DNA from: Gemmatimonadota bacterium
Lineage (GTDB): Bacteria; Gemmatimonadota; Gemmatimonadetes; Longimicrobiales; Gaopeijiaceae
DNA length: 64,000 nucleotides
Assembly (NCBI GenBank): GCA_012960225.1
Contig: DUBS01000003.1
Coordinates: 12,145-76,144, forward strand
Direction of reading: 5' to 3'
Below the pieces are notes generated by a model, which saw nothing but the letters and a program-made list of their open reading frames with translations, was not told the origin of the DNA and searched no databases. Below, piece by piece: positions 1 through 64,000 of this stretch; within the stretch, counting starts at the first letter, position 1, and each line of letters opens with the position of its first letter. A program made the position numbers and the translations under genes.

Positions 1-2
1 CT

Positions 3-677
3 GACGGGTTAATCGCGGCAATTCCTGACTATTGGCTAAGCGGGGGGGGAGTGAAAAGTCGAGTGGCGTTCGTCCGGACTGATGACCTAACCGTTCTGGC
101 AAACCCCAAACTATGCCCAGCACCTCACGATGCGGTCTTCTCACCAAGCGGAGACCGGGTAGCAGTGACCTGCCCGCTCAGTGACGAGTTGGTGATCATA
201 GCAACTGCCGGATTTATTGAAATTAACCGTCTTACCGTCGGGGAGGCCGGAGGCAGGCCCTTGAATGCGGCCTGGATGCCAGAAGGGAAAAACCTTCTAG
301 TGACATTGGCTAATGGGAGTAAAACCCTGGAGCTAGAGATCAGCAAGAAAATTCGTGAAAGCTCTCAAATAATCACCGGCAGCCAGCCAGCTCAGTTGGC
401 AATCGCCCCTGGTGGATCAACCGTAGTTGTTGCAAACAGAGGTTCTGGCTCCGTAACAATTGCCACTTTAGACGGTGCTAAGTCTACTGAAATCGATGTG
501 CCTGGGCCACACCCACATGGTGTCGCATTTGGTCAGGACCCAACCGTAGTGTACGTGACTTACGAGGGAGACACACGGACGCTCGGTGGAGTAGTTGCGA
601 TCGATGTGGACACTGGAGAGATACTTTGGCGAACTGAAGTAGGGAGTTTTACCCTTGGCGTGGCGGTATTGCCTTAG
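3..677 (+). CDS. YVTN/YncE-like beta-propeller repeat protein; 5' end probably lies outside the window
   Basis: The frame is open from nt 3, with no stop upstream of the GTG at 51. It has repeated short beta-strand blades (SPSGDRVAVT, PGGSTVVVANRGSGSVT, PHGVAF, VVYVTYEGD). Confidence 0.55.
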   Translation, partial: DGLIAAIPDYWLSGGGVKSRVAFVRTDDLTVLANPKLCPAPHDAVFSPSGDRVAVTCPLSDELVIIATAGFIEINRLTVGEAGGRPLNAAWMPEGKNLLVTLANGSKTLELEISKKIRESSQIITGSQPAQLAIAPGGSTVVVANRGSGSVTIATLDGAKSTEIDVPGPHPHGVAFGQDPTVVYVTYEGDTRTLGGVVAIDVDTGEILWRTEVGSFTLGVAVLP

Positions 678-1144
678 CCATCACTTACTTCGCCAGAAAA
701 ACTGTTGGGTTCATCTCCTGATAACGAGTCCCCCGAGGCCTCCGTCTGGTCTAGTTGAAGTGAGCATGAGTTCAAACAGTAGCGCAGACCAGTCGGCTGT
801 GGACCATCAGGAAAGAGATGGCCAAGGTGACCCCTGCACCGCAAACAATGTACTTCGGTTCTGGTCATCAGGAGTGAACTGTCCGTCTCGGTTTCGACCA
901 CGTCGTTGTCAATTGGCTCATAAAACGAGGGCCAACCTGTACCCGAATCATATTTTGCAGCGGCTGTGAACAGAGGAGATCCGCAACCTCTACATCGATA
1001 GATTCCAGGCTGCTTTTCATCCCAGTACTTTCCCGAAAAGGCCGGTTCGGTACCCTGCTCGCGGAGAACTCTGTACTCCTCACCACTCAGAAGCTCTCTC
1101 CACTCCGCATCAGTTTTGGGACTTCCATCATCCATGGTATTCAC
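674..1144 (-). CDS. msrB: peptide-methionine (R)-S-oxide reductase MsrB
   Basis: Two CxxC zinc motifs (CRGCGSPLF, CLRCRGHLGHLF), GWPSF, and the catalytic RYCLNS. GTG start at 1144, with an alternative ATG at 1135. Confidence 0.9.
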   Translation of the reverse strand: MNTMDDGSPKTDAEWRELLSGEEYRVLREQGTEPAFSGKYWDEKQPGIYRCRGCGSPLFTAAAKYDSGTGWPSFYEPIDNDVVETETDSSLLMTRTEVHCLRCRGHLGHLFPDGPQPTGLRYCLNSCSLQLDQTEASGDSLSGDEPNSFSGEVSDG

Positions 1145-1281
1145 TCCATAAAAGTGGACTCATTTGCCCTTTCGGAGATTCGAGGATCCGCTCGTAACAA
1201 CAGAAAGCTTATGCTGACCATTGACATCGAGCACCTTGGGGCTCCGATTGGCCGGTTCTCCAAGCAAACCAGGAATAAAGA

Positions 1282-1665
1282 ATGAGCGACACTCCACTAC
1301 GCCCCACACCCTGGGATGATATCCCTCTGGAAAATGTCACGGACACCATCAAGCGCCGCTTATTCTCGGGAGAACGCATGATGCTCGCTCACGTGCATCT
1401 TGATAAAGGTGCGATCGTACCGATGCACTCCCATGAAAATGAGCAACTCACATGGATCATCGAAGGGGCACTCCGTTTCTGGATTGGCGAAGAAGGTTCA
1501 GATGACTCCCAAGAGTTTATCGTCTCAGCAGGTGAAACCCTCTACATACCATCGAACGTTCCTCATAAAGCTGAGGCCCTCGAAGACACGTTTGATGTAG
1601 ACGTCTTTTCCCCGCCCCGCCAGGATTGGCTGGACGGCACCGATACTTACTTCCATCAAAAGTGA
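1282..1665 (+). CDS. cupin domain protein
   Basis: Cupin motifs (PMHSHENEQLTWIIEG ... YIPSNVPHKAEA) in a 127-aa protein. Confidence 0.7.
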   Translation: MSDTPLRPTPWDDIPLENVTDTIKRRLFSGERMMLAHVHLDKGAIVPMHSHENEQLTWIIEGALRFWIGEEGSDDSQEFIVSAGETLYIPSNVPHKAEALEDTFDVDVFSPPRQDWLDGTDTYFHQK

Positions 1666-1666
1666 T

Positions 1667-2458
1667 ATGGACCTAGGAATCCAAGGCAAAACAGCACTCG
1701 TATGTGGCTCGAGCCAGGGCCTAGGAAAGGCGATTGCTCATGCACTCGCCATGGAGGGAGTACGCCTGGTTATCAACTCCCGCTCAGCTGATAAGCTTGC
1801 CAATGTCCAGGCTGAGATTGTGGAGGCTACGGGAGCAACCGTTACTAGTATCGCAGCTGATCTCACAGATCCCGAAGGAGTTAATTCACTCGTAGCTCAA
1901 ACTGAAGAAGCTTTTGGAAAGATAGACGTATTGGTCACCAATACTGGGGGACCCGCGGCCGGCCCATTCGAATCGCACACACCCGAAGTATGGAGACACG
2001 CAATTGCCCAGAACTTCGAGAGCGTCGTTAATCTAGTCCGTGCGGTTTTGCCGGGCATGAAGGAGAGCAAGTGGGGGCGGATCGTGAACGTGACATCAAT
2101 CTCGGTCAAGCAACCAGTCGATGGATTGATCCTATCAAATGCGATTCGGGCAGGAGTCACAGGCTTTGCGAAGACTGTCTCAAACGAAGTCGCCCCATTT
2201 AATGTGACAGTAAACAATGTCCTCCCTGGATATACTCGAACAGAGAGGCTGATTCACCTAGCAGAAGTCGTGGCAGAGCGTGATGGTGTTAGCTTGGAAG
2301 GCGCTTACCAGGGCTGGGAACGTGAGATTCCTATGGGTCGCCTCGCGGATCCGGATGAACTGGCTGCGGTTGTGGCCTTCTTGTGTTCCACGCAAGCGTC
2401 TTACGTTACTGGACAATCAATTGCCGTCGATGGCGGCTGGATAAAGGGGCTTGTCTGA
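1667..2458 (+). CDS. SDR family oxidoreductase (FabG-like)
   Basis: Glycine-rich NAD(P)-binding N-terminus (VCGSSQGLGKAIA), an NTGG (NNAG-type) motif and a classical SDR C-terminal core. Confidence 0.85.
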   Translation: MDLGIQGKTALVCGSSQGLGKAIAHALAMEGVRLVINSRSADKLANVQAEIVEATGATVTSIAADLTDPEGVNSLVAQTEEAFGKIDVLVTNTGGPAAGPFESHTPEVWRHAIAQNFESVVNLVRAVLPGMKESKWGRIVNVTSISVKQPVDGLILSNAIRAGVTGFAKTVSNEVAPFNVTVNNVLPGYTRTERLIHLAEVVAERDGVSLEGAYQGWEREIPMGRLADPDELAAVVAFLCSTQASYVTGQSIAVDGGWIKGLV

Positions 2459-3393
2459 TGGGTGCTGTCGGATTCCAAGAAGCTGAATGGATCTGGAGAG
2501 ATGGTGAGTTTGTCCATTGGGAAGACGCAAACCTGCATCTGCTTTCAACAGCTGTTCAGTTTGGTACTTCGGTGTTCGAAGGGATCCGAGCTTACGAAAC
2601 CGATAACGGACCGGCACTTTTTAGACTCAACGCACACATTAGGCGTTTGATGGATTCGGCAAAAATTTACCGGATGGTACCAGAACATCCAGTAGAGCTG
2701 ATCAAGGCCGCATGTTTAGAAACCGTGAGAAAGAACGAACTCACAAACGGCTACATCAGACCGATGGTACTGCGTGGTTATGGATCCCCGGGAATCAACC
2801 CATTTGGGAGCCCTGTGGAAACATTCGTCGCAGCATGGCCGTGGGGTACCTACCTCGGTGAAGAAGCGCTAAAGAATGGCGTAGATGTGTGCGTCTCTTC
2901 CTGGCAACGTGCGCTTCCTAACACGTATCCATCACGAGCCAAAGCTGGCGGCCATTACCTAAGTGCTCAGCTCATGAAGATGGAAGCTATTGAGAACGGG
3001 TACGGAGATGCGATCGCTCTTGGTCCAGATGGACTGGTGAGTGAAGGAAGTGGGATGAACATCTTTTTGGTTCGCGACGGTGTCGTCATTAGTCCGTTCT
3101 TGGATGGAACGTCTCTAGCAGGAATTACTCGCGACGCCGTAATCACCATCGCTCGAGACCTCGGGTATGACGTGAGAGAACAGCACATTCCCCGTGAGAG
3201 CCTCTATACTGCTGACGAGTTATTCTTCACCGGCACTGCTACCGAAGTCACCCCAATCCGAAGTGTGGATGGGATCTTCATTGGTGAGGGAAAGGCTGGA
3301 CCGATCTCCCTAAATTTACAAGCTAACTTCTGGGAAACTGTGAAGGGTGCTAATGATGACCCTCATGGTTGGCTTACCTATGTGAACGACTGA
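2458..3393 (+). CDS. ilvE: branched-chain amino acid aminotransferase
   Basis: Class IV aminotransferase motifs (FEGIRAY, YIRP, EGSGMNIF, TGTA.EVTPI). The ATG at 2458 overlaps the upstream TGA (TGATG). The longer 2383 ORF start lies inside the SDR gene. Confidence 0.9.
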   Translation: MGAVGFQEAEWIWRDGEFVHWEDANLHLLSTAVQFGTSVFEGIRAYETDNGPALFRLNAHIRRLMDSAKIYRMVPEHPVELIKAACLETVRKNELTNGYIRPMVLRGYGSPGINPFGSPVETFVAAWPWGTYLGEEALKNGVDVCVSSWQRALPNTYPSRAKAGGHYLSAQLMKMEAIENGYGDAIALGPDGLVSEGSGMNIFLVRDGVVISPFLDGTSLAGITRDAVITIARDLGYDVREQHIPRESLYTADELFFTGTATEVTPIRSVDGIFIGEGKAGPISLNLQANFWETVKGANDDPHGWLTYVND

Positions 3394-3466
3394 AGCGCCA
3401 GCGCTCTCACCATTTTCCTGCCCTACTCAAATAAGAAACGCTCTAGGGGTGCCACAGCAACTCCTT

Positions 3467-4024
3467 CTACCAGTCCGGACTTTCTTCCTCATCTAGCTTC
3501 CGCAGTTCTTCGCGGAGACGTGCTACATCCTCATCGCTAGGTTCGGTAACCGGAACATATTCACCAGACACAGTCCCGCCTCTGGCGAGCAGCCCTAATA
3601 GCATTCCCGCCCCCAAAATCGCAACTGCAGGCAGAAGGTAGCCGACCAAGTTGAACCCCTCGGGTGGTGGCGCCAGTAGAACCGCTGTCCCGAAATCAGC
3701 TACAAAGCCCGCCTCAACCACCTCGACTGTCTCTCCGCTCTCAAGCGCATCGCGGATGCGTTTGGACCAAACAGGCGATACGCCACACTGCATCTGAAAC
3801 TGGCATGAATGTAGGTCTAAGCCACAGCCACAGTTGCACTTGAGGTCGGACTCTAGGCCGAGAAGTTTGTCCCCTAATTCACCGTCATGGTAGTGGCCTC
3901 CAAGAGGTGCATTTGGATCAAAGCCCGCGTGCGAGGGGCCAGTTGACTGAGCTCGTACAGGAGCTACAAGAAACAGCCCTGACAGAATCAATATCGCTGA
4001 CTTGAGCATCATTTTTCTCATCAT
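3467..4024 (-). CDS. CcmH/NrfF-like Cys-rich membrane-anchored protein
   Basis: Signal peptide from MMRKMMLKSAILIL. A Cys cluster (LKCNCGCGLDLHSCQFQMQC) is followed by a CcmH-like helix, an ..LLAPPP.. segment, one TM helix and an acidic tail. Start chosen at 4024 to avoid overlap with ggt. Confidence 0.4.
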   Translation of the reverse strand: MMRKMMLKSAILILSGLFLVAPVRAQSTGPSHAGFDPNAPLGGHYHDGELGDKLLGLESDLKCNCGCGLDLHSCQFQMQCGVSPVWSKRIRDALESGETVEVVEAGFVADFGTAVLLAPPPEGFNLVGYLLPAVAILGAGMLLGLLARGGTVSGEYVPVTEPSDEDVARLREELRKLDEEESPDW

Positions 4025-4088
4025 TTCTCCGACTGCAGGCTTACTCAAATCTAGATACAAGTTATCCGCGCTCCCACAAGGCTTAAAA

Positions 4089-5789
4089 TCAGTTACCCCG
4101 GGCGCCCGAATCCGGGCTCCTCGGATCTGGAGCACCAATGCGTTCACCGGTAGTCAAGTCAATACCAATTGAATTGGCAGATCCCTGTCTACCCCCTACT
4201 TGAACAATATGGCCCATCTGCTCTAACTGAGACTGTACTTGCGCCGAAATACCATTGGATTCTACCCGTATTCGATCGGGCAACCACTGATGGTGGATTC
4301 GTGGAGCAGCTACCGCCTCCGGAATACTCATTCCGAACTCCACCATATTCAGAATGAGTTGCAACGTTGTGTTGATGATGGTACGCCCTCCCGGTGATCC
4401 AATTACTGCAACCAGTGCTCCGTCTCTGGCCACTATGCTGGGCGACATTGAAGACAGCATACGCTGCTGTGGTCGAGCAAGATTCGCAGCCGTGCCGATT
4501 AACCCGCTTTCATTCGTCAGCCCAGGGCCGGCATTAAAGTCACCCATCTCATTATTCAGCAGAAATCCGGCCCCTGGGACTACAATGCCAGATCCGTAGC
4601 CAGACTCTAGAGTATATGTCACCGAAACTGCCATGCCATTCGCATCAACTACAGAATAGTGAGTTGTCTCAGGGCTCTCAGGGGCCATCTCTATGTCCGT
4701 CGGATGGGAGACCGAGGCGCGTTCAGAATCAATGTTTCTGCGCAGCCAAGTCGCGTGCTTCTTACTCGTCAATCGCTGCACAGGGACATCGCTAAAATCA
4801 GCATCGGCAAGAAATTGAGCACGATCCCGATAAGCCCTGCGCATAGCTTCCGCAAGATGGTGGATATACTCCGCACTATTGTGGCCCATGCCTGGAAGAT
4901 CATACGCTTCGAGAATGTTGAGCATGGTCACAATGGCGACTCCACCTGAACTTGGTGGCGGCATTGAGATGATGTCGTAACCGCGGTATGTGCCTTGGAT
5001 CGTAGCTCGCTCTCTTGCTTGGTACCGAGCTAGGTCTTCTAGGGTGATTAGCCCCTCCCCACGACGCATCTCCGCTGCTATGAGGTCCGCTGTCTCTCCC
5101 TGATAAAATCCGTCTCGGCGATCATCCCGAATGCGCTCAAGAGACCTTGCTAGATCAGGCTGACTCCAGCTCTCACCGATTTGATAGGGTGTGCCACCTT
5201 TGGAAAAAACACTAACAGTAGCTTCATAGGGGCTCCTGCTCGCAAAGCGCTCGATCGAACCTGCTAGAGACTCACTCAATTCAAATCCTTCCCCAGCTAG
5301 GTCAATTGCAGGTTGAACCAAATCTGCCCAAGCGGCTGCGCCATAAAGTCTATGGGCCTTATCAAAACCAGCCACTGTTCCCGGAACCCCAACAGCTTTA
5401 TGTGATCTGTGATGAATATCAGAAGAGTACTCTCCGTTTTCATCGAGCCACATTTTAGCATCTGATGCAAGTGGCGCCTTCTCCCTGAAATCAATGGCTG
5501 TGGACTGCCCGTTAGGAAAACGAATGACCATAAAACCACCACCGCCAATATTTCCGGCTGTCGGATGAGTGACGGCAAGTGCGAAGCCAGTAGCGATTGC
5601 AGCATCAACCGCATTCCCTCCTGAGGACAGAACGTCCGCGCCAACCTGACTCGCGATCCATTGCTGAGAGGACACCATTCCCTCCTGAGATCGGACTGAC
5701 TCAACCTGCTGAGTCGAGATCTTGGACGGCGCTAGAGCAAGAGTGACAACAAAAGCGAACAGAACGGTACGCCAACGGATACTTAGCAT
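4089..5789 (-). CDS. ggt: gamma-glutamyltranspeptidase
   Basis: GGT family motifs (GGGGFMVI, autoprocessing site TTHYSVVD, GSPGG.TII). The signal-peptide start MLSIRWRTVLF at 5789 is preferred over the 5945 ORF start. Confidence 0.9.
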   Translation of the reverse strand: MLSIRWRTVLFAFVVTLALAPSKISTQQVESVRSQEGMVSSQQWIASQVGADVLSSGGNAVDAAIATGFALAVTHPTAGNIGGGGFMVIRFPNGQSTAIDFREKAPLASDAKMWLDENGEYSSDIHHRSHKAVGVPGTVAGFDKAHRLYGAAAWADLVQPAIDLAGEGFELSESLAGSIERFASRSPYEATVSVFSKGGTPYQIGESWSQPDLARSLERIRDDRRDGFYQGETADLIAAEMRRGEGLITLEDLARYQARERATIQGTYRGYDIISMPPPSSGGVAIVTMLNILEAYDLPGMGHNSAEYIHHLAEAMRRAYRDRAQFLADADFSDVPVQRLTSKKHATWLRRNIDSERASVSHPTDIEMAPESPETTHYSVVDANGMAVSVTYTLESGYGSGIVVPGAGFLLNNEMGDFNAGPGLTNESGLIGTAANLARPQQRMLSSMSPSIVARDGALVAVIGSPGGRTIINTTLQLILNMVEFGMSIPEAVAAPRIHHQWLPDRIRVESNGISAQVQSQLEQMGHIVQVGGRQGSANSIGIDLTTGERIGAPDPRSPDSGARGN

Positions 5790-5938
5790 ATCTACCTCGA
5801 AGCGGGACACTTGACGAGCATCATGTGCTTGAAGATCCGACCAACGGGCCTTCAGCGCTAGATTGCCGGCAGCCGAGTCACCGGTTACTTCATTGCCCTC
5901 CAATACCTGAGGGTGGCCGTGCACAAGATCGAGGTGAG

Positions 5939-7069
5939 ATGACAATCAAGAGACGAGACTTCCTTAAGAAGGCTGGTGCAGGGACGGGATTAGCAGCGCT
6001 CGGCGCATGTAGCGGTGGTGAGGGTACAACCGAAGCAGTTGATGGAGGGGTGGTGAGTGGCCCACGTGTAGAATGGAGACTGGCTACGAGCTATCCCCCT
6101 AGTGTCGATATCCTTTACGGGGCGACGGATCGACTCGCCGAACAAGTTTCAGCAGCGACTGGTGGCAACTTCACGATTCGCGTTTATGCACCAGGGGAAA
6201 TCGTACCGCCTCTCCAAGTCATGGACGCCGTCATGCAGGGTACGACGCAATGTGGGTTCTCCCCTGGGTATTACTATACGGGGAAACATCCAGCCTTGGC
6301 TTTTGACACTACCGTCCCATTCGGGTTTGATCCGCGCCAGCAAGTATCATGGCTTACCCACGGAGGTGGGCTTGATCTGATTAATTCGATTTATGCAGAC
6401 TTTGGTGTAATCAGCTTTCCGATGGGGAACACAGCGGGGCAAATGGGTGGTTGGTTCCGTGAACCTGTTGGGGGCCTCTCGGATCTTACGGGACTCAGAA
6501 TGAGGATCCCTGGGATTGGCGGCGAAATCATGTCGAGACTCGGCGTCACAGTTCAGAACCTCGGAGCTCCTGAGATTTACCCAGCACTCGAAAGAGGAGC
6601 AATCGATGCCACTGAGTGGGTTGGGCCACATGACGATGAGAAGCTGGGATTTCATCAAATTGCAAAGAATTACTACTACCCTGGTTGGTGGGAGCCTGGC
6701 TCCACCGCGAGCCTTATGGTCAACAGAGAAGCTTGGGATGAGCTGCCAACTGCGTACCAGGAAATCATAAAGACCGCGTGCGGTGACATACTCTCTTGGA
6801 CGCTAGCTGGGTATGATGAAGCTAATCCAGCTGCACTCCAGCGCTTGATCAAAGAAGAGGGAGTCATGCTCCATGAATTTTCGTTAGAGATCATGGAGGC
6901 AGCATGGAGGGAATCAAACGCCTACCTGGAGGAACAGGCAGCGGCTGATCCTGTATTTCGAACGGTCTTCGAGTCCTTCAGTGCATTCCGGAACCAAGCG
7001 TTTCCCTATTCCGCAGGAAATGAGGGCGCATACGCCAGGTTTACGTTCCCAAAAATCGAAGCAGGATGA
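5939..7069 (+). CDS. dctP: TRAP transporter substrate-binding protein (DctP family) with a Tat-type signal
   Basis: MTIKRRDFLKKAGAG twin-arginine leader and a DctP/COG4663-like core (GWFR, EWVGPHDDEKLGF, YYYPGWWEP). GAGGTG lies just upstream of the ATG at 5939. Confidence 0.85.
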   Translation: MTIKRRDFLKKAGAGTGLAALGACSGGEGTTEAVDGGVVSGPRVEWRLATSYPPSVDILYGATDRLAEQVSAATGGNFTIRVYAPGEIVPPLQVMDAVMQGTTQCGFSPGYYYTGKHPALAFDTTVPFGFDPRQQVSWLTHGGGLDLINSIYADFGVISFPMGNTAGQMGGWFREPVGGLSDLTGLRMRIPGIGGEIMSRLGVTVQNLGAPEIYPALERGAIDATEWVGPHDDEKLGFHQIAKNYYYPGWWEPGSTASLMVNREAWDELPTAYQEIIKTACGDILSWTLAGYDEANPAALQRLIKEEGVMLHEFSLEIMEAAWRESNAYLEEQAAADPVFRTVFESFSAFRNQAFPYSAGNEGAYARFTFPKIEAG

Positions 7070-7113
7070 GTGATAGGAACTCGTGAACGACCGTACCTAC
7101 CCCAACCACCTTA

Positions 7114-7740
7114 TCACGTAAGTTCAGTCTCTAGCGCTCTATAACAATACCAAGCAACTGCGCTGCGCCATGGACGGTAAGGATCGCCGAGTGGTCTGAG
7201 TTCTTTTTTGCTCGGATCCTCTAACATACCCTGCACTTTGGCGTAACCTACCCTCACGGCCAGATCACCCACTGGCCACACATCCGGACGGTGTAACCGG
7301 AACATAAGGTACATATGGGCCGTCCATTCACCGATTCCTTTGACGACGGTCAGCCTGCTCACGATTTCTTCATCAGACTTCATTTCCAGATCGTGTACTT
7401 CTAATTCGCCGGACTGAATCTTTTTCGCCAAATCACGAATCGCGCCCAACTTGTTACCCGAAAGCCCGGCACCGCGGAGTGTAGATTCTGACAAGCGCAA
7501 AACGTTCTCTGGAGAGACATCACGTCCCACAGCTTCAATGAATCGGCCGTGAATCGTGCGAGCCGCCTTCCCAGCGAGTTGCTGATAACAGATCGTCCTG
7601 ACCAAGTAAAAGAAGGGCGTGACGTCTGATACGGGCAGATGTATTGATCCGACACGTCTCACCCAAGGCCCGAAGGTTGGGTCCCTTCTAAGCTTTCTGT
7701 GTCCGCCGACCCAGACGCGAGCGAGCTCTTCTTCAGTCAT
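7114..7740 (-). CDS. HhH-GPD DNA glycosylase (3-methyladenine glycosylase II-like)
   Basis: Helix-hairpin-helix motif (LTVVKGIGEWTAHMYLMF) followed by the PVGD catalytic Asp context. Confidence 0.8.
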   Translation of the reverse strand: MTEEELARVWVGGHRKLRRDPTFGPWVRRVGSIHLPVSDVTPFFYLVRTICYQQLAGKAARTIHGRFIEAVGRDVSPENVLRLSESTLRGAGLSGNKLGAIRDLAKKIQSGELEVHDLEMKSDEEIVSRLTVVKGIGEWTAHMYLMFRLHRPDVWPVGDLAVRVGYAKVQGMLEDPSKKELRPLGDPYRPWRSAVAWYCYRALETELT

Positions 7741-7780
7741 ACGTCCCAGCCTTTCAAAAAGTCGGCAGAGGCTCGCTTAG

Positions 7781-9079
7781 TTATTTCGGAACTGTCACCC
7801 ATATCAATCCAGCAAGAACAACGAGTTGGATTGCGATGAATGGGACCACACCCTTGTACATCGAGATCGTTGGTATCTCAGGGGGAGTGACACCCCTTAG
7901 GTAAAAGAGACTGAACCCGAATGGCGGTGTGAGGAATGATGTCTGGATATTCACCGCCAACACTATTCCAAGCCACACAAGGTCCACACCTAAGATCAAC
8001 GCCGGCGGCACAATAAGTGGAACAATGATGAATGCGATCTCAAAGAAGTCGATAAAGAATCCGAGTACAAAAACCACTAGGTTCACCACGATGAGGAAGC
8101 CCAAGGCTCCGCCCGGGATACCAGTCAATGCACCTTCAATCCAAAGATCTCCTTCCAGGCCACGGAATACGAGAGCAAAGGCAGTTGAGCCAATCAGAAG
8201 AAACACCACCATGATCGTGAGGCGGCTCGTATCCTCCATTGCTGATCTAAGTGCCGACATCGTCAGTGATCGATTGGCCATCGCGAGAAGCATCGCACCC
8301 ACAGCACCAAGCGCTCCCGCTTCTGTTGGTGTAGCGATCCCAGCAAAAATGCTGCCTAGAACGACAATGATGAGAATAAGCGGTGGGAGAAGTGATAGCA
8401 CTACCTGCTTAGCCAACTCCATCCCAGTAGAGCGCATGTGTTCCGGTAGCGCTGGAGCAACTTCCTTATTGAAGAAAGCGAGAATAGCAACGTAGGCTGC
8501 ATATCCTCCGGTGAGGATAAGCCCCGGAACCAATGCAGTGCGGAAGAGATCTCCAACACTGACACCCATCTGGTCACCAAGTACAATCAGGACGATCGAA
8601 GGTGGAATGATCTGCCCCAGTGTACCCGCGGCCGAAATAACCCCAAGGCTGAGTTTTTCATCATACCCGTTACGGAGCATAACGGGGAGCGATATGAGAC
8701 CCATAGCTGTCACGCTAGCTCCTACCACACCGGTTGCAGCTGCAAGCAGCGCCCCGACAAAGATCACGCCAACGGCGAGGCCACCACGAAATCGACCGAA
8801 TAGAACTCCGATTGTCTCAAGGAGTTGCTCAGCAAGCTTGCTCTTCTCAAGGACTGTACCCATGAAAATAAAGAACGGAACCGCAAGCAGAACTTGGTTC
8901 GACATAGTACCGAATGTCCGCTCCGGAAGAGCGTAGAGGAGCACTAGATCGAATTGACCAAACATCGATGCTAATCCGGCAAATATCAGTGCAGTACCAG
9001 CTAGCGAAAACGCCACTGGATACCCGCTGAAGATCATAACAAGAACCCCAATAAACATCGCGGGTCCCCACAAATTCAT
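7781..9079 (-). CDS. dctM: TRAP transporter large permease
   Basis: A 432-aa polytopic membrane protein with DctM-like repeats. Its start overlaps the dctQ stop (ATGA-type overlap). Confidence 0.9.
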   Translation of the reverse strand: MNLWGPAMFIGVLVMIFSGYPVAFSLAGTALIFAGLASMFGQFDLVLLYALPERTFGTMSNQVLLAVPFFIFMGTVLEKSKLAEQLLETIGVLFGRFRGGLAVGVIFVGALLAAATGVVGASVTAMGLISLPVMLRNGYDEKLSLGVISAAGTLGQIIPPSIVLIVLGDQMGVSVGDLFRTALVPGLILTGGYAAYVAILAFFNKEVAPALPEHMRSTGMELAKQVVLSLLPPLILIIVVLGSIFAGIATPTEAGALGAVGAMLLAMANRSLTMSALRSAMEDTSRLTIMVVFLLIGSTAFALVFRGLEGDLWIEGALTGIPGGALGFLIVVNLVVFVLGFFIDFFEIAFIIVPLIVPPALILGVDLVWLGIVLAVNIQTSFLTPPFGFSLFYLRGVTPPEIPTISMYKGVVPFIAIQLVVLAGLIWVTVPK

Positions 9080-9678
9080 GAGCCTGCCTCATGCTGCGAG
9101 TCTACAGTTGAGAGTTCTTGGTCGCCATCACTTCTCAAAATACTTACCTGCTTCAAAATCTGGCTGTAGCCCTGGCCAACCAGCAGAACGAACGAGAGCA
9201 AGATCACCATCTTGATAGGGTACCGCGGGAGGCCACCAGGATCTGGTGACATCTCACGTATGGACCAGGAATTTTGGACTGCAGGCCATGACACGTACAG
9301 CATTACAACGCAGAACGGGATGAGAAAAAGAACGTGCCCTATAAGGTCTATCCAAGCTCGTTTCTTGGGGTTGAGTTCCGAATAGAGTACATCCACGCGA
9401 ACATGTACGTCATGTCTTAACCCATACGCTGCACCCAGTAGGAAAATCAGGCTAAAGAGGTACCATTGCAGCTCAGTCGGAGGAGTAAGATTGAACGAAA
9501 GCCCCAGACCTCTTGAGGAATATCTGAGAACCGCAGTAGCTGCTCCTACGAGCACCATGACCAACGTCAGCCAACGAATCATGGCGCCAATCCTCTCATT
9601 GAAGCCATCGATGGCCCTGGCCACTCTACTCAGGATTGACATGGTCGGGATGATGGGCTGCGTTGCAACTATAGGCAA
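9076..9678 (-). CDS. dctQ: TRAP transporter small permease
   Basis: A roughly 190-200 aa protein with 4 TM helices, immediately upstream of and overlapping dctM. An alternative start is at 9642. Confidence 0.8.
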   Translation of the reverse strand: MPIVATQPIIPTMSILSRVARAIDGFNERIGAMIRWLTLVMVLVGAATAVLRYSSRGLGLSFNLTPPTELQWYLFSLIFLLGAAYGLRHDVHVRVDVLYSELNPKKRAWIDLIGHVLFLIPFCVVMLYVSWPAVQNSWSIREMSPDPGGLPRYPIKMVILLSFVLLVGQGYSQILKQVSILRSDGDQELSTVDSQHEAGS

Positions 9679-9684
9679 TGAGTC

Positions 9685-10542
9685 CTAGAGAACGTATCCA
9701 CCATCAACAGTGATGATCGCTCCGGTGATGTGCCGGGCTGCCTCGGAGCAAAGAAACAAAACCACACCCGCCACATCTTGCGGATCACCCAAACGGCCAA
9801 GAGCGGATCTCTCTCGAGCATGGTCTAGAATCTCAGGTGACACACCTTCGGTGAGTCGGGTCGTGCGCACATAACCAGGAGCGACAGCATTCACATTGAT
9901 GTTCTTTGGCCCCAGCTCAACCGCGCTACTGCGAGTTAGGCCGATGAGACCGGCCTTAGACGAAGAATAATTGGAGATACCGAACTCAGTACGCATTCCA
10001 TGCACCGATGTGATGTTGACAATCTTCCCATATTCTTGGGCACGCATTGAGGGGGCTACAGCCCTCGTGAAGTGAAAGGCGCCGTCCAAGTTAGTTCGGA
10101 GCACAGCTTCCCAGTCATGATCAGTCATAAGCCAGATCGGTGCATCACGTCCGATCCCAGCGTTGTTCACCAAGACATCAATGCTCCCAAGTTCCTCCTC
10201 TGTCTCGGACACGAAAGAATTGACGTCACTTGATTCCCTTACATCGCAAGAGCAGGAAAGCACTTGCACTTTCATCTGTCGTAACTCACTCGCTACCTCT
10301 TTAGCTTCGCTACGAGATTGACCTCCGTCATCCAGATAACAAAACGCAATATGAGCGCCACAACGCGCGAGTTCCAAGGCAACCGCACGGCCAATCCCAC
10401 TCGATCCACCTGACACGATTGCAACTTTCCCGCTCAGGTTCTCGACCTGCAGGACAGGCTGGGGTTGGGGTTCTGCCGTGACCTCATCGAGGAGTGCCTC
10501 GACGGCGTTGGTGGCCGTCTCCGAGAGTGGAGAATCCGACAT
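9685..10542 (-). CDS. SDR family oxidoreductase
   Basis: VSGGSSGIGRAVA, NNAG and YSSSK motifs, with a 35-aa N-terminal extension. Confidence 0.85.
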   Translation of the reverse strand: MSDSPLSETATNAVEALLDEVTAEPQPQPVLQVENLSGKVAIVSGGSSGIGRAVALELARCGAHIAFCYLDDGGQSRSEAKEVASELRQMKVQVLSCSCDVRESSDVNSFVSETEEELGSIDVLVNNAGIGRDAPIWLMTDHDWEAVLRTNLDGAFHFTRAVAPSMRAQEYGKIVNITSVHGMRTEFGISNYSSSKAGLIGLTRSSAVELGPKNINVNAVAPGYVRTTRLTEGVSPEILDHARERSALGRLGDPQDVAGVVLFLCSEAARHITGAIITVDGGYVL

Positions 10543-10719
10543 AAGACACCCTATCGACTGGGAGAATTACTACGCAATGTCAGCAGGATTTTTGCTCTAT
10601 GAGTTCACAGTCACTCAAAGCATTGCGAATGCAGTTCTAGGTAAATAATACGCTACACCATTCTACCGAGTATTCACAAGCTCCTAAGCTTCAGGCTGAT
10701 TCAAGTAGGTTACCACTGA

Positions 10720-11499
10720 TCAGCCATAGCGACCCTCAATATAGTCAGCGGTCTCTTCTTCTTGGGGTGCTAGAAAGATTTGTTCGGTTACACGGTGCTC
10801 AACCATTCTGCCCAATAGCATGAACGCGGTCTCCTCACTCGCTCGTCTTGCTTGGGCCATATTGTGAGTCACAATCAAAATCGTATAGTCTCCGTGCAGT
10901 TCCCAAATGAGTTCTTCAAGTGCCGCAGTAGCCTTGGGGTCCAACGCTGAAGTAGGCTCATCCATAAGAAGCACGGTTGGCTTGACCGGTAGAAGTCTCG
11001 CTATACAAAGCTTCTGCTGCTCTTCAAGGGACAGTCCAGTAGCCTCTCGACCAAGTCGATCTTTCACTTCATCCCAAAGCAGAACACGACGGAGCGCATT
11101 CTCGACAATTTCGTCCTCTTCCAGTTTGTTGAATTTCTCATCGGCACGGTGGATCCGGTGAGCAAAGAGCACGTTATCTCGTATTGACAGGGGGAGAGGG
11201 TTAGGGCGCTGAAAGACCATCCCTACGTGACGCCGAAGCTGGGACAACTCGACGTCATCACTCAGTATGTCCTGATCAAGGACATGTATCTCCCCTGTCG
11301 TCCGCACATAGTCACCCAATCGCTCATTGATGCGATTCACAGCGCGGAGAAGGGTCGATTTTCCACACCCCGATGGGCCTATGAGCGCAGTGATTGATCC
11401 TCGCTTGACCTGAAGATCAACTTCGAAAAGCGCCTGAAAATCTCCGTACCATAAGCTGACGTTCTGGATGTCGATCGCGAGCGTAGGGGCCTCAACCAA
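10720..11499 (-). CDS. pstB: phosphate ABC transporter ATPase PstB paralog with a degenerate signature motif (copy B)
   Basis: Walker A (GPSGCGKST), Q-loop (VFQRPNP), Walker B (LLMDEPTSALD) and H-loop (VTHNMAQA) are canonical. The signature is LSLEEQQKL instead of LSGGQQQRL. Confidence 0.9.
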   Translation of the reverse strand: MVEAPTLAIDIQNVSLWYGDFQALFEVDLQVKRGSITALIGPSGCGKSTLLRAVNRINERLGDYVRTTGEIHVLDQDILSDDVELSQLRRHVGMVFQRPNPLPLSIRDNVLFAHRIHRADEKFNKLEEDEIVENALRRVLLWDEVKDRLGREATGLSLEEQQKLCIARLLPVKPTVLLMDEPTSALDPKATAALEELIWELHGDYTILIVTHNMAQARRASEETAFMLLGRMVEHRVTEQIFLAPQEEETADYIEGRYG

Positions 11500-12256
11500 A
11501 GCGGCCTTCCAGGTAGTCCAGGGTGCGACGGTCTTTTACTTCACCGCTAAAAAGGGCTTCTGTTTCTCCTACCTCTATCAACTTACCATCCAGGAAGAAA
11601 GCAGTGCGATCAGCAAGCCGACGTGCCTGTTGCACGAGATTTGTCACCAAGATGATAGTGATCTCCTCCTTTAGTTCCTTGAGCACGTCCTCGATACGCA
11701 TCGTGGTCACCGGATCTACGGCAATAGAGAATTCATCAAGCAGCAAAAGTTCGGGATCTTGAGAAAGTGCCCTCGCAATCGTGAGCCTCTGTTGTTGACC
11801 GCCTGAAAGCAGGCTGCCAAGGACATCAAGACGATCTTTCACCTCATCCCAGAGTGCCGCTCGCATGAGGCACTGCTCCACGATTTCATCGAGGGCACTC
11901 TTATCCTTGATTCCTGAGAGCCGCGGAGCTAGTGCGACATTGTCATAGATGCTCAACGGTAGCCCTACAGGTAGAGGGAAAACGACACCAATGCGACGGC
12001 GTAATGCGTAGACGTTCTTGATCTCGGAGATGTCGTGACCATCGAATACGATCGAACCATCGACCGTCATATTCTCCTGTAGCATCTCCATCCGATTCAA
12101 CGTCCGGAGAAAACTCGTTTTCCCGCTGCCAGCAGGCCCGATAATGCCAAAGATCTCATGCTCATGAACATCTAGAGAAACGCCAGAGAGAGCCTGCTGG
12201 CTACCGTATAAGATGTTTAGATCTCTCACAGCAAGTTTCACGTCCGTAACTACCAC
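11492..12256 (-). CDS. pstB: PstB-like ATPase paralog with degenerate Q-loop and H-loop (copy A)
   Basis: Walker A (GPAGSGKTS) and signature (LSGGQQQRL) are canonical. The Q-loop is VVFPLP (Q to P), the D-loop region is DEFSIAVD, and the H-loop is VTNLVQQA (H to N). Confidence 0.85.
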   Translation of the reverse strand: MVVTDVKLAVRDLNILYGSQQALSGVSLDVHEHEIFGIIGPAGSGKTSFLRTLNRMEMLQENMTVDGSIVFDGHDISEIKNVYALRRRIGVVFPLPVGLPLSIYDNVALAPRLSGIKDKSALDEIVEQCLMRAALWDEVKDRLDVLGSLLSGGQQQRLTIARALSQDPELLLLDEFSIAVDPVTTMRIEDVLKELKEEITIILVTNLVQQARRLADRTAFFLDGKLIEVGETEALFSGEVKDRRTLDYLEGRFG

Positions 12257-13164
12257 TTCTTTTTTCCTCTCAGGTAGCTCCGGAACCAGATTGATCCTGC
12301 ATTCATGAGGAGAACTAGTGTGATCAACGTGAGAGCCGTCCCGTATTTGAGTTCATCAGGCGCACCAGGCACGGCAGTTGAGATCACGAATAAGTGCATT
12401 GCCATCGCCATCGTTTGATCAAAGACACTGGTGGGGAGGAATGGGAAAAAGAATGCTGCTCCAGTAAACATGATCGGCGCAGTTTCCCCCGCTGTTCGCG
12501 ATACTGACAGAATGACACCGGTGAGGATCCCACTTATCGCGTTAGGGAGTACGACTGTTCTAATCGTCTGCCAGCGAGTGGCGCCCATGTTCCAACAAGC
12601 TTCTCGAAAGGCCATTGGAACTGCCTGGAGAGACTCACGAGTAGCGACAATAACCAACGGTAGTGTCATAACTGCAAGCGTGAGACTCGCTGCTAAGATG
12701 CTCGTCCCGAATCCGGCAAAGATCACGAAAGCGCCAACCCCAAATAGTGCGTGTACGATTGAGGGCACCCCCGCGAGGTTGATAATCGCGAGGTTGATTC
12801 CTCGGGTCAGCCAGCTATCCGACGCATATTCTGAAAGGTAGATCGCAGCTGCCACGCCCACAGGCACCGAAGCAACCAGTGAGACCGCTACGAGCCATAT
12901 CGTCCCCACAAGGGCTGGCCAAATACCGCCTGCAGTCATCCCGTCACTAGGATAAGAAAAAAGGAATTCAAAAGAGATCGCTGGCCCGCCCCTAACTAAC
13001 AGGACTCCAAAAATAATCCCGACTGGCACAACCAGGATCAGAGTCATCAAACCAAAGAGAGCCCTAAAAAGCCATTGAAGCCGATGGTTACGCGTGTTGA
13101 GCGGGGTCGCCGCAAACATCAGGGACGGCCCAGAAACTCCACCATCCCCTTCAGAATGGGTCAC
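12250..13164 (-). CDS. pstA: phosphate ABC transporter permease PstA
   Basis: Six-TM permease with an EAA-type loop (ESLQAVPMAFREACWNMGATRWQT), positioned between pstC and pstB. Confidence 0.9.
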   Translation of the reverse strand: MTHSEGDGGVSGPSLMFAATPLNTRNHRLQWLFRALFGLMTLILVVPVGIIFGVLLVRGGPAISFEFLFSYPSDGMTAGGIWPALVGTIWLVAVSLVASVPVGVAAAIYLSEYASDSWLTRGINLAIINLAGVPSIVHALFGVGAFVIFAGFGTSILAASLTLAVMTLPLVIVATRESLQAVPMAFREACWNMGATRWQTIRTVVLPNAISGILTGVILSVSRTAGETAPIMFTGAAFFFPFLPTSVFDQTMAMAMHLFVISTAVPGAPDELKYGTALTLITLVLLMNAGSIWFRSYLRGKKKW

Positions 13165-14090
13165 GTTCTCCTCGCCCCCTTAACCACGAAGTCTGCTGTA
13201 AGGTTGATGATAAACGTCACCACAAAAAGCAAGATTCCTAAAGTAAAAAGGGCTCGGTAATGGTCCGAGCCAACCGGAGCATCACCGAGTTCTGCTGCAA
13301 TTGTTGCAGTGATTGCGCGCACTGAATCAAATGGGCTCGTCGGGATCTGGATCGCGTTCCCGCTTGCCATGAGCACCGCCATTGTCTCGCCAAAAGCCCG
13401 ACCTACTCCAAGAAGAACCGCCGCGACAAGACCATTCCTGCCTGCCGGAAGTACAACTCTGAAAATCACCTGCCACTTTGTGGCACCCATGGCTTCAGCT
13501 GCCTCACGGTAGGTATCCGGAACCGCCTTGAGTGCATCTTCAGCAATCGTTGTCATGATCGGGGCAGCCATTAGCCCGAGGATAATACCTGAGTTGAGGA
13601 CTCCGATTCCGACCGGGACGTCAAACATGTCAATAATCAGGGGGTTCATGATCGATAGGCCGATGAAGCCCCATACAACCGACGGGATAGCAGCCAAGAG
13701 TTCAACCAACACCTTAAGGGACTCTCGGAGTCTGCCTGTGGCGAACTCACCGATGAAGATGGCCGCACCAAGTGAGAATGGCACCGAGACCAGCATGGCA
13801 AGACCCGTTACGCTAGCGGTTCCTGCTATAAGCCCGAGAACCCCGTACCTAGGATTCTGAGGGGATGTTGGCCGCCAGGTTATGCTTCCAAGAAACTCCC
13901 GGACATTCAATGGCCCCGCTATGAAACCCACACCCTCTTTGGTGATGAAGACAAAGATCCCGATGATGAAGATGATCGCGGAAATCCCACCCACAAACAC
14001 CAAGAACGTTACCGCTTTATCGACGTACCAATCTCTCCCACGGTGATCAAAGTCCATTGGTGCAGAGGGTTTGACTCGCTTAGTGAGCAT
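13161..14090 (-). CDS. pstC: phosphate ABC transporter permease PstC
   Basis: Permease with an EAA loop (EDALKAVPDTYREAAEAMGATKWQV). It overlaps pstA by 4 nt. Confidence 0.9.
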   Translation of the reverse strand: MLTKRVKPSAPMDFDHRGRDWYVDKAVTFLVFVGGISAIIFIIGIFVFITKEGVGFIAGPLNVREFLGSITWRPTSPQNPRYGVLGLIAGTASVTGLAMLVSVPFSLGAAIFIGEFATGRLRESLKVLVELLAAIPSVVWGFIGLSIMNPLIIDMFDVPVGIGVLNSGIILGLMAAPIMTTIAEDALKAVPDTYREAAEAMGATKWQVIFRVVLPAGRNGLVAAVLLGVGRAFGETMAVLMASGNAIQIPTSPFDSVRAITATIAAELGDAPVGSDHYRALFTLGILLFVVTFIINLTADFVVKGARRT

Positions 14091-15162
14091 CCGGCCCTGC
14101 CAGGGTCTTCATGAGATCCTGAACCCGCACTGCGACCATCTTATACAGGTCTTCCAGCACATCCTTAGAGAACCCTTTCGGGATATCGATTGACCACTCT
14201 AGGACAATCGTTCGGAATGGAACTTCAGCTATATCCTCCAGCACACCGTCTTCGAGAGCGACGATGACATGATAGGGTTGGGCAGGTTCTCCCAAGCCTT
14301 CAATAGGGGACGGTCTCTTATGACTAACATCCATCCCCTGCTCATCCATGAACTCGATCAGGACTGGGTCAAGCGCTCCAGCAGGGCTGACCCCGACACT
14401 CGAATATCTGCCGCTCTCAGGGAAAGCTTTTTCAGCATAAGCTTCTGCCATTTGACTTGCCCGATTGTTCTCCTCACCCACAAACAAAATCCTGAAGATA
14501 CGTGGGTCGCGTTCTCCTCCTGTGATCGCGAAGATCGCCTGCTCACTGATGTTATCCGCCTGCTCAGCAACCCGCTTGAGCAGGTTGTTGATCCTAACCA
14601 ACGCAAAGCTGTCCTGTAGCGGGACCACCCGGTCATTTGCTAATTCCACTAGGTGGTCCAGCACTGTTTTTAACGTCACATCTACAGGGCGAACCAACCC
14701 CTCGTGCGTTTGCAGCGCACGTTCAACATCCTCTTCAAAGAAGGCGGTTAGTGCTTCGCCCAGTGCATGGCCTGCCTGCTGAGCGATGACTTCAACATCA
14801 CGCGTGACACTTTCAGGGGGACGTACCGTCAATCGTAAAACTTCTCTTCCGATCGTGCCGGCATAGTCACCGATCCGTTCCAGCGCCACGTTAAGTCGGA
14901 GAACTGCTGAGGCGAAACGAAGGTGTCCCGCACTCGGCGCATGTCGGATGATGAAGGCATGACACAGGTAGTTGATCTCCTTGATCCGCCGATTTACCTG
15001 ACGGTCTCCTAGGATCACATTGTTCGCGAGATCCTTGTCCCATCCAATAAGCGACTGGACGGTGTCTTTCACCTGATTTTCGACGAGTCCGGCTACCTTG
15101 CGCAGCTTTCTCCGAATCTCATTGAGATCCGCCTGCATTCTCTGCTCATATTGAGGTGTCAT
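14080..15162 (-). CDS. phoU: PhoU fused to a C-terminal cysteine-less ArsC/LMW-PTP-like domain
   Basis: Residues ~1-215 are a two-repeat PhoU (ERIGDYA and RVAEQADNISEQA). Residues ~222-355 align to thioredoxin-type ArsC/LMW-PTP (ILFVGEENNRASQMAEAY versus [18 protein letters not shown] from memory), but no catalytic Cys is present. Confidence 0.8.
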   Translation of the reverse strand: MTPQYEQRMQADLNEIRRKLRKVAGLVENQVKDTVQSLIGWDKDLANNVILGDRQVNRRIKEINYLCHAFIIRHAPSAGHLRFASAVLRLNVALERIGDYAGTIGREVLRLTVRPPESVTRDVEVIAQQAGHALGEALTAFFEEDVERALQTHEGLVRPVDVTLKTVLDHLVELANDRVVPLQDSFALVRINNLLKRVAEQADNISEQAIFAITGGERDPRIFRILFVGEENNRASQMAEAYAEKAFPESGRYSSVGVSPAGALDPVLIEFMDEQGMDVSHKRPSPIEGLGEPAQPYHVIVALEDGVLEDIAEVPFRTIVLEWSIDIPKGFSKDVLEDLYKMVAVRVQDLMKTLAGPDAH

Positions 15163-15198
15163 TCTGAGAAATACCTCGGTTTCTAGTACGAAAAGCGA

Positions 15199-16083
15199 CT
15201 ACGCACAGCTAACTGAACCAGCTGCTGCAAATCCCTTATCCACCAAAATACACTGACCGGCTTCGCCAAGAATCCAGTCCATGTACTCCTTGATTATTCC
15301 TGTCGGCTCCCCAGCAGTGTACATAAAAAGCGGCCTCGCGATGGGGTAGCTTCCATCAATCGCGCTCTCTGCCGACGGTGACACACAGTCCCCCCTGTCA
15401 GTCAAGATACAGGGCATCTCTACTCTCTCCGTGGCGTAAGCGAGACCACTATATCCGATAGCACAGGGCGTATTTCCGACTAGGTCGACCACCTCTGACG
15501 ATCCATTCATATCCAGCGATCCAGGCTTGTACTCAGCCTGACCTAGCACTGCTTCCTTGAAGTAGGCATATGTTCCTGAGTTGTTCTGCCGGCTCACCCT
15601 TATGATCTCATCGCTTGAGCAACCAGGAATGCTTACTCCCAGTTCACTCCAAGTCTCGTAAGCACCACCCTCTGCATAGATCTCAGCAAGCTGTGAGATG
15701 GAGAGCGCATCGATCGGATTGTCAGGGTGAAGAAATACTGCAAGGGCGTCAAAGCCTACGACATGCTCTATAGGATCTATCCCTCGGCTACGTGCTTCCT
15801 CAATCTCACTCTCAGTCATCGCCCTGCTTGTGTTGGCAATATCCACCGTCCCATTAACCATTGCACTAATCCCAGTCCCGGAACCACCACCATTGACCGC
15901 CACGGCAACGCTAGGATTGATATCACCGTAGCTCTCTGCCCAGGCCAAGGCTACAAAGACGATCGTGTCCGAGCCCTTATTTTGGATGACGGTGCGTCTT
16001 GCACCTGAACTTCCATCAGCGCCTCCGCAGGCTAGGGCTACAAAAAGAACCAGAAGAGCTCCGAACATTCGGTTCATAGGCAC
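15199..16083 (-). CDS. pstS: phosphate-binding protein PstS (lipoprotein-type signal)
   Basis: PstS family core (GSDT, GGGSGTGI, TSR), and LFVALAC lipobox. GTG at 16083. The ATG at 16077, preceded by GAGGG, is the more likely start. Confidence 0.9.
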   Translation of the reverse strand: MPMNRMFGALLVLFVALACGGADGSSGARRTVIQNKGSDTIVFVALAWAESYGDINPSVAVAVNGGGSGTGISAMVNGTVDIANTSRAMTESEIEEARSRGIDPIEHVVGFDALAVFLHPDNPIDALSISQLAEIYAEGGAYETWSELGVSIPGCSSDEIIRVSRQNNSGTYAYFKEAVLGQAEYKPGSLDMNGSSEVVDLVGNTPCAIGYSGLAYATERVEMPCILTDRGDCVSPSAESAIDGSYPIARPLFMYTAGEPTGIIKEYMDWILGEAGQCILVDKGFAAAGSVSCA

Positions 16084-16160
16084 ACCCTCATACTAGAGGT
16101 CATGACGCAATTGCTCATATCAAAAGCTATACCCGAACTACTCTCCTACAACGCCTCAAT

Positions 16161-16190
16161 TGTATCAGCAATGTATCAATCGTATCAGCC
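16161..16190. promoter_or_regulatory. Pho-box-like phased direct repeats
   Basis: TGTATCAgcaaTGTATCAatcGTATCA: a 7-bp unit repeated with 11-bp then 9-bp spacing, 80-105 nt upstream of pstS in the divergent pstS/porin gap. The architecture matches PhoB/PhoP-type boxes. Read toward pstS the unit is TGATACA. Confidence 0.5.
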
Positions 16191-16205
16191 TGAAATCTGG
16201 GTTTA

Positions 16206-16240
16206 AATCAAGAACTTATTACTCTTAATCAAGACTTATT
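16206..16240. repeat. tandem direct repeat AATCAAGA(A)CTTATT x2, about 21-bp period
   Basis: AATCAAGAACTTATT at 16206-16220 and AATCAAGACTTATT at 16227-16240, in the same divergent promoter region. Possibly a second regulator site. Confidence 0.35.
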
Positions 16241-16405
16241 CGAGTTACACTTTGAGAGCTCTGTGGAATTCAGCACTGAATCATCAGTACATGCCAGGAT
16301 TTCTGTGACTGTTTCGTTACGCAATATCCGGCGATCCGTGACGTCAACGTGGCAACCTCTACATGTACGAAGGTTGCAATTTCCCTCCAAGGAGATAACG
16401 GACTC

Positions 16406-17467
16406 ATGAGACATCGTCGGGTTTTTCTGACGCTCCTATTGGCCATGCTTGCAGTTCCTGACGTCGCCGAGTCCCAAATTAAAATCTCCTCAAGAGCATC
16501 ATCAATCCAAGTCGGGGGAAGGGTGCATGCTCAGTACGCCGCCTCATCAGTTGGTGGTGCAGACAATGACTTCTTTCTGCGACGTGTACGCTTGATTGCT
16601 GATATCACATTGAGCGATTTCGTTGCTGCTCGTGTTCAGCCGGACTTTGCCCGCGGAAAGATCGCCCTTCAAGACGTCTACGTGAGGCTCGGATCTTCCA
16701 GCAAGTTCCGAGTTTGGGTGGGGCAGTTCAAACGTGCGTTTGACATCTTTAAACTATCGAGTTCAACCGACCTTTCAATCATCGAACGAGATGCTCGTGT
16801 TGAAGGGGTCTCGGGATGTTCTGGGGTATCCGGCATATGCTCTTACTCACGGCTTACAGAGCAATTGAAGTACGCCGAGCGAGATCAGGGTATCAAGATT
16901 GATGGCTCCTCGGGTCGCCTGAGCTACCAAGCCACTCTCACGAATGGCACCGGGATTAATGTCTCCGACGAAAACGATGCTAAGTCCTATTCGGGACGTG
17001 TCACTTTCGCTGCATCTGAAAAGGTCAGCCTCTCGGGGCAACTCGGTGTCCACGACTATTTGATCGAGTCAGCGGAAAAAAGCACAGCGCGGGGAATCGC
17101 CTGGGGTGGAGATGTGGAGTTTGGTACTTGGAGAGATGGCGCTCACATCCAAGCATCAATAATCCGCGGAGACAATTGGAAGTCACTCGATTCAAGTAAC
17201 TCGGAAGCGACATTTTTCACTACTCAGATTGTCGCGTCTTATTACACTGAACATCGCGGTCAATTAGCTGGAATCGAGCCTCTACTGCGGCTGAGCTTTG
17301 GTGACCCTGACACAGCTGTTGGCAAGAACGCAGGGACCGTCGTTACCCCAGGGTTGATGTTCTACCTACAGGGCAAGAGCAAGATCGGGGCAAACCTTGA
17401 CATTTACTCACCCCAATCAGGCGACACAGCCCTATCATTTAAGGTCCAGACCTACCTTTATTTCTGA
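16406..17467 (+). CDS. phosphate-selective porin (OprO/OprP family)
   Basis: Signal peptide MRHRRVFLTLLLAMLAVP. Porin_O_P-like N-terminal block (FFLRRVRL ... VGQFKRAFD ... IERD) and a C-terminal YLYF. AAGGAG lies upstream of the ATG at 16406. Confidence 0.8.
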   Translation: MRHRRVFLTLLLAMLAVPDVAESQIKISSRASSIQVGGRVHAQYAASSVGGADNDFFLRRVRLIADITLSDFVAARVQPDFARGKIALQDVYVRLGSSSKFRVWVGQFKRAFDIFKLSSSTDLSIIERDARVEGVSGCSGVSGICSYSRLTEQLKYAERDQGIKIDGSSGRLSYQATLTNGTGINVSDENDAKSYSGRVTFAASEKVSLSGQLGVHDYLIESAEKSTARGIAWGGDVEFGTWRDGAHIQASIIRGDNWKSLDSSNSEATFFTTQIVASYYTEHRGQLAGIEPLLRLSFGDPDTAVGKNAGTVVTPGLMFYLQGKSKIGANLDIYSPQSGDTALSFKVQTYLYF

Positions 17468-17540
17468 GGCAGCGTCCTCCCAGGACATTCTAGGTACAAT
17501 GAATCTCTCTGGCAGTAGTGCCGTACCACCGCACGATGAC

Positions 17541-19268
17541 CTATTCCGTCGGCACGGTAAATCGAACTGTTGTTCCCTGACCGAGTTGACTCTCCGCGAC
17601 AACCTCTCCGCCCATTTCCGATACTAGGTGGCGAACAATCGCTAACCCGAGGCCCGTTCCTCCAAAGTCTCTGGCTCTAGCAGAATCAGCTCGATAGAAA
17701 CGCTCAAAAATTCGTGGCAATGACTCAGCAGGAATTCCGTCACCGTCATCTGAGATCACCACCTCAACCATAGAATCTTGGGTCAGGGCCATAGAAACAT
17801 TGATTGAGCCCCCGCTATCGGTATGCCGAATAGAATTCTCGAGCAAGTTTCTAAAGATGTGAAATAGCCCCTCGCGGTCACCCATGACCCTCAGGTTACC
17901 GCGGATATCGAAGGAAATTCCTTCCTTGCCTTCGATGTCTCTTACCACCTGCCATGCCTCTTGTGTTACCTCCTTCGTATCCACTGACTCTCGGCGCCCA
18001 GTCCATCCACCTGATTCCAGTTTAGATAGATCTAAGAGGTCCTCCACTAGGTGCTCTAGTCGGAGCGTGTTCTTACGAATCGAGGTAAGGAACTCCAATT
18101 TGAGCTTCTCTGGCGGGTCATCATCAAGCAGTGTTTCCGCATACCCTCGAATCGAGGTAAGAGGTGTCTTCAGTTCATGCGATGCGTTTGCTACAAAGTC
18201 ACGTCTTACTTGTTCAAGCCGGCGAATTTCACTGATGTCTAACAACGTTGTGACGGCACCCCCTGGATCTAAGGCACGAGATGAGACCAGTAAGTGTCTC
18301 CCATTGACCTCAACTTCATCTGAATTACCTGGCCTGATTACGGAATCCTCCAGGATAGAGCGCAGTTTGTTATCGCTGACCACGGAGTTGACTGGAGCAA
18401 GAACTGGTGTATCTAGTAACTCAAGGAGTGCACGAGCACTCCGATTCATACGGATTACCCTGGCATCCTCACTAAGCGCAATAACACCCTCAGCCATGCA
18501 ATCAATGAGTGTCTGCATTTCTTCACGCTCATGCCCAAGCTCGGTCAACCGAGACTGAAGTTCATCAGTGAGTAGATTGAACGCATCAGTAACATCTTGA
18601 AGCTCGGTGACCTTCGCATCCGGAACTCTCACCCTGTAATTCCCTTTACTGAACTGTCTCGCCCGTTGCGCCAAGAGTACCAGTGGCCTCGTTAGAGCGA
18701 TACTGATCATATAAGCCGCTGCAAGAGCAAAGAGCATGGCTAATAAACCAGTCAGAGCAACAGTCCTCTGCACTCCAGAGACTGTACGCTCTATACCTGT
18801 TTGTGGGGCAGCAATTCTCATAATAACCGAGGAGCCGTCGAGTATGATCAGTCTAGCTGCATAGAGAAGTGGCTCGGCAACAGTCTCGCTCGTGCGTTCC
18901 GCAAAACTCACGGTCTCACCACCAACTAACACGCCCTGAACCTCAGGGCGGTCGTAGTGATTCTCAACCTCAGGCAGTCGCGCTAGTTCTACGTGAGAAT
19001 CACCGAGTACACGGCCATCAGGATCAATGAAGGTGACTCTGTAGCCAATGCGATCCGTGATCTCTCCTGCAACCGAATCCAGGTCGACTAATTCAGCTTC
19101 CTGAACGACCCATTCACCTAGGGCGAGCTGCCGCTCCAAATCCGCCCGAACCGTCAATCCAAGTTCCCTTCTGAGGCCACTGCTTACTAATAGCACAATC
19201 AGGACTAGAAGAAGCCCAATGACGCCTAAGAAAGCGGCAAAGAGAGGGTATTGGATCCTTATGCGCAT
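17541..19268 (-). CDS. phoR: sensor histidine kinase PhoR-like, with a roughly 140-aa extracytoplasmic domain
   Basis: TM1, periplasmic segment, TM2, HAMP, PAS, HisKA (SHELKTPLTSIRGY) and HATPase (N, G1, G2 boxes). Confidence 0.85.
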   Translation of the reverse strand: MRIRIQYPLFAAFLGVIGLLLVLIVLLVSSGLRRELGLTVRADLERQLALGEWVVQEAELVDLDSVAGEITDRIGYRVTFIDPDGRVLGDSHVELARLPEVENHYDRPEVQGVLVGGETVSFAERTSETVAEPLLYAARLIILDGSSVIMRIAAPQTGIERTVSGVQRTVALTGLLAMLFALAAAYMISIALTRPLVLLAQRARQFSKGNYRVRVPDAKVTELQDVTDAFNLLTDELQSRLTELGHEREEMQTLIDCMAEGVIALSEDARVIRMNRSARALLELLDTPVLAPVNSVVSDNKLRSILEDSVIRPGNSDEVEVNGRHLLVSSRALDPGGAVTTLLDISEIRRLEQVRRDFVANASHELKTPLTSIRGYAETLLDDDPPEKLKLEFLTSIRKNTLRLEHLVEDLLDLSKLESGGWTGRRESVDTKEVTQEAWQVVRDIEGKEGISFDIRGNLRVMGDREGLFHIFRNLLENSIRHTDSGGSINVSMALTQDSMVEVVISDDGDGIPAESLPRIFERFYRADSARARDFGGTGLGLAIVRHLVSEMGGEVVAESQLGQGTTVRFTVPTE

Positions 19269-19373
19269 ACGGTTATAGCCTTATCGGTACGGCGCCTTCA
19301 CGTGCACTTCTAGGTTGGGCATCAAATACAATGGAGAACAAACTTGGATTTCTAGTAATACCGATCAGGAAAA

Positions 19374-20135
19374 CTATTCCAGATTCTTCTTTAGGCGATA
19401 ACCAAATCCCCGCACAGTCTGAATGGAATCACCAGCTGTACCGAGCTTGGCTCGTAGGCGCTGCACATGTATGTCAACTGTACGTGTCTCAAGTCGATCC
19501 GACACATCAGCCTCAACATCCCAAGCTTTTTCCAAAAGCTGCCTTCTACTTAGTGTTCGCTCACGGCACTCTAGAAGCGCACGGAGCAATCTGAACTCCG
19601 TCGGCGTCAGGGATACATCTTCGTCCAAAACCGAGACCTGCATCGCGCTAACATCCATATGAATGGGGCCCACTCGGAAAACTCTTAATCCCGCAGATCC
19701 TCCTCCAGATTCAGGTGCTCTCCTCAGGATAGCCTGAACCCTGAGCACCAGCTCTCGTGGACTAAATGGTTTGGTTAAGTAATCGTCAGCGCCCAACTCC
19801 AAACCTGCAATGCGCTCTTCCTGTTCCTTCTTGGCAGTCAATACTAAGACGGGGATTCCCTCAGTTTCCGGGTCATCCTTCAAGCGACCCAAAACCTCAT
19901 CACCACTAATACCAGGAAGCATACGATCCAGAACAATGAGGTCGGGAATGTCTCGTCCCACCGCCCTCAGAGCTTCAATCCCATTCAAAGTAGTCTCAAC
20001 CCTGAAACCTGCGCGGGTCAGTTGGTAGCCGATAAGAGCAGCAATGTCAGGTTCATCCTCTACGACTAGGACTCTTTGATTCCCGGAAGTAACCTGGGAA
20101 CCGGGTTCCTTACTATCATTGACAAACGTTTTCAT
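19374..20135 (-). CDS. phoB: OmpR/PhoB-family response regulator
   Basis: Receiver domain (VLVVEDEPDI ... LIVLDRMLPG ... LTAK) plus a winged-helix output (LTPTEFRLL ... VDIHVQRLRAKL ... GFGYRL). It sits upstream of phoR. Confidence 0.85.
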   Translation of the reverse strand: MKTFVNDSKEPGSQVTSGNQRVLVVEDEPDIAALIGYQLTRAGFRVETTLNGIEALRAVGRDIPDLIVLDRMLPGISGDEVLGRLKDDPETEGIPVLVLTAKKEQEERIAGLELGADDYLTKPFSPRELVLRVQAILRRAPESGGGSAGLRVFRVGPIHMDVSAMQVSVLDEDVSLTPTEFRLLRALLECRERTLSRRQLLEKAWDVEADVSDRLETRTVDIHVQRLRAKLGTAGDSIQTVRGFGYRLKKNLE

Positions 20136-20188
20136 TTAACTGCTAAGTAACTGTCCCGGGACGAGTAGTTGGTAACTGTGTACTGGGC

Positions 20189-21421
20189 TCAAGTGCCACG
20201 GCAGAGGTGCTCAAGTTCCTCCTCTGTAAGAGTATGGTCCGTCTTCTTAGACGCGGTGAAAATTCTCTGCACCAAGTTCTCGTCGTCCTCGTTGTATCCA
20301 TGCCTCCGGAGCCAGTGCTTTATGTTCGACTGGCCCGACATAGGCCCGACTTCGATGACTTGCTCTCGACCAACCAGTGACGCAGGGACGCTCGAATAGA
20401 TTCTATCCGCTAACCAAACGTCGCCCTTGGCCTCGGCTTTCATGATCGCTGCCGCATGGACTCCAGTGCCGGTGCGGAAAGCGTCTCGACCCACAACCGG
20501 GGATGAGTGGATGAGTGGGATCTGGCACATATCTGCTGCTAACTGACAGTATTCCGGAAGAACAGATAGATCGAATTTGTATCCACTGAGTAGATGTAGA
20601 TTGACCAAAAGCAGTTCCATTTCGGCATTTCCACATCGCTCACCGAGTCCGAGCGCAGTTGCATGCACCCGGGTGGCTCCCGCCTCGATTGCGGCAAATG
20701 CATTGGCTAGAGCAAGACCGCGATCGCGATGTCCATGCCAATCGATCGCGATGTCCATCCCCGAAGGCTGCACGATCTCCTCTATCACGAACCGAACCAG
20801 GGCCCTGACTCCATCTGGGGTAGCGTGGCCGACCGTATCGGAAATGCAAAGTCGTTCTGCACCGAGTTCGATCGCCCGACCGTAGAGTTCCTTGATGTCC
20901 TCTGGTTTGGCCCGTGTCGTGTCCTCGGTAACCATCATCACCGACATCCCCTCCGCTACTGCAAAGCTTAGCGCTTCCTCGATGGTTTCCAACATCTGGC
21001 CCAAGGCCCACCCCTCGGCATACTTCCGGATCGGTGAGCTCCCGATGAAGGCACATACCTGAATGGGGAGCCCCACGCTCTGGCTGATCTCGACTATCGG
21101 ACGGATATCCTCTATAAGGGTCCTGGCTGCCGCATTCGCATGAATAGACAGTCCAGTATCCGCGATCTCCTTTGCCAATACAGTCACAGCTTCTACGGCG
21201 CGCGGGCCTGCTCCCGGCAAGCCGATGTTCGCTGAATGGATACCCAGTTGATCCATCAGATGCAGTAGACGAATCTTGTCGCCGATTGGCGGATCTACGA
21301 CCGAAGGGTTTTGCAGTCCGTCCCGAAGCGTCTCGTCGTTTAACTGGATCCCTTTAGTGTTTGACCAGTCGAACGCAGGGCTGGACTGATTCCAGTCGTA
21401 AATCAATTCAGATTCTTGCAT
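20189..21421 (-). CDS. HMGL-like (2-isopropylmalate / homocitrate / citramalate synthase family) enzyme
   Basis: LRDGLQ metal-binding motif and DWHGHRDRGLALANAFAAIEAGA..VH TIM-barrel motifs. At 410 aa it has no LeuA regulatory domain. Confidence 0.7.
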   Translation of the reverse strand: MQESELIYDWNQSSPAFDWSNTKGIQLNDETLRDGLQNPSVVDPPIGDKIRLLHLMDQLGIHSANIGLPGAGPRAVEAVTVLAKEIADTGLSIHANAAARTLIEDIRPIVEISQSVGLPIQVCAFIGSSPIRKYAEGWALGQMLETIEEALSFAVAEGMSVMMVTEDTTRAKPEDIKELYGRAIELGAERLCISDTVGHATPDGVRALVRFVIEEIVQPSGMDIAIDWHGHRDRGLALANAFAAIEAGATRVHATALGLGERCGNAEMELLLVNLHLLSGYKFDLSVLPEYCQLAADMCQIPLIHSSPVVGRDAFRTGTGVHAAAIMKAEAKGDVWLADRIYSSVPASLVGREQVIEVGPMSGQSNIKHWLRRHGYNEDDENLVQRIFTASKKTDHTLTEEELEHLCRGT

Positions 21422-21693
21422 GAACGTCGAAATTCGAATGTGGCTTACTATTGTACAATCTAAAGATACCCACCTTTTCCGGAGAGGTCACACAATCGTT
21501 CCCATCCTCGGAGATTTCATCGTGTCCCGAGTAGCCAGGACAGTGGTTAAAGCCACACTATAGATAGGTTCAACTGAACATTCTCTTATAATCTTAAACC
21601 CATGTCCCACTTCTGATGTGACAGAATGACCGACCCCAGAACACCGACCTCGTATGGCGACACTGAAGCTCTGCAGTCGGATTTCCTCGTTCG

Positions 21694-22098
21694 TTGAAGT
21701 GGATTTTGCAGGGCCTCTCAGGCAATCACGCTCACACTGATGTGTCAGCGACAGATCCGAGACTTCGGGGACGCACTTACGCGATCCCATTCGACGGAGT
21801 CTGGAAAACAGCATTAAGAATCTCTAATAAACAAATGCGAGGCTGGTCCGTACTCTACATCGACGACCAAACTGGAGTGATCGTAGCAGAAGCGCTAAGG
21901 CTTCCATGGAGAGATAAAGATGACGTCAGAATCTCGATCGGTCTTGATGAAAATGGTCAGACCCGAGTAGACCTGAGGTCTACCTCCCGCCAAGGGAAAA
22001 GGGATTGGGGTCGGAATCGCCGGAGGATTTTGAGCTTCCTGCGTCTTCTTGATAGGGAGCTTTCTGCACGCCCTGACCAAATCCTAAATCAGAGTTAG
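21694..22098 (+). CDS. DUF1499-like protein
   Basis: C-terminal RSTSRQGKRDWGRNRRRI resembles the DUF1499 RSASR.G..D.G.N..R motif as I remember it. TTG start. Confidence 0.45.
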   Translation: MKWILQGLSGNHAHTDVSATDPRLRGRTYAIPFDGVWKTALRISNKQMRGWSVLYIDDQTGVIVAEALRLPWRDKDDVRISIGLDENGQTRVDLRSTSRQGKRDWGRNRRRILSFLRLLDRELSARPDQILNQS

Positions 22099-22106
22099 GT
22101 GAACGT

Positions 22107-23060
22107 GTGAAAAACATTCTACTTGAAGTCGCTGTCCTTTCGTTAGCGATCTCACTCGCGGCGTGCAATCCAGATGAGCCAGCGCCATCCGGAGATTTAT
22201 CGAGTACTCAAGCGATGGTTAACAGAACTGGATTTTCAGGACCATCCTATGAGAGAAGCTTCGTTTTCATGACAACAACTACAGACAGTCTACTCTTGAT
22301 GCCCTGGCTACTGGAAACGACCCTGGACTCGAATGCGGTTTTCAGGGAAGCACGCGGATGGGTCAACCGGGGCAGCACTTGGGAACCGTTCCTAGCTGAG
22401 CGATGGCAAACCCCTCCAACTCGCTATCCCGCTCGGATTCTTCCCTATGGAACCTTTCGAATCGTTGTCGGAGAAAGCGACAGAGTAGACGGTATCATTT
22501 ACATAGATGGGCCACGGAATCTAGAGCTTGCGCTTGGTAGGTCAGTCGCCCAATGGGGCGGCGCGCGCGAAGAGCGATTACGACTTCTAGAGGCGTCTCT
22601 CCACTTGGGTGAGCAGCGATTGAATGGAATTGTACTTGATATGGCACGCCTCCATTCATCTGATACACCAGCGCGTGGTGATTGGGCATTCTTGACCTCT
22701 GGAGACTCACTCCAGATCGTAGTCCAAGGAGATCTGGAGCACGATATTGAGGCTCCACCGAACTACCGCGGGTGGGGGCTGCTAGATTCTAAAGAATTAC
22801 AATGGCCCTCACTCAGAATCGATTGGGCCCAAGTGAGTGCATATCATCCGGCTCGACGAGATCTGCCCATATCGTGGACCCTTTCCTCTCCGATTGCATC
22901 AGTTGTTGGGACACTAGAAGTCTTGGCTTCCGAGATAGTCACGGGTACGGAATCAGGTCCGGTACTGCCAGTTCACGCCTTGTTCGAGGTGGTCGGTACA
23001 ATTTCGATTGATGGGCTCTCATTTCCAGTGCGCGGCCTATTCAACCATCGCAGGAGATGA
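22107..23060 (+). CDS. hypothetical lipoprotein
   Basis: Lipobox (LAISLAAC) after a GTG start. I recognise no family. Confidence 0.55.
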   Translation: MKNILLEVAVLSLAISLAACNPDEPAPSGDLSSTQAMVNRTGFSGPSYERSFVFMTTTTDSLLLMPWLLETTLDSNAVFREARGWVNRGSTWEPFLAERWQTPPTRYPARILPYGTFRIVVGESDRVDGIIYIDGPRNLELALGRSVAQWGGAREERLRLLEASLHLGEQRLNGIVLDMARLHSSDTPARGDWAFLTSGDSLQIVVQGDLEHDIEAPPNYRGWGLLDSKELQWPSLRIDWAQVSAYHPARRDLPISWTLSSPIASVVGTLEVLASEIVTGTESGPVLPVHALFEVVGTISIDGLSFPVRGLFNHRRR

Positions 23061-23126
23061 TGGTTGATACTTCTCTTTAAATCTGTGTTAGAAGAGAGCT
23101 ATAAGATGATGCTGGTAACTGCGGAA

Positions 23127-23381
23127 TTACTCGTCGGGCAACTCCACCCGAAAGCCACGCGCGCGGCGAGACCCGGCTTCCCGGGAAGTCTGCACTTTAA
23201 CATGACGCTGAAGCCATGCCATCGGAGTGAAGTGGCGCTTGACCTTCTTTCGGCGTCCCGGACCCCGAGCCATGCTTTCCTCGATTTCCTCTGCAGTCTG
23301 GGAGTAGCGCCCCGGTACCCCAAACCATATTCCAAGCGCAAAAGCTAAAAGCCCGCCGAATATCTTCAGTGCGAGAATCAC
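23127..23381 (-). CDS. small membrane protein, one TM helix plus a highly basic tail
   Basis: MILALKIFGGLLAFALGIWFGV TM segment followed by an Arg/Lys-rich C-terminus. It is the last gene of the minus-strand TPR-TerB cluster. Confidence 0.45.
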   Translation of the reverse strand: MILALKIFGGLLAFALGIWFGVPGRYSQTAEEIEESMARGPGRRKKVKRHFTPMAWLQRHVKVQTSREAGSRRARGFRVELPDE

Positions 23382-23394
23382 AGCAACCTGAGAA

Positions 23395-23544
23395 TTAACT
23401 CTTTGTTACAGTTTCGAAGGCGAGCAATCCTAGTCCAATAGACAGAATGATTGCAACCGCATTAGTACCCACTGCAACAAGGCCTACAACCAGCCAGAAT
23501 ACAGCGTGGGTAAACAAGTATCCGCCGGGCACCAAGTTACTCAT
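23395..23544 (-). CDS. candidate 49-aa two-TM micro-protein (below the ORF-track cutoff)
   Basis: Hand translation: MSNLVPGGYLFTHAVFWLVVGLVAVGTNAVAIILSIGLGLLAFETVTKS-stop. It lies between terB-like and the 84-aa gene on the same strand. No obvious SD. Confidence 0.3.
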   Translation of the reverse strand: MSNLVPGGYLFTHAVFWLVVGLVAVGTNAVAIILSIGLGLLAFETVTKS

Positions 23545-23639
23545 GGCTGAAAGAAGAAAGAGAGATAAGGGGTAGACGCGGAAATATGTCGGGGATACTT
23601 CAACCTGTCACCCCCATGTTGGCTAATAGAGAGGAGTTA

Positions 23640-24122
23640 CTATTCGTCGTCTATTAGCGCACTATCTTTGATATCTTCTGCGCGCTTGCGAGCTAAGGTC
23701 AGGTATCCAGGTTCGAGTTTGAGCAGGTGGGAAATCTTTCTCATCAGGTGCTGCTCCTTATCGGCCAATTCTCCATCGGAGTACACCAAGCCCCACATGA
23801 TCTCTGCAAGCACCATTTTCTGACCAACGGAGTAATTGTCGGCTATCAGACTTGTGAATTGCCATAGGTCCACTGCCCCCGCTCGTGCTTCCTCTGCCAA
23901 CTCTATGAGCTGTGTAGCTTGAGCAGGTTCGAGTCCATACTGCCTCCGGATCGCAGACTCCAGATGCTCTCTCTCATCCTCCGTGAACTCTTCATCCGCG
24001 TAAGCAAGCTCAAGCAGAAGGGCACATGCCGCCAATCGGATGTCCTTCTTGTTCTCTTCGTCATCAGACTCTTCAACGGGACTCATGGAAGAGTAGAAGA
24101 ATTTCTTTATAGAATCCAGCAT
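23640..24122 (-). CDS. TerB-family (tellurite-resistance-like) protein
   Basis: Two TerB-like acidic helical repeats (LLLELAYADEEFTEDEREHL and IMWGLVYSDGELADKEQHLM). Confidence 0.7.
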   Translation of the reverse strand: MLDSIKKFFYSSMSPVEESDDEENKKDIRLAACALLLELAYADEEFTEDEREHLESAIRRQYGLEPAQATQLIELAEEARAGAVDLWQFTSLIADNYSVGQKMVLAEIMWGLVYSDGELADKEQHLMRKISHLLKLEPGYLTLARKRAEDIKDSALIDDE

Positions 24123-24179
24123 CCGTATCTCCGTCTAATGACCCCTGAATTCACCCATGTTAACTCAGTTAGATGTGGC

Positions 24180-25196
24180 TTATTCCCGATGTAATTCCTG
24201 GGCTTGCCGGTACATCAACGCCGCTTCTTCAGTCATGTGCTTGCGATCATATAGGTGCCCCAATGTGTAGAAAGCTCTGGAGTTTCTTGGCTGTAAGACT
24301 GTAGCCCGCTCCAGAGCAATAAGCGCTTCATCAAACCGGCCGAGCCTATTGAGGGTTTCGCCATAATAGTAGAATGCGCGCGCTGATTCACGATCCTGCT
24401 CGCAAACCCAGCGCAGTTCCAACTCTGCGGCAGCATAAGCTCCACGCCGAAAACTGAGGATCCCTACACTCGCTCGCACAGCCACGCTATTCGGAGCAAT
24501 AGCTACCGCTCGAAGTAGTAAATGTTCGGCCTCTCCATACCGTGCTAGTACACCCAATGCCGACCCGTAGTTGACAAGTACCTCGACATTTTGAGGGTCA
24601 ATGCTCTCCGCTGCCTCAAATTGTTCTAGTGCTAATTCGGGATGATCGAGTTCATCATACAGAACCCCAAGGTTGTTACGCGCCTTCACATTTCTAGGGC
24701 TATCGGCCAAGATATCGCGATAGAGTTCGATCGCGTTCCCGATCTGCCCTTCCTGTACAAGGTCTCGAGCTCGACCCAGGCGTTCATCCTGGTGCGGCGA
24801 ATTCTCTGCGCTGAAAAGCGCGTCGTCAGTATCGGTTATATCAAGGTCTTGGGAATATGAATCTTCGACTGCTATCTGGGTTGTGCCCTCCTGATCCGAG
24901 GACCTTATTTTTTTCGGGCTAAGCATCTCTGCGGAGGGTGTAGCATCTTCCTGAGAAATACGGTCTGACAACGGCAGGAATGTACCCTCACCTATTTCTT
25001 GCTGGCCAGGATCATCGTTTAAATCCTCACCTTTAGCCGGGAGCAATTCGGTCTGCGCTTCTGCAGCCGCAAGCTTCTCTCGCTGCTTCTTCTCGGCTGC
25101 CTTCTTCGTTGACACCTTTTTCTTGGTGGTAGATAAAGTTTCTTCAAGGGCCTCTTTTTCGGCCACCGATTTCTTTGTGGGGCCCTTACTCGGCAT
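24180..25196 (-). CDS. TPR repeat protein with a Lys-rich disordered N-terminus
   Basis: About 150 low-complexity N-terminal residues, then 5-6 TPR units (A..Y...L......A...LG..Y). Confidence 0.7.
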   Translation of the reverse strand: MPSKGPTKKSVAEKEALEETLSTTKKKVSTKKAAEKKQREKLAAAEAQTELLPAKGEDLNDDPGQQEIGEGTFLPLSDRISQEDATPSAEMLSPKKIRSSDQEGTTQIAVEDSYSQDLDITDTDDALFSAENSPHQDERLGRARDLVQEGQIGNAIELYRDILADSPRNVKARNNLGVLYDELDHPELALEQFEAAESIDPQNVEVLVNYGSALGVLARYGEAEHLLLRAVAIAPNSVAVRASVGILSFRRGAYAAAELELRWVCEQDRESARAFYYYGETLNRLGRFDEALIALERATVLQPRNSRAFYTLGHLYDRKHMTEEAALMYRQAQELHRE

Positions 25197-25199
25197 CTC

Positions 25200-25535
25200 T
25201 TATCCCTCCACTTCGGAACTAACCCAGGCAAGGTAGGGCGGATATCCGCCAGTTACCGGAATCGAGAGCAACTCAGGAACATCATATGGGTGGAGTTCAA
25301 CCAATCTGGTTTCTAGTGCGTTCACTCGGGCTGCAGTCGTCTTAATGACAAGCATAGCTTCTTGCTCTTCCTGCACTTGCCCCTCCCACCAGTACACTGA
25401 CGAAACCCCGGGAATAACATTAGCACACGCCGCAAGCCGTTCGCTCACAAGCGCTCGTGCGATCCGCTTAGCTTCTTCCATTCCGGGGGCGGCCGTAAGC
25501 AAAGTGACGACTTGAGTCGATACTGTAGGACTCAT
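25200..25535 (-). CDS. cutA: divalent-cation tolerance protein CutA
   Basis: CutA1 signature (LAACANV.PGV.S.Y.W.G.V ... HPYDVPE). Confidence 0.85.
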   Translation of the reverse strand: MSPTVSTQVVTLLTAAPGMEEAKRIARALVSERLAACANVIPGVSSVYWWEGQVQEEQEAMLVIKTTAARVNALETRLVELHPYDVPELLSIPVTGGYPPYLAWVSSEVEG

Positions 25536-25539
25536 TGTT

Positions 25540-27390
25540 TCAGGATGCAGTCTTGTCTGCTACAGCACCGGTATAGAGCTGTTCTATGACTCCCTCGAAA
25601 CGTTCTTCAACCAGACTCCGCTTCACCTTGAGAGTAGGTGTAAGCATCCCGTTTTCAATCGAGAGTTCTTCTGATAGAAGCGCAATCTTCTTGGGAGTCT
25701 CAAAGGACGCGAGATCGCTGAGTTCCCCTAGTGTCTCACGTTCCAAATGGGAGAGAACCTCTTGATTGGAAACAAGCTCTTCAAAGCTCGACCACTCGAC
25801 ACCGTTTTGGGACGCCCACTGCTGGAGAGGCTCTGTGGCCGGAACGATGAGCAGAACTAAGTAAGGGCGGCGGTCCCCAATTATGACAGCTTGCTCGACA
25901 AATATGTTCGTTTTTAGGCGATTCTCTATCGGCTGTGGAGCGATGTTCTTGCCACCACCTGTAACTATGAGATCCTTCTTGCGATCTGTGATATAAAGAA
26001 ATCCCTCTCCGTCGATGTGACCGATGTCACCCGTCGCAAACCATCCTTCGGTATCGATCACGGAAGCAGTGGCTTCCGGTTTGTTATAATACCCCTTCAT
26101 AACCTGTGGGCCTCGAATCAGGATCTCACCGTCGGAAGCAATCTTGACCTCTGTGCCAGGCGCTGGCTTACCGACACTTCCTATCCGGAAGTGCTCAAGC
26201 GTGTTCGCGTTTGTAACAGGACTGGTCTCTGTGAGCCCATAACCTTCAAGGATGGTGAGGCCAATCGAATAGAAGAAGCGATTCAGTACCGGAGCCAAGG
26301 GCCCACCGCCACTCAGAAAGAGCCTCACCCTGCCTCCCACTCCAGCCTTCACCTTCGAGAAGACAAGCTTGTCAGCTAGTCCATACTGAAGTGTGAGCAC
26401 CCCCGAAGGCTCACGTCCAGTAAGGCGCAGATCTGCAACACGATCTGCCACGCCAGCGGCCCAGTTGATTAAAGCTTTCTTGATCCCACTCGCACCCATC
26501 ACGTTATTGTAGATTTTTTCATAGATACGCGGCACAGAAACAACCACTGTTGGACGGATAACCCCCATATCCTTGATTAACGTGGGCATGGAGCGAGGGT
26601 AACCAATCCGGCAACCGGTCCTGAAAAACAGATAGTCAGAGGTCCTCTGCAGGATATGAGACAGGGGAAGAAAGCTGACGGTATTATCGGCTCCTGCTAC
26701 GATTGAAAGCAGGCTACTACAAACCTGTACGTTTGAAGAAATATTGTTGTGGGTAAGCATTACGCCCTTGGGGTCACCAGTTGTACCTGACGTGTAGATG
26801 ATCGTAGCCACATCGTCCGGCTGAGCCTCAAGAGCACTTCTTCGAAAATCCTTATCGGATACTGCCGAGAAGGGGGCCGCTGCGCCTGACTTCAGGAACC
26901 CTTCCCACGAAAGCACTCCAGCGGGCATCTCAGACAATGAATCAAATACAACGATTTGGATTTCTTGGGGGCACTCCACTACTGCCTCGAGCACCTTTAT
27001 CACCTGCTCATACGAGGAGGCAAATACGAGCTTCGCACCTGAATCCTTGAGTGCATAAGCCACCTGAGAAGACGTCAATGTCGGATAAATCGGGACGTCA
27101 ATCACCCCGGTACACAAACACCCGTAATCCGCCAAAGCCCACTCAGGCCTATTCTCCGAGAGGATCGCTGCTCGGTCACCCCGAATGATGCCTTGAGACT
27201 CCAGCGCATAAGCCACTTTTTTCACTACAGAGAAGGCCTCACTATATACGATGCCAGACAACTCTGCGTCGGATACCATCCGTTCAAACGCAACCCGAGA
27301 ACCGTGTTCGTCAACTGCCTTAAGAAAGAGTTCAGTAAGTGTCGACCTGGGAAGAACCGACTCGTCCGCGAAGTAGTTGAGGGTCGTCAT
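25540..27390 (-). CDS. long-chain fatty acid-CoA ligase (AMP-forming)
   Basis: AMP-binding motifs (IIYTSGTTGDPKGVMLTH, GYGLTETS, TGDIG, GKNIAP). 616 aa. Confidence 0.85.
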   Translation of the reverse strand: MTTLNYFADESVLPRSTLTELFLKAVDEHGSRVAFERMVSDAELSGIVYSEAFSVVKKVAYALESQGIIRGDRAAILSENRPEWALADYGCLCTGVIDVPIYPTLTSSQVAYALKDSGAKLVFASSYEQVIKVLEAVVECPQEIQIVVFDSLSEMPAGVLSWEGFLKSGAAAPFSAVSDKDFRRSALEAQPDDVATIIYTSGTTGDPKGVMLTHNNISSNVQVCSSLLSIVAGADNTVSFLPLSHILQRTSDYLFFRTGCRIGYPRSMPTLIKDMGVIRPTVVVSVPRIYEKIYNNVMGASGIKKALINWAAGVADRVADLRLTGREPSGVLTLQYGLADKLVFSKVKAGVGGRVRLFLSGGGPLAPVLNRFFYSIGLTILEGYGLTETSPVTNANTLEHFRIGSVGKPAPGTEVKIASDGEILIRGPQVMKGYYNKPEATASVIDTEGWFATGDIGHIDGEGFLYITDRKKDLIVTGGGKNIAPQPIENRLKTNIFVEQAVIIGDRRPYLVLLIVPATEPLQQWASQNGVEWSSFEELVSNQEVLSHLERETLGELSDLASFETPKKIALLSEELSIENGMLTPTLKVKRSLVEERFEGVIEQLYTGAVADKTAS

Positions 27391-27411
27391 ATATGTTCCT
27401 CTCGTCAGTCT

Positions 27412-27831
27412 CTAAGTGCGCTCAACCCTAATATCCATACTAATCTCTGGGTTCAGCGAATGCAGCACGCTGCAGTACTTGTCCCGTGATAGATCAAGGG
27501 CATGCTGCACTTGGCTTTCGTGTTCTTCGCCAGGGCCAGTAATCCGACAAACAAGCCGAATTAATTCGTATTTCTTTGGCGCCTCGCTCGCTCGCTCCCC
27601 CGTAGCATCAATCTCGAGTGATTCAACGGGAACCCTTGATTTCTCTAAGATCATTCTCAGGTCGATTGCCATACATCCTGTAAGAGAGAGGAGAAGGAGT
27701 TCCATGGGTGAGGGCCCCTGGGAACTATCCCCGTCTATGGCAATCTCAGGGCCATCACCTGTGCCCCCCGTGAAGACAAGTGCATCACCGGACCAACGGA
27801 GCTCGATGCTCCGAGTATCAGAAAAGTTCAT
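27412..27831 (-). CDS. OsmC family peroxiredoxin-like protein
   Basis: OsmC fold with two conserved Cys (LTGCMAID and KYCSV). The ATG at 27831 is preferred over 27861, since it gives less overlap with the upstream TPR gene. Confidence 0.8.
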   Translation of the reverse strand: MNFSDTRSIELRWSGDALVFTGGTGDGPEIAIDGDSSQGPSPMELLLLSLTGCMAIDLRMILEKSRVPVESLEIDATGERASEAPKKYELIRLVCRITGPGEEHESQVQHALDLSRDKYCSVLHSLNPEISMDIRVERT

Positions 27832-28273
27832 CTGGAGGAGGGGGCGGGGGGAGAGAATCACTCGGATCGCCTAAAAGACCTGCAAGGGTGGCACGCGCGT
27901 GAGCAATATGGCTACCTGCTTCTGAGTCGTCCGGCGCACAGGCAAGAAAGAACTCAAAGTGCTGGATGGCACCTTCAGGGTCACCACTGTTCAGAAGAAT
28001 GAAGGCTAAACCGTAGTGTGCCCCTGCCGCGGAAGCATCCCTGTGGAGAACATGTCGATAGGTTTTCGCTGCTTCCTCCATCATTCCGATCCGAGTGTAG
28101 CAGATCGCAATCTGCTGAAGGATAACCGTGTCACCCCCAGATTGCTTTAGAGCGAGACGGAAAGAGGTGAGCGCCTCGTGGAAATTCTTGTCCGCGAGGA
28201 GTTCAAGGCCTTCGTTGTAGTAGTCGACGCGCTGCGGATTGCCGCCGCCGAAAAGCTTGTTCCAGAACGCCAT
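27818..28273 (-). CDS. TPR domain protein
   Basis: Three to four TPR units and a proline-rich C-terminus. Confidence 0.65.
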   Translation of the reverse strand: MAFWNKLFGGGNPQRVDYYNEGLELLADKNFHEALTSFRLALKQSGGDTVILQQIAICYTRIGMMEEAAKTYRHVLHRDASAAGAHYGLAFILLNSGDPEGAIQHFEFFLACAPDDSEAGSHIAHARATLAGLLGDPSDSLPPPPPPDELF

Positions 28274-28361
28274 CTGTGAGCAGACTACGCGGTCGGGGTA
28301 TGAGGCTTAGAGTACTGAGAAGGTAGGATCATTCCTCAGAGAAACGCAACTTCTTGATGTC

Positions 28362-28991
28362 TCAACTACTGATGGCTACAACCCTTCCCGATTCATCAGC
28401 CATGATCGATAACCCAGCAACTTGAAGCCATTCATGCGCGGTTGTAGCTGCATTCACCACAACAACTCTGGACATTGGTGCGATTACTCTCACCGCCTCT
28501 TCGAACCAATGCCGTTCAAGCCTGCCATCAATCACCACCCCTCTAAGCGTCCGAGAAAAAAATGGTATTCCTGGTTGAGAAACGATCCGACTCCATGATG
28601 GGTCAGCAGGCCATCTTGCCAAATCCGCATCTGCCCCGACTACATGGATATCATCTAGCAAGGCCGCGAGGCCTCCAGCAAGTACAGCGGGGCCACCAAT
28701 GAGTAGTACGGTTGCAGGGCCCTGAATGACACCCAATAGGGGTAGCAGATACTCACTTTCCTCCTGGGCTCTTATCACGGGGTCTCCGGCCCGTCCCTTT
28801 GGAAGTTCAAGACGAGGAGGAGCTCTCAGGTCCGCGAATCCACCAATAATCGGATACTGGTCCCTGCAGTTGGGACACCCCAGCACACCTTCAGTAACCC
28901 GCCGGTCACGTGTTTGGTCAGCTCTGAGGATTAGACCGAAATCTGGCCCACACCTAGAGCAGATGAGCCTGTCTGCAACAAGTACGTGCAC
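28362..28991 (-). CDS. Trm112-like zinc-ribbon protein with a methyltransferase-like C-terminal domain
   Basis: N-terminal CSRC...CPNC ribbon (Trm112/DUF343-like), then a Rossmann-like segment (VLLIGGPAVLAG). Confidence 0.45.
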   Translation of the reverse strand: MHVLVADRLICSRCGPDFGLILRADQTRDRRVTEGVLGCPNCRDQYPIIGGFADLRAPPRLELPKGRAGDPVIRAQEESEYLLPLLGVIQGPATVLLIGGPAVLAGGLAALLDDIHVVGADADLARWPADPSWSRIVSQPGIPFFSRTLRGVVIDGRLERHWFEEAVRVIAPMSRVVVVNAATTAHEWLQVAGLSIMADESGRVVAISS

Positions 28992-29030
28992 AATGACCTA
29001 GCCGGAAGATAAGAATAGCAACCCGCTCAC

Positions 29031-29750
29031 TCACGCCCGTTCAATCTGGATAAGGGGTATACCCACCGAGTTAGGCCGAGTCACTACGAAAGCCACTGCT
29101 TCAGCGACATCCCCGGGTTGCATCATCTGACTCCGGTTGGGCAAGGCAGGGTCATTGTCCGGATCCATTTCATCCCATAAAGCAGTGTCGGTTGCAGCTG
29201 GCTCAACAAGTGTAGCGCGTACGCCGGTTCCGCGAATCTCCTCGAGTAAAACCTCATGAAAACCTCTGAGTCCAAATTTGGAGGCAGAGTATGCAGCGTT
29301 GCCTCGGAAAGCTTTCCGGCCTGATATGGAACCAATGTTGATAATCAAGCCCGTCCCTCGATCCAGCATTTCCGGAAGCAATTTTCGCACAACCAGAAAA
29401 GTGCCTCGGAGATTTACACTAAAGCTTTCATCAAACGCGAGCACCGATTCCGTAGCGCAAGATGAGAGCCCGAAAACGCCGGCTGAGTTAACGACGATAT
29501 CAGGTGCCCCTCCAATCTCATCGGTAAGTCTCTCGAGCGCGCTCCAAACTGATGCGTCGTCCGAAAGATCTGCTACAAGTGAGTTACCGCCTGTTTCGGA
29601 GGCGAGTTCAGTTAATGCCGCTTCGACACGGCCCATACCCCATACTATCGCTCCTTCCTCAGCCAGCCTTGTAGCGATAGCGTGGCCTATACCCCGGCTT
29701 GCACCAGTGATAAGCACAGTGCGGCTTGAAAGGACCCGGCCTACTGACAT
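29031..29750 (-). CDS. classical SDR; candidate sepiapterin / pterin side-chain reductase by context
   Basis: TGASRGIG, NSAG and YSASK motifs. The ATG at 29750 shares one nt with the folE stop (TGATG). The longer 29939 ORF start lies inside folE. Confidence 0.8.
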   Translation of the reverse strand: MSVGRVLSSRTVLITGASRGIGHAIATRLAEEGAIVWGMGRVEAALTELASETGGNSLVADLSDDASVWSALERLTDEIGGAPDIVVNSAGVFGLSSCATESVLAFDESFSVNLRGTFLVVRKLLPEMLDRGTGLIINIGSISGRKAFRGNAAYSASKFGLRGFHEVLLEEIRGTGVRATLVEPAATDTALWDEMDPDNDPALPNRSQMMQPGDVAEAVAFVVTRPNSVGIPLIQIERA

Positions 29751-30361
29751 CAGAGCGGTTCGTGAGCGCTGGTTGTCATCCTCAAGAACTCGTCTCGAGT
29801 GCGTTGGTCCTCGAGGAAGGCACCTCTCATTGCTGAGGTGATAGTTTTCGAGTTCTGTTTCTGCACTCCGCGCATCATCATACACAGGTGATATGCCTCG
29901 ACAACAACGGCAACCCCCTGTGGCGTGGTAGTCTCCCACACCGCCTGCGCAATCTGCTCAGTCATCCTTTCCTGAACCTGAAAACGCCTGGCATAGACCT
30001 CTACCAAACGAGCAAGCTTTGATAGCCCCAGTATATGTCCGTCAGGTATGTAAGCGATGTGAGCCTTGCCAAAGAACGGAAGGAGATGGTGCTCGCACAA
30101 TGAGTAAACCTCAATGTCTTTGACGAGTACCATGTTTTGATGGCTTTGCTCGTAAAGCGCATCCCCGACCACCTCTTCAGGACGCTTGTGATAACCTTCA
30201 GTTAGAAATGCCAGTGACTTGGCAACCCGTTTGGGGGTATTCCGCATCCCTTCACGATCAGGATTATCGCCAAGTCGCAGGATAATCTCGGCGACCAAAT
30301 CTTCAAATGAAGCAGCTGACAGATCAGAAACCTTTGCGGGCTCAATGGCAATATCGCTCAT
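29750..30361 (-). CDS. folE: GTP cyclohydrolase I
   Basis: FolE type I motifs ([31 protein letters not shown]). Confidence 0.95.
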
Positions 30362-30792
30362 GATCGGCCATCCTCTTGGGGGCCCCTATACTCGACTGAG
30401 TTCCGGGGCGTCTCGTTCACTATGATGCTGACTAAATTAGCTCCTGACGGGAGTGAGTTACTAATCCGGCTCCAGATCGAGACTGCCAGGTTTTCAGTTG
30501 TCGGATTCACCTGGGACAACCATGGTACATCCGTATTGAGATTCCGATGATCCATGTCAGAGACCACCCTGTCTTCTAGGATATCCTTGAGCTCCCTCAG
30601 ATTCATAACGAATCCTGTCTCTGGATCAATTGCCCCTTCGACGGTCACAACTAATTCGTAGTTGTGACCGTGCCAGTTAGGACTCGAACAATCCTGAAAA
30701 ACTTCGGCATTGCGCTCTTTAGACCACTCAGGTCTGTAAAGTCGATGCGCTGCACTAAAGTGAGCCTTTCTAGTAATTCGGACTAAAGCCAT
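30358..30792 (-). CDS. 6-pyruvoyl-tetrahydropterin synthase, animal/cyanobacterial (C-x5-HGH) type
   Basis: FSAAHRLY ... [11 protein letters not shown] ... VVTVEG.IDP.TGFVMNL ... DHRNLN.DVP ... TTENLAV.IW closely follows mammalian PTPS as I remember it. QueD has C-x3-HGH instead. Confidence 0.85.
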
Positions 30793-30837
30793 AGTCTTCG
30801 CTAGTTAAGGTGCATGGCCGGCATACCCCAATTCTTA

Positions 30838-30888
30838 TAGAACGAAAGGGCCGGCATCTTGCACATAACGTGCGTAGGCGCCAGCCCT
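30838..30888 (-). terminator. terminator/attenuator-like hairpin in the PTPS-folE leader
   Basis: Minus-strand RNA: AGGGCUGGC (24-nt loop with an inner GCAC/GUGC stem) GCCGGCCCU, a 9-bp GC-rich stem followed by UUUCGUUCU. It lies about 50-95 nt upstream of the PTPS ATG and about 250 nt downstream of nfo. Confidence 0.4.
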
Positions 30889-31135
30889 CTCGTGCACAAC
30901 GGAGGGGGAGTTATTGAAGCCCGGGATAAATCTATGGTGACCTCCTCAAGTAATTCGCTTTCCCCTCCTCCGGGGCCTAGCGTCCGACTCGAGAGTCAGT
31001 CCCGGCTTCGGTGCATTGGCTCAATAAAGGAGCCCCCCGATGCGCACGGGCAAATATAGATTGGCCTGAAGTTCGGGACCAGCCGCTAAGACCAGGACCA
31101 CTTATGAGAACACAAGAGCAGAGAAAGGCAGTACG

Positions 31136-32005
31136 CTAGGCCGATGTTCGGAAACTCCGCAATAAACCTAGATTTGCAATATCCGCTGTATTGCCTTCGT
31201 CACCTTTTGGCGTTTCAAGAATCTTCGGTACGTGCCGTAAGCGTTCGTCGAGCATAATCCGTTCAAAAGGCTCAGGGCCAAGCGTTCCTTGTCCGATATT
31301 CTCGTGTCGATCCTTACGTGAATCGAACGGGTGCTTCGAGTCATTCATATGAATAAGGCCGAGCCGCCCAAGGCCGATCACCTTATCAAATTGCACCCAC
31401 ACACTGTCATAGTCGTTTAGGAGATCATACCCAGCTGAATACGCGTGGCAGGTATCAAAACAAATGCCAAGTCTATGTTGATGGTTCTCCGGAATCTGCT
31501 CAATAATGGACTGTAAGTTCTCGAACGTAGCTCCCACGCTTGTGCCTGACCCAGCGGTTAGCTCAAGCAGGACCTGCGTCCCGCCCTGGACTGCTTTAAG
31601 TGACTCTGCCACCCCACGTGCATTGCGTTCTAGACCTGCTGCTTCATCACCGTCCGTCGCGTTGCCAGGATGGGTTACCATGAAGTCTAGGCCCAATAGA
31701 CAACACCTCTCGAGTTCTCCCTGGAAACAACGTTGAGACATACGCCATAGACGTTTGTCAGGGGTTGAGAGGTTTATGAGATATGAGTCGTGGGCTCCCG
31801 CGATTCGAATTCCATACTCCTCTCGGGCAGCCCTAAAAGTCTCTGCTGATTCCTGCTCAATTTTCGGTTCCGCCCATCGACTCGGCTGTTTCGTGAACAG
31901 TTGTATATTGTTCACGTCGATCGCTGCAGCCCGTTCAGGCGCAAATTGTACACCACCGCTTGCGGATACGTGAGCACCTAACTCGTCATCGACTCTATTC
32001 ACCAT
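31136..32005 (-). CDS. nfo: endonuclease IV (AP endonuclease family 2)
   Basis: Nfo metal-ligand motifs (AHDSYLINL, VTHPG, ICFDTCH, IHMNDSK...DRHE). Confidence 0.9.
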   Translation of the reverse strand: MVNRVDDELGAHVSASGGVQFAPERAAAIDVNNIQLFTKQPSRWAEPKIEQESAETFRAAREEYGIRIAGAHDSYLINLSTPDKRLWRMSQRCFQGELERCCLLGLDFMVTHPGNATDGDEAAGLERNARGVAESLKAVQGGTQVLLELTAGSGTSVGATFENLQSIIEQIPENHQHRLGICFDTCHAYSAGYDLLNDYDSVWVQFDKVIGLGRLGLIHMNDSKHPFDSRKDRHENIGQGTLGPEPFERIMLDERLRHVPKILETPKGDEGNTADIANLGLLRSFRTSA

Positions 32006-32113
32006 TCTTTCAAGCTCAGCAATATATCGATCACCTCCTCAGCCCGTTGTCTAGGGCCTTGATAGAAGAAGCTCTTGGGCAAAACTCGAAGCTTCGAGCT
32101 ACCTATGTGGCGC

Positions 32114-33468
32114 TTACTCTTCCGGCAAGCCTGGCTCTGTCATACCCCGGACATCTAAGGCCTCGTTCACCTTGTCCTCAGAGAGCAACCCTTTAGAGAG
32201 TACTATGTCTCTGACACTCAATCCACGATCTGTTGCATCCTTTGCGACCAGTGCCGCTTGGTCATATCCGATATAAGGATTGAGCGCTGTCGCAATCGCA
32301 GGATTTTTTTCAAGTAACTCCTGAGCCCGCTCGGGATTTGCCTCGAAATATTTGCTATCAGTGTGATAGATTCGAGGAGAGACTGGGCTAGTACAGGCAT
32401 CATCACATTTAACTCGAAGTTTCCTCGACTCCCGGCAATCGTGATGGTGGTGTGATTTCCCATCACTCTGGCACACACCATCATCATCGCCTCGGACATT
32501 ACAGGATTAACCTTACCGGGCATGATCGAAGAACCAGGCTGTATTGCAGGCAACCGTAACTCTTGGATGCCAGATGTCGGTCCTGATCCAAGCCAACGGA
32601 TGTCATCAGCTATCTTCATAAGGCTGGTGGCAACTGTATTGAGCGCACCGGATACACTGACGGCCGCATCCTTCGAACCCTGTGCTTCGAAATGATCCTC
32701 AGCTTCGCGAAATGCAATCCCCGTAGTCTCTGCGATCCGGGCAATCACCTTTTCCGCAAAATCAACATGAGTATTGATGCCTGTTCCAGTCGCAGTGCCA
32801 CCCAGTGCGAGCTCTTCTAGTTCTGCCGAAGCAGATCGGACCCTATCAATGCCTTTGGTGACCTGAGCTGCATATCCGCTGAACTCTTGGCCAAGTCTTA
32901 CCGGCGTCGCGTCCATCAAATGGGTACGGCCTGACTTTATGATTTCATCGAATATGTTTGCTTTTTCGGTGAGCGTTGTACTTAGATGCCCAAGCGCCGG
33001 CAGGAGTTCCTCTTCAATTGATACCCTTGCGGACATATGGATTGCCGTTGGAATGACATCGTTCGAAGATTGGCCAAAGTTCACGTGGTCATTGGGATGT
33101 ACCTTCTCTCCGTGAAGCTCGGATGCTCGGTAAGCCACGACCTCATTCATATTCATGTTTGTAGAGGTGCCAGAACCAGTTTGGTAGATATCAACGATGA
33201 ACTGGTCATCCCACTTACCCTCTACAACTTCGGTTGCTGCCTTCGCTACCGCCTCGGCGATCTTCTCATCTAAGACTCCGAGCTCGGCATTAACTTCGGC
33301 AGCTGACTTCTTGATGAGACCCAGGGCTTCAATGAAGCGTCGGCCGAAAAGCTGACCACTAATTGGAAAGTTCTCGACAGCTCTTTGAGTTTGGGCACCG
33401 TAGAGAGCGTTCTCGGGAACCTTCATCTCGCCGAGAGAGTCCTTTTCAATGCGGTATCCGTCAGGCAT
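32114..33468 (-). pseudogene. fumC: class II fumarate hydratase, disrupted by a frameshift and short deletion near 32340-32360
   Basis: The 32218..33468 frame carries FumC through [11 protein letters not shown] ... [24 protein letters not shown], then turns to nonsense. The 32114..32476 frame carries the FumC C-terminus ([28 protein letters not shown]...). The 1355-nt span is not a multiple of 3. Confidence 0.75.
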
Positions 33469-33584
33469 GGGAGAACGGCCTCCTATTATTGATTCACTAT
33501 GACGAGTACGCCTCGGTTATCACTGTGGAGCCTCCAGAAATCTAAAGGAGGCTGGTGTCGAAGGGGAGCGCCCCAAGACTCCTG

Positions 33585-34295
33585 TCACCCCTTCTTAGGT
33601 TGGCTCGGGCGCATCTCTATACGACTTACGTGCGCTTCCCGAGGATAGGATAAGAGTTGAGTAACCGCGGTTGCACAGTCTTCGGGCTCAAGCTTCCAGG
33701 TGCGTACAGGGCTCTGTTCACGATGGCGGAACTCTGTGTTAACACTACCAGGCATCACAATTGATACACGAACATCGTCATACCGTACGTCAAGCATCAT
33801 GGCCTCTGTCAAGCCAAGTACACCAAACTTACTCGCGTTGTACGCTGTGCCTCCAGAAAACGGATTTCTGCTAGCAAGTGATGCAATGTTGATGATGAAT
33901 CCGTCTCCAGTTGTAATAAGGTGAGGCAGCGCGGCCTTCGAGCAGTAGAACACTCCACCGAGGTTTACGTCGATCTGAATTTTCCATTCGTCGATCGTCA
34001 TCTCAGATATTGGCTTGATGATACCTAGGCCGGCGTTATTGACCAGTATATCAAGGCGGCCAAACTGCTTTATTGTCTCGTTGATAAGCTCCTGGCACGC
34101 TGACGGATCTCCTACATCCGCAGAAATCGCGATCGCCCCATTCCCAATCTGATCGGATACCACCTGTGCTTCGTTAACTGAGCGCGAGTTGACGATAACA
34201 GACGCACCCGCCCTAGCTAGGTGTTTGGCAATCGCACGGCCAATACCCTTGGAGCTTCCCGTAACGATTGCGACCTTGCCATTAAGGTCAGGCAT
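33585..34295 (-). CDS. SDR family oxidoreductase
   Basis: TGSSKGIGRAIA, NNAG and YNASK motifs. Confidence 0.85.
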   Translation of the reverse strand: MPDLNGKVAIVTGSSKGIGRAIAKHLARAGASVIVNSRSVNEAQVVSDQIGNGAIAISADVGDPSACQELINETIKQFGRLDILVNNAGLGIIKPISEMTIDEWKIQIDVNLGGVFYCSKAALPHLITTGDGFIINIASLASRNPFSGGTAYNASKFGVLGLTEAMMLDVRYDDVRVSIVMPGSVNTEFRHREQSPVRTWKLEPEDCATAVTQLLSYPREAHVSRIEMRPSQPKKG

Positions 34296-34354
34296 AGGAC
34301 TCCTTCCATTTCAAGATCAGTGACAGGACTAGCAAGAGCGGCCCTATAGCTATT

Positions 34355-35125
34355 ATGAGTGTCTCAATGAGCAATCCGAACTCCAATAAAATCGCGCTAG
34401 TAACTGGAGGTGCAATCCGTATCGGTCGAGCAATTAGCATTGCGCTCGCCGAAGCAGGTTATGATCTCGTTCTCGCACACCACTCCTCTGTGGATCAGGC
34501 GGTTGAGGTACAGAAGATCATCTCTAGCCTTGGGCGCCGATGCAAACTCGTTCAAGCAGATCTCAGAGAGCCAAACGCGCCAAATATAGTGGTGGAATCA
34601 GTGCGGCAAGCGTTTGGTCAACTGGATCTACTAGTTAACTCAGCCGCGAGCTTCGAAAGTAGCTCTCTATTAGAATTAGGTGTGGATGAATGGGATTCTG
34701 TGATGGCTCTCAATTGTCGCGCGCCTCACCTCCTTGTTCAAGCAGCAGCAGATCTATTAAGGGAAAGTCACGGTTCCGTAGTCAACATCGTGGACCTTTC
34801 GGCATTCCAACCATGGACCGAGTTCCCGGCGCATGCGGTCTCAAAGGCCGGCTTAGCTCATCTCACACGCATTCAGGCACGAGTACTCGCCCCCGAAGTT
34901 CGGGTTAATGCAATCGCCCCCGGAGCCGCACTACGACCTAACGCTTGGTCTGATAAGCGATGGGCAGCCATAGCCGAAGCCGCGCCCTTGAAACGCTCGG
35001 GATCACCAGACGATGTATCGCAAGCAGTCCTATTCTTTGCAGACGCGGACTTTGTGACCGGAGAAATCCTAACCGTGGACGGAGGCCGGCACTTGGGTCC
35101 TGACGGACCTCCGACTTCAGCATGA
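34355..35125 (+). CDS. pteridine reductase / dihydromonapterin reductase (FolM/PTR1)-like SDR
   Basis: TGGAIRIGRAI matches the TGG.RRIG motif typical of FolM/PTR1. Also NSAS instead of NNAG, a YxxxK-equivalent reading HAVSK (His in place of the SDR catalytic Tyr), LAPEVRVNAIAPG, and a C-terminal FVTGEILTVDGGRHLG close to E. coli FolM as I remember it. Confidence 0.65.
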   Translation: MSVSMSNPNSNKIALVTGGAIRIGRAISIALAEAGYDLVLAHHSSVDQAVEVQKIISSLGRRCKLVQADLREPNAPNIVVESVRQAFGQLDLLVNSAASFESSSLLELGVDEWDSVMALNCRAPHLLVQAAADLLRESHGSVVNIVDLSAFQPWTEFPAHAVSKAGLAHLTRIQARVLAPEVRVNAIAPGAALRPNAWSDKRWAAIAEAAPLKRSGSPDDVSQAVLFFADADFVTGEILTVDGGRHLGPDGPPTSA

Positions 35126-35168
35126 ATATGATGAACGGTCGGCCGATCTGATCCGCAAACGCTAGTTG

Positions 35169-36164
35169 TTAAGGTTCCTCGTGTCCCTTAGCTCCACCGT
35201 GGGCCAACCAACGCTCAGCCTCTAGTGCTGCCATACAACCTGTCCCCGCAGCCGTAACAGCCTGACGGAAGTAGTCGTCCATCACGTCCCCAGCAGCAAA
35301 GATACCAGGCACAGATGTCTCAGTTCGCCATGCTGTGGGTGTCTGGACGTAGCCGTTTTCCTTGAGTTCTATAACTCCATTCAGGAATCCAGTATTGGGT
35401 GTGTGACCGATCGCAACAAACATCCCTCTCACTTCAAGCTCACTCACTTCACCACTCACAGTATCCTGCAGCCTAAGAGCAGTAATAGTCTCATTTCCAA
35501 TAACCTCCGTCACCAACTTGTTCCACTCGACGCGGATCTTATCATGAGCTAGAGCCCGCTCAGACATGATTCTTGAGGCTCGAAATTTATCTCTCCTGTG
35601 AATGACAATGACTTGCTCTGCGAACTTGGTTAGGTAAAGTGCGTCCTCCATAGCCGAGTCCCCTCCACCTATTACAGCAAGAGTATCCCCTCGGAAATGA
35701 GGGAGTGCCCCATCACAGACTGCGCATGCACTTACACCTCCACCCGACTGTGCAAGTCGTTCTTCATTCTCTAGACCTAGCCATTTCGCATTTGCACCCG
35801 TAGCTAAGATCACGGAATCCGCAAGCACTTCTGTATCTGTATTTGAGCGCAGCCTGAAGGGATATTGACCAGGGTCAATATCAACGATGTCCTCCCAGAT
35901 AGAACGGGTGCCGAAGCTGAGGGCCTGCTCCCGCATCTCTACCATCAAGTCCGGGCCCATTACTCCCGCCCTAAAGCCCGGGTAATTTTCTACTTCTGTC
36001 GTAAACATGAGCTGGCCACCGGGAATCATTGTCCGACTTCCGGCTCCTTCGAAAACAAACGGCTTCATCTGAGCTCTGGCGGCATAGATCGCCGCTGTCC
36101 AAGCAGCAGGCCCGGACCCAATAATGACGACAGTCTCTCGCTCTCTGATTTCCTGGTTACTCAT
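35169..36164 (-). CDS. trxB: thioredoxin-disulfide reductase
   Basis: GSGPA FAD motif, redox-active CAVCDG, GGGDSA NADPH motif and GIFAAGD. Confidence 0.9.
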
Positions 36165-36252
36165 GTTGCCTTGCTCCCTAACGTCTTCCTGGCAGAGTGC
36201 GGATCTTTACTAGCACCAGAAGGCATATCACTTCTCCAACAGATCTGGAACC

Positions 36253-37257
36253 CTATTTGTTGAACACCTTCATGTTAGTCGAATGCCCAGGGTTCATCCG
36301 GGCACTTGGATCGACATAGTGCACTGCATGATTCACTGCGATCGCAGCTTCAGAGAAGCCACTGGCGATCAAATCTAGCTTTCCTTCGTAACTAACGATG
36401 TCACCTGCCGCATATATCCCCTCGATATTCGTGCGCATCAATTGATCTACTGTGATGCGATTCTTGGTAACCTCAACTCCCCACTTCTTGACCGGTCCGA
36501 GGTTTGGCTTGAAGCCCAGACACGACAATAGAATATCACACCCAAGACTCAACTCTTCAGCTGTTCGGTTTTCGTAGATTGTCAACTTCTCAACGCGACT
36601 CTCACCCAGAATTTCCCGCACCTCATGAAAGGTGTGGAGTTTGACCTCACCTAATGCAACGGCCTCTTGCATACGCTGCACTGTCACTTCATGCGCTCGC
36701 CACCCATCTCGACGATGGACAAGGGTCATCGATGCGACAACATCCTTTAACATCAAAACAAAGTCGAGTGCAGAGTCACCACCTCCAACCACAACGACCT
36801 GTTTACCGCGGAATGCCTCAGGATCTTTCGCAGAATACTCTATGCCCCGGTGCATCATCTCTTCATAGCCCGGACACCGCAGTGGCATGGGCTCAAACGC
36901 CCCCTTCCCTCCTGCGATCACGATAATCTTGGTCAGATGAACACCGCCACCACAATGCAATGCAAAGTGTCCCTTAACCCACTGTACGTCCTCAACTTGT
37001 TCGTCAAGCACGATATCTGGCTTAAACTGCATTGCCTGATCAATCAGGCTCACTGCTAGATCTTTTGCGAGGACTTTCGGGAAGCCACCTACGTCAAAGA
37101 TATACTTCTCTGGATATAGCGCGGTGAGCTGTCCTCCGAGTTCAGGAAGAGAGTCAATAATCCTGCATGACATATTTCTCATGCCTGCATAGAAGGCGGC
37201 AAAGAGGCCGGTCGGCCCGCCACCTATGACAGTGATGTCGCGTATTTCATCAGCCAT
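36253..37257 (-). CDS. thioredoxin-reductase-like ferredoxin-NADP+ reductase (YumC type)
   Basis: VIGGGPTGLFAAFY, ELGGQL..LYPEKYI.DV.GFP and GGGDSALD motifs with no CxxC. This matches Bacillus YumC and Chlorobium FNR as I remember them. Confidence 0.8.
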   Translation of the reverse strand: MADEIRDITVIGGGPTGLFAAFYAGMRNMSCRIIDSLPELGGQLTALYPEKYIFDVGGFPKVLAKDLAVSLIDQAMQFKPDIVLDEQVEDVQWVKGHFALHCGGGVHLTKIIVIAGGKGAFEPMPLRCPGYEEMMHRGIEYSAKDPEAFRGKQVVVVGGGDSALDFVLMLKDVVASMTLVHRRDGWRAHEVTVQRMQEAVALGEVKLHTFHEVREILGESRVEKLTIYENRTAEELSLGCDILLSCLGFKPNLGPVKKWGVEVTKNRITVDQLMRTNIEGIYAAGDIVSYEGKLDLIASGFSEAAIAVNHAVHYVDPSARMNPGHSTNMKVFNK

Positions 37258-37290
37258 AGCGGGAAAAGTCTAACCGCACCCTCCAGGGGG

Positions 37291-37806
37291 TCAACTGCAG
37301 TCGTCCGTCTCTAAAGTTGGCTTTAGCTGTCTATCAATCTTGAGCCTACATCCTATTCCGGCGAGGACTCGTTGAGCTTCCTGTACGATTTGGTGCAAGT
37401 TCTGGTAATTGATCTTACTACAGGCTTCATGGGCAGGCACCCAGACACATTCAGTGATCCCTTCCTCGAACTCAGGCTTGGGGTCCCCTTCTTCAGAGTA
37501 CATTAGGTAGAACGTACCCGACTTATGGACCACACCGCTCTCGGTACGAAAACTCCAATCGGTAACTCCAAGCTGTATTCCTAACTCCAAATCGGAGAGT
37601 CCGGTCTCCTCATTCACTTCACGCAGGGCCGCCTGTTTGGAACTTTCCCCATGTTCGAGATGACCCTTTGGGAGGCCCCATTGTCCATAGCGATCACGGA
37701 TCACAAGGCAGTGAATGACACCTTCGATCATTCGGGCCACTACACCACCTGCAGTCCTGTTGACTCGGGACTGCGTCACAGGCTTCGAGGGCTCAGGCAA
37801 CTGCAA
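37291..37806 (-). CDS. NUDIX hydrolase
   Basis: Nudix box (GLPKGHLEHGESSKQAALREVNEETGL). Confidence 0.85.
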   Translation of the reverse strand: MQLPEPSKPVTQSRVNRTAGGVVARMIEGVIHCLVIRDRYGQWGLPKGHLEHGESSKQAALREVNEETGLSDLELGIQLGVTDWSFRTESGVVHKSGTFYLMYSEEGDPKPEFEEGITECVWVPAHEACSKINYQNLHQIVQEAQRVLAGIGCRLKIDRQLKPTLETDDCS

Positions 37807-37879
37807 CGACCGGGAGGCAAGAACCCTATAAGGCGACTCATTACTTCACCACCAAATAGATCTTGCGACTTTGTCAGAG

Positions 37880-38254
37880 CTACTTTCTGGTCTCCGAGAT
37901 GCCTTCGAATGCGAATTCAATCTCGTCCATCTGATCATTTTTGCCCGGCAATACATAAACAACCTTGATGCTTTTAACAGCTGACTGTGGATCTGTCAGA
38001 GCTATCTCAAACCCAAGCGCCTGATCATCGGAAGTAATACCGGCACGTATCCGGTCACCGCTGCCAGCCTCTGGACCACGCACAGGGTTTCGGAAGAGTC
38101 CTTTGGTTGACTGTCGACCGTTCTTGAGCTGCCGTCTGACTTTAATCCGTTTGAGCCAATCCGGTTGATAACTGATGGCGTACTTAAAACCTAACTGGTC
38201 GGTGCCCCGGCCTTCTCGATTGTGACGTGCCAATACAAGTCCTCCACAACCCAA
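37880..38254 (-). CDS. hypothetical protein
   Basis: A 124-aa ORF with a TTG start and protein-like composition. I recognise no family. Confidence 0.35.
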   Translation of the reverse strand: MGCGGLVLARHNREGRGTDQLGFKYAISYQPDWLKRIKVRRQLKNGRQSTKGLFRNPVRGPEAGSGDRIRAGITSDDQALGFEIALTDPQSAVKSIKVVYVLPGKNDQMDEIEFAFEGISETRK

Positions 38255-38384
38255 TTGGATTACAAAAACACATCAGAATAAACGTTCCTGGATGCATGAC
38301 AACAAGTTGAGTTCCGCAAATGCAGCCCGGCCCCAAGAAGTAATCATGTATAGGAAGAGTCGAAACGAGACCTTCGGATTAGGG

Positions 38385-38413
38385 TTGACCGATTTAGAGG
38401 AGGTGATTATTCT
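38385..38413 (+). promoter_or_regulatory. sigma70-like promoter for rho (TTGACC-N17-TATTCT)
   Basis: TTGACC at 38385-38390, a 17-nt spacer, and TATTCT at 38408-38413. This gives a roughly 180-nt rho leader. Confidence 0.4.
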
Positions 38414-38599
38414 CGCGTTGGTACTATAAGGATACCCTCCACAATCACATTTTTCTTGGCCACTCTCGCCTAACCGAGAGAGCTTCCATTGGCTAAGGCT
38501 AATTTGAACCAATAACTCTCCGGCTGCTATTTAGTATCCCCAACATCAAGCAAACGGTTAATTCACAGCCCACATTAGCACACCCTACGGAATCCCAGC

Positions 38600-39859
38600 G
38601 TGGACATCGCAGACCTCAAGATTAAGAGCGTCGGTGAACTGCATGACCTGGCTGAAGAGCTGGAACTCAGCAACTTCAGAGGTATCAGCAGACAAGACCT
38701 GACCTTTAGAATTGAACAGAAATTATTCGATTCTGATGTAGTGCTCCGAGGCGGGGGCGTCCTTGAAATCCTCCCAGAAGGCTACGGTTTCTTGCGCTCA
38801 CAGGAGTTTAACTACTTATACGGTCCTGATGATATCTATGTTAGCCCGTCCCAGATCAAGCGCTTCGATTTACGCACAGGTGACACCATAACTGGGCAAG
38901 TTCGCCCCCCCAAGCGGGGAGAACGCTACCTGGCATTGCTGAAAATCGAAGGCCTGAGCGGCCTATCCCCTGAAGAAAGTGGAAAGCGAGTTCAGTTTGA
39001 CAACCTGCGCCCGACTTACCCAGAGAAACGCTTAGACCTAGAAGTTCCCGGGGAGGCAGGCAGCATTTCCACAAGAGTCCTCGACTTAATTGCTCCGATC
39101 GGGAAAGGGCAGCGGGGACTTATCGTATCGCCTCCTAAGGCAGGTAAGACCATCATCCTCCAGGAGATAGCCAACTCTATATCGATTAACGACCCGGAAA
39201 TCCACCTGATCATGCTACTCATCGATGAGCGGCCTGAAGAAGTGACGGACATGGCAGGACACGTGGATGCCGAGGTAATCTCATCAACCTTCGACGAACC
39301 TGCCGAAAGGCATGTTCAGGTCGCGGAAATGGTGATGGAGAAGGCTAAGCGTCTTGTCGAGCACGGGAAGGATGTCGTGATTCTGCTGGACTCAATCACG
39401 CGCCTTGCTAGAGCCTACAACTCGACGATGCCACACTCGGGGAGAATCATGTCTGGCGGTGTAGATGCTAAAGCTCTGCACAAACCGAAACGTTTTTTCG
39501 GAGCTGCACGAAACATCGAAAACGGCGGATCTTTGACAATCATTGCGACTGCATTGATTGAAACTGGCAGCCGAATGGATGAAGTGATCTTTGAAGAGTT
39601 TAAGGGAACCGGGAATATGGAACTTCTGCTAGATCGTACTATCTCCGACAAGCGAATCTTCCCTGCGATCGACCTAAGCCGTTCAGGTACGAGGAAAGAA
39701 GAACTCCTTCTGAATGAAACCGAACTCAACCGTGTATATTTACTCCGAAATTTCTTAGCGGACATGCCACCAGAAGAGGCAATTGAATTCTTACTCGCTC
39801 GGATGGCGCGTACCGAGACAAATCAGGAGTTCCTGGACTCGATGACTCAGGGGGACTAA
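38600..39859 (+). CDS. rho: transcription termination factor Rho
   Basis: N-terminal Rho_N (L.E...LA.EL), an RNA-binding OB domain (GYGFLRS), Walker A (PPKAGKT) and the Q/R loops. GTG start. Confidence 0.95.
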
Positions 39860-40038
39860 CAGACTTGGATTGTTAGAGGTAGCTGGCTTAGTATGGACAG
39901 CCCCGTCTAGACGTAATCACTTTCTCCCATGCATAGTCACCTCGATTCATGGGTGCGAGTTGGTTCCTGTCTCATCATTTTGTTAGAGAATGAGATGACA
40001 TTGACGCTCACACCGTTGGGCCACCATTCTTTCGGACT

Positions 40039-40488
40039 ATGTTTGAAGATCTGACCGCTGAAGCTGACCGTTTGCTTGCAGAAGCCCTAAACGCATCCGG
40101 TGAACGCGATCCGCGTGATTATTATCGGGATCAGTTAAAAGAACTAAAGGGGAGCAACCCAGAAAGATACGATGCTGCAATTGAGTACTACCGAAATAAG
40201 CTCATCCCCCTGGTTGCATCAGGAGAGGCAGAGCCCATCGTCGCCTGGATGGAATACGGCAGATTTCTAGCTGAATCGCTCACGCCCGGACAAGCTGTAA
40301 GCATAGATCCATCCGGCGAATCACATCCCTACGATCCAACGACGGCTAGTGGAAGATTGGTGCTCCACATCCCAGAATCTGGGAAAGGCGGCAGAGCAAT
40401 CCTTGTGGGCCTGCCCAGCGAGCTAAGCCCCGCCCAACGGGCGACCTATGATGTCTTGGTATCTGGAAAACATCGGATGTCAGGTTGA
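40039..40488 (+). CDS. hypothetical protein
   Basis: A 149-aa ORF with an ATG start. I recognise no family. Confidence 0.45.
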   Translation: MFEDLTAEADRLLAEALNASGERDPRDYYRDQLKELKGSNPERYDAAIEYYRNKLIPLVASGEAEPIVAWMEYGRFLAESLTPGQAVSIDPSGESHPYDPTTASGRLVLHIPESGKGGRAILVGLPSELSPAQRATYDVLVSGKHRMSG

Positions 40489-40501
40489 GCCCCAACATAG
40501 A

Positions 40502-42340
40502 TCACACATCTTCCACAAGATAAGCAACTCCCCAAGCTCCTATACCGAGGTGTGTCGCTATCACTGGTGTCGCGGGAGCTGCGAGAACCTCGACTCTATT
40601 CCCATACCGTCCCCTGAGTTCATCTGTGATTGGCTGGACGATTTCGGGCATCCCGACATGAAAGATCCCAAAACGCATACGTTCTGTACCATCAGGAATG
40701 CGCTCACCGACAAGTTTCATTAATTGACTTCGGGCCCGAGTCACACCGATAGCCTTCCCTGCAGAAGTAACATGCCCGCATTTGTCGATTTCTAGCACAG
40801 GCTTAATTCCTAGGAGCCTCGAGAGAAACGCCTGGCCCGATCCAACGCGTCCAGATGCGACAAGTCTCTTTAACGTCTGCACGGTAAACAAAATCCCGGA
40901 TTGGGTACGAACCCTTGTGATCTCCCTAACTATCTCCTCCGGTTGCCACCCCAGCTCGGCCAGTTCACAGGCCTTCACGACTAGCAAGCCCTGAAGAACC
41001 GATGCACTGAGCGAATCGGCCATATAGATATTGGTCCCCTGAAATCCTGATGCTGCAGCCTCACCTGCCGCGAAGGTCCCTGACAACGTGGACGCCGCGA
41101 GTACTGCTACTACAGCTTCCCCTTCTTCTGCCGCGCGGGAGTAAGTCTTTGTGATGTCAGCTCGGCTGGGCTGACTAGTCGTTGGTAATTCAGAATCATC
41201 TTCAAGTTTCTTATGAAATTCCTCAGTGGCAATGTCAATTCCAGCTCGATAAGACCGATCCCCGTCGATCAATAAGAGAGGTATTACATGTATCCCATGC
41301 GCGCGAAGGATATCCTCAGACAGATCAGCTGCTGAATCCGTTACAACTGAGACGGGCCGACGGGCAAGCTGAATGTGACCTTCCGCCGCACGTTGAAGAG
41401 TACGGTGCTGTGCACGCATGTCCTCAGCTTTGTGTGTAACCAAATCGCCCAAGCCTCTGAGGTAGTCGAAAACCTGCTCAGGATCATCGGTGTGGATATG
41501 AATTTTCAGCACATGGTCCGAACGGATCACAATCATAGAGTCACCCGCAGCTCGGAGCCTACTCTGTACACTGGTTTGTGTGGGGAGCGAGTCACTGTGT
41601 ACTAGCGCCTCGGTGCAAAAACGAAATTGTTCCTGATTCACCGGATATTCCATGAGAGACGCAGGAGGGGCTAAGGCCTTCTCATGCACTTGAGATTCAA
41701 TAGAGATGGGTAGTGACCCATCCACCAAGTAAAGAACTCCTTCTAGTAAGCTCACGAAGCCCTTAGCCCCTGCATCAACCACCCCAGCTGTTTTGAGGAC
41801 AGGCAGAAGATCAGGCGTTCTCTCAAGCGAATCTCGAGCCTCATTAACGAGATGCTGCAGCAAGGCCACAAAATCCTTTGCGGCACTCTGGGTAGCAGCT
41901 AAAGCGGTATCGTGGACAACTGTGAGAATCGTACCCTCGACAGGCTTATCTAGTGCTTCTCGCAGGCTTTGGGCACCCCGACGGAAAGCACAGCAGAACT
42001 CAGCTGTGTTGACACGGTCATAACCGGATAAGCCATCCGCAAAGCCAAGTAGGAAATGAGATAGCATCATCCCACAGTTACCTCTGGCACCCATAACAGC
42101 TGCATCAGCTGCCCCTCGTGCGACCTCGGCAACCGACGTGGCTCGACTGGGTTCCATGGTGTCCGCAATCGCCCGAACTGTCAAAGTGAGGTTCGTTCCA
42201 GTATCCCCGTCAGGAACCGGGAATACATTGATCCGATTCAACTCATCTCGTTGTTGCTGAGCATAATTGCATGCCGCAAGGAGTGAGCGGCGCAGCCGCG
42301 AGCCATCAAGGTAGTGAATCTGCATCGTCGATCCCGTCAT
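40502..42340 (-). CDS. fusion of a FakA-like Dak2 kinase module with a DegV (FakB-like) fatty-acid-binding domain
   Basis: Residues ~1-200 are a Dak2 domain (VFPVPDGDTGTN ... GARGNCG). Residues ~235-310 resemble the YloV/FakA middle domain (FCTE ... GDSMIVI ... KIHIHTDDP). Residues ~329-612 are DegV (VVTDSAADL ... TTSQPS ... STLSGTF). Confidence 0.8.
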   Translation of the reverse strand: MTGSTMQIHYLDGSRLRRSLLAACNYAQQQRDELNRINVFPVPDGDTGTNLTLTVRAIADTMEPSRATSVAEVARGAADAAVMGARGNCGMMLSHFLLGFADGLSGYDRVNTAEFCCAFRRGAQSLREALDKPVEGTILTVVHDTALAATQSAAKDFVALLQHLVNEARDSLERTPDLLPVLKTAGVVDAGAKGFVSLLEGVLYLVDGSLPISIESQVHEKALAPPASLMEYPVNQEQFRFCTEALVHSDSLPTQTSVQSRLRAAGDSMIVIRSDHVLKIHIHTDDPEQVFDYLRGLGDLVTHKAEDMRAQHRTLQRAAEGHIQLARRPVSVVTDSAADLSEDILRAHGIHVIPLLLIDGDRSYRAGIDIATEEFHKKLEDDSELPTTSQPSRADITKTYSRAAEEGEAVVAVLAASTLSGTFAAGEAAASGFQGTNIYMADSLSASVLQGLLVVKACELAELGWQPEEIVREITRVRTQSGILFTVQTLKRLVASGRVGSGQAFLSRLLGIKPVLEIDKCGHVTSAGKAIGVTRARSQLMKLVGERIPDGTERMRFGIFHVGMPEIVQPITDELRGRYGNRVEVLAAPATPVIATHLGIGAWGVAYLVEDV

Positions 42341-42544
42341 ATGACCGGCGTCTGCTAATGTAGTAGTCGGGATATGTATCTAGACATGCCAACCTACAAA
42401 TCAAGTCCCCCACAACCCTCTTCGAGGCGTGAATACAACCCCGAAGTCTGACACTCGTAAAACCCAACAAACATTTTGATCTGGGCTTGCATCCTCTCAC
42501 GCTCAAGCTACGGTATCGCTAAGAATTCAAGAGTGGATAGACAC

Positions 42545-43912
42545 ATGACATTCGTTGCAACCAACCCAACTACTGGCGACATGATCGCCTCGTACCCGAT
42601 GATGTCCGAAGAGGGTGTCAACGAGATCATACTAGCAGCACAAGAAACTCAACTCATTTGGAGTAAGTGCGAGATCCCAGAGCGCACGGAGATACTCACG
42701 GACCTGGGATCTATTCTCCGAAAACGCAAGGAAGAGTTCGGCCGACTCATGACTCTGGAGATGGGTAAACCGATACAACAATCAATATCCGAATCAGAAA
42801 AATGTGCTTGGGTGTGCGACTATTACGCTGAGCATGCTGAGCACTTCTTGGCGCCAGTACCAGCACCGACAGATGCCACGATCAGTTATTGGACCCATCG
42901 TCCACTGGGCATCGTGCTAGGAATTATGCCCTGGAATTTCCCTTTCTGGCAGGCAGTGCGCTTCGCTGTTCCTGCACTGACCGCCGGCAACGCAGTACTA
43001 CTAAAACACTCACCGAGTGTGCCCGGATGTGCCGAAGTACTCGCACACATTTTCGCGGAAGCTGGCTATCCGGATGGTCTATTTACCAACCTCGTGATCA
43101 ATCTTGAAACAACCGGAGAAGTGATCGACCACCCGCTTGTTCGGGCGATTAGCCTAACCGGGAGTGTTCAGGCAGGACGATCCGTTGCTTCTAGGGCGGG
43201 TGCTGCAATAAAGAAATGTGTACTCGAGTTGGGCGGTAGTGACCCGTCAGTGATCCTTGCTGATGCCGATATCGATGATGCTGTCGCCAGCTGCAGGTTA
43301 GCGCGCACTATCAACTCAGGCCAAAGCTGTGTTGCAGCAAAACGCTTTGTGGTTGTTGAACCTGTCCGCGAGGAGTTCGAGGCGAAATTGGTCAGTGCTA
43401 TGGAAGCTACTGTGATGGGTGACCCCCTGAACCCCACGAGTGACATTGGACCATTAGCCCGGGAAGACTTGCGGGATACGCTCCATAATCAGGTTCAACG
43501 ATCAGTTAACGATGGCGCACTTCTTCTGACAGGCGGAGAACCTCCTGATGAGCCAGGGTGGTGGTACCCTCCCACTGTTTTGACAAATGTGGGCCCTGGC
43601 ATGGCAGCCTACGAGGAAGAACTCTTTGGACCTGTGGCATCCATCCTGCCGGTGTGCAGTGAAGAAGAAGCCATTCGGGTCGCGAATGACACCCCTTACG
43701 GCCTCGGAGCTTCTGTGTACACTGAAGATTCCGCACGAGGAGAGAGAATTGCTGCTGAACTAATAGATGCGGGTAACTGTTTTGTGAATGGCATCGTAAA
43801 GTCTGACCCGAGACTACCATTCGGCGGCACGAAGGATAGCGGTTATGGACGTGAGCTTTCCCCGTTAGGAATTCTTGAGTTCACATACCCAAAAACAATC
43901 TGGGTGAAGTAG
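42545..43912 (+). CDS. NAD(P)-dependent aldehyde dehydrogenase (succinate-semialdehyde dehydrogenase-like)
   Basis: ALDH motifs (MPWNFPFWQ, LELGGSDP, catalytic Cys in NSGQSCVAAKR, EELFGPV). The ATG at 42545 (MTFVATNPTTG) is preferred. Confidence 0.85.
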   Translation: MTFVATNPTTGDMIASYPMMSEEGVNEIILAAQETQLIWSKCEIPERTEILTDLGSILRKRKEEFGRLMTLEMGKPIQQSISESEKCAWVCDYYAEHAEHFLAPVPAPTDATISYWTHRPLGIVLGIMPWNFPFWQAVRFAVPALTAGNAVLLKHSPSVPGCAEVLAHIFAEAGYPDGLFTNLVINLETTGEVIDHPLVRAISLTGSVQAGRSVASRAGAAIKKCVLELGGSDPSVILADADIDDAVASCRLARTINSGQSCVAAKRFVVVEPVREEFEAKLVSAMEATVMGDPLNPTSDIGPLAREDLRDTLHNQVQRSVNDGALLLTGGEPPDEPGWWYPPTVLTNVGPGMAAYEEELFGPVASILPVCSEEEAIRVANDTPYGLGASVYTEDSARGERIAAELIDAGNCFVNGIVKSDPRLPFGGTKDSGYGRELSPLGILEFTYPKTIWVK

Positions 43913-43964
43913 GAAGTCTCATCGGAGTTCAGGATAAACAGTCAACGCCCGGTTCAAAGAGGGG

Positions 43965-44948
43965 TTATTCAAAATGTCCAGGGGCTGCCTTATGCATCTC
44001 AGACTGAACATCCTCTGCTTTGCGCATAGTCGAAAGATCTAATTCAAAATCTTCGACACTAGGATGACGAAGCTTGCCAAGGAACTCCTCAATTTCTCGT
44101 CCGGATAGCCCGTTTTTCTTGAGTTTTTCGGAAGAGACACTCATGCCTGGCCTGGCAGAGATACTGGATCCATCTGCATCTAGGAGCTCTGCTAGGACGC
44201 TGAGTTCAGCCCGGCTCATTCTTTGACCAAGCAGGTCATAATCAACCCACGCTTCGAACGACAATGGAGCAACACGCTTTACCATACCCGCGATAATGTT
44301 CGCAAAGACGCGGATCTCCCACTGCGCATGTGGATCTGCCCTGAGTGATAGAAAGTGCAGCAAGTTGTGCAGATCAATCTTCCAGTACCACTGTGTGTAG
44401 GTAGAGAGAGGCAAATCTATCCGAGCAATTTCCCTTGCAATGTCCTCACCAATCATCCAAGAATAGCCTTCACCGGCATCAGCTCGGATTCTCTCCCAAC
44501 GTTCTACCGCAGACTTATAAATCTCTGCTGAAGCAAGCTGCTCGCGTCCCTGCTTGTTCGACTGGCTCTGGAGAGCAAAATGCTCTTCATCCGGCATATA
44601 AAACAGCAACGGCATAAGGCTATAGCGTCCGCTGTATTCATTAATAGACGCACTCCTGTGACGCACCCATTGCCGCGCGATGAACATCGGCATTGCGCAA
44701 TGGAACTTGAACTCGACCATCTCACTTGGTGTGGTGTGGCGATGACGCCTGAGATAGCGGATCAATCCACGTGTAAGTGATGTCTTGCGTGTGCCCGCGC
44801 CATAACTTACTCGGGCCGCTCGCTCGACATCCTCATCGGTGCCCATGTAGTCCACCAAGGCCACGAAGCCATGGTCAAGCGCCGGGAAATAGCCCCCGAG
44901 AATTTCTTCGGCCGCCTCCACTGTAGGTCGTTTTGTTTTCAGACTCAT
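43965..44948 (-). CDS. thyX: FAD-dependent thymidylate synthase ThyX, with a roughly 85-aa C-terminal extension
   Basis: ThyX motif (RHRSASINEYSGRYS). At 327 aa it is longer than minimal ThyX proteins. Confidence 0.9.
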   Translation of the reverse strand: MSLKTKRPTVEAAEEILGGYFPALDHGFVALVDYMGTDEDVERAARVSYGAGTRKTSLTRGLIRYLRRHRHTTPSEMVEFKFHCAMPMFIARQWVRHRSASINEYSGRYSLMPLLFYMPDEEHFALQSQSNKQGREQLASAEIYKSAVERWERIRADAGEGYSWMIGEDIAREIARIDLPLSTYTQWYWKIDLHNLLHFLSLRADPHAQWEIRVFANIIAGMVKRVAPLSFEAWVDYDLLGQRMSRAELSVLAELLDADGSSISARPGMSVSSEKLKKNGLSGREIEEFLGKLRHPSVEDFELDLSTMRKAEDVQSEMHKAAPGHFE

Positions 44949-45093
44949 CGAAGGATCATCTCTCGATCACACAGAACAGGGAGCCCGAATATAGCCGACA
45001 TCGCAAGCCTCGATAGAGACGGTTTTCTTTACTTGGAATGGAGTCACCAGGCCTAACAACAGACCACTAAATATTAGAAAACACTCAATAGGA

Positions 45094-45687
45094 TCAGGGA
45101 TTCGATAGTCCCCATTCACCGATGTCTGACTCCGACTCAACCCCGAGAGCATCCGCAATCCGAGTGATGTAGTTGAAGTACCCTATGATCTGCGTTGCAT
45201 CATGGATCGCGCTGTCTTCGAAGCCATGAATACGTAAAGATTCGAGGTCACTTGGACCTATTTCTTGCTGATCTAGGGTGAGTTTTTCCGCGAACAGACA
45301 TAGTGCTCGATCTTTTTCAGACAGATCCGCAGAGCGCCAGTCCGTGGCGATGGCCTCTACAAACGCGTCTGCTTCATCTGCGGACTTGAACCTTTCCGTA
45401 ACCTCTTCCCGGAGGTCATGTGCGTGCGATTGCACTCAATAGAAACAGTCATTCGCCTTCGATGTGACTACGGCTAGCATCTCCCTCTGCACCCGCGACA
45501 GGGGAGACGGAGTAAACATCAATGCGCGATAAAGCCCCATGGAAGCTTCCATCACAGTCGGGTTAAGGCTCATCACATGGACGATATTCCATACGCGACC
45601 TGCTCGATCGATCGCATCGTCGAATTGCTTTTTGAGTAAGCCTTCAGCTTCTGATAAAGGGATCTGCTCTATATAGGGCATGCTCAT
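45094..45687 (-). CDS. AhpD/carboxymuconolactone-decarboxylase-family peroxidase-related protein; candidate selenoprotein (in-frame UGA at 45436-45438)
   Basis: ORFs 45436..45687 and 45094..45435 share a frame and are separated only by TGA. Read-through gives ...SKANDCFY-U-VQSHAHD..., i.e. C-x-x-U-x-x-x-H at the family CxxCxxxH site. The joined length is 197 aa. Confidence 0.7.
45399..45418 (-). promoter_or_regulatory. candidate bacterial SECIS hairpin
   Basis: mRNA 5'-UGACCUC CGGGAA GAGGUUA-3': a 7-bp stem (one G-U pair) with a G-rich 6-nt loop. The stem starts 17 nt after the UGA and the apical loop 24 nt after it. Confidence 0.45.
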
Positions 45688-45904
45688 ACAGGTTGAGTGA
45701 TACCAGATCTGTGAAATGTACTGTCTTAGTAAGAGATCAGCCTCAGATACCCTTCACTGTCCTCGGAATGGCAGAGAGAATCGCTCATCGAGAAGGACTA
45801 CAGAACTCAGATCTAGAAATAGGAAACAGAGGACACCTTGAAAGGGGCCGAGCATTCAAGCAGCTTGGCCGGATGTTTGATGCCCTTACAGAGTCCAATC
45901 TCCG

Positions 45905-47407
45905 TTGACCCTTCATTTGGTTGACCGCGCCGAAGCCTATTCGAACCGCACGGCCATCGTAGTAGAAGAGGACGCCTACACATACTCAGACCTATTACGA
46001 ATTTCCAGTATAGTTGCTACCCGGCTGCTCTCTGGCCGGAAAAATCTAAATGCCGGCCGCATATGCATCCTAGTGCCACCCGGCTGGGACTACGTTGTTA
46101 CGATGTGGGGCATCTGGCGTGCAGGCGGTGTGGCGGTACCGATGGCAATATCACATCCTCCTGCTGAGTTAGCACATGTGATAGAAGATGCTAAACCTGA
46201 AGCGATCGTCGCTCATCCAACCCTCTCTGCTCGGATCAATATTCTAGCCGACGAACGCGGGCTCCCAGTGCTTGAGAGTTCGACTCTATCCCAAGAAATC
46301 CCCCTCTGTGAGATCCCGATAGTTCAGGAGGAGGGTCCATCAATGATCCTCTACACGTCTGGAACCACCGGACAACCCAAAGGAGTCGTCCTGACCCATA
46401 AGAATATCCGTAGTCAGGTCGAGTCCCTTACTGTTGCCTGGGGTTGGGATCATGACGATCACATCCTCCTCCATCTTCCCCTGCATCATGTTCATGGCAT
46501 CGTAAACGTTTTGCTGTCAGCACTATGGAACGGGAGCACATGCGAGATTTTCTCTCAGTTCAATGCCGTCGAAGTCTGGGAACGATTGAGTCGCAGGGAT
46601 ATCACCCTCTATATGGCTGTACCAACCGTTTATCGTCGTCTAATAGAGGCCTGGAAGCGCGTGAACTCTACTACACGGACTGCTTGGGCTTCGGGCGCTG
46701 GTGCCTGTCGACTTTCGATTTCCGGCTCAGCTGCGTTACCCGTGACAACGCTGGAACTGTGGGAAGAAATGACTGGCCAACGCCTACTTGAGCGTTATGG
46801 TATGACAGAGATTGGAATGGCACTCTCAAACCCCCTTGATGGTGAACGACGACCTGGATATGTAGGCAAGGCACTACCTGGGATAGAGGTTCGTCTGGTG
46901 GACGAGGCTGACCACCTAGTCGCAGAAGGTGAGCCGGGCCTGATACAAGTCCGCGGAGCTACAGTATTTAATGAGTACTGGCGTCAACCCAAGGAAACAG
47001 AGGCAGCCTTCACGTCTGATGGATGGTTCATAACTGGTGACCAAGCAGTTGTGGAGGCAGGTGCGTACCGCATACTCGGACGTTCCAGTGTTGATATCTT
47101 AAAAACGGGTGGCGAGAAAATCTCGGCTCTAGAAATTGAGGGGGTTATGCTCACCCATTCAGGAGTCCGTGAGTGCGCAGTGGTAGGTGTGCCGGACGTC
47201 GATTGGGGGGATCGAGTCTGCGCAGCGATTGTGTCCGAGGACAAAGATGGCCTTTTGGCAGATGAGCTTCTAGCATTTGCCCAGAAGCGGCTCGCCCCTT
47301 ACAAGGTCCCTAAGGAAATCTTGATAGTCTCCGAGTTACCACGTAATACGATGGGTAAGGTGACCAAACCGGAAGTACTCAAGTTCTTCAAATCGGACAA
47401 AGAATAG
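45905..47407 (+). CDS. acyl-CoA synthetase (AMP-forming, medium-chain or malonyl-CoA-synthetase-like)
   Basis: AMP-binding motifs (ILYTSGTTGQPKGVVLTH, YGMTE, TGD, GGEKIS). TTG start. Confidence 0.8.
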   Translation: MTLHLVDRAEAYSNRTAIVVEEDAYTYSDLLRISSIVATRLLSGRKNLNAGRICILVPPGWDYVVTMWGIWRAGGVAVPMAISHPPAELAHVIEDAKPEAIVAHPTLSARINILADERGLPVLESSTLSQEIPLCEIPIVQEEGPSMILYTSGTTGQPKGVVLTHKNIRSQVESLTVAWGWDHDDHILLHLPLHHVHGIVNVLLSALWNGSTCEIFSQFNAVEVWERLSRRDITLYMAVPTVYRRLIEAWKRVNSTTRTAWASGAGACRLSISGSAALPVTTLELWEEMTGQRLLERYGMTEIGMALSNPLDGERRPGYVGKALPGIEVRLVDEADHLVAEGEPGLIQVRGATVFNEYWRQPKETEAAFTSDGWFITGDQAVVEAGAYRILGRSSVDILKTGGEKISALEIEGVMLTHSGVRECAVVGVPDVDWGDRVCAAIVSEDKDGLLADELLAFAQKRLAPYKVPKEILIVSELPRNTMGKVTKPEVLKFFKSDKE

Positions 47408-47438
47408 TGGTCTACCATCAACTCTCTACTTTCCCCTT

Positions 47439-48923
47439 ATGATTGACTCAGTGATTGCAAACCTGCGCGAATACTGGATGGTTCACTCACTCCTCGCGCT
47501 ATACACCGTGATGCTCGCGCACCACGCATGGACCGGAAAACAGAAAACGAAAGGGCTCACGGACTATTACGTTGGTGGACGGAATATGGGTGGTTGGATC
47601 ATCGGCCTCTCATTCTTTGCCACGTATGCAAGTACAAATTCATTTGTAGGCTTCAGTGGCCAGACATACGACTGGGGCGTGCCATGGATGCTATTCGTCC
47701 CGACCTCCGTTGGCCTAAGCCTCTTCGCCTGGCTCGTAATCGCCCCTCGACTCAGAAGCTTCACCGGCGCGATGGACTCTCTCACGATACCGGATTTCAT
47801 AGGCTTCCGCTTTGACAGCACCGCCGCCAGAGTCTTCGCTGCCCTGATCGTTATTGCAGCTTCGTTCTTCTATATGACAGCAGTCTTTAAGGGCATCGGC
47901 AACCTACTACAAGTTTATCTGGAGATTCCTTATAAGGTCTCAATCGTAATTGTTTTCTTTATCGTCATGCTCTACACGATGATCGGCGGCTTCATCAGTG
48001 TGGTGAAGACAGATTCAGTGCAGGGCGTAGTGATGATCCTAGCAGCTATCCTCCTGTTCACTGGAACGGTAAACGCGGCAGGTGGGCTGAGCGCAATCTC
48101 CGAGGTGCGCTCCCAGCCTGGCGGGGAAGAACTTTTTACTTGGGGAGGCGGTGTCGCAATTCCTGTACTACTCGGCACAATGTTCGCAGGACTCATCAAA
48201 TTTGCTGTCGAACCTCGGCAACTCGCTCGATTCTTTGCACTAAAAGGGGACAAAGCGATTCGGACGGGCATGCTTGTCTCAACGATTACATTCGGTTTCG
48301 TATTCTCGCTCTTAATCCCAATCGGACTCTATGCGAGACGAATCTTCCCTGACGACCTCGGGGATACTGATCTTGTAATTCCCAATCTCTTGAATGAAGT
48401 CTTTGGGCAGGGCACCGCGGCATTCTTATTAGTCGCTATGGTAGCGGCGGCAATGTCATCACTCGACTCAGTGCTTCTCGTACTGGCATCAACTACCGAG
48501 CGAGACATTGTCGGCGTGGTCAAGCCCGGTCGAAGTGAGAAGGACCAAATGTTTTGGACCAAGGGATGGGTGGCGCTATTCGCGTTTATCACCATGCTAA
48601 TCTCTCTAAATCCACCTGGTGGTATAGTCTCCCTTACAGCGTTCAGTGGTAGCCTCTACGGTGCTTGTTTTTTTCCAGCCATCGTCTTTGGACTTCATTG
48701 GAAACGAGGAAGTGGTTCAGCGGTTTTAGCTTCGTTTGGTATGGGCATCACGACACTCCTGACGTGGGACTTAATTCCAGGATCAGAAGTGGTACATGAG
48801 GTTTTCCCTGCGATGTTGCTTTCAACCGTTGTCTATGCTGTCACCTCATTCATGACACCTAACAGTGCGAGTGATACGGTGCTGGAGTTGATGAACAAAG
48901 CGAGTCACAGCCACGCTGATTGA
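47439..48923 (+). CDS. sodium:solute symporter family transporter
   Basis: A 13-14 TM protein with an SSF-like N-terminus (DYYVGGRNMG ... ATYASTNSF.G). Confidence 0.8.
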   Translation: MIDSVIANLREYWMVHSLLALYTVMLAHHAWTGKQKTKGLTDYYVGGRNMGGWIIGLSFFATYASTNSFVGFSGQTYDWGVPWMLFVPTSVGLSLFAWLVIAPRLRSFTGAMDSLTIPDFIGFRFDSTAARVFAALIVIAASFFYMTAVFKGIGNLLQVYLEIPYKVSIVIVFFIVMLYTMIGGFISVVKTDSVQGVVMILAAILLFTGTVNAAGGLSAISEVRSQPGGEELFTWGGGVAIPVLLGTMFAGLIKFAVEPRQLARFFALKGDKAIRTGMLVSTITFGFVFSLLIPIGLYARRIFPDDLGDTDLVIPNLLNEVFGQGTAAFLLVAMVAAAMSSLDSVLLVLASTTERDIVGVVKPGRSEKDQMFWTKGWVALFAFITMLISLNPPGGIVSLTAFSGSLYGACFFPAIVFGLHWKRGSGSAVLASFGMGITTLLTWDLIPGSEVVHEVFPAMLLSTVVYAVTSFMTPNSASDTVLELMNKASHSHAD

Positions 48924-49154
48924 GCGCCTGAGTAATCAAGTTTTGGTACCACTCACTCGTCAAAACTGACACCATCAAACCGGTCCTCGTAAGTTAAGTT
49001 GTTATCTAACGCGGCAGTCCTAACAGTAAGTCAGCTTGCCCATTTCAAGCTCGATTCGCAGTGGTTCATGGAACTTTGTAATTTCCCTGGGATTCCAGAT
49101 ACACCTAGTATGTTGTGAGAAATCAGGGCTCAGAGTTCTATACATCACTCTTGG

Positions 49155-49613
49155 ATGAAAGATCTAAGTTCAAGTTTCGAGAAACGTTATGACAGGGCAC
49201 ACATCATAAACACATTTACTGGTAGCATTTGGACGGTTGTGCTTCTGGTTGGCCTAACCTCTTGCACTCCTATGGGGCGTCCCATTGGCGGAACCGGTGG
49301 GGGGAGCAACCCGTTCGCGGGACGAAGCAGCGCTGCCCCTCAAGACATCGAATTGATCGTGGAGAACCTTAATTTCAATGATGCCAGGCTTTATGCAGTT
49401 AGCGGTGGATCACGCCGCCGTGTGGGTCAAGTTAGTGCCCTTTCGAGCCAAACTCTGAAGATCCCTTGGTCTTTTATGACGAACCGCCTACGGATAGAGG
49501 TCGATCTCGTCACGGGGCCAAGCTGCGTGACGCCCGAAGTAATGGCCGACCCTGGCGAAAGGATTTACCTACAGATTGCGTCCCGATTTGATGGAAGCGG
49601 GCTCTGTAGATGA
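49155..49613 (+). CDS. hypothetical lipoprotein
   Basis: Lipobox (LLVGLTSC). I recognise no family. Confidence 0.5.
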   Translation: MKDLSSSFEKRYDRAHIINTFTGSIWTVVLLVGLTSCTPMGRPIGGTGGGSNPFAGRSSAAPQDIELIVENLNFNDARLYAVSGGSRRRVGQVSALSSQTLKIPWSFMTNRLRIEVDLVTGPSCVTPEVMADPGERIYLQIASRFDGSGLCR

Positions 49614-49667
49614 GCAGTACCCCAGACACCTTCCTGCTCATTGCTTTTTAAGCAGTTCCTAACTGCT
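49612..49667. terminator. candidate terminator hairpins between convergent genes
   Basis: GAGCAG(16 nt)CTGCTC followed by ATTGCTTTTT (plus-strand sense), then AGCAGTT-cct-AACTGCT abutting the NamZ-like stop codon. Confidence 0.3.
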
Positions 49668-50845
49668 CACTCATAGATCAAGAAACTTTCAACACTCTCT
49701 TTAAAAGTATTGAGATCTTCCTGCACACCCTCTAAAACCCCATCCACAGTAGCACCGTCGTCTATCCTACGCCGCAGGCCATCGTGCCCCCAAATTAGGT
49801 CTATCGGTATCAAATCTTCCTCATATTCGTAAGGCGGTTCAGCCCAGTCGAATTCCTGCGGAGCAAGTTCTCTGGCCGCCCTGATGATTGCTACTGCAGT
49901 TCGTACAGGCTGAAATATTTCCGGATCAGTAATGTGCAGCTGTCCTCCCGCACACATGGCTCCAGCGTATTTCTGAAAAGTGGGCTCAAAATGACAAGGG
50001 CGGATCGTTACACCGTCTAAGCACTCCTGACCTAAGAAGTCCTGCAGATGTTCGATATTCAAATAAGGTGCACCAAAATACTCAAATGGCTTGGTGGTCC
50101 CTCGCCCTTCTGAGAGGTTGGTCCCCTCCAAGAGAACCATGCCTGGATAGACGAGACACGATTCCGGCGTCGGTAGGTTAGGGCTAGGTGCCACCCATGG
50201 TAATCCGGTATCACTCCATCCCATGGACCTATGCCAACCCCTGCACTCGATTACTTCAAGGTCGCACCCGATACCTCGGGTTTCGTTCATCCAAGCCGCT
50301 AACTCACCACAGGTCAGCCCGTGACGCAGCGGAATAGGATGTAGCCCGACGAAGGACTCGAAGTCCTTACGAAGGACCGCACCTTCTCTCTGAATTCCAC
50401 CAATGGGATTGGGCCGATCCAGCACAATGAACCGGAGACCTGCTTCAGCACACGCTTCCATTGCCAAGAGCATTGTCCAGATGAAGGTGTACACACGGAC
50501 TCCTACGTCTTGGAGATCAAACACGATAGCGTCCAGCCCTCTAAGCATCTCTTGGGTAGGTTTGCGGACATCACTATAAAGCGAGTGCACGGGTAACCCT
50601 GTGTACGGATCAGCATAATGCTCGGACTCAATCATGTTGTCCTGCTTCTCACCCCTCGCACCGTGCTGTGGGCCGAAAAGAGTCCTGACCATGAATCGTT
50701 CTTGTAGCAAAGCATCAACTGAGAGTCGAAACCCCCTCTCTACCGAAGCAGGATGGATAATCAATCCAAGAGAGAGGCGTCGCAGATGGGATGCTTCGCC
50801 AGCAAGAAGTCTCTCGAGACCACTAGTTACCTGAAAAGAATTCAT
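49667..50845 (-). CDS. DUF1343 / exo-beta-N-acetylmuramidase NamZ-like protein
   Basis: DUF1343 core (FGPQHG.RG ... FDLQDVG.R.YT ... VLDRPNP.GG). The ATG at 50845 avoids overlap with the upstream gene. Confidence 0.75.
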   Translation of the reverse strand: MNSFQVTSGLERLLAGEASHLRRLSLGLIIHPASVERGFRLSVDALLQERFMVRTLFGPQHGARGEKQDNMIESEHYADPYTGLPVHSLYSDVRKPTQEMLRGLDAIVFDLQDVGVRVYTFIWTMLLAMEACAEAGLRFIVLDRPNPIGGIQREGAVLRKDFESFVGLHPIPLRHGLTCGELAAWMNETRGIGCDLEVIECRGWHRSMGWSDTGLPWVAPSPNLPTPESCLVYPGMVLLEGTNLSEGRGTTKPFEYFGAPYLNIEHLQDFLGQECLDGVTIRPCHFEPTFQKYAGAMCAGGQLHITDPEIFQPVRTAVAIIRAARELAPQEFDWAEPPYEYEEDLIPIDLIWGHDGLRRRIDDGATVDGVLEGVQEDLNTFKESVESFLIYE

Positions 50846-50900
50846 GCAGGAAAGATAGCGTACCAGCCACTTAATCTGCTCAAGAACGGAGTGGTTACGG

Positions 50901-53594
50901 CTATCGCGGAGTGATCCGAAGAGGCATGCGGTTTTCGGCATTATTTACTTTTAGAATCACAGTGTATTCTCCGGGTTGAACTAAATCGGTTCGCCTGGAG
51001 AACCCAGCTCCGCGCCCATCCTGATCTGAGCCCATACGTTCAAGCGTCCACTCGACTGCATGCAATCCTGGATCACCGCTTGCCTCAAGGATATTCACCA
51101 CCTGGCCGCGGTTATCCTGAACCTCCAGACTCACTTCAGCTTCTTCATTAAGCCAATAGTGAATGTACGCGCTCTGCGCTGCGGAAGTACTAGCCCTCCC
51201 CCTCCCATTACCAAGCGCGAGAAGCCCACCTTCAGGTTCAAACATGTGCGATGTTGTAGCAACGATTTTAGTGGTCAGCTGTTGTAGCTGTCTCACATCA
51301 AACGCGAACATCCCCCTTCCATGTGTTGCAGCAACCATGATGTCATCCCGGGGATGAATCACCAGATCATGCACAAAAGTACTCGGGAGGCCATAAGGAA
51401 GTGCATGCCACCTGTTCCCTCGATCCAGCGACACATACACGCCCACATCATTACCTAGATAAAGTAAGTTCGGGTTCTTGGGATCCTCGCGAATGATGTT
51501 AACAGGTCCAAATGGGATTCCGTCGGCGATACTTTCCCAAGTATCGCCGTAGTCCGTGGATCTCCAAACGTAGGGAGCAAAATCATCACTACGGCGACCG
51601 TTCTGTGTGACGTAGACGGTGCTTTCGTGGTACTCAGACGCCAAAACCTCAGAAGTGAACCGGTCAGGACGTAAACCACCTGAGATATCGGTCCATGATT
51701 CACCACCATCTCGTGTGACATGAACTCGGCCGTCATCAGAACCGGCATAGAGGAGTCCCTCGGTAATCGGTGACTCTGAAAGTGCCGTGATCGTCTGGAA
51801 CGGGATATCTCCTAGACGATCCGGGTCATTGTGAGTCAGGTCAGGGCTAATACGCTCCCAATCATCCCCTTGGTTGGTAGAACGAAATACGTGGTTCATA
51901 CCGTGGTAGATCGTGTTTGGGTCGTGGGGCGACATAATGAAGTGAGCAAGCCACTGGCCTCGGTACGGGAGATCGCCTTCGGGTGGCCTGGGAACGATTT
52001 GCTTCGTCTCTCCGGTCGCCCGATTCGTTCGTGAGATCGTGCCGTAGAACCCCGCCGAATACACGATATCCGTATCCCTAGGGTCTATGGCATGATGACT
52101 GCCCTCTCCACCGGGGGCTCCATCAAACTCTACGGCTGGTATCTCGTGCCTGCCGTTATTGAGGTTAACAACACCCGTGTAGGAACCGTGGTCCTGAACC
52201 GAGCCATAAACTCGAAAGGGGTCACCCATATCGAAGTTGACATTGAAGAACTGAACCATCGGAAGTTCACCAAAGAAGCGCCAATTTTCTCCGCCATCAT
52301 AGGACACGTAAGCGCCACCATCATTTGAGTTCACTAGATAATCCGAATTATTCGGATCTATATAGAGACCGTGATGGTCACCGTGCATTCCAGACAGTCG
52401 CCGGAATGTTCTTCCGCTATCCTCAGATACGTTCAACCCAAGACCCATTACATAGATCTTATCTGGGTTGTTTGGATCAACTCTCATCTGACCGAAGACC
52501 CAACCATATGTGCCACCAAGACCTTCCATGAACTGATTGTGTTCGCTGGTCCGACGCCACGAGCCACCACCGTTATCTGATCGAAAAACAGTCGCCCCAC
52601 GGATCACGCCCCCCCGAGGACGTCCGTACGCATCAGCTTCACCTTCCTCGGCTTCACGCGCAATCTCATAGTTGTCTACAAACGCGTATATCGTCTCAGG
52701 CTGTGAGCGGGCAATGTCGATCCCGATCCGACCTCGATACTTTGGGCTGGGCAAACCATTGTTCATCTGCCGCCAACTTTCCCCTCCATCAGTGCTTTTC
52801 CACACACCTGACCCTGTGAAGTACTCATCGGAACCCGTAAATGCAGGTTCATTACGAGGATCGTTGAATTTGGCTCGTTGGCGTTGCCAGGTAGCAGCAT
52901 ACAGAGTGTTCGAATCAAGCGGATGGATTACAAGATCAATGGCCCCAGTCATGTCATCGATGAACAGCACTTTATTCCAGTTGTGACCACCATCAACAGT
53001 CTTATAGACCCCTCGTTCGGGATTACCACGGTACTCATGACCGCTAGCAGCGACCCAAACAACATCCGGGTTTTCCGGATGCACGACTATACGACCAATG
53101 GTCTGGGTCTCAGTCAGGCCCATATGCTGCCATGAATTGCCCCCATCCGTTGACTTATAGATCCCAGCGCCCGCATGCGAACTGCGGAAGATATTTGCCT
53201 CTCCGGTACCCACCCACACTATGTCCGAGTCTGATGGAGCAATCGCCAAATCCCCTATTGAGGTGGTCAATTGCTCATCGAAGAGCGACGTCCAAGTAAC
53301 CCCTTCATTCTCCGTCTTCCAGACGCCCCCAGAAGCCCCAGCGACATAAATCGTGTAAGTCTCACCTCGAGGCTCTACCAGAGCGATATCAGTAGACCTT
53401 CCACTGATATTTGTAGGGCCAAGATGCTGCCAGGGCAGGTTCTTGAATAACGATCCCTCAACCATTGAGCGATGTGTCTGGTATGCAGAAAACCGTTCCG
53501 CTGCAGACATCCGACTCTCTTGTGCAATAATGGAGTACGGTGCCACCACTAAGAGGATCACTGCCGTTAAGGCTCTCTGGTAGAACTTACACAT
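50901..53594 (-). CDS. secreted BNR/Asp-box repeat protein (sortilin/VPS10-like beta-propeller)
   Basis: Signal peptide plus at least 8 Asp-boxes (STDGGNSW, TVDGGHNW, STDGGESW, SDNGGGSW, SYDGGENW, TRDGGESW, STDYGDTW, SLDRGNRW). Confidence 0.75.
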   Translation of the reverse strand: MCKFYQRALTAVILLVVAPYSIIAQESRMSAAERFSAYQTHRSMVEGSLFKNLPWQHLGPTNISGRSTDIALVEPRGETYTIYVAGASGGVWKTENEGVTWTSLFDEQLTTSIGDLAIAPSDSDIVWVGTGEANIFRSSHAGAGIYKSTDGGNSWQHMGLTETQTIGRIVVHPENPDVVWVAASGHEYRGNPERGVYKTVDGGHNWNKVLFIDDMTGAIDLVIHPLDSNTLYAATWQRQRAKFNDPRNEPAFTGSDEYFTGSGVWKSTDGGESWRQMNNGLPSPKYRGRIGIDIARSQPETIYAFVDNYEIAREAEEGEADAYGRPRGGVIRGATVFRSDNGGGSWRRTSEHNQFMEGLGGTYGWVFGQMRVDPNNPDKIYVMGLGLNVSEDSGRTFRRLSGMHGDHHGLYIDPNNSDYLVNSNDGGAYVSYDGGENWRFFGELPMVQFFNVNFDMGDPFRVYGSVQDHGSYTGVVNLNNGRHEIPAVEFDGAPGGEGSHHAIDPRDTDIVYSAGFYGTISRTNRATGETKQIVPRPPEGDLPYRGQWLAHFIMSPHDPNTIYHGMNHVFRSTNQGDDWERISPDLTHNDPDRLGDIPFQTITALSESPITEGLLYAGSDDGRVHVTRDGGESWTDISGGLRPDRFTSEVLASEYHESTVYVTQNGRRSDDFAPYVWRSTDYGDTWESIADGIPFGPVNIIREDPKNPNLLYLGNDVGVYVSLDRGNRWHALPYGLPSTFVHDLVIHPRDDIMVAATHGRGMFAFDVRQLQQLTTKIVATTSHMFEPEGGLLALGNGRGRASTSAAQSAYIHYWLNEEAEVSLEVQDNRGQVVNILEASGDPGLHAVEWTLERMGSDQDGRGAGFSRRTDLVQPGEYTVILKVNNAENRMPLRITPR

Positions 53595-53799
53595 GGTATT
53601 CGACCTCGTGGGCTTGATATGAGTTCATTCAAGGTGACATGCTGACAGTGGGTTACCACTGGTCATGAGCGTGAACGTACGGATGCCACTTTCGCATACG
53701 CTAGACGTGGAGCCGTTATTCAGTGGGGATTTGAGTATAAAATCCACTGCGGAAAAGAGTGCTCGTGCCTCAGGGTACCTCTAATCTAAAAGCCAAAGT

Positions 53800-55518
53800 T
53801 CAACCGTTGGATCGGATCTCCACACGATGGACCCGAGCTCCACTCTCCTCTCTGACACGGATCGTATCACCCGCTGTCTCAGTACCGTCAAAGCCACCGC
53901 GAATCGTGAGTAGTTGATTCTCGGGTACTCCGCAAATCCGGTAGTAGCCATCAGCATCGGCAACCGCTTGGAGTCCAAGCACATCCGCCTGCTGTGGCAC
54001 CCCACCCAAAGTTGCTCTGAAACGCTCCCACGTCAGGGAAACAGTTGCCCCCGGAAGCGCCCGACCACGCTGATCAACAACCTGTCCGAGGACGGCTGCA
54101 GAACCATCCTCCTGACTCTCATCCCGGCAAGCCTCGAAAACTACATCTGACTTTGCGGGCATCCGGAATTGAACTCCGGTCACCTGCCCTTCCACTACTT
54201 CTTCAATGATAGGAGGTGGGCGAAATCCAACTTCCTCAACACTCGAATGTGAGATGCTGATTTGATATCTCCCCCCAGTGAGACCTCGTATCACAAATTG
54301 CCCATTAGCATCTGTGAAAACCGTCTGATTCGATCCAACCATTCCCACTCGAGCTCCAGCAAGTGGTTCAGTACCTAGGCTGTCCAAGACCACCCCCTCT
54401 ATTGTCCCGGTCTGAGCCTCAACAATCGTCCGGCCTGCAGCACCAGCCTCGCGGACCTGCATTACCCGACCCCCTGTACGCCTGTAAGCCGTGATACGCA
54501 TCCTCGATCGACCGGAAGTATCATAGAAAACTCCTATACGCGGCATCTGGATCCACCATTCGGGAACAATCCAAGTGCCGTTCGGGAGCCGTTGGAACTT
54601 GACATGCCCACCCACCTCGGATGAGTTGATGTCCGGGTCAAGGTTCTCATAGTTGTACTGAAGCCAACGCAGCTCAAAAGTCTGCCCATCAAGCCACAGT
54701 GTCCCTGAGATATCTACGTTGCGGTTCCGGCCATTCGCGGGCTCAAAACCAAGGCCGACCAGACCTTCAGCTTCTCCCTGGCCAGCCGTGAATCGGAAGC
54801 AGTGAGAATCTAGAAAGGGGTCCGACAACAGTACGTCTGCGTCTGGAGCAAAGTAGACTTGTCCGTCACCATCCTTCTGAACAAACCCATTTTCAATCAG
54901 GTCTTCTGCCGGCTTGCTATCGAATAACTTCGTTCCGGTGCGCTCTTCTTCTCTCTGGATTGTCTTGGCGTCTAGAGCTAGGTCTCGCGTGTAACTCACT
55001 GTGCGATAACGATAGATGGCCTCTCTGTCAGTGAATGCCGCGGCACTAAGCGCTTTTCGAGCTTCATCCCACAGGTCTGCTACCCCCAATCCCTGTGATG
55101 GCCGAACTCTACAACGCCCGCCTTCCGCTTCAACTCGCAGACCCTCAAGGACGATCGCGCTCGATTCAAGCCGCACATCCTGCGTAGCTGTTGCTCCGGC
55201 AGCAACCTGGAAGAGATCCGTTTCCACTGTGGCCTTGCCGATCATCTCGACACGCACCCTAAATGCTCCTGCCTGGAGACCCACGAACAGAGCCCTGCCA
55301 AGCTGGTCTGTCAGGGCTCTCTTCAATACCGTGCCCTCAGAATCTACCAAGTACGCTAGCGCTCCAAATACCGGCCTGGAGTCCTCACCATCGAGTACCC
55401 GTGCCAGGACCGTCTGCGCATTGCCATGAGTTGGAATGCTGGACAATGAAGTTGCGATAAGAATAGCAAGAAAAACGTGGCCAAAGCGCATTGAAATTTT
55501 GGACCCAAGGACAGTCAT
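53800..55518 (-). CDS. secreted protein with carboxypeptidase-regulatory-like (CarboxypepD_reg) domains
   Basis: Signal peptide plus three segments of the form G.V.D....P..GA.V......G......D..G.F...L..G.Y. An alternative start is at 55491. Confidence 0.55.
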   Translation of the reverse strand: MTVLGSKISMRFGHVFLAILIATSLSSIPTHGNAQTVLARVLDGEDSRPVFGALAYLVDSEGTVLKRALTDQLGRALFVGLQAGAFRVRVEMIGKATVETDLFQVAAGATATQDVRLESSAIVLEGLRVEAEGGRCRVRPSQGLGVADLWDEARKALSAAAFTDREAIYRYRTVSYTRDLALDAKTIQREEERTGTKLFDSKPAEDLIENGFVQKDGDGQVYFAPDADVLLSDPFLDSHCFRFTAGQGEAEGLVGLGFEPANGRNRNVDISGTLWLDGQTFELRWLQYNYENLDPDINSSEVGGHVKFQRLPNGTWIVPEWWIQMPRIGVFYDTSGRSRMRITAYRRTGGRVMQVREAGAAGRTIVEAQTGTIEGVVLDSLGTEPLAGARVGMVGSNQTVFTDANGQFVIRGLTGGRYQISISHSSVEEVGFRPPPIIEEVVEGQVTGVQFRMPAKSDVVFEACRDESQEDGSAAVLGQVVDQRGRALPGATVSLTWERFRATLGGVPQQADVLGLQAVADADGYYRICGVPENQLLTIRGGFDGTETAGDTIRVREESGARVHRVEIRSNG

Positions 55519-55614
55519 AAGATAGCTACAATGCTCTTTCCAAAGGGTTCCTGGTAGGGCGAAGCGTATTACGAGAAGCTAAAAACGTGGAAAACCCGCA
55601 TTCCTGAAGACATC

Positions 55615-57048
55615 TCAAGCGATCCCCCCTCCAGTTAATGCCTTGACAAGGCGGTAAAGAAATTCCTGCCCCTCGAAAAAGTTCTGGATGCTTATTCGCT
55701 CATCTTGACCGTGGGCCCGGACATCATCCATATCACCGAAAAGTCCACTCACGCCATAGACGGGTATCCCCTCTCGACGCAAATAGAGTCCGTCTGTTGC
55801 TCCTGTAGACATGACCGGGAGGACTTCCACTCCTGGCCACATCTGCTCTGTAATCCTTTCAATCGGCCCAAGAACTTCTGGGGTCAGGGGCGAAGGTGGA
55901 CTCTCTGTCGCTAATCCGCGGGGCTCGACAGTCACATCAAAGGGAGTAGCTAACTCTTGAAGTTTCGCATGCACATCTAAAGGATCATGACTCGGAAAGA
56001 TTCGACAATTAACGTTCGCCTGAGCTAATTGCGGAAGTGCATTCTGGGCGTGCCCTCCCTCAAGCAAGGTTGCTACACAAGTCGTCCGCAGCCTCGAGCT
56101 ATAACCAGTCTCTGAAGATAAGACCCTAGCGGCTTGGGCATCTGCAGGGTTGGACACGATTCTGCGCATTGCCTCACCCATTTCACCCCCGACGAGGTCT
56201 GCAGAGCGACCGAAGAATGCCTCGGTAACTTCGTTGAGCATGATGGGGAAAGCGAAGTCTTGAACTGCGAGAAGCGCTCCAGCAAGATCATAAATCGCAT
56301 TCTTGCGCACTGGTAAAGAAGAGTGTCCACCAGGGTTTGTACCCGTGAAAAAGAATGAGAGGAATTTCTTTTCAGCAGCTTGAACATTGTTTGAGATTTT
56401 TCTCCCATTCTGCTCCATGCCTCCACCGCCTTCGTTGAGAGCAAAGGCAGCGTCAATCAATTCACGATGCTCCTCCAACAGGTACGCGACACCATTCCGA
56501 GGGCCACCCTCTTCGTCAGCGGTTAGTGCCATGATTATGTCACGATCTGGCACAAACCCTTCCTGCCGCATTCGAATTAAATTTGCGGTGTAGATAGCCG
56601 CCTCATCTTTGTCATCCGTAACACCACGCCCATAGTAGTACCCATCCCGCTCAATGAATTCGAACGGATTGAAATCTGGACTCCAATCTTCGGGTAGGGC
56701 CTCAACAACGTCGATGTGTGCAAGCAGTAGAATGGGCTCCTGTCCACTATCCCTCCCTCTGTATCGGGCAACAAGATTTCCTTTAGTGGGCGAATCTTCT
56801 GGCACGAGGACATGCACGTCCTCCTGAGGAAAGCCAGCTTCTAGCAAAGCATCAGCCATCGCCTGCGCTGCCAGCGTATTGTTCCCGCGCTCGGTGTTCG
56901 TCGTATTAATCTCGACGAGTTGTTCCAGCAGTGATCGGGCTAGATTCATATGCTCTCTTGGGGATGTGGTTTGAGCAGCGGTACTCATCGCCGCCAAACC
57001 CATCGCAACAGCCAATGCCCCAGCTGATCGAAGCTTGCTTGTCATCAC
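55615..57048 (-). CDS. M20 family metallopeptidase
   Basis: Signal peptide plus M20 motifs (LLAHIDVV, GRGVTDDK, ADEEGG, and a conserved HGQDE near the C-terminus). Confidence 0.8.
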   Translation of the reverse strand: MMTSKLRSAGALAVAMGLAAMSTAAQTTSPREHMNLARSLLEQLVEINTTNTERGNNTLAAQAMADALLEAGFPQEDVHVLVPEDSPTKGNLVARYRGRDSGQEPILLLAHIDVVEALPEDWSPDFNPFEFIERDGYYYGRGVTDDKDEAAIYTANLIRMRQEGFVPDRDIIMALTADEEGGPRNGVAYLLEEHRELIDAAFALNEGGGGMEQNGRKISNNVQAAEKKFLSFFFTGTNPGGHSSLPVRKNAIYDLAGALLAVQDFAFPIMLNEVTEAFFGRSADLVGGEMGEAMRRIVSNPADAQAARVLSSETGYSSRLRTTCVATLLEGGHAQNALPQLAQANVNCRIFPSHDPLDVHAKLQELATPFDVTVEPRGLATESPPSPLTPEVLGPIERITEQMWPGVEVLPVMSTGATDGLYLRREGIPVYGVSGLFGDMDDVRAHGQDERISIQNFFEGQEFLYRLVKALTGGGIA

Positions 57049-57158
57049 TCAGTGTCTCCCTGTTCACCTGGTCCGTTAGGAATGGCCTATAGTGTGCGAC
57101 CCAATCTCTTTCACAAGACAGGTATTAATCTATCGTATGTCCTGGTAGGGCGATCTCC

Positions 57159-57719
57159 CTAGCCTACCCAGGTCGTGAAACCTATAGCTGATTTACGAGA
57201 CTTCTGTTCCGGCACGCTAGCTGGCTCACCGAGGTGGACCGTCGCGATGATCCGTTCTCCATCAGCCACGCCCACTGCTGATCGCGCTAGCGGATCCTCC
57301 ATGACCGCACCAGTCTTAATATGCGCCCCTAAACCCATATCGTGGGCGGCCAAGGACAGGTTCTGGAGTCCCATAAATACTGCAGCATAATCTTCCTCGC
57401 AGACTTCAGGATTTTCATCAAGTACCAAGGTGCTCGCAATCATGCAGGGGAGCGCCTTATGTGCATTAGCGACCTTGAGAATCACAGCCTCTGCCGCCCC
57501 AGAATCCTCTACTCTCTTCGCCTTTCGTCTGCCCAAAGCAGCACCGTACGCATAACGAGCCTTGGGGCCAAGCACATAGAATCTCCATGGCTCAGTCATT
57601 CGATGGTTCGGAGCTTGAACTACAGCCTCAAGTAATTGTTCAATCTCCTCTCGCGTTACGGTTCGCGCCGTAAACTCCTTGATGGAGCGACGCTCATGAA
57701 TTGTCTGTAAAATACTCAT
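57159..57719 (-). CDS. nitroreductase family protein
   Basis: N-terminal RRSIKEFT...V and APNHRMTEPW motifs. 186 aa. Confidence 0.8.
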   Translation of the reverse strand: MSILQTIHERRSIKEFTARTVTREEIEQLLEAVVQAPNHRMTEPWRFYVLGPKARYAYGAALGRRKAKRVEDSGAAEAVILKVANAHKALPCMIASTLVLDENPEVCEEDYAAVFMGLQNLSLAAHDMGLGAHIKTGAVMEDPLARSAVGVADGERIIATVHLGEPASVPEQKSRKSAIGFTTWVG

Positions 57720-57811
57720 TTCGGAAAGCAGTCCATTGGGGATAATTACGAGTGGGTCAGGTAGCTACAACAAGCAATCAAGAGATTATCTGGCTATCAA
57801 CAGAACCTTTT

Positions 57812-58777
57812 TTAATACACGTCCAGATCCTTCCCGGATGCTAGCGGGCCATTATACCCGGCCGCACGAATCTCGTTAACGAGCCCCGTATCGTCCGTAC
57901 CCCAAAACAGGTGGTGATAAAGCACCAGCATACCCGGCCTAGAGCGATTGGCGATATCAGCAAGCTCAGTCGTCGAGGTGTGGAACTGCGAGTGGTAAGC
58001 CTGCCATTCTGGCGGTCGTGTAGTAAAACGCTCAGCACTGTACACCTCGTGTAGAAGGATGTCACAGCCATCACACGCCTCCACCAGAGATTCACTCGGC
58101 GCCGCATCACCACTAATCACTATCGTCCGATCAGGTCCCTCAAAACGGTAGCCATAAGAGTACTCCCAAGATCCATGTTTCACCGGAATCGCATACACGC
58201 GAACGAGTTCGTCTTCGTAGACAAGCCCCGGCTCGATCTCATGAGTATTCGGTCTGTACCCGTCGCGATTCGCGCCGCGCGGTTCGAGACCGTCGAGCCG
58301 GATGGAGATGTCGTCAGCCCACGCTTCCGCTATGCCACTCATCATCCGCTCTATCCCTGGGGGCCCGAAAACATTCAGAGGATCGGGACGATCGAGCACC
58401 CAAGGGCTGTAAAGCAAATCTGGAAGACCAACAGTATGATCGGAATGCAGGTGGGTAATGAAAACATGGTTGAGGCCCGACGCTGAGAGTGCGGGCATAT
58501 CCTTCTCGCGTGCTGCCAGGGCCGCACGGCGAACAATTCCGGCCCCAGCATCAATGAGGTAGGCACGATCATCAACCACTACTGCAGTCGCGGGACCTGA
58601 CCGTTCTGGGTCCGCATTAGGCGTTCCTGTCCCTAACAAAACAAGTCGAGTGCGGGGTATGGCCTGTGCGTCCACCCTGACTGGGCTGAAACTGAACCCG
58701 ATAATTATCCCAACCAAGAATATCCTTCGGCTTGTGTTTAGCCTCAGCCCTTTCGCCATCAGTTCTCCGGAAAGCAT
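57812..58777 (-). CDS. MBL-fold metallo-hydrolase with a signal peptide
   Basis: HLHSDH metal motif, with downstream H and D ligands (VKHG, ISGD, LHEV). Confidence 0.75.
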   Translation of the reverse strand: MLSGELMAKGLRLNTSRRIFLVGIIIGFSFSPVRVDAQAIPRTRLVLLGTGTPNADPERSGPATAVVVDDRAYLIDAGAGIVRRAALAAREKDMPALSASGLNHVFITHLHSDHTVGLPDLLYSPWVLDRPDPLNVFGPPGIERMMSGIAEAWADDISIRLDGLEPRGANRDGYRPNTHEIEPGLVYEDELVRVYAIPVKHGSWEYSYGYRFEGPDRTIVISGDAAPSESLVEACDGCDILLHEVYSAERFTTRPPEWQAYHSQFHTSTTELADIANRSRPGMLVLYHHLFWGTDDTGLVNEIRAAGYNGPLASGKDLDVY

Positions 58778-58885
58778 TTATTGTGTGTGTTCATAGTTGA
58801 TGGGTCACCCACGTATACCTCAATACTCAAGTCTAAGAAAGCATAATAACTCTAGGGACATGGCACCGCGCCGTGGGCTCTCAGT

Positions 58886-61800
58886 TTACCAAGATTCCAG
58901 TCTATCCTGAGCAGTAAAGAATAATATTCGCTCCTTTACGGGATCCCCTGTCAAGCGGGCCCAGGCATCTGCATAAAGGTCGACTTGCTGACGGTAATTT
59001 TCGAGTCGAGAACTAAAATCCGGATCTGTACCCAGGTCCGTTTTGTAGTCGGCAATCACCCAACCACCGTCTTCTCTGAACGCCAGATCAACCACCCCTT
59101 CAATCACCTGTAATAGAGGTTCATCTTCCTCGAGAGAGAGTTCATCACCCACTTTAGGACTCTCTGTAGTTGAAAAAATGTCCATCTGTCTAGCAGCCAA
59201 GAACTCCGAGGCAGACTTCTCCCTACTCTTTGGACTTTCAGAATCACCGACGGCTTGGATTCCTTCATGCTGCACGGCAAAAGGCACCTCAACCATCATC
59301 TTCTCGGCTTCCAGAGCTCGGGTCCAAAGTTCTGAGGCACGCACAACTCCCACCACTTGAAGGAGTTCGGTAAGCTCGATCGGCTCTCCTAGATCATCAA
59401 GTGGACGCTGATATTCTCGCAGAAGGTCCCGGCACGTACCCCTAAGAAACTCAGGTGGAGAATCAACTGCTGCTGCTGCCAGGGCACCGTGAACTACGCT
59501 ACCCCAAGAAAACCCCCGAGAGTTCTCTCCTCGGTCATCTTCGTCAGACCCAGTAGCCACAAACCCTTCTGAGATGATTTCAGCCTTCTCCACGATTCGG
59601 GTGACAGACCGATACTCGAAGGAAGACTTGGCCGACCTGTTTAATCTATCAGCTGCTGCTTTACGATCTCGCTCGACCACCTCCTTCTTAAGAGAGGTTT
59701 CCGCTCGTGGGTCTGGTTCATCAGCGATCATGAGCTGACCCTCCGGTTCCAATTTTGTCAGCAACGGATCGAGTTTAAGCCACGGTGACTGATCGTTGTG
59801 GGGATACCTTGCGACCCAGAGTTCACTCTTTGCTCTGGTGACAGCCACATAGAGGAGCCTTACTTCTTCTGCCTCCTGAAAGCGTTTTTCAGTCTCTTCC
59901 TTCTCGTCCCAGTCCGGAGCAGTGGCTAAAGTTCGAGACCCACGCATCACCTTCAAATAACCCGAGGCTGTGCCATCTTCGTCCCGCTGAACATGGAGAT
60001 TAGGCTTCCGGGATCGGGCTCCAGCAGGGTCTGCGAGAACAACCACTTTCGCCTCGAGGCCCTTGGCTTGGTGCAAGTTCATCAGTCGAATCACCCCTGA
60101 ACGCCCTGGTTCAAGTGGAGCCTCAACCCGAGTCACTGCAAAAGCCGATCGCAGTGCCCTCAAAACACCGGGTAGTGAGGCGTCACCTGCTAACGTGGTA
60201 GCCTGAACGATTTCGAGCGCGTACACGAGGGTGCCAGCTCTGAGCGCACCCAATTCTCCCGCTGCTGCGTAAGGCAAGACTCCTAACTCGCTAATCACTC
60301 CAGATATAAAAATGTCTGCGGGCGACGTGGCAGTCGCCCGCCACCAACTGTTCAGCTTGTTCAGAGCTTCGATCACCATCGGATGACCAATGGAATGGGC
60401 CTCCATCACATCGAAGCGCCCTCCATCCTCTTGGTGTTGTAGCATTTGTTCGTAGTCGATACCGAAGAACAGTCCTACCAAAACTGCTACGACCTTGATC
60501 GGATTTCCCGGATCAATCATGCATTCGAGGAGCACTTGAAGTTCTTCAAGTTCTTTCTCCGCGCTGACGCCGGCACCAGTGACTTGAACCGGGAGTCCCC
60601 ATTCTTCTAGCGCATGCGCATAGACACGGAGTTGCTTTGTATCCCGCGTTAGGATCATGAAATCACCCGGCACACGCTCTCCTGCAGTGAGTCGACTATT
60701 GATCCATGTTGCCAGACGGGCAGCGTCCTCCTCGGCGATCAACTTCCGATTGTTACGGAGCTGATGACCTATTTCATACCAATACACCCCATGGGCTGCA
60801 CTCGAATCACTCACCCAAGTATTCAGAGGCTGAAACGAGGCCTGCTCCTCGCTCCCTTCCCCCGGGAACAAGCTACCCTTGCCGAATAACTCATTAACAA
60901 AATCGGTAATCGGCGGACGTGACCGGAAATTCATGGTCAGTGTCAGAACTGACCCGAAGTCCGCAAAGCGATCCTTTACGAAACTGTAGAGGTTGATATC
61001 AGCGCGCCGGAAGCGGTAAATACTTTGTTTCGGATCACCAACCAAGAATAGTGCTCCGGGCCGCGGATCATCCCGTCGCCAGTCACCTTCTGCCGCCTCC
61101 CCACCAACACCGGGTTCAGAAGCAAGAAGAAAAAGAATTTCCGTCTGTAAGGGATCCGTATCCTGGAATTCATCAACTAAGATCCTCCGGTACTTATCCC
61201 CAAGTTGGTGCCGCGCATCCGCACTCCGCCTAAGCAACTCAGCTGACAGTCCGAGTAGGTCCTGGTAATCAAGTCGCCCGATCCTCCGTCGATAGTCTGC
61301 GAATTCCCGAGCCCCTCTGATCGCAATCCGCATGGCAAGCTGATAACGATGGGCATTTTGAAATTCTGCCCCCCGTTTCGCTAGTTCATTTTTATCAGCG
61401 AACTCTCGGACCCGATCCCTAAACTCCACAGCCAACCCTGGGTCCCTCCATCTGTTTTGGACGATGTTGATCTCAGTCGGCGAACAAAGCTTGGAGAGCG
61501 CATCCAATAAAGTGCTGGGCTCATCCCATCCGGCGATTTCATGGGTGTAGTGGAGGTTACGAATAACTTTCTGAAGAGAATCCCACCCCATCTTTGGCTC
61601 TTTGTCGTCGATCAACTCCCAACCTGTCTCGACGATATCTTCCAACTTGTGACGAAGATCAGCCATTTCGGTGACTGATATGGTCTCTACAGTGTCATGC
61701 GGGAACACCACATCAGGATGTTTCACGACTTCGCGGAAGAGATCACGTATATGAGAAGGATTGAGGTTTACGTTACTTAGTTCACTCAAGATGGGGTCGG

Positions 61801-62290
61801 CCTCGCGAACCAACCTCTCGAGATATCGGTCCCAAAAATCACTCTCGAACCTGACTCGTTCGTCGGCAGGTATCTGCTCGAATGTTGGATCCAGACCTAC
61901 TTCCAATGGATGTTCGCGAAGCAGCCTTGCACAGAAGGAATGAATCGTCCCGATAAAGACTTGATCGATATCATCGAGTGCCGAAACCAGCCGTTCCCGA
62001 ATGATTTCTTCGGAGTCCGAGCCTTCATCGCGAGCCAAGCGCTCTAGACGTCCCTGGAAGCGTTCACGCAGCTCGGTAGCAGCTTTCCTAGTGAACGTGA
62101 CAGCCGCGATCTCGTTTACCAATGCCTCACCTTCCGAGACAAGTGCTACCATGCGCTCAATCAGTTCCGTGGTCTTCCCCGAACCCGCACCAGCCTCGAC
62201 CAGAAGATTGGTCTCGAGGTCCTCTTTGATACGCGACCGTGCAGAACTATCCGCCAGTTCCGTACCCTTTTTCTCACCAGAGTCAGTCAT
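58886..62290 (-). CDS. UvrD/Rep-type helicase fused to a C-terminal PD-(D/E)XK nuclease (AddA/RecB-like)
   Basis: Walker A (AGAGSGKTT), motif II (VDEFQDTD) and other SF1 motifs. C-terminal GVVDLAF...VIADYKTD nuclease motif. The ATG at 62290 (MTDSGEKKG) is preferred over 62416. Confidence 0.8.
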   Translation of the reverse strand: MTDSGEKKGTELADSSARSRIKEDLETNLLVEAGAGSGKTTELIERMVALVSEGEALVNEIAAVTFTRKAATELRERFQGRLERLARDEGSDSEEIIRERLVSALDDIDQVFIGTIHSFCARLLREHPLEVGLDPTFEQIPADERVRFESDFWDRYLERLVREADPILSELSNVNLNPSHIRDLFREVVKHPDVVFPHDTVETISVTEMADLRHKLEDIVETGWELIDDKEPKMGWDSLQKVIRNLHYTHEIAGWDEPSTLLDALSKLCSPTEINIVQNRWRDPGLAVEFRDRVREFADKNELAKRGAEFQNAHRYQLAMRIAIRGAREFADYRRRIGRLDYQDLLGLSAELLRRSADARHQLGDKYRRILVDEFQDTDPLQTEILFLLASEPGVGGEAAEGDWRRDDPRPGALFLVGDPKQSIYRFRRADINLYSFVKDRFADFGSVLTLTMNFRSRPPITDFVNELFGKGSLFPGEGSEEQASFQPLNTWVSDSSAAHGVYWYEIGHQLRNNRKLIAEEDAARLATWINSRLTAGERVPGDFMILTRDTKQLRVYAHALEEWGLPVQVTGAGVSAEKELEELQVLLECMIDPGNPIKVVAVLVGLFFGIDYEQMLQHQEDGGRFDVMEAHSIGHPMVIEALNKLNSWWRATATSPADIFISGVISELGVLPYAAAGELGALRAGTLVYALEIVQATTLAGDASLPGVLRALRSAFAVTRVEAPLEPGRSGVIRLMNLHQAKGLEAKVVVLADPAGARSRKPNLHVQRDEDGTASGYLKVMRGSRTLATAPDWDEKEETEKRFQEAEEVRLLYVAVTRAKSELWVARYPHNDQSPWLKLDPLLTKLEPEGQLMIADEPDPRAETSLKKEVVERDRKAAADRLNRSAKSSFEYRSVTRIVEKAEIISEGFVATGSDEDDRGENSRGFSWGSVVHGALAAAAVDSPPEFLRGTCRDLLREYQRPLDDLGEPIELTELLQVVGVVRASELWTRALEAEKMMVEVPFAVQHEGIQAVGDSESPKSREKSASEFLAARQMDIFSTTESPKVGDELSLEEDEPLLQVIEGVVDLAFREDGGWVIADYKTDLGTDPDFSSRLENYRQQVDLYADAWARLTGDPVKERILFFTAQDRLESW

Positions 62291-62398
62291 CGCGCAAATC
62301 TGCGTGCCCGGATACCGCCGGGAAAGTGACCAATACCTTCCAACCTGGCACAGATACGGAACGGAGATCACTTTTTCCGACCACCAGGAGGAAATCCT

Positions 62399-63562
62399 AT
62401 GCACGTGCTCAAGCAAGTACCGATCCTAGTGCTATCCCTAATCGCTCTCCCACCCAATCTCATCCCGACAAGCGCCCAGGAGACTCTCACACAACGAATC
62501 GAGCGGATCCTATCCCGGGTACCCCTGATCGATGGGCACAATGACCTTCCGGGACAGATACGGGATATTCAGACACCTGAAGGTGATGTGGGCTTATATG
62601 ATCTGAGACAGGCCACCAGCGGGGATACCGACATTCCGAGGCTACGCCAAGGTCTGGTGGGCGCTCAGTTTTGGTCAGTACACGTGAACGTCGAGGACCC
62701 AGCACCAGCAAAGCAACAGCTAGAACAAATCGATATTGCTCACCGGATCTTTGAGACGTACCCGGACGAACTCGAGTTTGCAGGCAGCGTATCCGACATC
62801 CAGCGTATCTTTGGAGCGGGAAAAATCGCTTCGCTACTGGGTATAGAGGGTGGACATGTTATTGAAAACTCGCTTGGTGCCCTAAGAGCATTCTACCGCG
62901 CTGGTGTCCGCTATATGGGCCTGACACACTTTTCTAATACCGATTGGGCAGATTCCAGTACCGATGAAGTTGTCAATGATGGGCTCTCGCCTTTCGGTGA
63001 GGAGGTCATCAGGGAAATGAACCGAATGGGTATGCTCGTTGATCTAGCTCATACATCGCCGGCGACTATGAGTGATGCGCTCAGCCTCGCAGAAGCTCCG
63101 GTCATTTTCTCCCATGCGGGTGCACAGGCACTTGCTGACCATCCCCGCAATGTTCCCGATTCTATCCTGAGGCGGCTCACGGAGAATGGCGGGGTCGTGA
63201 TGCAGGTCTTCTATCCACCGTATATCAGTGCCGACGATTCCGTCGCGAGCATCTCAGACGTCGCTGACCATATAGAACACATCCGTACAGTAGCGGGAAT
63301 CAATCATGTCGGCATAGGCTCGGACTTCGACGGAATCCCCACGTATGTGGAAGGCTTGGAAGATGTTTCGACCTTCCCTGCCTTGTTCATGGAGTTGGCA
63401 CGCAGAGGATGGACGGACAAAGAACTCTCCAAACTCGCAGGTGAGAACCTTCTCCGGGTCATGCGTGAGACGGAAGCGGTGGCAATGCGACTGCAGCGAG
63501 AGCGCCCACCGTCTACCAAGACTTATGAAGAGTTGGACGGAGGAAGAACCGGCTTTAACTAA
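62399..63562 (+). CDS. membrane dipeptidase (peptidase M19)
   Basis: Signal peptide plus M19 motifs (IDGHNDLP, GLTHFSNTDWADS, VDLAHTS, FSHAG, IGSDFDG). Confidence 0.85.
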   Translation: MHVLKQVPILVLSLIALPPNLIPTSAQETLTQRIERILSRVPLIDGHNDLPGQIRDIQTPEGDVGLYDLRQATSGDTDIPRLRQGLVGAQFWSVHVNVEDPAPAKQQLEQIDIAHRIFETYPDELEFAGSVSDIQRIFGAGKIASLLGIEGGHVIENSLGALRAFYRAGVRYMGLTHFSNTDWADSSTDEVVNDGLSPFGEEVIREMNRMGMLVDLAHTSPATMSDALSLAEAPVIFSHAGAQALADHPRNVPDSILRRLTENGGVVMQVFYPPYISADDSVASISDVADHIEHIRTVAGINHVGIGSDFDGIPTYVEGLEDVSTFPALFMELARRGWTDKELSKLAGENLLRVMRETEAVAMRLQRERPPSTKTYEELDGGRTGFN

Positions 63563-63966
63563 AGCCTTATAACCCGACCCTCTGAGGTTACCCTGAGTAA
63601 TGTGCCTTGAGGAGTACCATCGAGTGCACTCAGTTCAACTTCCAGGACAGGGCACATTGAATACCCCAGCTCTACGCTGACGAAAATTCCGATAGCCAGA
63701 ATCGCATCCGCACGTGCCATGAGTATCGCTGCGGGTGCGGTACCTTCCCGGAGCAATTCGAGCATGACCGCGCTAGAAGAACTTGATCCCACCGCTCCAG
63801 GCAGAGCTAGAACGGCCCCGCTGATACTTACTCCATAGTCGGGATGCCGCGGGTCTATCACTGCCCCGCTCACCGGGTCAATACCACCCCAAAGGCTGAT
63901 AGGGGCCTGAAGTCTGAGTAACCGTCCCTCAGCGTTACCCGGTATAAGCACACGCCCCTCTACCAA
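63559..63966 (-). CDS. aconitase X swivel-domain protein (DUF126, AcnX small subunit); the frame stays open to the window end
   Basis: GR.L..G.AEG..L....P.S.WGG.D...G.I ... GSSS.S motif pattern. TTG at 63966, but there is no in-frame stop before nt 64000, so the start is uncertain. Confidence 0.65.
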   Translation of the reverse strand: MVEGRVLIPGNAEGRLLRLQAPISLWGGIDPVSGAVIDPRHPDYGVSISGAVLALPGAVGSSSSSAVMLELLREGTAPAAILMARADAILAIGIFVSVELGYSMCPVLEVELSALDGTPQGTLLRVTSEGRVIRL

Positions 63967-64000
63967 GACCAGATCGCCTCTGTTCGAGCCACTAAACCAG

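Follow-up and report, generated by a model that had tools for sequence, protein, structure and literature searches.

A tandem pair of reciprocally degenerate PstB ATPases predicts an asymmetric Pst phosphate importer in Gemmatimonadota and other phyla

Introduction

The pst operon of a marine Gemmatimonadota bacterium ends with two adjacent pstB genes, and the products of both, here termed copy A and copy B, depart from the consensus ABC motifs. The locus raises the question of whether the two proteins serve one importer and, if so, with how many hydrolytic ATP sites. As the textbook importer of phosphate at high affinity, Pst provides the input to the Pho regulon. It has been treated as containing a homodimer of PstB whose two ATP sites are equivalent, reportedly also in a 2026 cryo-EM study of the E. 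coli transporter. An earlier note on this DNA had proposed that A and B combine into a heterodimer with one fully consensus and one fully degenerate site. Automatic annotation labels both proteins merely 'phosphate ABC transporter ATP-binding protein'. Asymmetric ATP sites are already known among ABC proteins, but for Pst phosphate importers they appear to be undescribed, as the note had supposed, and nothing relevant to a degenerate PstB pair was found in the searchable literature.

Results and Discussion

The pst operon encodes two overlapping PstB paralogs

The operon lies entirely on the minus strand in the order pstS-phoU fusion-pstC-pstA-A-B, and copy B, which starts with a TTG codon, overlaps the end of copy A by 8 nt (Table 1). 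No ABC ATPase besides A and B, a second canonical pstB included, was found in the window, the whole 64-kb stretch of DNA that was analysed. The PhoU protein of the operon is fused to a phosphatase-like domain, and nothing relevant to this PhoU-LMWPc fusion was found in the searchable literature. Related loci carry the A/B pair in a like pst operon context, and the fusion co-occurs with the pair there. The PstB model TIGR00972 was the best full-length match for both copies (297.4 bits for A and 322.6 bits for B), with both scores under its curated equivalog cut-off of 343.2 bits. The two copies share 42% identity with each other, and their mean identities to canonical PstBs are 43.5% (A) and 47% (B).

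Table 1. Coordinates of the pst locus and of the ABC motifs of copies A and B within the window.
Feature	Position	Strand	Remarks
pstB copy B	10720..11499	-	259 aa; canonical catalytic elements, degenerate signature
Copy B H-loop His H212	10864..10866	-	Canonical; His of the predicted consensus site
Copy B Walker B/D-loop LLMDEPTSALD	10939-10971	-	Canonical
Copy B signature LSLEE for LSGGQ	11020..11034	-	Predicted to face Walker A of copy A
Copy B Q-loop Q97	11209-11211	-	Canonical
Copy B Walker A GPSGCGKS	11356-11379	-	Canonical
pstB copy A	11492..12256	-	254 aa; cis elements of the predicted degenerate ATP site, intact LSGGQ for the predicted consensus site
Copy A N206 for H-loop His (E. coli H210), VTNLVQQA	11639..11641	-	20/20 A-type sequences
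Copy A Walker B and D-loop LLLDEFSIAVD	11714..11746	-	Asp-Glu retained; Pro to Phe, SALD to IAVD
Copy A signature LSGGQ	11795..11809	-	Intact; would complete the consensus site in trans
Copy A P94 for Q-loop Gln (E. coli Q98), GVVFPLPVGLP	11975..11977	-	20/20 A-type sequences
Copy A Walker A GPAGSGKT	12116..12139	-	Lys and Thr retained; Lys in 20/20 A-type sequences
Copy A A-loop Tyr Y17	12206-12208	-	Retained, 20/20 A-type sequences
pstA permease	12250..13164	-	TIGR00974, 255 bits, over cut-off
pstC permease	13161..14090	-	TIGR02138, 276 bits, over cut-off
PhoU fused to LMW-PTP/ArsC-like domain (phoU-LMWPc)	14080..15162	-	Nucleophile Cys absent
pstS family phosphate-binding protein	15199..16083	-	TIGR02136, 214 bits, over cut-off
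Phosphate-selective porin O/P-like gene	16349..17467	+	Pfam PF07396; divergent from pstS
phoR-like histidine kinase	17541-19268	-	ORF; counterpart in relative L091 has HAMP/HisKA/HATPase_c (Pfam)
phoB-like response regulator	19374-20135	-	ORF; counterpart in relative L091 has Response_reg/Trans_reg_C (Pfam)

The motif substitutions of copies A and B are reciprocal

Translation of the exact coordinates reproduced both open reading frames and every motif position given in the earlier note. The HMMER alignment of copy A with E. coli PstB (PDB 9k3x) extends over 249 residues (E=5e-63) with all motifs in register. Since it is ungapped across every motif, the possibility that the missing residues are present but shifted was rejected: the Gln, the His and the GGQ are replaced where they would be expected. 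Copy A keeps Walker A, the Walker B Asp-Glu pair and a complete LSGGQ signature, while P94 occupies the position of the Q-loop Gln, in 120 of 120 close homologues, and N206 that of the H-loop His. The D-loop, which had been described as lost, is altered by the change of SALD to IAVD and of the preceding Pro to Phe, but its Asp is retained. Copy B, in turn, is canonical save for its LSLEE signature. The consensus motif set is thus incomplete in both proteins, A being without the Q-loop Gln and the H-loop His and B without the GGQ of the signature.

The A/B pair is conserved, constrained and co-inherited across phyla

In all 19 related loci that carry an A-type gene, a B-type gene lies directly downstream and the substitutions are identical. 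These loci belong to Gammaproteobacteria, Planctomycetota, Myxococcota, Acidobacteriota, Poribacteria, Verrucomicrobiota, Binatia and Gemmatimonadota relatives, and the arrangement is likewise found in the close Gemmatimonadota relatives L089-L092. The pairing and the substitutions are therefore kept among relatives, and the design with one degenerate site, as read from the motifs, spreads over at least eight phyla (at least seven besides Gemmatimonadota). Among the organisms carrying the pair are marine Gemmatimonadota, which are abundant, and Accumulibacter, known for accumulating polyphosphate.

The substituted residues are invariant in 20 of 20 A-type and 19 of 19 B-type sequences, the fixed replacements being P, G, F, I and N in A and L, E, K and P in B; for comparison, approximately 37% of the columns are invariant overall. 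Chance is ruled out as the source of the motif pattern because the same substituted residues are invariant across distant phyla. The Leu and Glu at the two signature Gly positions occur in all 19 B-type sequences, within the variants LSLEE, LSLEQ and LQLEQ. The A-loop Tyr, the Walker A Lys and the Walker B Asp-Glu are kept in all 20 A-type sequences.

Strong purifying selection acts on both copies: dN/dS is 0.06-0.18 in A and 0.09-0.12 in B, values similar to those of pstC and pstA. The scores of both proteins below the curated TIGR00972 cut-off could be taken to suggest that one of them is a decaying duplicate under relaxed constraint, its complementarity to the other being coincidental. This explanation, which the earlier note had named as one that would undo its proposal, was rejected on the dN/dS values and on the invariance of the substitutions across phyla, and its probability is practically nil. 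Full-length orthologues 87-100% identical are present in 120 metagenomic clusters, and the reciprocity is repeated in a second PstB lineage described below. The A clade and the B clade are each monophyletic with 100% bootstrap, and the pairwise identities of A and of B correlate across loci (r=0.88). Thus, A and B co-evolve.

Predicted architecture of the two ATP sites

An ABC ATP site draws Walker A, Walker B and the A-, Q- and H-loops from one NBD and the signature from its partner; the D-loops sit in the middle of the dimer interface and are assigned to neither site alone (PMC7756269). The Q-loop Gln, the H-loop His and the signature have roles in positioning the gamma-phosphate and the attacking water (PMC3971661). 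The shared make-up of the sites has been observed directly in E. coli PstB, where one PstB is seated on PstA and the other on PstC, and the E179Q mutation abolishes ATPase activity (PMC12976172). By motif content, a site with all consensus elements arises only in an A:B dimer, whereas an A2 or B2 homodimer would hold two defective sites. The likely reading is that A and B pair obligately, as a PstB heterodimer in which only one site is catalytic. Within one PstSCA(B-A)(B-B) importer, the two would be differing nucleotide-binding subunits, one resting on each of the permeases PstC and PstA.

In the ATP-closed form of such a dimer, site 1 would comprise Walker A, the A-loop, Q97, D180/E181 and H212 of copy B together with the LSGGQ of copy A, and would be a full consensus hydrolytic site. 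Site 2 would comprise Walker A, the A-loop and D174/E175 of copy A, with P94 in place of the Gln and N206 in place of the His, facing the LSLEE of copy B. The proposed division into one consensus and one degenerate site is therefore upheld by the split of the motifs, with one refinement: since the D-loops are central to the interface, the consensus site, although consensus in its catalytic residues, adjoins the altered D-loop of copy A. We infer that ATP is most likely still bound at site 2 and hydrolysed very slowly or not at all, so that transport would run on a single ATP hydrolysed in each cycle, at site 1. Site 2 would then have a structural or allosteric role, as a nucleotide site that biases the closing and opening of the NBDs, an equilibrium that PhoU and PhoR are also thought to read. 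E. coli PstB mutants locked in the open or the closed state signal opposite phosphate states (PMC5775613).

The degenerate site probably still binds nucleotide, as the A-loop Tyr, the Walker A Lys and the Walker B Asp-Glu persist throughout the A-type sequences. A phosphate-binding role, which the earlier note had allowed for, is unlikely in view of the two glutamates added to the B signature. These glutamates might themselves repel the gamma-phosphate and leave site 2 open or empty. On another reading, the LSLEE glutamates would mimic phosphates in the P-loop of copy A and make of a nucleotide-free site 2 a permanent, nucleotide-independent latch between the subunits. The presence of Glu at the second Gly position in all 19 B-type sequences, and in the LSGEQ, LSPEQ and LSAEQ signatures of the second lineage, is compatible with such a latch, but the adenine-stacking A-loop Tyr, invariant in copy A, is hard to explain if no nucleotide is bound, and the degenerate site of Pdr5, with the signature LNVEQ, binds ATP nonetheless. 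The latch is thus very improbable.

Another possibility is that site 2 is alive and hydrolyses ATP slowly as a timer, the importer using two ATP asymmetrically. D174/E175, K46 and Y17 of copy A are kept in 20 of 20 homologues, and the Walker B Glu, lost from many classical degenerate sites (e.g. E to N in Pdr5), is among them; since the Glu is kept and the Asn could partly stand in for the His, site 2 may turn over slowly. However, the change affects the Gln of the Q-loop, the His of the H-loop and, in trans, the GGQ of the signature all together and is fixed, which makes a two-ATP importer rather unlikely.

A heterodimer is not the only use to which adjacent pstB genes can be put. The PstB1 and PstB2 of E. 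faecalis have non-overlapping functions (PMC12096839), and neighbouring genes therefore need not make one heterodimer. A and B could likewise work separately and have distinct cellular roles, either as the homodimers A2 or B2 or, in the case of A, as a subunit that signals to PhoU/PhoR and takes no part in transport; an interaction of E. coli PhoU with PstB, as cited in PMC12976172, and the co-occurrence of the PhoU fusion with the pair would fit such separate use. Against separate use, the defects are reciprocal and would leave both sites of either homodimer defective, A and B are always adjacent, with overlapping genes and correlated divergence, and the E. faecalis proteins are both fully canonical and thus a different case. 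Separate use is accordingly judged quite improbable, and the obligate heterodimer is retained as the preferred reading.

Comparison with known ABC systems

The predicted A/B dimer resembles the heterodimeric ABC exporters (TM287/288, TmrAB, BmrCD, TAP1/2 and CFTR/ABCC) in its non-identical NBDs with one consensus and one degenerate site. The likeness drawn in the earlier note holds: the cis motifs are changed in one NBD and the signature in the other. In the exporters the degenerate site keeps ATP bound and regulates NBD contact (PMC3971661; PMC7756269). These proteins are type I exporters with TMD-NBD fusions, in contrast to the A/B system, a type I importer that has a binding protein and whose NBDs are separate subunits, and they typically change the Walker B Glu, whereas copy A keeps it and replaces the Q-loop Gln and the H-loop His.

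The PDR-type transporters S. cerevisiae Pdr5 and C. albicans Cdr1 share with the A/B pair the replacement of the H-loop His and a signature, LNVEQ, comparable to LSLEE, LSLEQ and LQLEQ. The degenerate site of Pdr5 holds ATP without hydrolysing it (PMC8421411; see also PMC7756269), and its LNVEQ provides a precedent for a hydrophobic residue and a Glu at the two Gly positions of a degenerate signature. Pdr5 is, in contrast, a eukaryotic full-length exporter that has also lost the Lys of Walker A and the Glu of Walker B, both of which copy A keeps.

Among Pst systems, the tandem PstBs of Firmicutes (B. subtilis PstBA/PstBB and E. faecalis PstB1/PstB2) are likewise encoded by adjacent genes in one pst operon, and a published model of the B. 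subtilis proteins joins PstBA and PstBB in a heterodimer (PMC11466899). Unlike A and B, both copies are canonical in these organisms, and five further tandem pairs from Firmicutes and Atopobiaceae (L035, L047, L054, L066 and L071) differ from the A/B pair in the same way. The A and B clades stand apart from the Firmicute pairs with 100% bootstrap each. E. coli PstSCAB (PDB 9k3x and 9k3s) has the same operon components and NBD fold family, but contains a PstB homodimer with two consensus sites instead of reciprocal paralogs. In the bacterial importers RbsA and NupO, too, the sequence marks one of the two ATP sites as degenerate (PMC11466899); their NBDs are fused, however, the second NBD is without the Walker A Lys, and they belong to another transporter class with other substrates and are not Pst.

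A second reciprocal PstB lineage

A search of a representative library, which was noisy with fragments and chimeras and was used for no more than spotting this lineage, revealed a second PstB lineage that is also reciprocal. Its first copy carries Ala for the Q-loop Gln and Asn for the H-loop His, and the next gene has the signature LSGEQ, LSPEQ or LSAEQ. A Clostridium MAG likewise holds a reciprocal PstB pair. In neighbour-joining bootstrap analysis, copy A and the first copy of the second lineage grouped in 100% of the replicates when all columns were used, but in 42% once the motif columns were masked, and the partner clades of the two lineages did not group.

Biological significance

The predicted asymmetric Pst importers, whether of the A/B lineage, of the second lineage or of the Clostridium type, might, as a speculative extension, represent a widespread class of phosphate sensor-transporters for which the searched literature yielded no description. 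The degenerate site would in that case be more than a loss of function, namely a neofunctionalised regulatory nucleotide site which, together with the co-inherited PhoU-pseudo-phosphatase fusion, forms a distinct Pi-signalling module reporting the state of the transporter or the cellular ATP/ADP to PhoR, with the fixed residues (Pro, Asn, Phe and Ile in A and Leu-Glu in B) setting the time for which the PstB dimer stays closed; there is perhaps some small chance that this is so. If the single-site heterodimer itself is correct, the A/B importers would constitute a natural experiment on the use of one versus two ATP per cycle by a type I importer, on the communication between two ATP sites and on the reading of NBD conformation by PhoU and PhoR. 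The energy cost of phosphate uptake and its regulation are of ecological and wastewater-treatment relevance in carriers such as the marine Gemmatimonadota and Accumulibacter.

Organisation of the phosphate operon

The phosphate operon runs on the minus strand in the order pstS, PhoU fusion, pstC, pstA and two pstB copies, A and B, which occupy its 3' end. TIGR00972, the PstB model, is the best match of both copies, and both score below its curated cut-off of 343 bits, which marks them as atypical. The TTG start of copy B lies within an 8-nt overlap with the stop region of A; no further ABC ATPase was found within the window. The nearest database proteins come from marine Gemmatimonadota MAGs. 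The divergent gene upstream of the operon encodes a phosphate-selective porin and is followed by phoR-like and phoB-like genes. The pstS/porin divergent intergenic region contains, at window positions 16149-16188, a 20-nt direct repeat in tandem whose minus strand displays TGATAC-like hexamers every ~10-11 nt, overlapping a -35-like CTGATA, and which represents candidate PhoB-binding (Pho box) sites. Directly downstream of the operon lies a TRAP transporter (window 5825-9678) with SDR and HhH-GPD glycosylase genes, an order kept in the close Gemmatimonadota relative L091.

Features of the phosphate operon and its downstream neighbourhood (window positions)
Feature	Position	Strand	Remarks
pstS	15199-16083	minus	above curated NCBIfam cut-off
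PhoU fusion protein gene	14080-15162	minus	2 PhoU repeats + C-terminal LMW-PTP/ArsC-like domain (Pfam PF01451, E=2.9e-7)
pstC	13161-14090	minus	above curated NCBIfam cut-off
pstA	12250-13164	minus	above curated NCBIfam cut-off
pstB copy A	11492-12256	minus	254 aa; TIGR00972, full length, 297 bits
pstB copy B	10720-11499	minus	259 aa; TIGR00972, full length, 323 bits
SDR gene	9685-10542		with TRAP transporter
DctQ	9076-9678	minus	TRAP transporter; fused or adjacent to DctM
DctM	7781-9079	minus	TRAP transporter; fused or adjacent to DctQ
HhH-GPD glycosylase gene	7114-7740		with TRAP transporter
DctP	5825-7069	plus	TRAP transporter

Reciprocal motif changes in the two PstB copies

Copies A and B are 42% identical. 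HMMER aligned A to E. coli PstB (PDB 9k3x, E=5e-63) without gaps across all motifs, and this register, together with translation of the exact coordinates, bears out the substitutions that the earlier note had described in both copies; the Gln and His of A are truly replaced and its motifs are not shifted. The D-loop of A, reported there as lost, is altered (Ser to Ile, Leu to Val and the preceding Pro to Phe) and retains its Asp.

Motifs of the two PstB copies
Motif	A	B
A-loop	Y17	Y18
Walker A	GPAGSGKT	GPSGCGKS
Q-loop	GVVFPLPVGLP, Gln replaced by P94 (11975-11977)	Q97
Signature	LSGGQ	LSLEE (11020-11034)
Walker B / D-loop	LLLDEFSIAVD	LLMDEPTSALD
H-loop	VTNLVQQA, His replaced by N206 (11639-11641)	H212

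Conservation of the A/B pair

With one genome scanned per GTDB species, 80 loci were recovered, the 19 best of which (60-76% identity to A) belong to Gammaproteobacteria including Chromatiaceae, an Accumulibacter MAG, Planctomycetota, Polyangiaceae and other 'delta proteobacteria', Holophagales, Thermoanaerobaculia, Poribacteria, Limisphaera (Verrucomicrobiota) and Binatia. In 19/19 an A-type gene is directly followed by a B-type gene, and both the pairing and the substitutions seen in the window are kept. The A-type consensus is [VM]V[FLAT]PLPVGLP, DEFSIA[VI]D and VTNL[VT] with LSGGQQQRL intact, and that of B is L[SQAL]LE[EQAK]QQKL with the remaining motifs canonical. In one subclade (L014-L018) the B signature has also lost its Ser (LQLEQ or LLLEQ) and the A residue preceding the Q-loop position is Ala, Thr or Leu in place of Phe. 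The other 61 loci, ~50% identical, encode canonical PstBs, including five tandem pairs (four in Firmicutes, one in Atopobiaceae) with two canonical copies each. In the Poribacteria MAG locus L014 (7609-9932), an ORF weakly similar to PstA, a third PstB-like gene that is divergent (MVFRKP, LSIGQ, GELD, ATNKR) and phoU as a separate gene lie downstream of A/B.

Neighbour joining places the A-type proteins in one clade and the B-type proteins in another, each with 100% bootstrap. Mean identity is 65% within A, 66% within B and 37% between them, and 43.5% (A) and 47% (B) to canonical PstBs. Pairwise identities of A and of B over the 19 loci correlate (r=0.88), thus indicating that the two genes are co-inherited. 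Across Gemmatimonadota, Gammaproteobacteria and Planctomycetota, copy A of the pstS-...-A-B module shows 70-76% protein identity, far above expectation for such distant phyla, which suggests horizontal spread of the module. Comparison of the window with three close Gemmatimonadota relatives sharing the operon gave dN/dS of 0.06-0.18 (A) and 0.09-0.12 (B), a range shared by pstC and pstA; this excludes decay of either copy into a pseudogene, an objection the earlier note had itself raised. Only ~37% of columns are invariant in each clade, while all replacements are, both in A (P, G, F, I and N at E. coli positions 98, 102, 180, 182 and 210) and in B (L, E, K and P at 156, 157, 161 and 169). This is constraint on a new state and not drift.

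Other reciprocally degenerate PstB pairs

A search of a representative library detected an abundant second lineage (loci L082, L085, L087; proteins P0155, P0271-P0389). In 119/120 homologues of its first copy, P0155, the Q-loop Gln is replaced by Ala (VFATPQPLP) and the H-loop His by Asn (VTNNTKQA), with LSGGQ, the Walker A Lys and the Walker B Asp-Glu all intact; the D-loop of this copy reads SGLD. Its partner, directly downstream, has LSAEQ, LSGEQ or LSPEQ in the three contigs long enough to cover the signature and is otherwise canonical. L087, the sole contig with the whole operon, has the order pstS-pstC-pstA-first copy-partner-phoU. With all columns, copy A and the second-lineage first copy group in every bootstrap replicate (100%), a share that drops to 42% once motif columns are masked; the partner clades do not group in the bootstrap tree. 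A Clostridium sp. MAG (L055, 973-5839) displays the order pstB-pstS-pstC-pstA-pstB'-phoU. Its pstB' combines an intact LSGGQ with Walker A GPANSGIT (Lys to Ile), Q-loop Gln to Asp, Walker B Glu to Arg and H-loop APHTV, and the partner signature is LSPGQ. Judged by these motifs, L055 is a third version of the asymmetric pair, in a more classical degenerate arrangement, and with A/B and the second lineage it makes reciprocal degeneracy in PstB pairs a recurrent feature.

Predicted ATP sites of an A:B heterodimer

The A-loop Tyr, Walker A Lys and Walker B Asp-Glu, residues required for Mg-ATP binding, are present in A in 20/20 sequences. An ABC ATP site is formed by the Walker A/B motifs and A-, Q- and H-loops from one NBD together with the other NBD's signature (PMC7756269), and in E. 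coli PstSCAB, PstA and PstC each carry one PstB, ATP glues the two PstBs together, and E179Q abolishes ATPase activity (PMC12976172). From this composition and arrangement, an A:B heterodimer would have one consensus site (site 1), with the catalytic elements of B in cis and LSGGQ of A in trans, and one (site 2) with A in cis and LSLEE of B in trans, where every change comes together. Both D-loops are located centrally in the dimer interface and belong to neither site alone (PMC7756269). The earlier note's fully consensus site is thus complete for catalytic residues, yet it stands beside the altered D-loop of A. A and B might alternatively be used separately; both sites would be defective in an A2 or a B2 homodimer.

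Site 2 has replacements in the elements by which gamma-phosphate and attacking water are positioned (PMC3971661), namely the Q-loop Gln and H-loop His in A and the trans signature in B. We consider probable an obligate PstB heterodimer in which the consensus site would hydrolyse one ATP per cycle and the second would bind nucleotide with no or very slow hydrolysis; heterodimer formation, nucleotide occupancy and stoichiometry are what we infer. Slow hydrolysis at site 2 is a rival reading, since A retains the catalytic Glu. Site 2 might instead be a nucleotide-free latch made by the glutamates of B. The signature of B resembles that of Pdr5 (LNVEQ), which also places a hydrophobic residue and Glu at the two Gly positions and whose degenerate site holds ATP and does not hydrolyse it (PMC8421411). 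The phosphate-binding site suggested in the earlier note seems unlikely given the two added carboxylates in the B signature.

PhoU fusion and Pho signalling

PhoU fused to the LMW-PTP/ArsC-like domain occurs in the operon of 13/19 A/B loci and in Gemmatimonadota relatives (window, L002-L010, L015-L017, L019, L089-L092). The domain looks like a pseudo-phosphatase, since all 14 orthologues have Gly, Asp or Ser in place of its nucleophile Cys and the P-loop Arg is often lost. Full-text literature searches found no description of this fusion. In E. coli, phosphate sufficiency is signalled by PstB mutants with a predicted locked-open state and starvation by those with a predicted locked-closed state (PMC5775613), and PhoU is reported, in work cited in PMC12976172, to contact PstB and PhoR; a site biasing NBD closure could thus also tune Pho signalling. 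The link is circumstantial. The fusion is missing from three A/B loci whose upstream flanks are complete (L011-L013), phoU stands as a separate gene in its place in L014, and the second lineage has an ordinary PhoU.

Relation to known systems

Among exporters, degenerate ATP sites are a familiar feature (PMC3971661, PMC7756269), and the fused-NBD importers RbsA and NupO have one by sequence (PMC11466899). Tandem pstB genes of Firmicutes are already known with canonical motifs (PMC12096839, PMC11466899); E. faecalis PstB1/PstB2 (PMC12096839) match the canonical tandem pairs of our survey, unlike A/B. No account of reciprocal degeneracy in PstB came up in full-text literature searches, and such a pair would be of real interest to specialists in ABC transporters and the Pho regulon.

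Follow-up and report, generated by a model that had tools for sequence, protein, structure and literature searches.

A PhoU protein fused to a catalytically dead ArsC-like domain in a conserved Pst cassette of Gemmatimonadota

The pst locus and its surroundings

The window analysed here, a 64,000-nucleotide stretch of DNA from a marine Gemmatimonadota bacterium, carries a Pst phosphate-uptake cassette, all on the minus strand, in the order pstS, phoU-LMWPc, pstC, pstA, pstB, pstB'. The gene for the periplasmic phosphate-binding protein, pstS (15199..16083; Pfam PBP_like_2, 131 bits), opens the cassette here and in related loci. It is followed by phoU-LMWPc (14080..15162), the permease genes pstC (13161..14090) and pstA (12250..13164), each with a Pfam BPD_transp_1 match and a conserved position, and two adjacent pstB genes. 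No terminator-like site was found on the coding strand from pstS to phoU-LMWPc. At its other end phoU-LMWPc overlaps the start codon of pstC by 11 nt (14080..14090, minus strand; ATGCTCACTAA), an arrangement that recurs in loci L001-L006 and L008, and through this overlap of stop and start codons the two genes are translationally coupled.

Whereas the canonical phoU gene comes last, phoU-LMWPc comes second, between pstS and pstC. The initial annotation had drawn attention to this atypical order, which is confirmed in the window and conserved in related loci, the full gene order being retained in 51 of 52. This is a distinct and vertically conserved type of Pst cassette. At locus L052 the phoU-LMWPc copy is an orphan, surrounded by Tad pilus, TPR, MscS-like and cytochrome c genes that offer no clue to its function.

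Upstream of pstS lies a candidate Pho-regulated promoter (16159..16192, minus strand) in which three [C/T]TGATAC repeats overlie a sigma-70-like -35 element, with a promoter-like match at 16188..16159. No other TGATAC cluster occurs in the window. Among the related loci the repeats are kept only in L001 and L002, with a single copy in L006, which gives the promoter weak support, and we rejected them as a general Pho box because their conservation is limited to the closest relatives. Divergent from pstS is a gene for an OprO/P-type phosphate-selective porin (16349..17467, plus strand; Pfam Porin_O_P, 42 bits), a homologue of which adjoins the cassette in several related loci. Beyond it, Pfam identifies genes for a PhoR-like histidine kinase (17541..19268, minus strand; HAMP-PAS-HisKA-HATPase) and a PhoB-like response regulator of the OmpR family (19374..20135, minus strand; Response_reg and Trans_reg_C). 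The 64-kb window holds no further PhoU or LMWPc gene, and Rfam and tRNA scans of it gave no matches.

The PstB/PstB' pair

The two pstB genes at the end of the cassette both encode proteins recognised by Pfam ABC_tran, and their ATPase motifs have degenerated in complementary fashion. In the first copy, pstB (11492..12256, minus strand), the Q-loop Gln is replaced by Pro and the H-loop His by Asn, with the signature LSGGQQQR intact. All three features are characteristic of the orthologues: the Q-loop motif reads VVFPLP in 47 of 47, Asn stands at the H-loop position in 47 of 47 (VTNLVQQA in 43, VTNLVQQV in three and VTNLTQQA in one) and LSGGQQQR is present in 46 of 47. The second copy, pstB' (10720..11499, minus strand), has canonical Walker A, Walker B, Q-loop and H-loop motifs and a degenerate signature, LSLEEQQK; among 49 aligned rows VTHNMAQA is found in 47 and the degenerate signature LSLE[EA]QQK likewise in 47, the remaining two rows being gaps. 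From this complementarity one ATP site would be expected to work and the other to be degenerate, giving an asymmetric PstB/PstB' ATPase heterodimer. Two adjacent pstB genes are also found in Firmicutes, where E. faecalis has tandem pstB1 and pstB2 with non-identical roles in one pst operon (PMC12096839); the copies described here differ in their complementary degenerate motifs.

We considered, and dropped, the idea that the degenerate PstB pair is tied exclusively to the fused PhoU. The fusion is present in 31 of 31 metagenomic loci with sufficient upstream sequence, but six contigs carry a sister cassette in which the same degenerate pair is accompanied by a plain stand-alone PhoU, encoded last, after pstB'; the upstream DNA on these contigs is too short to exclude a second, fused PhoU. 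The sister cassette suggests that an asymmetric PstB dimer has no need of the extra domain. When the first PstB was used as the query, every homologue returned was at least 87% identical, and that search is hence silent on the distribution of the degenerate PstB type.

A two-repeat PhoU followed by an ArsC-like domain

The phoU-LMWPc ORF (14080..15162, minus strand) runs without internal stops from an ATG start and encodes 360 amino acids plus a stop codon. The initial annotation had read its product as PhoU joined to an ArsC/LMW-phosphatase-like domain, and an HMM scan places both domains, PhoU twice and LMWPc once, above their Pfam thresholds.

The PhoU part (residues 1-215; 14518..15162, minus strand) is a six-helix two-repeat bundle by Pfam, AlphaFold2 and Foldseek. 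PF01895 matches it in two stretches (75 bits against a cut-off of 23.5). The AlphaFold2 model of the whole protein (mean pLDDT 90, pTM 0.78) has helices at residues 3-214, and its N-terminal part superimposes on PhoU 4Q25 in Foldseek with a TM score of 0.91 and an rmsd of 1.9 Å. The NCBIfam model TIGR02135 (phoU_full) spans residues 7-215 at 106.9 bits, under its cut-off of 130.25, and NF008332 scores 82.7 against a threshold of 342, which is not reached. By these scores the protein is a divergent PhoU, without equivalog status at NCBI thresholds. Residues D53, N57, E95, D99, D161, Q201 and N204 are invariant across the family.

With the canonical PhoU proteins of E. coli and P. aeruginosa (4Q25, 1T72) PhoU-LMWPc shares the two-repeat six-helix bundle, the D/E-xxx-D/N motifs of each repeat, a place in a pst operon near phoBR and, presumably, the role of linking PstB to PhoR. 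It differs from them in having about 145 more C-terminal residues, forming a second globular domain, and is only 22-31% identical to the solved PhoU structures.

Between the two domains lies a short conserved linker (residues 216-222; 14497..14517, minus strand) with the consensus G-E-T-R-D-P-R, as judged from the conservation tables. Model confidence across it falls no lower than a pLDDT of about 75 and, together with this, the whole-protein pTM given above suggests a defined inter-domain orientation in the model.

The second domain (residues 223-357; 14092..14496, minus strand) has the fold of ArsC and the low-molecular-weight phosphatases, as Pfam, sequence matches in the PDB and Foldseek agree, and in this the earlier reading is borne out. 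LMWPc (PF01451) matches at residues 225-351 and covers the entire 144-position model (1-144), scoring 31.2 bits with the full protein and 33.9 with the domain alone against a cut-off of 23.2; 34 of 60 diverse family members, each searched alone, also obtain the match. In the PDB the protein's sequence finds Synechocystis ArsC (E 4e-9) and the family profile finds ArsC 3RH0 (5e-11). The C-terminal part of the model aligns with pI258 ArsC (1JF8) over 131 columns with a TM score of 0.89 and an rmsd of 2.0 Å, and LMW-phosphatase-fold arsenate reductases in general (Synechocystis 2L17, C. glutamicum ArsC2 3RH0, pI258 1JF8 and B. subtilis 1JL3) share the fold with TM scores of 0.85-0.89. A structural protein with the LMWPc fold, trypanosome mt-SAF26 (6SGA), is also among the sequence and fold matches. 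The NCBIfam equivalogs for arsenate reductase are not reached (TIGR02689, 44.6 against 157.6 bits; TIGR02691, 24.7 against 174.3).

The protein ends in a tail, TLAGPDAH (residues 353-360; 14083..14106, minus strand), that is nearly invariant and modelled with low confidence, residues 358-360 having a pLDDT below 50. Of 121 homologues, all have G356 and A359 and 115 have P357; G356 is also present in 95% of diverse representatives.

The fusion is genuine and widespread

At least 52 species-representative genomes, most of them from Gemmatimonadota, encode full-length homologues of PhoU-LMWPc, 50-96% identical to it. At 50% identity the domain falls into about 139 clusters. The fusion is shared by hundreds of uncultured bacteria and also turns up on dozens of metagenome contigs, its carriers being Gemmatimonadota from sea and soil together with some Acidobacteriota and others. 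That the fusion might be an artefact, with an assembly error or a frameshift joining two separate genes, is ruled out by this recurrence and retains a negligible probability: the uninterrupted architecture is intact in independent assemblies of those genomes and recurs across over 100 protein clusters and the metagenome contigs, and the linker itself is conserved.

Is the ArsC-like domain also found on its own? A search with the domain alone covered 1.84 billion representatives, and the best 150 matches were examined. Nearly all of these are proteins of 350-366 amino acids with the domain at about residues 215-360, or N-terminally truncated fragments. The comparisons show a domain that occurs almost exclusively at the C-terminus of PhoU, hardly ever free, and that is under strong purifying selection.

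The initial annotation had allowed that the architecture might prove common and already characterised. Common it is, within a few phyla; as to characterisation, our literature search found no description of PhoU fused to an LMWPc, arsenate reductase or pseudophosphatase domain, and the fusion with a dead ArsC domain is apparently undescribed. PhoU proteins that carry additional Pfam domains were left out of the most recent phylogenomic survey of such regulators (PMC13170248). Here an entire lineage of abundant environmental bacteria relies on a PhoU with a pseudoenzyme domain, in a fixed cassette that also encodes the predicted asymmetric ATPase pair.

An active site that has been lost

In place of the CX5R(S/T) P-loop of the enzymes the domain has a pseudo-P-loop, G229-E-E-N-N-R-A-S236 (14455..14478, minus strand), defined by alignment with ArsC proteins. 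As proposed from the initial reading, the nucleophile C10 of pI258 ArsC pairs with G229 (nt 14476-14478), and the two downstream cysteines, C82 and C89, pair with E304 and I311; against Synechocystis ArsC, the closest solved relative, the Cys pair of the LCGC stretch pairs with E304 and G306. The P-loop Arg of pI258, R16, pairs with A235. The general-acid Asp, D105, pairs with I327, in a loop where the alignment is less certain; family members have V, I or L at position 327, and the general-acid loop is variable in both sequence and length.

These losses are features of the family. Among 150 representatives the nucleophile position is Asp in 121, Glu in eight, Gly in four and Cys in two, and the two Cys rows (P0253 and P0254) are proteins without PhoU and the sole holders of an intact CX5R motif among the best 150. 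Asp is the family norm and Gly, found in 37 of 121 close homologues, is by this comparison a derived state. The P-loop Arg position is Leu in 55 and Ala in 26 of the family rows, with Arg in about four of 150. The initial annotation had described an Arg displaced by one position, and R234 is indeed present here, one position before A235; as a family feature it does not hold up and is confined to one clade: of 121 close homologues 67 have Arg at position 234, and the wider family has C, L or G there.

The counterparts of pI258 N13 and S17 and the QMAE helix are kept, as first noted, and N232 and S236 are kept in the family counts; the SAG motif by the P-loop is conserved and the length of the P-loop is unchanged. 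The domain has in common with ArsC enzymes this P-loop length, the Asn, the Ser, the QMAE helix, the SAG motif and a Trp after beta-4. It differs from them in having Gly here, and Asp in most members, for Cys, Ala or Leu for Arg, no resolving Cys pair and no general-acid Asp, in being almost never free-standing, and in having gained conserved residues of its own in the C-terminal tail and, probably, on the face away from the P-loop. Judged from its sequence, the domain is descended from a thiol-coupled arsenate reductase of the LMW-phosphatase fold and is now a pseudoenzyme, which provides a clean bacterial case of that transition. With nucleophile Cys, P-loop Arg, both redox Cys and general-acid Asp all gone in alignments and family counts alike, the earlier description of the domain as catalytically dead stands, and the chemistry of its family is one that such a domain cannot perform.

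A proposed docking or regulatory role for the domain

If the old pocket is no longer used for catalysis, where does selection act? The pseudo-P-loop differs even between proteins 76-96% identical (GEENNRAS, GHENNRAS, GRENNRAS) and is often acidic, and relatives whose P-loop side chains differ have an almost unchanging tail, TLAGPDA[RH]. The positions conserved specifically in this family are K245-x-F-P-x-S-G251, H298, P315-F-x-T318, L350 and G356. They lie just before beta-strands, at their N-terminal ends, or at the C-terminus, away from the old pocket, and from the order of secondary-structure elements we infer that those preceding strands occupy the edge of the sheet opposite the P-loop. 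A variable P-loop combined with family-specific conservation on the opposite face and tail makes a docking or regulatory module more likely than a phosphate pocket.

We give an even chance to the reading in which PhoU-LMWPc is an accessory regulator of this distinct Pst cassette and its pseudoenzyme domain a docking or regulatory surface rather than a phosphate pocket. The PhoU bundle would, as usual, restrain transport and couple PhoR to the state of the PstB ATPase dimer. The dead ArsC-like domain, on its short conserved linker, would add a docking or regulatory surface, tying PhoU more stably to a partner that may be the PstB/PstB' dimer or PhoR. The old oxyanion cradle would probably be capped by the protein's own conserved Asp, although the clade of the window, with Gly, would be without even that. 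The sister cassette, in which the degenerate PstB pair goes with a plain PhoU, counts against this reading. Should the domain bind a ligand or partner it would offer a tractable, separable handle on PhoU signalling; were it a mere structural appendage, it would still be useful in marking out a distinct subtype of Pst. In recent structural work on PstSCAB the PhoR signal is again called unclear (PMC12976172).

Other readings of the domain

The initial annotation had favoured an oxyanion-binding scaffold serving as a built-in Pi sensor, and on the present evidence this is unsupported. As a cytoplasmic oxyanion sensor the dead P-loop would bind phosphate or arsenate, and its occupancy would alter the action of PhoU on PstB or PhoR, so that the transported substrate would exert a kind of trans-inhibition. 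We regard this as rather unlikely. The domain does derive from an oxyanion-binding enzyme and is carried by a protein believed to report transporter status, and the preserved P-loop length, Asn, Ser/Thr and SAG motif mean that a backbone cradle may still bind an anion, with any ligand held through the backbone amides of the pseudo-P-loop. Asp at the nucleophile position has the same charge as the native thiolate, which it mimics, so it need not block binding. Against this, the P-loop Arg, which is the main side-chain oxyanion ligand, is Leu or Ala, with Arg in only the handful of representatives counted above. The shifted R234 is unconserved, and the P-loop side chains, many of them acidic, differ from one close relative to the next; the domain has a mean net charge of about -6, and the general-acid loop, one wall of the pocket, varies in sequence and length.

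Pseudophosphatases of the STYX type and structural proteins with the LMWPc fold, such as mt-SAF26, offer a precedent for binding or scaffolding: like the ArsC-like domain, they are phosphatase folds without the catalytic Cys that have been reused. STYX has Gly at the Cys position and binds phospho-proteins, and such phospho-ligand binding favours a sensor; STYX, however, keeps the P-loop Arg that the present family is without, and the ArsC-like domain belongs to a regulator of bacterial transport.

A more specific version, in which PhoU reads cytoplasmic phosphate, arsenate or a phosphate-metal complex directly and as an allosteric sensor shuts down the asymmetric PstB/PstB' motor, is a tentative proposal to which we likewise attach a low probability; if true, it would supply a natural, separable module for the signal perceived by PhoU. 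A functional analogy exists with the ABC-importer ATPases MetN, ModC and MalK, whose C-terminal regulatory domains mediate trans-inhibition: in each case an extra cytoplasmic domain at the ATPase layer of an importer could modulate transport. Those domains belong to the ATPase subunit and have defined substrate pockets, whereas the domain described here belongs to an accessory protein and has no evident conserved pocket.

Quite improbable, in our estimation, is a cation or metal site, in which the acidic pseudo-P-loop (D-E-x-N-D) would bind Mg2+, Mn2+ or a metal-phosphate complex and so extend the metal binding of PhoU. The consensus has Asp or Glu at two to three of the first five loop positions together with the conserved Asn, and metal binding has been reported for E. 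coli PhoU (Gardner et al. 2014, cited in PMC12976172), but acidic positions besides D229 are unconserved and the clade of the window has Gly at 229. Less credible still is a domain that remains an enzyme with new chemistry, such as an Asp-based phosphatase activity: the change of the Cys nucleophile to Asp in most members would suit it, but Arg, general acid and both redox Cys are missing and the candidate nucleophile is Gly here, as in the 37 close homologues, for which reason Asp as a new nucleophile is rejected for PhoU-LMWPc.

A PhoU protein with an appended ArsC-like domain

The open reading frame at 14080-15162 (reverse strand) is intact, both in the ORF list and on reading of the sequence, and encodes a 360 amino acid protein in which Pfam recognises two PhoU repeats (75 bits, cut-off 23.5) followed at residues 225-351 by a match spanning the full 144-position LMWPc model (31.2 bits in the whole protein, 33.9 for the domain alone, cut-off 23.2). 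In NCBIfam, residues 7-215 match phoU_full and residues 224-350 two families of LMW-fold arsenate reductase (TIGR02689 and TIGR02691), each score lying well under its equivalog cut-off. The top PDB sequence matches to the C-terminal part are the glutaredoxin-coupled ArsC of Synechocystis (E 4e-9) and Corynebacterium ArsC. An AlphaFold2 model built from 79 family members (mean pLDDT 90, pTM 0.78) comprises a six-helix bundle (residues 3-214) and then a beta-alpha domain, which Foldseek aligns with PhoU (4Q25, TM 0.91) and pI258 ArsC (1JF8, TM 0.89, rmsd 2.0 Å), respectively. The pairing of PhoU with an LMW-phosphatase/ArsC fold proposed in the initial annotation is thus borne out: sequence and fold both place the appended domain in the LMWPc superfamily, and the whole protein, which resembles PhoU in domain, fold and context but not in its NCBI equivalog score, is predicted to work like a PhoU.

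A search of 5.8 billion proteins identified more than 100 full-length homologues (351-368 amino acids, 50-96% identity), mostly unnamed or else called phosphate transport system protein, hypothetical protein or PhoU domain-containing protein, whose NCBI names point to Gemmatimonadetes or Longimicrobiales MAGs. The GTDB species representatives contain 52 loci with a match over residues 1-359, the other 28 matches being ordinary PhoU proteins aligned over residues 1-215 only. The majority of the 52 are Gemmatimonadota, among them the Gemmatimonadales UBA7889 and UBA1120, to which the window is ~95% identical; taking MAG labels at face value, the others are Acidobacteriota/Holophagae, Latescibacterota, Rhodothermales, Bacteriovoracaceae and one Pseudomonadota MAG. 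The C-terminal domain alone matched 139 clusters among 1.84 billion cluster representatives at E ≤ 1e-10, and virtually all of the best 150 matches were either proteins of 350-366 amino acids with the domain at ~215-360 or N-terminally truncated fragments with the same C-terminus, so that the domain is essentially a PhoU appendage only. The recurrence of the uninterrupted architecture in homologues and GTDB loci, together with the near-exclusive PhoU fusion of the domain clusters, excludes an assembly artefact. An intact C-x-x-N-S-A-R-S loop was seen in just two of these 150 matches, P0253 and P0254. These are different proteins of 282-284 amino acids, in which an N-terminal part precedes an ArsC-type domain with a C-T-x-N-S-A-R-S loop (residues 148-256), and they are the closest relatives retrieved with the dead domain that are still catalytically intact.

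Many full-length homologues already carry PF01895+PF01451 in precomputed Pfam annotations, so the databases in a sense "know" this widespread architecture. Full-text literature searches found no paper mentioning PhoU together with LMWPc and no description of the fusion, and a 2026 survey of PhoU-type regulators was limited to proteins without an additional Pfam domain (PMC13170248). Whilst common within a few phyla, the architecture appears uncharacterised. It is a genuine elaboration of phosphate signalling, widespread and so far unstudied, in bacteria that abound in the environment, and its function is a matter of inference.

Loss of the catalytic residues

Mapping was carried out against pI258 ArsC and was corroborated by PDB alignments. 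The initial annotation had read the key positions correctly: C10 is replaced by G229, R16 by A235 (with R234 one position before), C82 by E304 and C89 by I311, whilst N13, S17 and the QMAE helix are kept. To these can be added the general acid D105, which aligns, with less certainty in that loop, with I327. The nucleophile is never Cys in the 121 close homologues, which have Asp (84) or Gly (37) in its place; their canonical Arg position holds Ala, Ser or Val, and only 67 of them have R234. Across 150 diverse representatives the nucleophile position is Asp in 121, Glu in eight and Gly in four, and the Arg position is most often Leu (55) or Ala (26), with Arg itself in about four. The residue preceding it is often Cys (32 of 150), a relic of an ancestral C-x4-C-R loop. 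N232, S236, the SAG motif and W323 are retained as ancestral structural residues of the fold, and the domain has a mean net charge of about -6. Since every catalytic feature of the LMWPc superfamily is missing, the appended domain counts as a pseudoenzyme rather than as an arsenate reductase; its predicted incapacity for ArsC or LMW-phosphatase chemistry can be regarded as firmly established from the alignments.

A possible docking domain

Beyond the ancestral residues, the family conserves K245-x-F-P-x-S-G251, H298, P315-F-x-T318, L350 and G356, which in the model's secondary-structure string either come just ahead of beta-2, beta-3 and beta-4 or close the last helix. In a parallel alpha/beta fold such positions would lie on the edge of the sheet away from the P-loop (the loop after beta-1), where the linker from PhoU would enter as well. 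That the domain is under selection we consider firmly established. The tail TLAGPDA[RH] (residues 353-360; 14083-14106, reverse strand) barely changes in the window's clade and is near-invariant in Gemmatimonadota homologues, with G356 present in 95% of the wider family. It is also a low-confidence region of the model, a combination expected of a short partner-binding peptide.

In E. coli, the established role of PhoU is to couple PstB to PhoR and restrain transport (PMC12976172, PMC12096839). The reading that we prefer, and to which we give an even chance, is that the PhoU bundle would retain this usual role, that the family-specific conserved face of the pseudo-ArsC domain, together with its C-terminal tail, would offer a further surface for docking or regulation, and that the old oxyanion cradle would be capped by Asp or, as with the Gly of the window's protein, given up. 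The initial annotation suggested instead a phosphate- or arsenate-binding scaffold without chemistry that could act as a phosphate sensor, an attractive idea. The absence of chemistry stands with the loss of the catalytic residues, and backbone amides could still bind an anion, but the P-loop Arg is gone family-wide and the loop side chains turn over rapidly, with GEENNRAS, GHENNRAS, GRENNRAS and GDRNERGS all found within the window's own clade, making a sensor unlikely. Less likely still are a cation site in the domain, which we consider improbable, and new enzymatic chemistry, which is very hard to credit.

A distinct Pst cassette

The window contains a complete Pho locus, comprising on the reverse strand phoB (19374-20135), phoR (17541-19268), pstS (15199-16083), the fusion gene, pstC (13161-14090), pstA (12250-13164) and two pstB copies, pstB (11492-12256) and pstB' (10720-11499); no second PhoU or LMWPc gene was found within its 64 kb. 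The fusion's stop codon and the pstC start codon lie in an 11-nt overlap, and no terminator-like site was found on the coding strand between pstS and the fusion. The unusual position of phoU, second and between pstS and pstC, is confirmed more widely, as the six-gene order from pstS to pstB' is intact in 51 of 52 genomic loci and in all labelled phyla. The sole exception (L052, 6971-8071) is an orphan copy in an Acidobacteriota MAG, with no pst cassette around it and flanked by unrelated Tad-pilus, TPR, MscS-like and cytochrome c genes; Pfam did not detect LMWPc in its C-terminal domain at E ≤ 1e-4. That the dead domain is part of a PhoU encoded in a distinct Pst cassette is firmly established.

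Divergent from pstS is a gene for an OprO/P-type phosphate-selective porin (16349-17467, forward strand), and several related loci (L001, L002, L006, L030, L034, L038, L040 and L051) likewise have a homologue beside the cassette. Upstream of pstS, a sigma-70-like promoter has its -35 position overlapped by three [C/T]TGATAC repeats with 9-11 nt spacing (16159-16192, reverse strand), possibly a Pho box; the cluster is the only one of its kind in the window and is kept in the closest relatives only (L001, L002 and partly L006). The PhoR-like kinase has ~190 residues ahead of HAMP, in which, by eye, two hydrophobic segments flank a ~140 amino acid stretch that is probably extracytoplasmic. E. coli PhoR, in contrast, has to our knowledge no periplasmic sensor domain.

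Two complementary PstB proteins

Walker A, Walker B and the signature LSGGQQQR are all retained in the first PstB. In all 47 orthologues, however, its Q-loop Gln is replaced by Pro (VVFPLP) and its H-loop His by Asn (VTNLVQQA in 43), and its D-loop, DEFSIAVD, is unusual. In the second, Walker A/B, the Q-loop and the H-loop are canonical, but the signature has degenerated to LSLE[EA]QQK. This complementary loss is kept in ~47 orthologue pairs (10720-12256, reverse strand, in the window; L001-L051), and a head-to-tail dimer would therefore have one fully canonical ATP site and one degenerate in three motifs, which predicts from the motifs an asymmetric ATPase. The tandem PstB proteins of Enterococcus faecalis, by contrast, both have canonical motifs (PMC12096839).

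Scanning metagenomes for the DEFSIAVD pattern gave 120 contigs, 107 with the first-copy type of PstB, and an LMWPc-like domain lies upstream in all 31 contigs having at least 2.9 kb of upstream sequence. A plain PhoU (~220-230 amino acids, ~26% identical to the PhoU part of the fusion) is encoded directly 3' of pstB' in five of the 44 contigs with enough downstream sequence and in one truncated contig. On these six sister-cassette contigs (L081, L087, L110, L161, L188 and L197) no LMWPc-like domain was detected, their upstream sequence being too short to show a fused PhoU. All carry the same degenerate PstB pair. The predicted asymmetric ATPase pair therefore predates the fusion or is more widespread than it, and is independent of it.

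Follow-up and report, generated by a model that had tools for sequence, protein, structure and literature searches.

The minus-strand interval 45094-45687 of the window, by which we mean the whole 64-kb stretch of DNA analyzed, very probably constitutes one gene coding for an AhpD-like selenoprotein (TIGR01926, COG2128), in which the in-frame UGA at codon 84 is predicted to be read as selenocysteine (Sec). The window contains an 83-aa ORF (45436..45687), which ends in ...SKANDCFY and is terminated by the TGA at 45436-45438, and directly 3' of it in the same frame a 113-aa ORF (45094..45435), which opens with a GTG and reads VQSHAHDL.... That TGA is the sole separator of the two, and the read-through product is a protein of 197 aa with the sequence C81-F-Y-[UGA84]-V-Q-S-H88 at its center of interest. 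The features of the locus are collected in Table 1; the alternative start codon listed there is a possibility because MPWI or MPYI opens most orthologs.

Table 1. Features of the predicted selenoprotein gene, with positions in the window
Feature	Position	Strand	Remarks
Complete gene for a predicted AhpD-like (TIGR01926 'peroxidase-related enzyme') selenoprotein	45094..45687	-	197 codons plus terminal TGA 45094-45096
Start codon ATG	45685-45687	-	Alternative: ATG at 45679-45681, two codons further on
In-frame UGA, codon 84, predicted selenocysteine	45436..45438	-	Second-Cys position of the CxxC redox motif
Cys81 codon TGT	45445..45447	-	First residue of C-x-x-U; presumed resolving partner of Sec84
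His88 codon CAC	45424..45426	-	H of CxxUxxxH
Glu69 codon GAG	45481..45483	-	Conserved Q-R-E-M-L-A segment, 12 residues before Cys81
SECIS-like hairpin within the coding region	45399..45418	-	7-bp stem UGACCUC/GAGGUUA, 6-nt loop CGGGAA

Family membership and the catalytic column

Profile searches were run on the joined protein with the TGA written as Cys, and these place it in the 'peroxidase-related enzyme' family TIGR01926 (130.1 bits, cutoff 81.8), with residues 11-185 lying on profile positions 8-175 of 178. The AhpD core TIGR00778 (39 bits, cutoff 27.8) and the Pfam CMD domain PF02627 (38.5 bits, cutoff 23; residues 43-94, spanning the TGA) are also passed. Five proteins of known structure (PDB 6k40, 2oyo, 2pfx, 2prr and 3c1l), all of them 'uncharacterized peroxidase-related proteins', align over residues ~15-186 with E-values of 7e-27 to 4e-19, and in the alignments with 6k40, 2oyo and 2pfx their C-x-x-C-x-x-x-H falls on C-F-Y-[UGA]-V-Q-S-H. 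These homologs share the length range (188-197 aa), the redox motif and the RE[ML]LAVV helix with the product of the locus, but differ from it in being only ~30-40% identical and in having a Cys where it has the UGA; as Cys forms, they would have no need of a recoding hairpin. The UGA column is likewise Cys in the distant homologs P0016, P0022, P0062, P0073 and P0078 in the protein alignment, and Ser in more distant alphaproteobacterial homologs. Since the CMD, TIGR01926 and PDB alignments all cross the TGA, neither half-ORF is a complete domain. The first-pass annotation, made from the letters of the sequence alone, had proposed just this arrangement, i.e., two incomplete ORFs in one frame split only by the TGA, a UGA at the second Cys of CxxCxxxH and a fused product of normal family length, and the frame, the profile and structure alignments and the lengths of the structural homologs bear it out in each respect.

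The protein shares the AhpD core with Mycobacterium tuberculosis AhpD but is not a member of the canonical AhpD family TIGR00777 (19.4 bits vs a cutoff of 191.95); its residues 63-115 correspond to positions 112-166 of that profile, an offset of 49. This offset presumably maps E69, C81, U84 and H88 onto Glu118, Cys130, Cys133 and His137 of the M. tuberculosis enzyme, i.e., its proton-relay residues and CxxC, and Glu69, around which the RE[ML]LA segment is conserved among homologs in the alignments, may be the counterpart of the AhpD proton-relay Glu. A further difference from the M. tuberculosis system is that no ahpC gene adjoins the AhpD-like gene here, its neighbors being thyX and genes for a succinate-semialdehyde dehydrogenase, an acyl-CoA synthetase and a Na+/solute symporter. 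The family NF041238 'AhpD_rel_CFYUT', which figured in the Sargasso Sea study as 'hypothetical protein 1', resembles the protein in its AhpD-related domain and in having C-F-Y-U-T, as compared to C-F-Y-U-V here; however, it is a different family, with a score of 66.4 bits vs a cutoff of 175 and a match confined to positions 175-337, the C-terminal half, of its 357-position model. The gathering score of Sestrin/PA26 (PF04636) is missed (27.5 bits vs 29.4) and matches to sestrin-2 in the PDB are weak (E ~1e-4), all of which reflects only the distant relationship between AhpD and the sestrins.

The hairpin as a candidate SECIS element

The hairpin listed in Table 1 begins with its stem 17 nt and its loop 24 nt after the UGA, and its bases also encode (H)-D-L-R-E-E-V-(T). 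It is present in the minimum-free-energy fold. Taken singly, the sequence does not outdo its shuffled versions in fold energy (z = -0.37); hence, stability by itself proves nothing, and the support for the hairpin comes from comparative tests. The TGA and what follows it, 63 nt in all, were aligned without gaps, and in this alignment the two arms of the stem are columns 21-27 and columns 34-40 (equivalent to 45399-45418). Of the cells of the TGA-bearing forms, 92.5% are paired, vs 26-47% once the 3' arm is displaced by 1-3 columns and 45% for the original register in 19 Cys or Ser homologs. All six core pairs are present in 48 of the 61 orthologs, and compensatory changes are seen at three pairs, namely 21-40 (CG, UA, UG, GC), 24-37 (CG, UA, UG) and 25-36. 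The observed covariation score was reached by none of 500 shuffles, and RNAalifold independently yields the identical helix.

As the hairpin overlaps the conserved peptide D-L-R-x-E-V, a part of its sequence conservation lies at the level of the protein, and the synonymous sites were therefore tested. The Leu codon of the stem is CTC or CTT in 59/60 orthologs, as against 35% for the other Leu codons of the same genes; the Glu codon is GAG in 57/60 (background 49%), and the Val codon is GTC or GTT in 48/48 (background 52%), with the caveat that the binomial P values for these synonymous sites ignore phylogeny. The apical loop is conserved as CGKGNN and is thus G-rich. In the bacterial SECIS model of bSECISearch, the loop lies 16-37 nt from the UGA, a range within which we take the loop of this hairpin to fall. 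The element is comparable to the SECIS of the Escherichia coli fdhF type in being a coding-region stem-loop immediately 3' of the UGA with G residues in its apical loop; it differs in that its stem, of 7 bp, is short and lacks both the extended lower helix and the bulged U. A search of Rfam over the whole window at the gathering threshold, and at E <= 10 around the TGA, returned chance matches only, with no bacterial SECIS family matched. By these comparisons, the hairpin appears to behave as a SECIS, one to which SelB would presumably bind. The first-pass annotation had placed a hairpin at this very position and thought it a fit to a bacterial SECIS; the fold agrees as to its position, and its conservation, covariation and specificity to the TGA forms, among the Cys and Ser homologs compared, strengthen the latter proposal.

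In certain lineages, a different structure occupies this place. The Ca. Actinomarina orthologs (L054, L057 and L059-L062, at ~10244-10306) have a shifted 5-bp helix, UCUCC/GGAGA, with a GGUC tetraloop, and two orthologs from Terriglobia (L052, L053) have a hairpin of yet another build; thus, the shape of the SECIS seems to vary by lineage while the UGA stays. In most of the Actinomarina loci a tmRNA gene is found ~1.2 kb upstream of the AhpD-like gene.

Conservation of the UGA and alternative readings of the locus

A search of 5.8 billion proteins returned ~20 'full-length' relatives along with dozens of ~110-aa stubs starting M/V-Q-[AS]-H-A-H-D-L and N-terminal stubs ending ...C-F-Y or ...C-R-Y. 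The ortholog set was drawn from one scan of species-representative genomes and comprises 61 loci (L004-L064). TGA is found at the codon-84 column in 60 of these, usually as the sole in-frame stop, and the single Cys form, with TGC, is L064 from Phycisphaerales. The TGA-bearing orthologs reach down to ~40% identity and come from about eleven phyla: Gemmatimonadota, Chloroflexota, Planctomycetota, Latescibacterota, Acidobacteriota, Actinomycetota (Ca. Actinomarina), SAR324, Desulfobacterota, Verrucomicrobiota, Nitrospirota and Eiseniibacteriota. Judged from the alignment, such a recurrence of the same codon is far beyond chance. The columns of the other two motif residues are conserved as well: that of Cys81 is TGT or TGC in 61/61 orthologs, and that of His88, which aligns with the His of the PDB homologs, is His in every listed TGA-bearing ortholog. 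Comparison with six relatives of 85-95% identity gives dN/dS values of 0.06-0.27 on the N-terminal side of the TGA and 0.07-0.16 on the C-terminal side; both halves are under purifying selection. The expectations of the first reading that orthologs would have either UGA or Cys at this column, and that the downstream half would not have decayed, were accordingly realized, the Cys forms being L064 and the more distant relatives.

Two relatives have other codons at the Sec column. P0003 (L001:10001-10582, also L002 and L003) has a real TGG (Trp), which recurs on 10 contigs across assemblies made independently by ENA, JGI and Logan, while P0013 (L085:367-963) has a real GGA (Gly) on one contig. 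Both codons are one substitution from TGA, and the hairpin is intact in both (GACCUC-CGUGAA-GAGGUC in P0003 and GAUCUC-CGGGCC-GAGGUC in P0013), which suggests a recent loss of Sec or, alternatively, an inactive or repurposed protein. In L001, genes for an AhpC/Redoxin and for another CMD protein follow ~2-3 kb downstream. These are to be distinguished from P0001 (L084:276-905) and P0004 (L086:421-996), from short JGI contigs, wherein the TGA was read as Trp under an alternative code; as a result, databases hold false Trp residues at Sec sites beside the ~110-aa C-terminal stubs. To ascribe each W in the Sec column to the gene caller is thus right for P0001 and P0004, which have TGA, but wrong for P0003 with its TGG, and P0013 has a true GGA.

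Components of the Sec machinery were sought around the locus. No tRNA genes were found in the 64-kb window, no selA, selB or selD among its 30 large ORFs, none of these genes or tRNA-Sec in the ~8-10 kb on either side of the window, as covered by longer public contigs, and no tRNA-Sec in the flanks of 60 orthologous loci; the absence of these genes from the window had been stated at the outset, and the tRNA search and the large ORFs agree with it. A 'SelR' Pfam match was rejected as a part of this machinery, as it corresponds to MsrB. The literature searched for Sec use in Gemmatimonadota yielded nothing relevant. Yet a source genome devoid of the Sec machinery is unlikely because the conservation of the TGA and the hairpin is so broad.

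It is against this background that the other readings of the locus have to be weighed. The UGA might be read through with something other than Sec, be it by near-cognate Trp or Cys insertion, by suppression stimulated by the hairpin or by reassignment of TGA (code 4/25). Such a reading can draw on the fact that no Sec machinery was seen in the window and its flanks, on the natural TGG and GGA variants that keep the hairpin and on the 'W' proteins that the JGI gene caller made from TGA. However, of the 24 genes identified with confidence in the window, 10 end in TGA, the AhpD-like gene among them, and TGA is the commonest stop there; being an ordinary stop, it has not been reassigned. Moreover, the column is that of the catalytic Cys in homologs, a classic signature of Sec, the position and G-rich loop of the hairpin match the bacterial SECIS pattern, and the status of the family as one of selenoproteins is accepted (PMC1088965, PMC2398784, PMC13188914). 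We therefore regard non-Sec read-through as improbable. A related scenario would have the source Gemmatimonadales lineage lacking SelA, SelB, SelD and tRNA-Sec, with the hairpin driving a SelB-independent recoding of the UGA, e.g., by insertion of Cys or Trp. In a milder version, the gene and a short, nearly invariant 'portable' SECIS lodged in DLRxEV would spread horizontally across more than 10 phyla, and variants that combine TGG or GGA with an intact hairpin would mark lineages newly devoid of Sec decoding. Even when the two versions are taken together, we would give them but a slim chance.

Less still can be said for a pseudogene, in which the TGA arose by mutation of a codon for Cys (TGC/TGT) or Trp (TGG) and left the gene dead or truncated to 83 residues. 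A single substitution would suffice for this, public gene callers do give two fragments, and the Sec machinery is not seen in the window. But a dead gene hardly accounts for an identical TGA in nearly all of the orthologs from so many phyla, for a sequence after the TGA that has remained under constraint without frameshifts or further stops or for a covarying hairpin that goes with the TGA and is poorly paired in the Cys and Ser homologs; by this comparative evidence, the pseudogene reading is effectively refuted and very improbable indeed. That the TGA and the GTG directly after it (TGAGTG), as seen in the window and its closest relatives, mark two translationally coupled ORFs for two small proteins is scarcely credible, since ATG, GTG or TTG follows the TGA in just 10/61 orthologs (elsewhere it is ACG, ACC, ATA, ATT, ATC or CGA), so that translation of the C-terminal half cannot, as a rule, start on its own, and since the CMD (43-94), TIGR01926 (11-185) and PDB (15-186) alignments run across the TGA and the catalytic motif would be split between C81 and H88.

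A proposed mechanism

Under the preferred reading of the locus as a selenoprotein gene, the hairpin would act as a bacterial SECIS that recruits SelB with Sec-tRNA(Sec) while the UGA is in the ribosomal A site. Insertion of Sec at codon 84 would then give an active site of the form C81-x-x-U84-x-x-x-H88 with Glu69 upstream, in which Sec84 would replace the nucleophilic second Cys of the canonical AhpD CxxC. Given a Sec at the position of the nucleophilic Cys, the enzyme would cycle between a selenolate/thiol and a selenenylsulfide form, with Cys81 resolving the intermediate as the selenenylsulfide. The reduced enzyme may act on a peroxiredoxin-type partner or, alternatively, on hydroperoxides directly.

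Two tandem flavoproteins of the thioredoxin-reductase type are encoded at 35169-37257 (-), 8-10 kb from the AhpD-like gene. One of these (35169-36164, -), at a distance of ~9 kb, is a bona fide TrxB (TIGR01292, 364 bits, cutoff 343), while the other (36253-37257, -) is a divergent paralog (172 bits). They could be a source of reductant for the AhpD-like protein.

Other loci in the window

Elsewhere in the window there are 42 same-frame ORF pairs split by a TGA, none of them credible as further cases. An 'LF-U-C' candidate at 38273 (-) is made up of short, junk-like ORFs that lie between genes, upstream of rho; at 21488, two ORFs in one frame simply lie side by side ahead of an isopropylmalate-synthase-like gene; and the pair at 44778 (+) is antisense to thyX.

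A few other genes deserve mention in their own right. The ORF for a class II fumarate hydratase (32218-33468, -) matches only positions 1-404 of its 458-position profile, and the canonical fumarase C-terminus continues in another frame (region 32006-33468, -), pointing to a frameshift near 32300-32330, which would be either an error of the MAG assembly or the mark of a pseudogene. A 360-aa ORF (14080-15162, -) combines a PhoU domain (residues 7-215) with a C-terminal domain resembling arsenate reductases and low-molecular-weight phosphatases (residues 224-350), and adjoins apparent pst transporter genes and a PhoR-like kinase (17541-19268). Finally, a 612-aa fusion (40502-42340, -) joins a DAK2/FakA-like kinase with a DegV/FakB-like fatty-acid-binding domain.

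Relationship to known selenoproteins and implications

The AhpD-like selenoproteins came to light in the survey of the Sargasso Sea (Zhang, Fomenko & Gladyshev 2005), where 27 sequences of an 'AhpD-like protein' (COG2128, CxxU), with a predicted SECIS, were introduced as a novel family of selenoproteins (PMC1088965). In the GOS survey (Zhang & Gladyshev 2008), 'AhpD-like 1' ranked fourth in abundance among the selenoprotein families of prokaryotes, with 299 Sec sequences from 37 samples and 902 Cys homologs (PMC2398784). The table of a 2026 review has the entry 'AhpD-like protein, TIGR01926, CxxU' (PMC13188914), and the family serves as the worked example of BSepDB. Thus, the precedent in marine surveys that the first-pass annotation had invoked is a real one, and the locus is a member of a catalogued selenoprotein family. 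It shares with the published CxxU proteins the TIGR01926 assignment, Sec in place of the second Cys, marine provenance, an in-gene SECIS hairpin and the existence of Cys homologs; nothing substantive sets it apart, other than that the present copy comes from a Gemmatimonadales MAG and is annotated as two fragments. As a kind, it is therefore already known, having been recognized as a marine-metagenome family since 2005, and is ordinary apart from its mis-annotation.

This mis-annotation, which had been foreseen, is widespread. The nearest genomes are the marine Gemmatimonadales MAGs UBA1120 and UBA7889 (both 95%), and the exact 113-aa ORF is present on at least 19 public contigs (GCA_015659365.1, GCA_0299358xx-0299361xx), with separate gene calls of 83 aa and 113 aa at every public locus shown. 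The practical value of the finding accordingly lies in annotation, as the gene is split into meaningless fragments of 83 aa and 113 aa in the public MAG assemblies examined. In terms of science, it bears out existing knowledge and does not add to it, AhpD-like CxxU proteins being among the most abundant marine selenoproteins. Correctly annotated, the locus would add one selenoprotein to the marine Gemmatimonadales, implying that these bacteria decode Sec and have a need for selenium.
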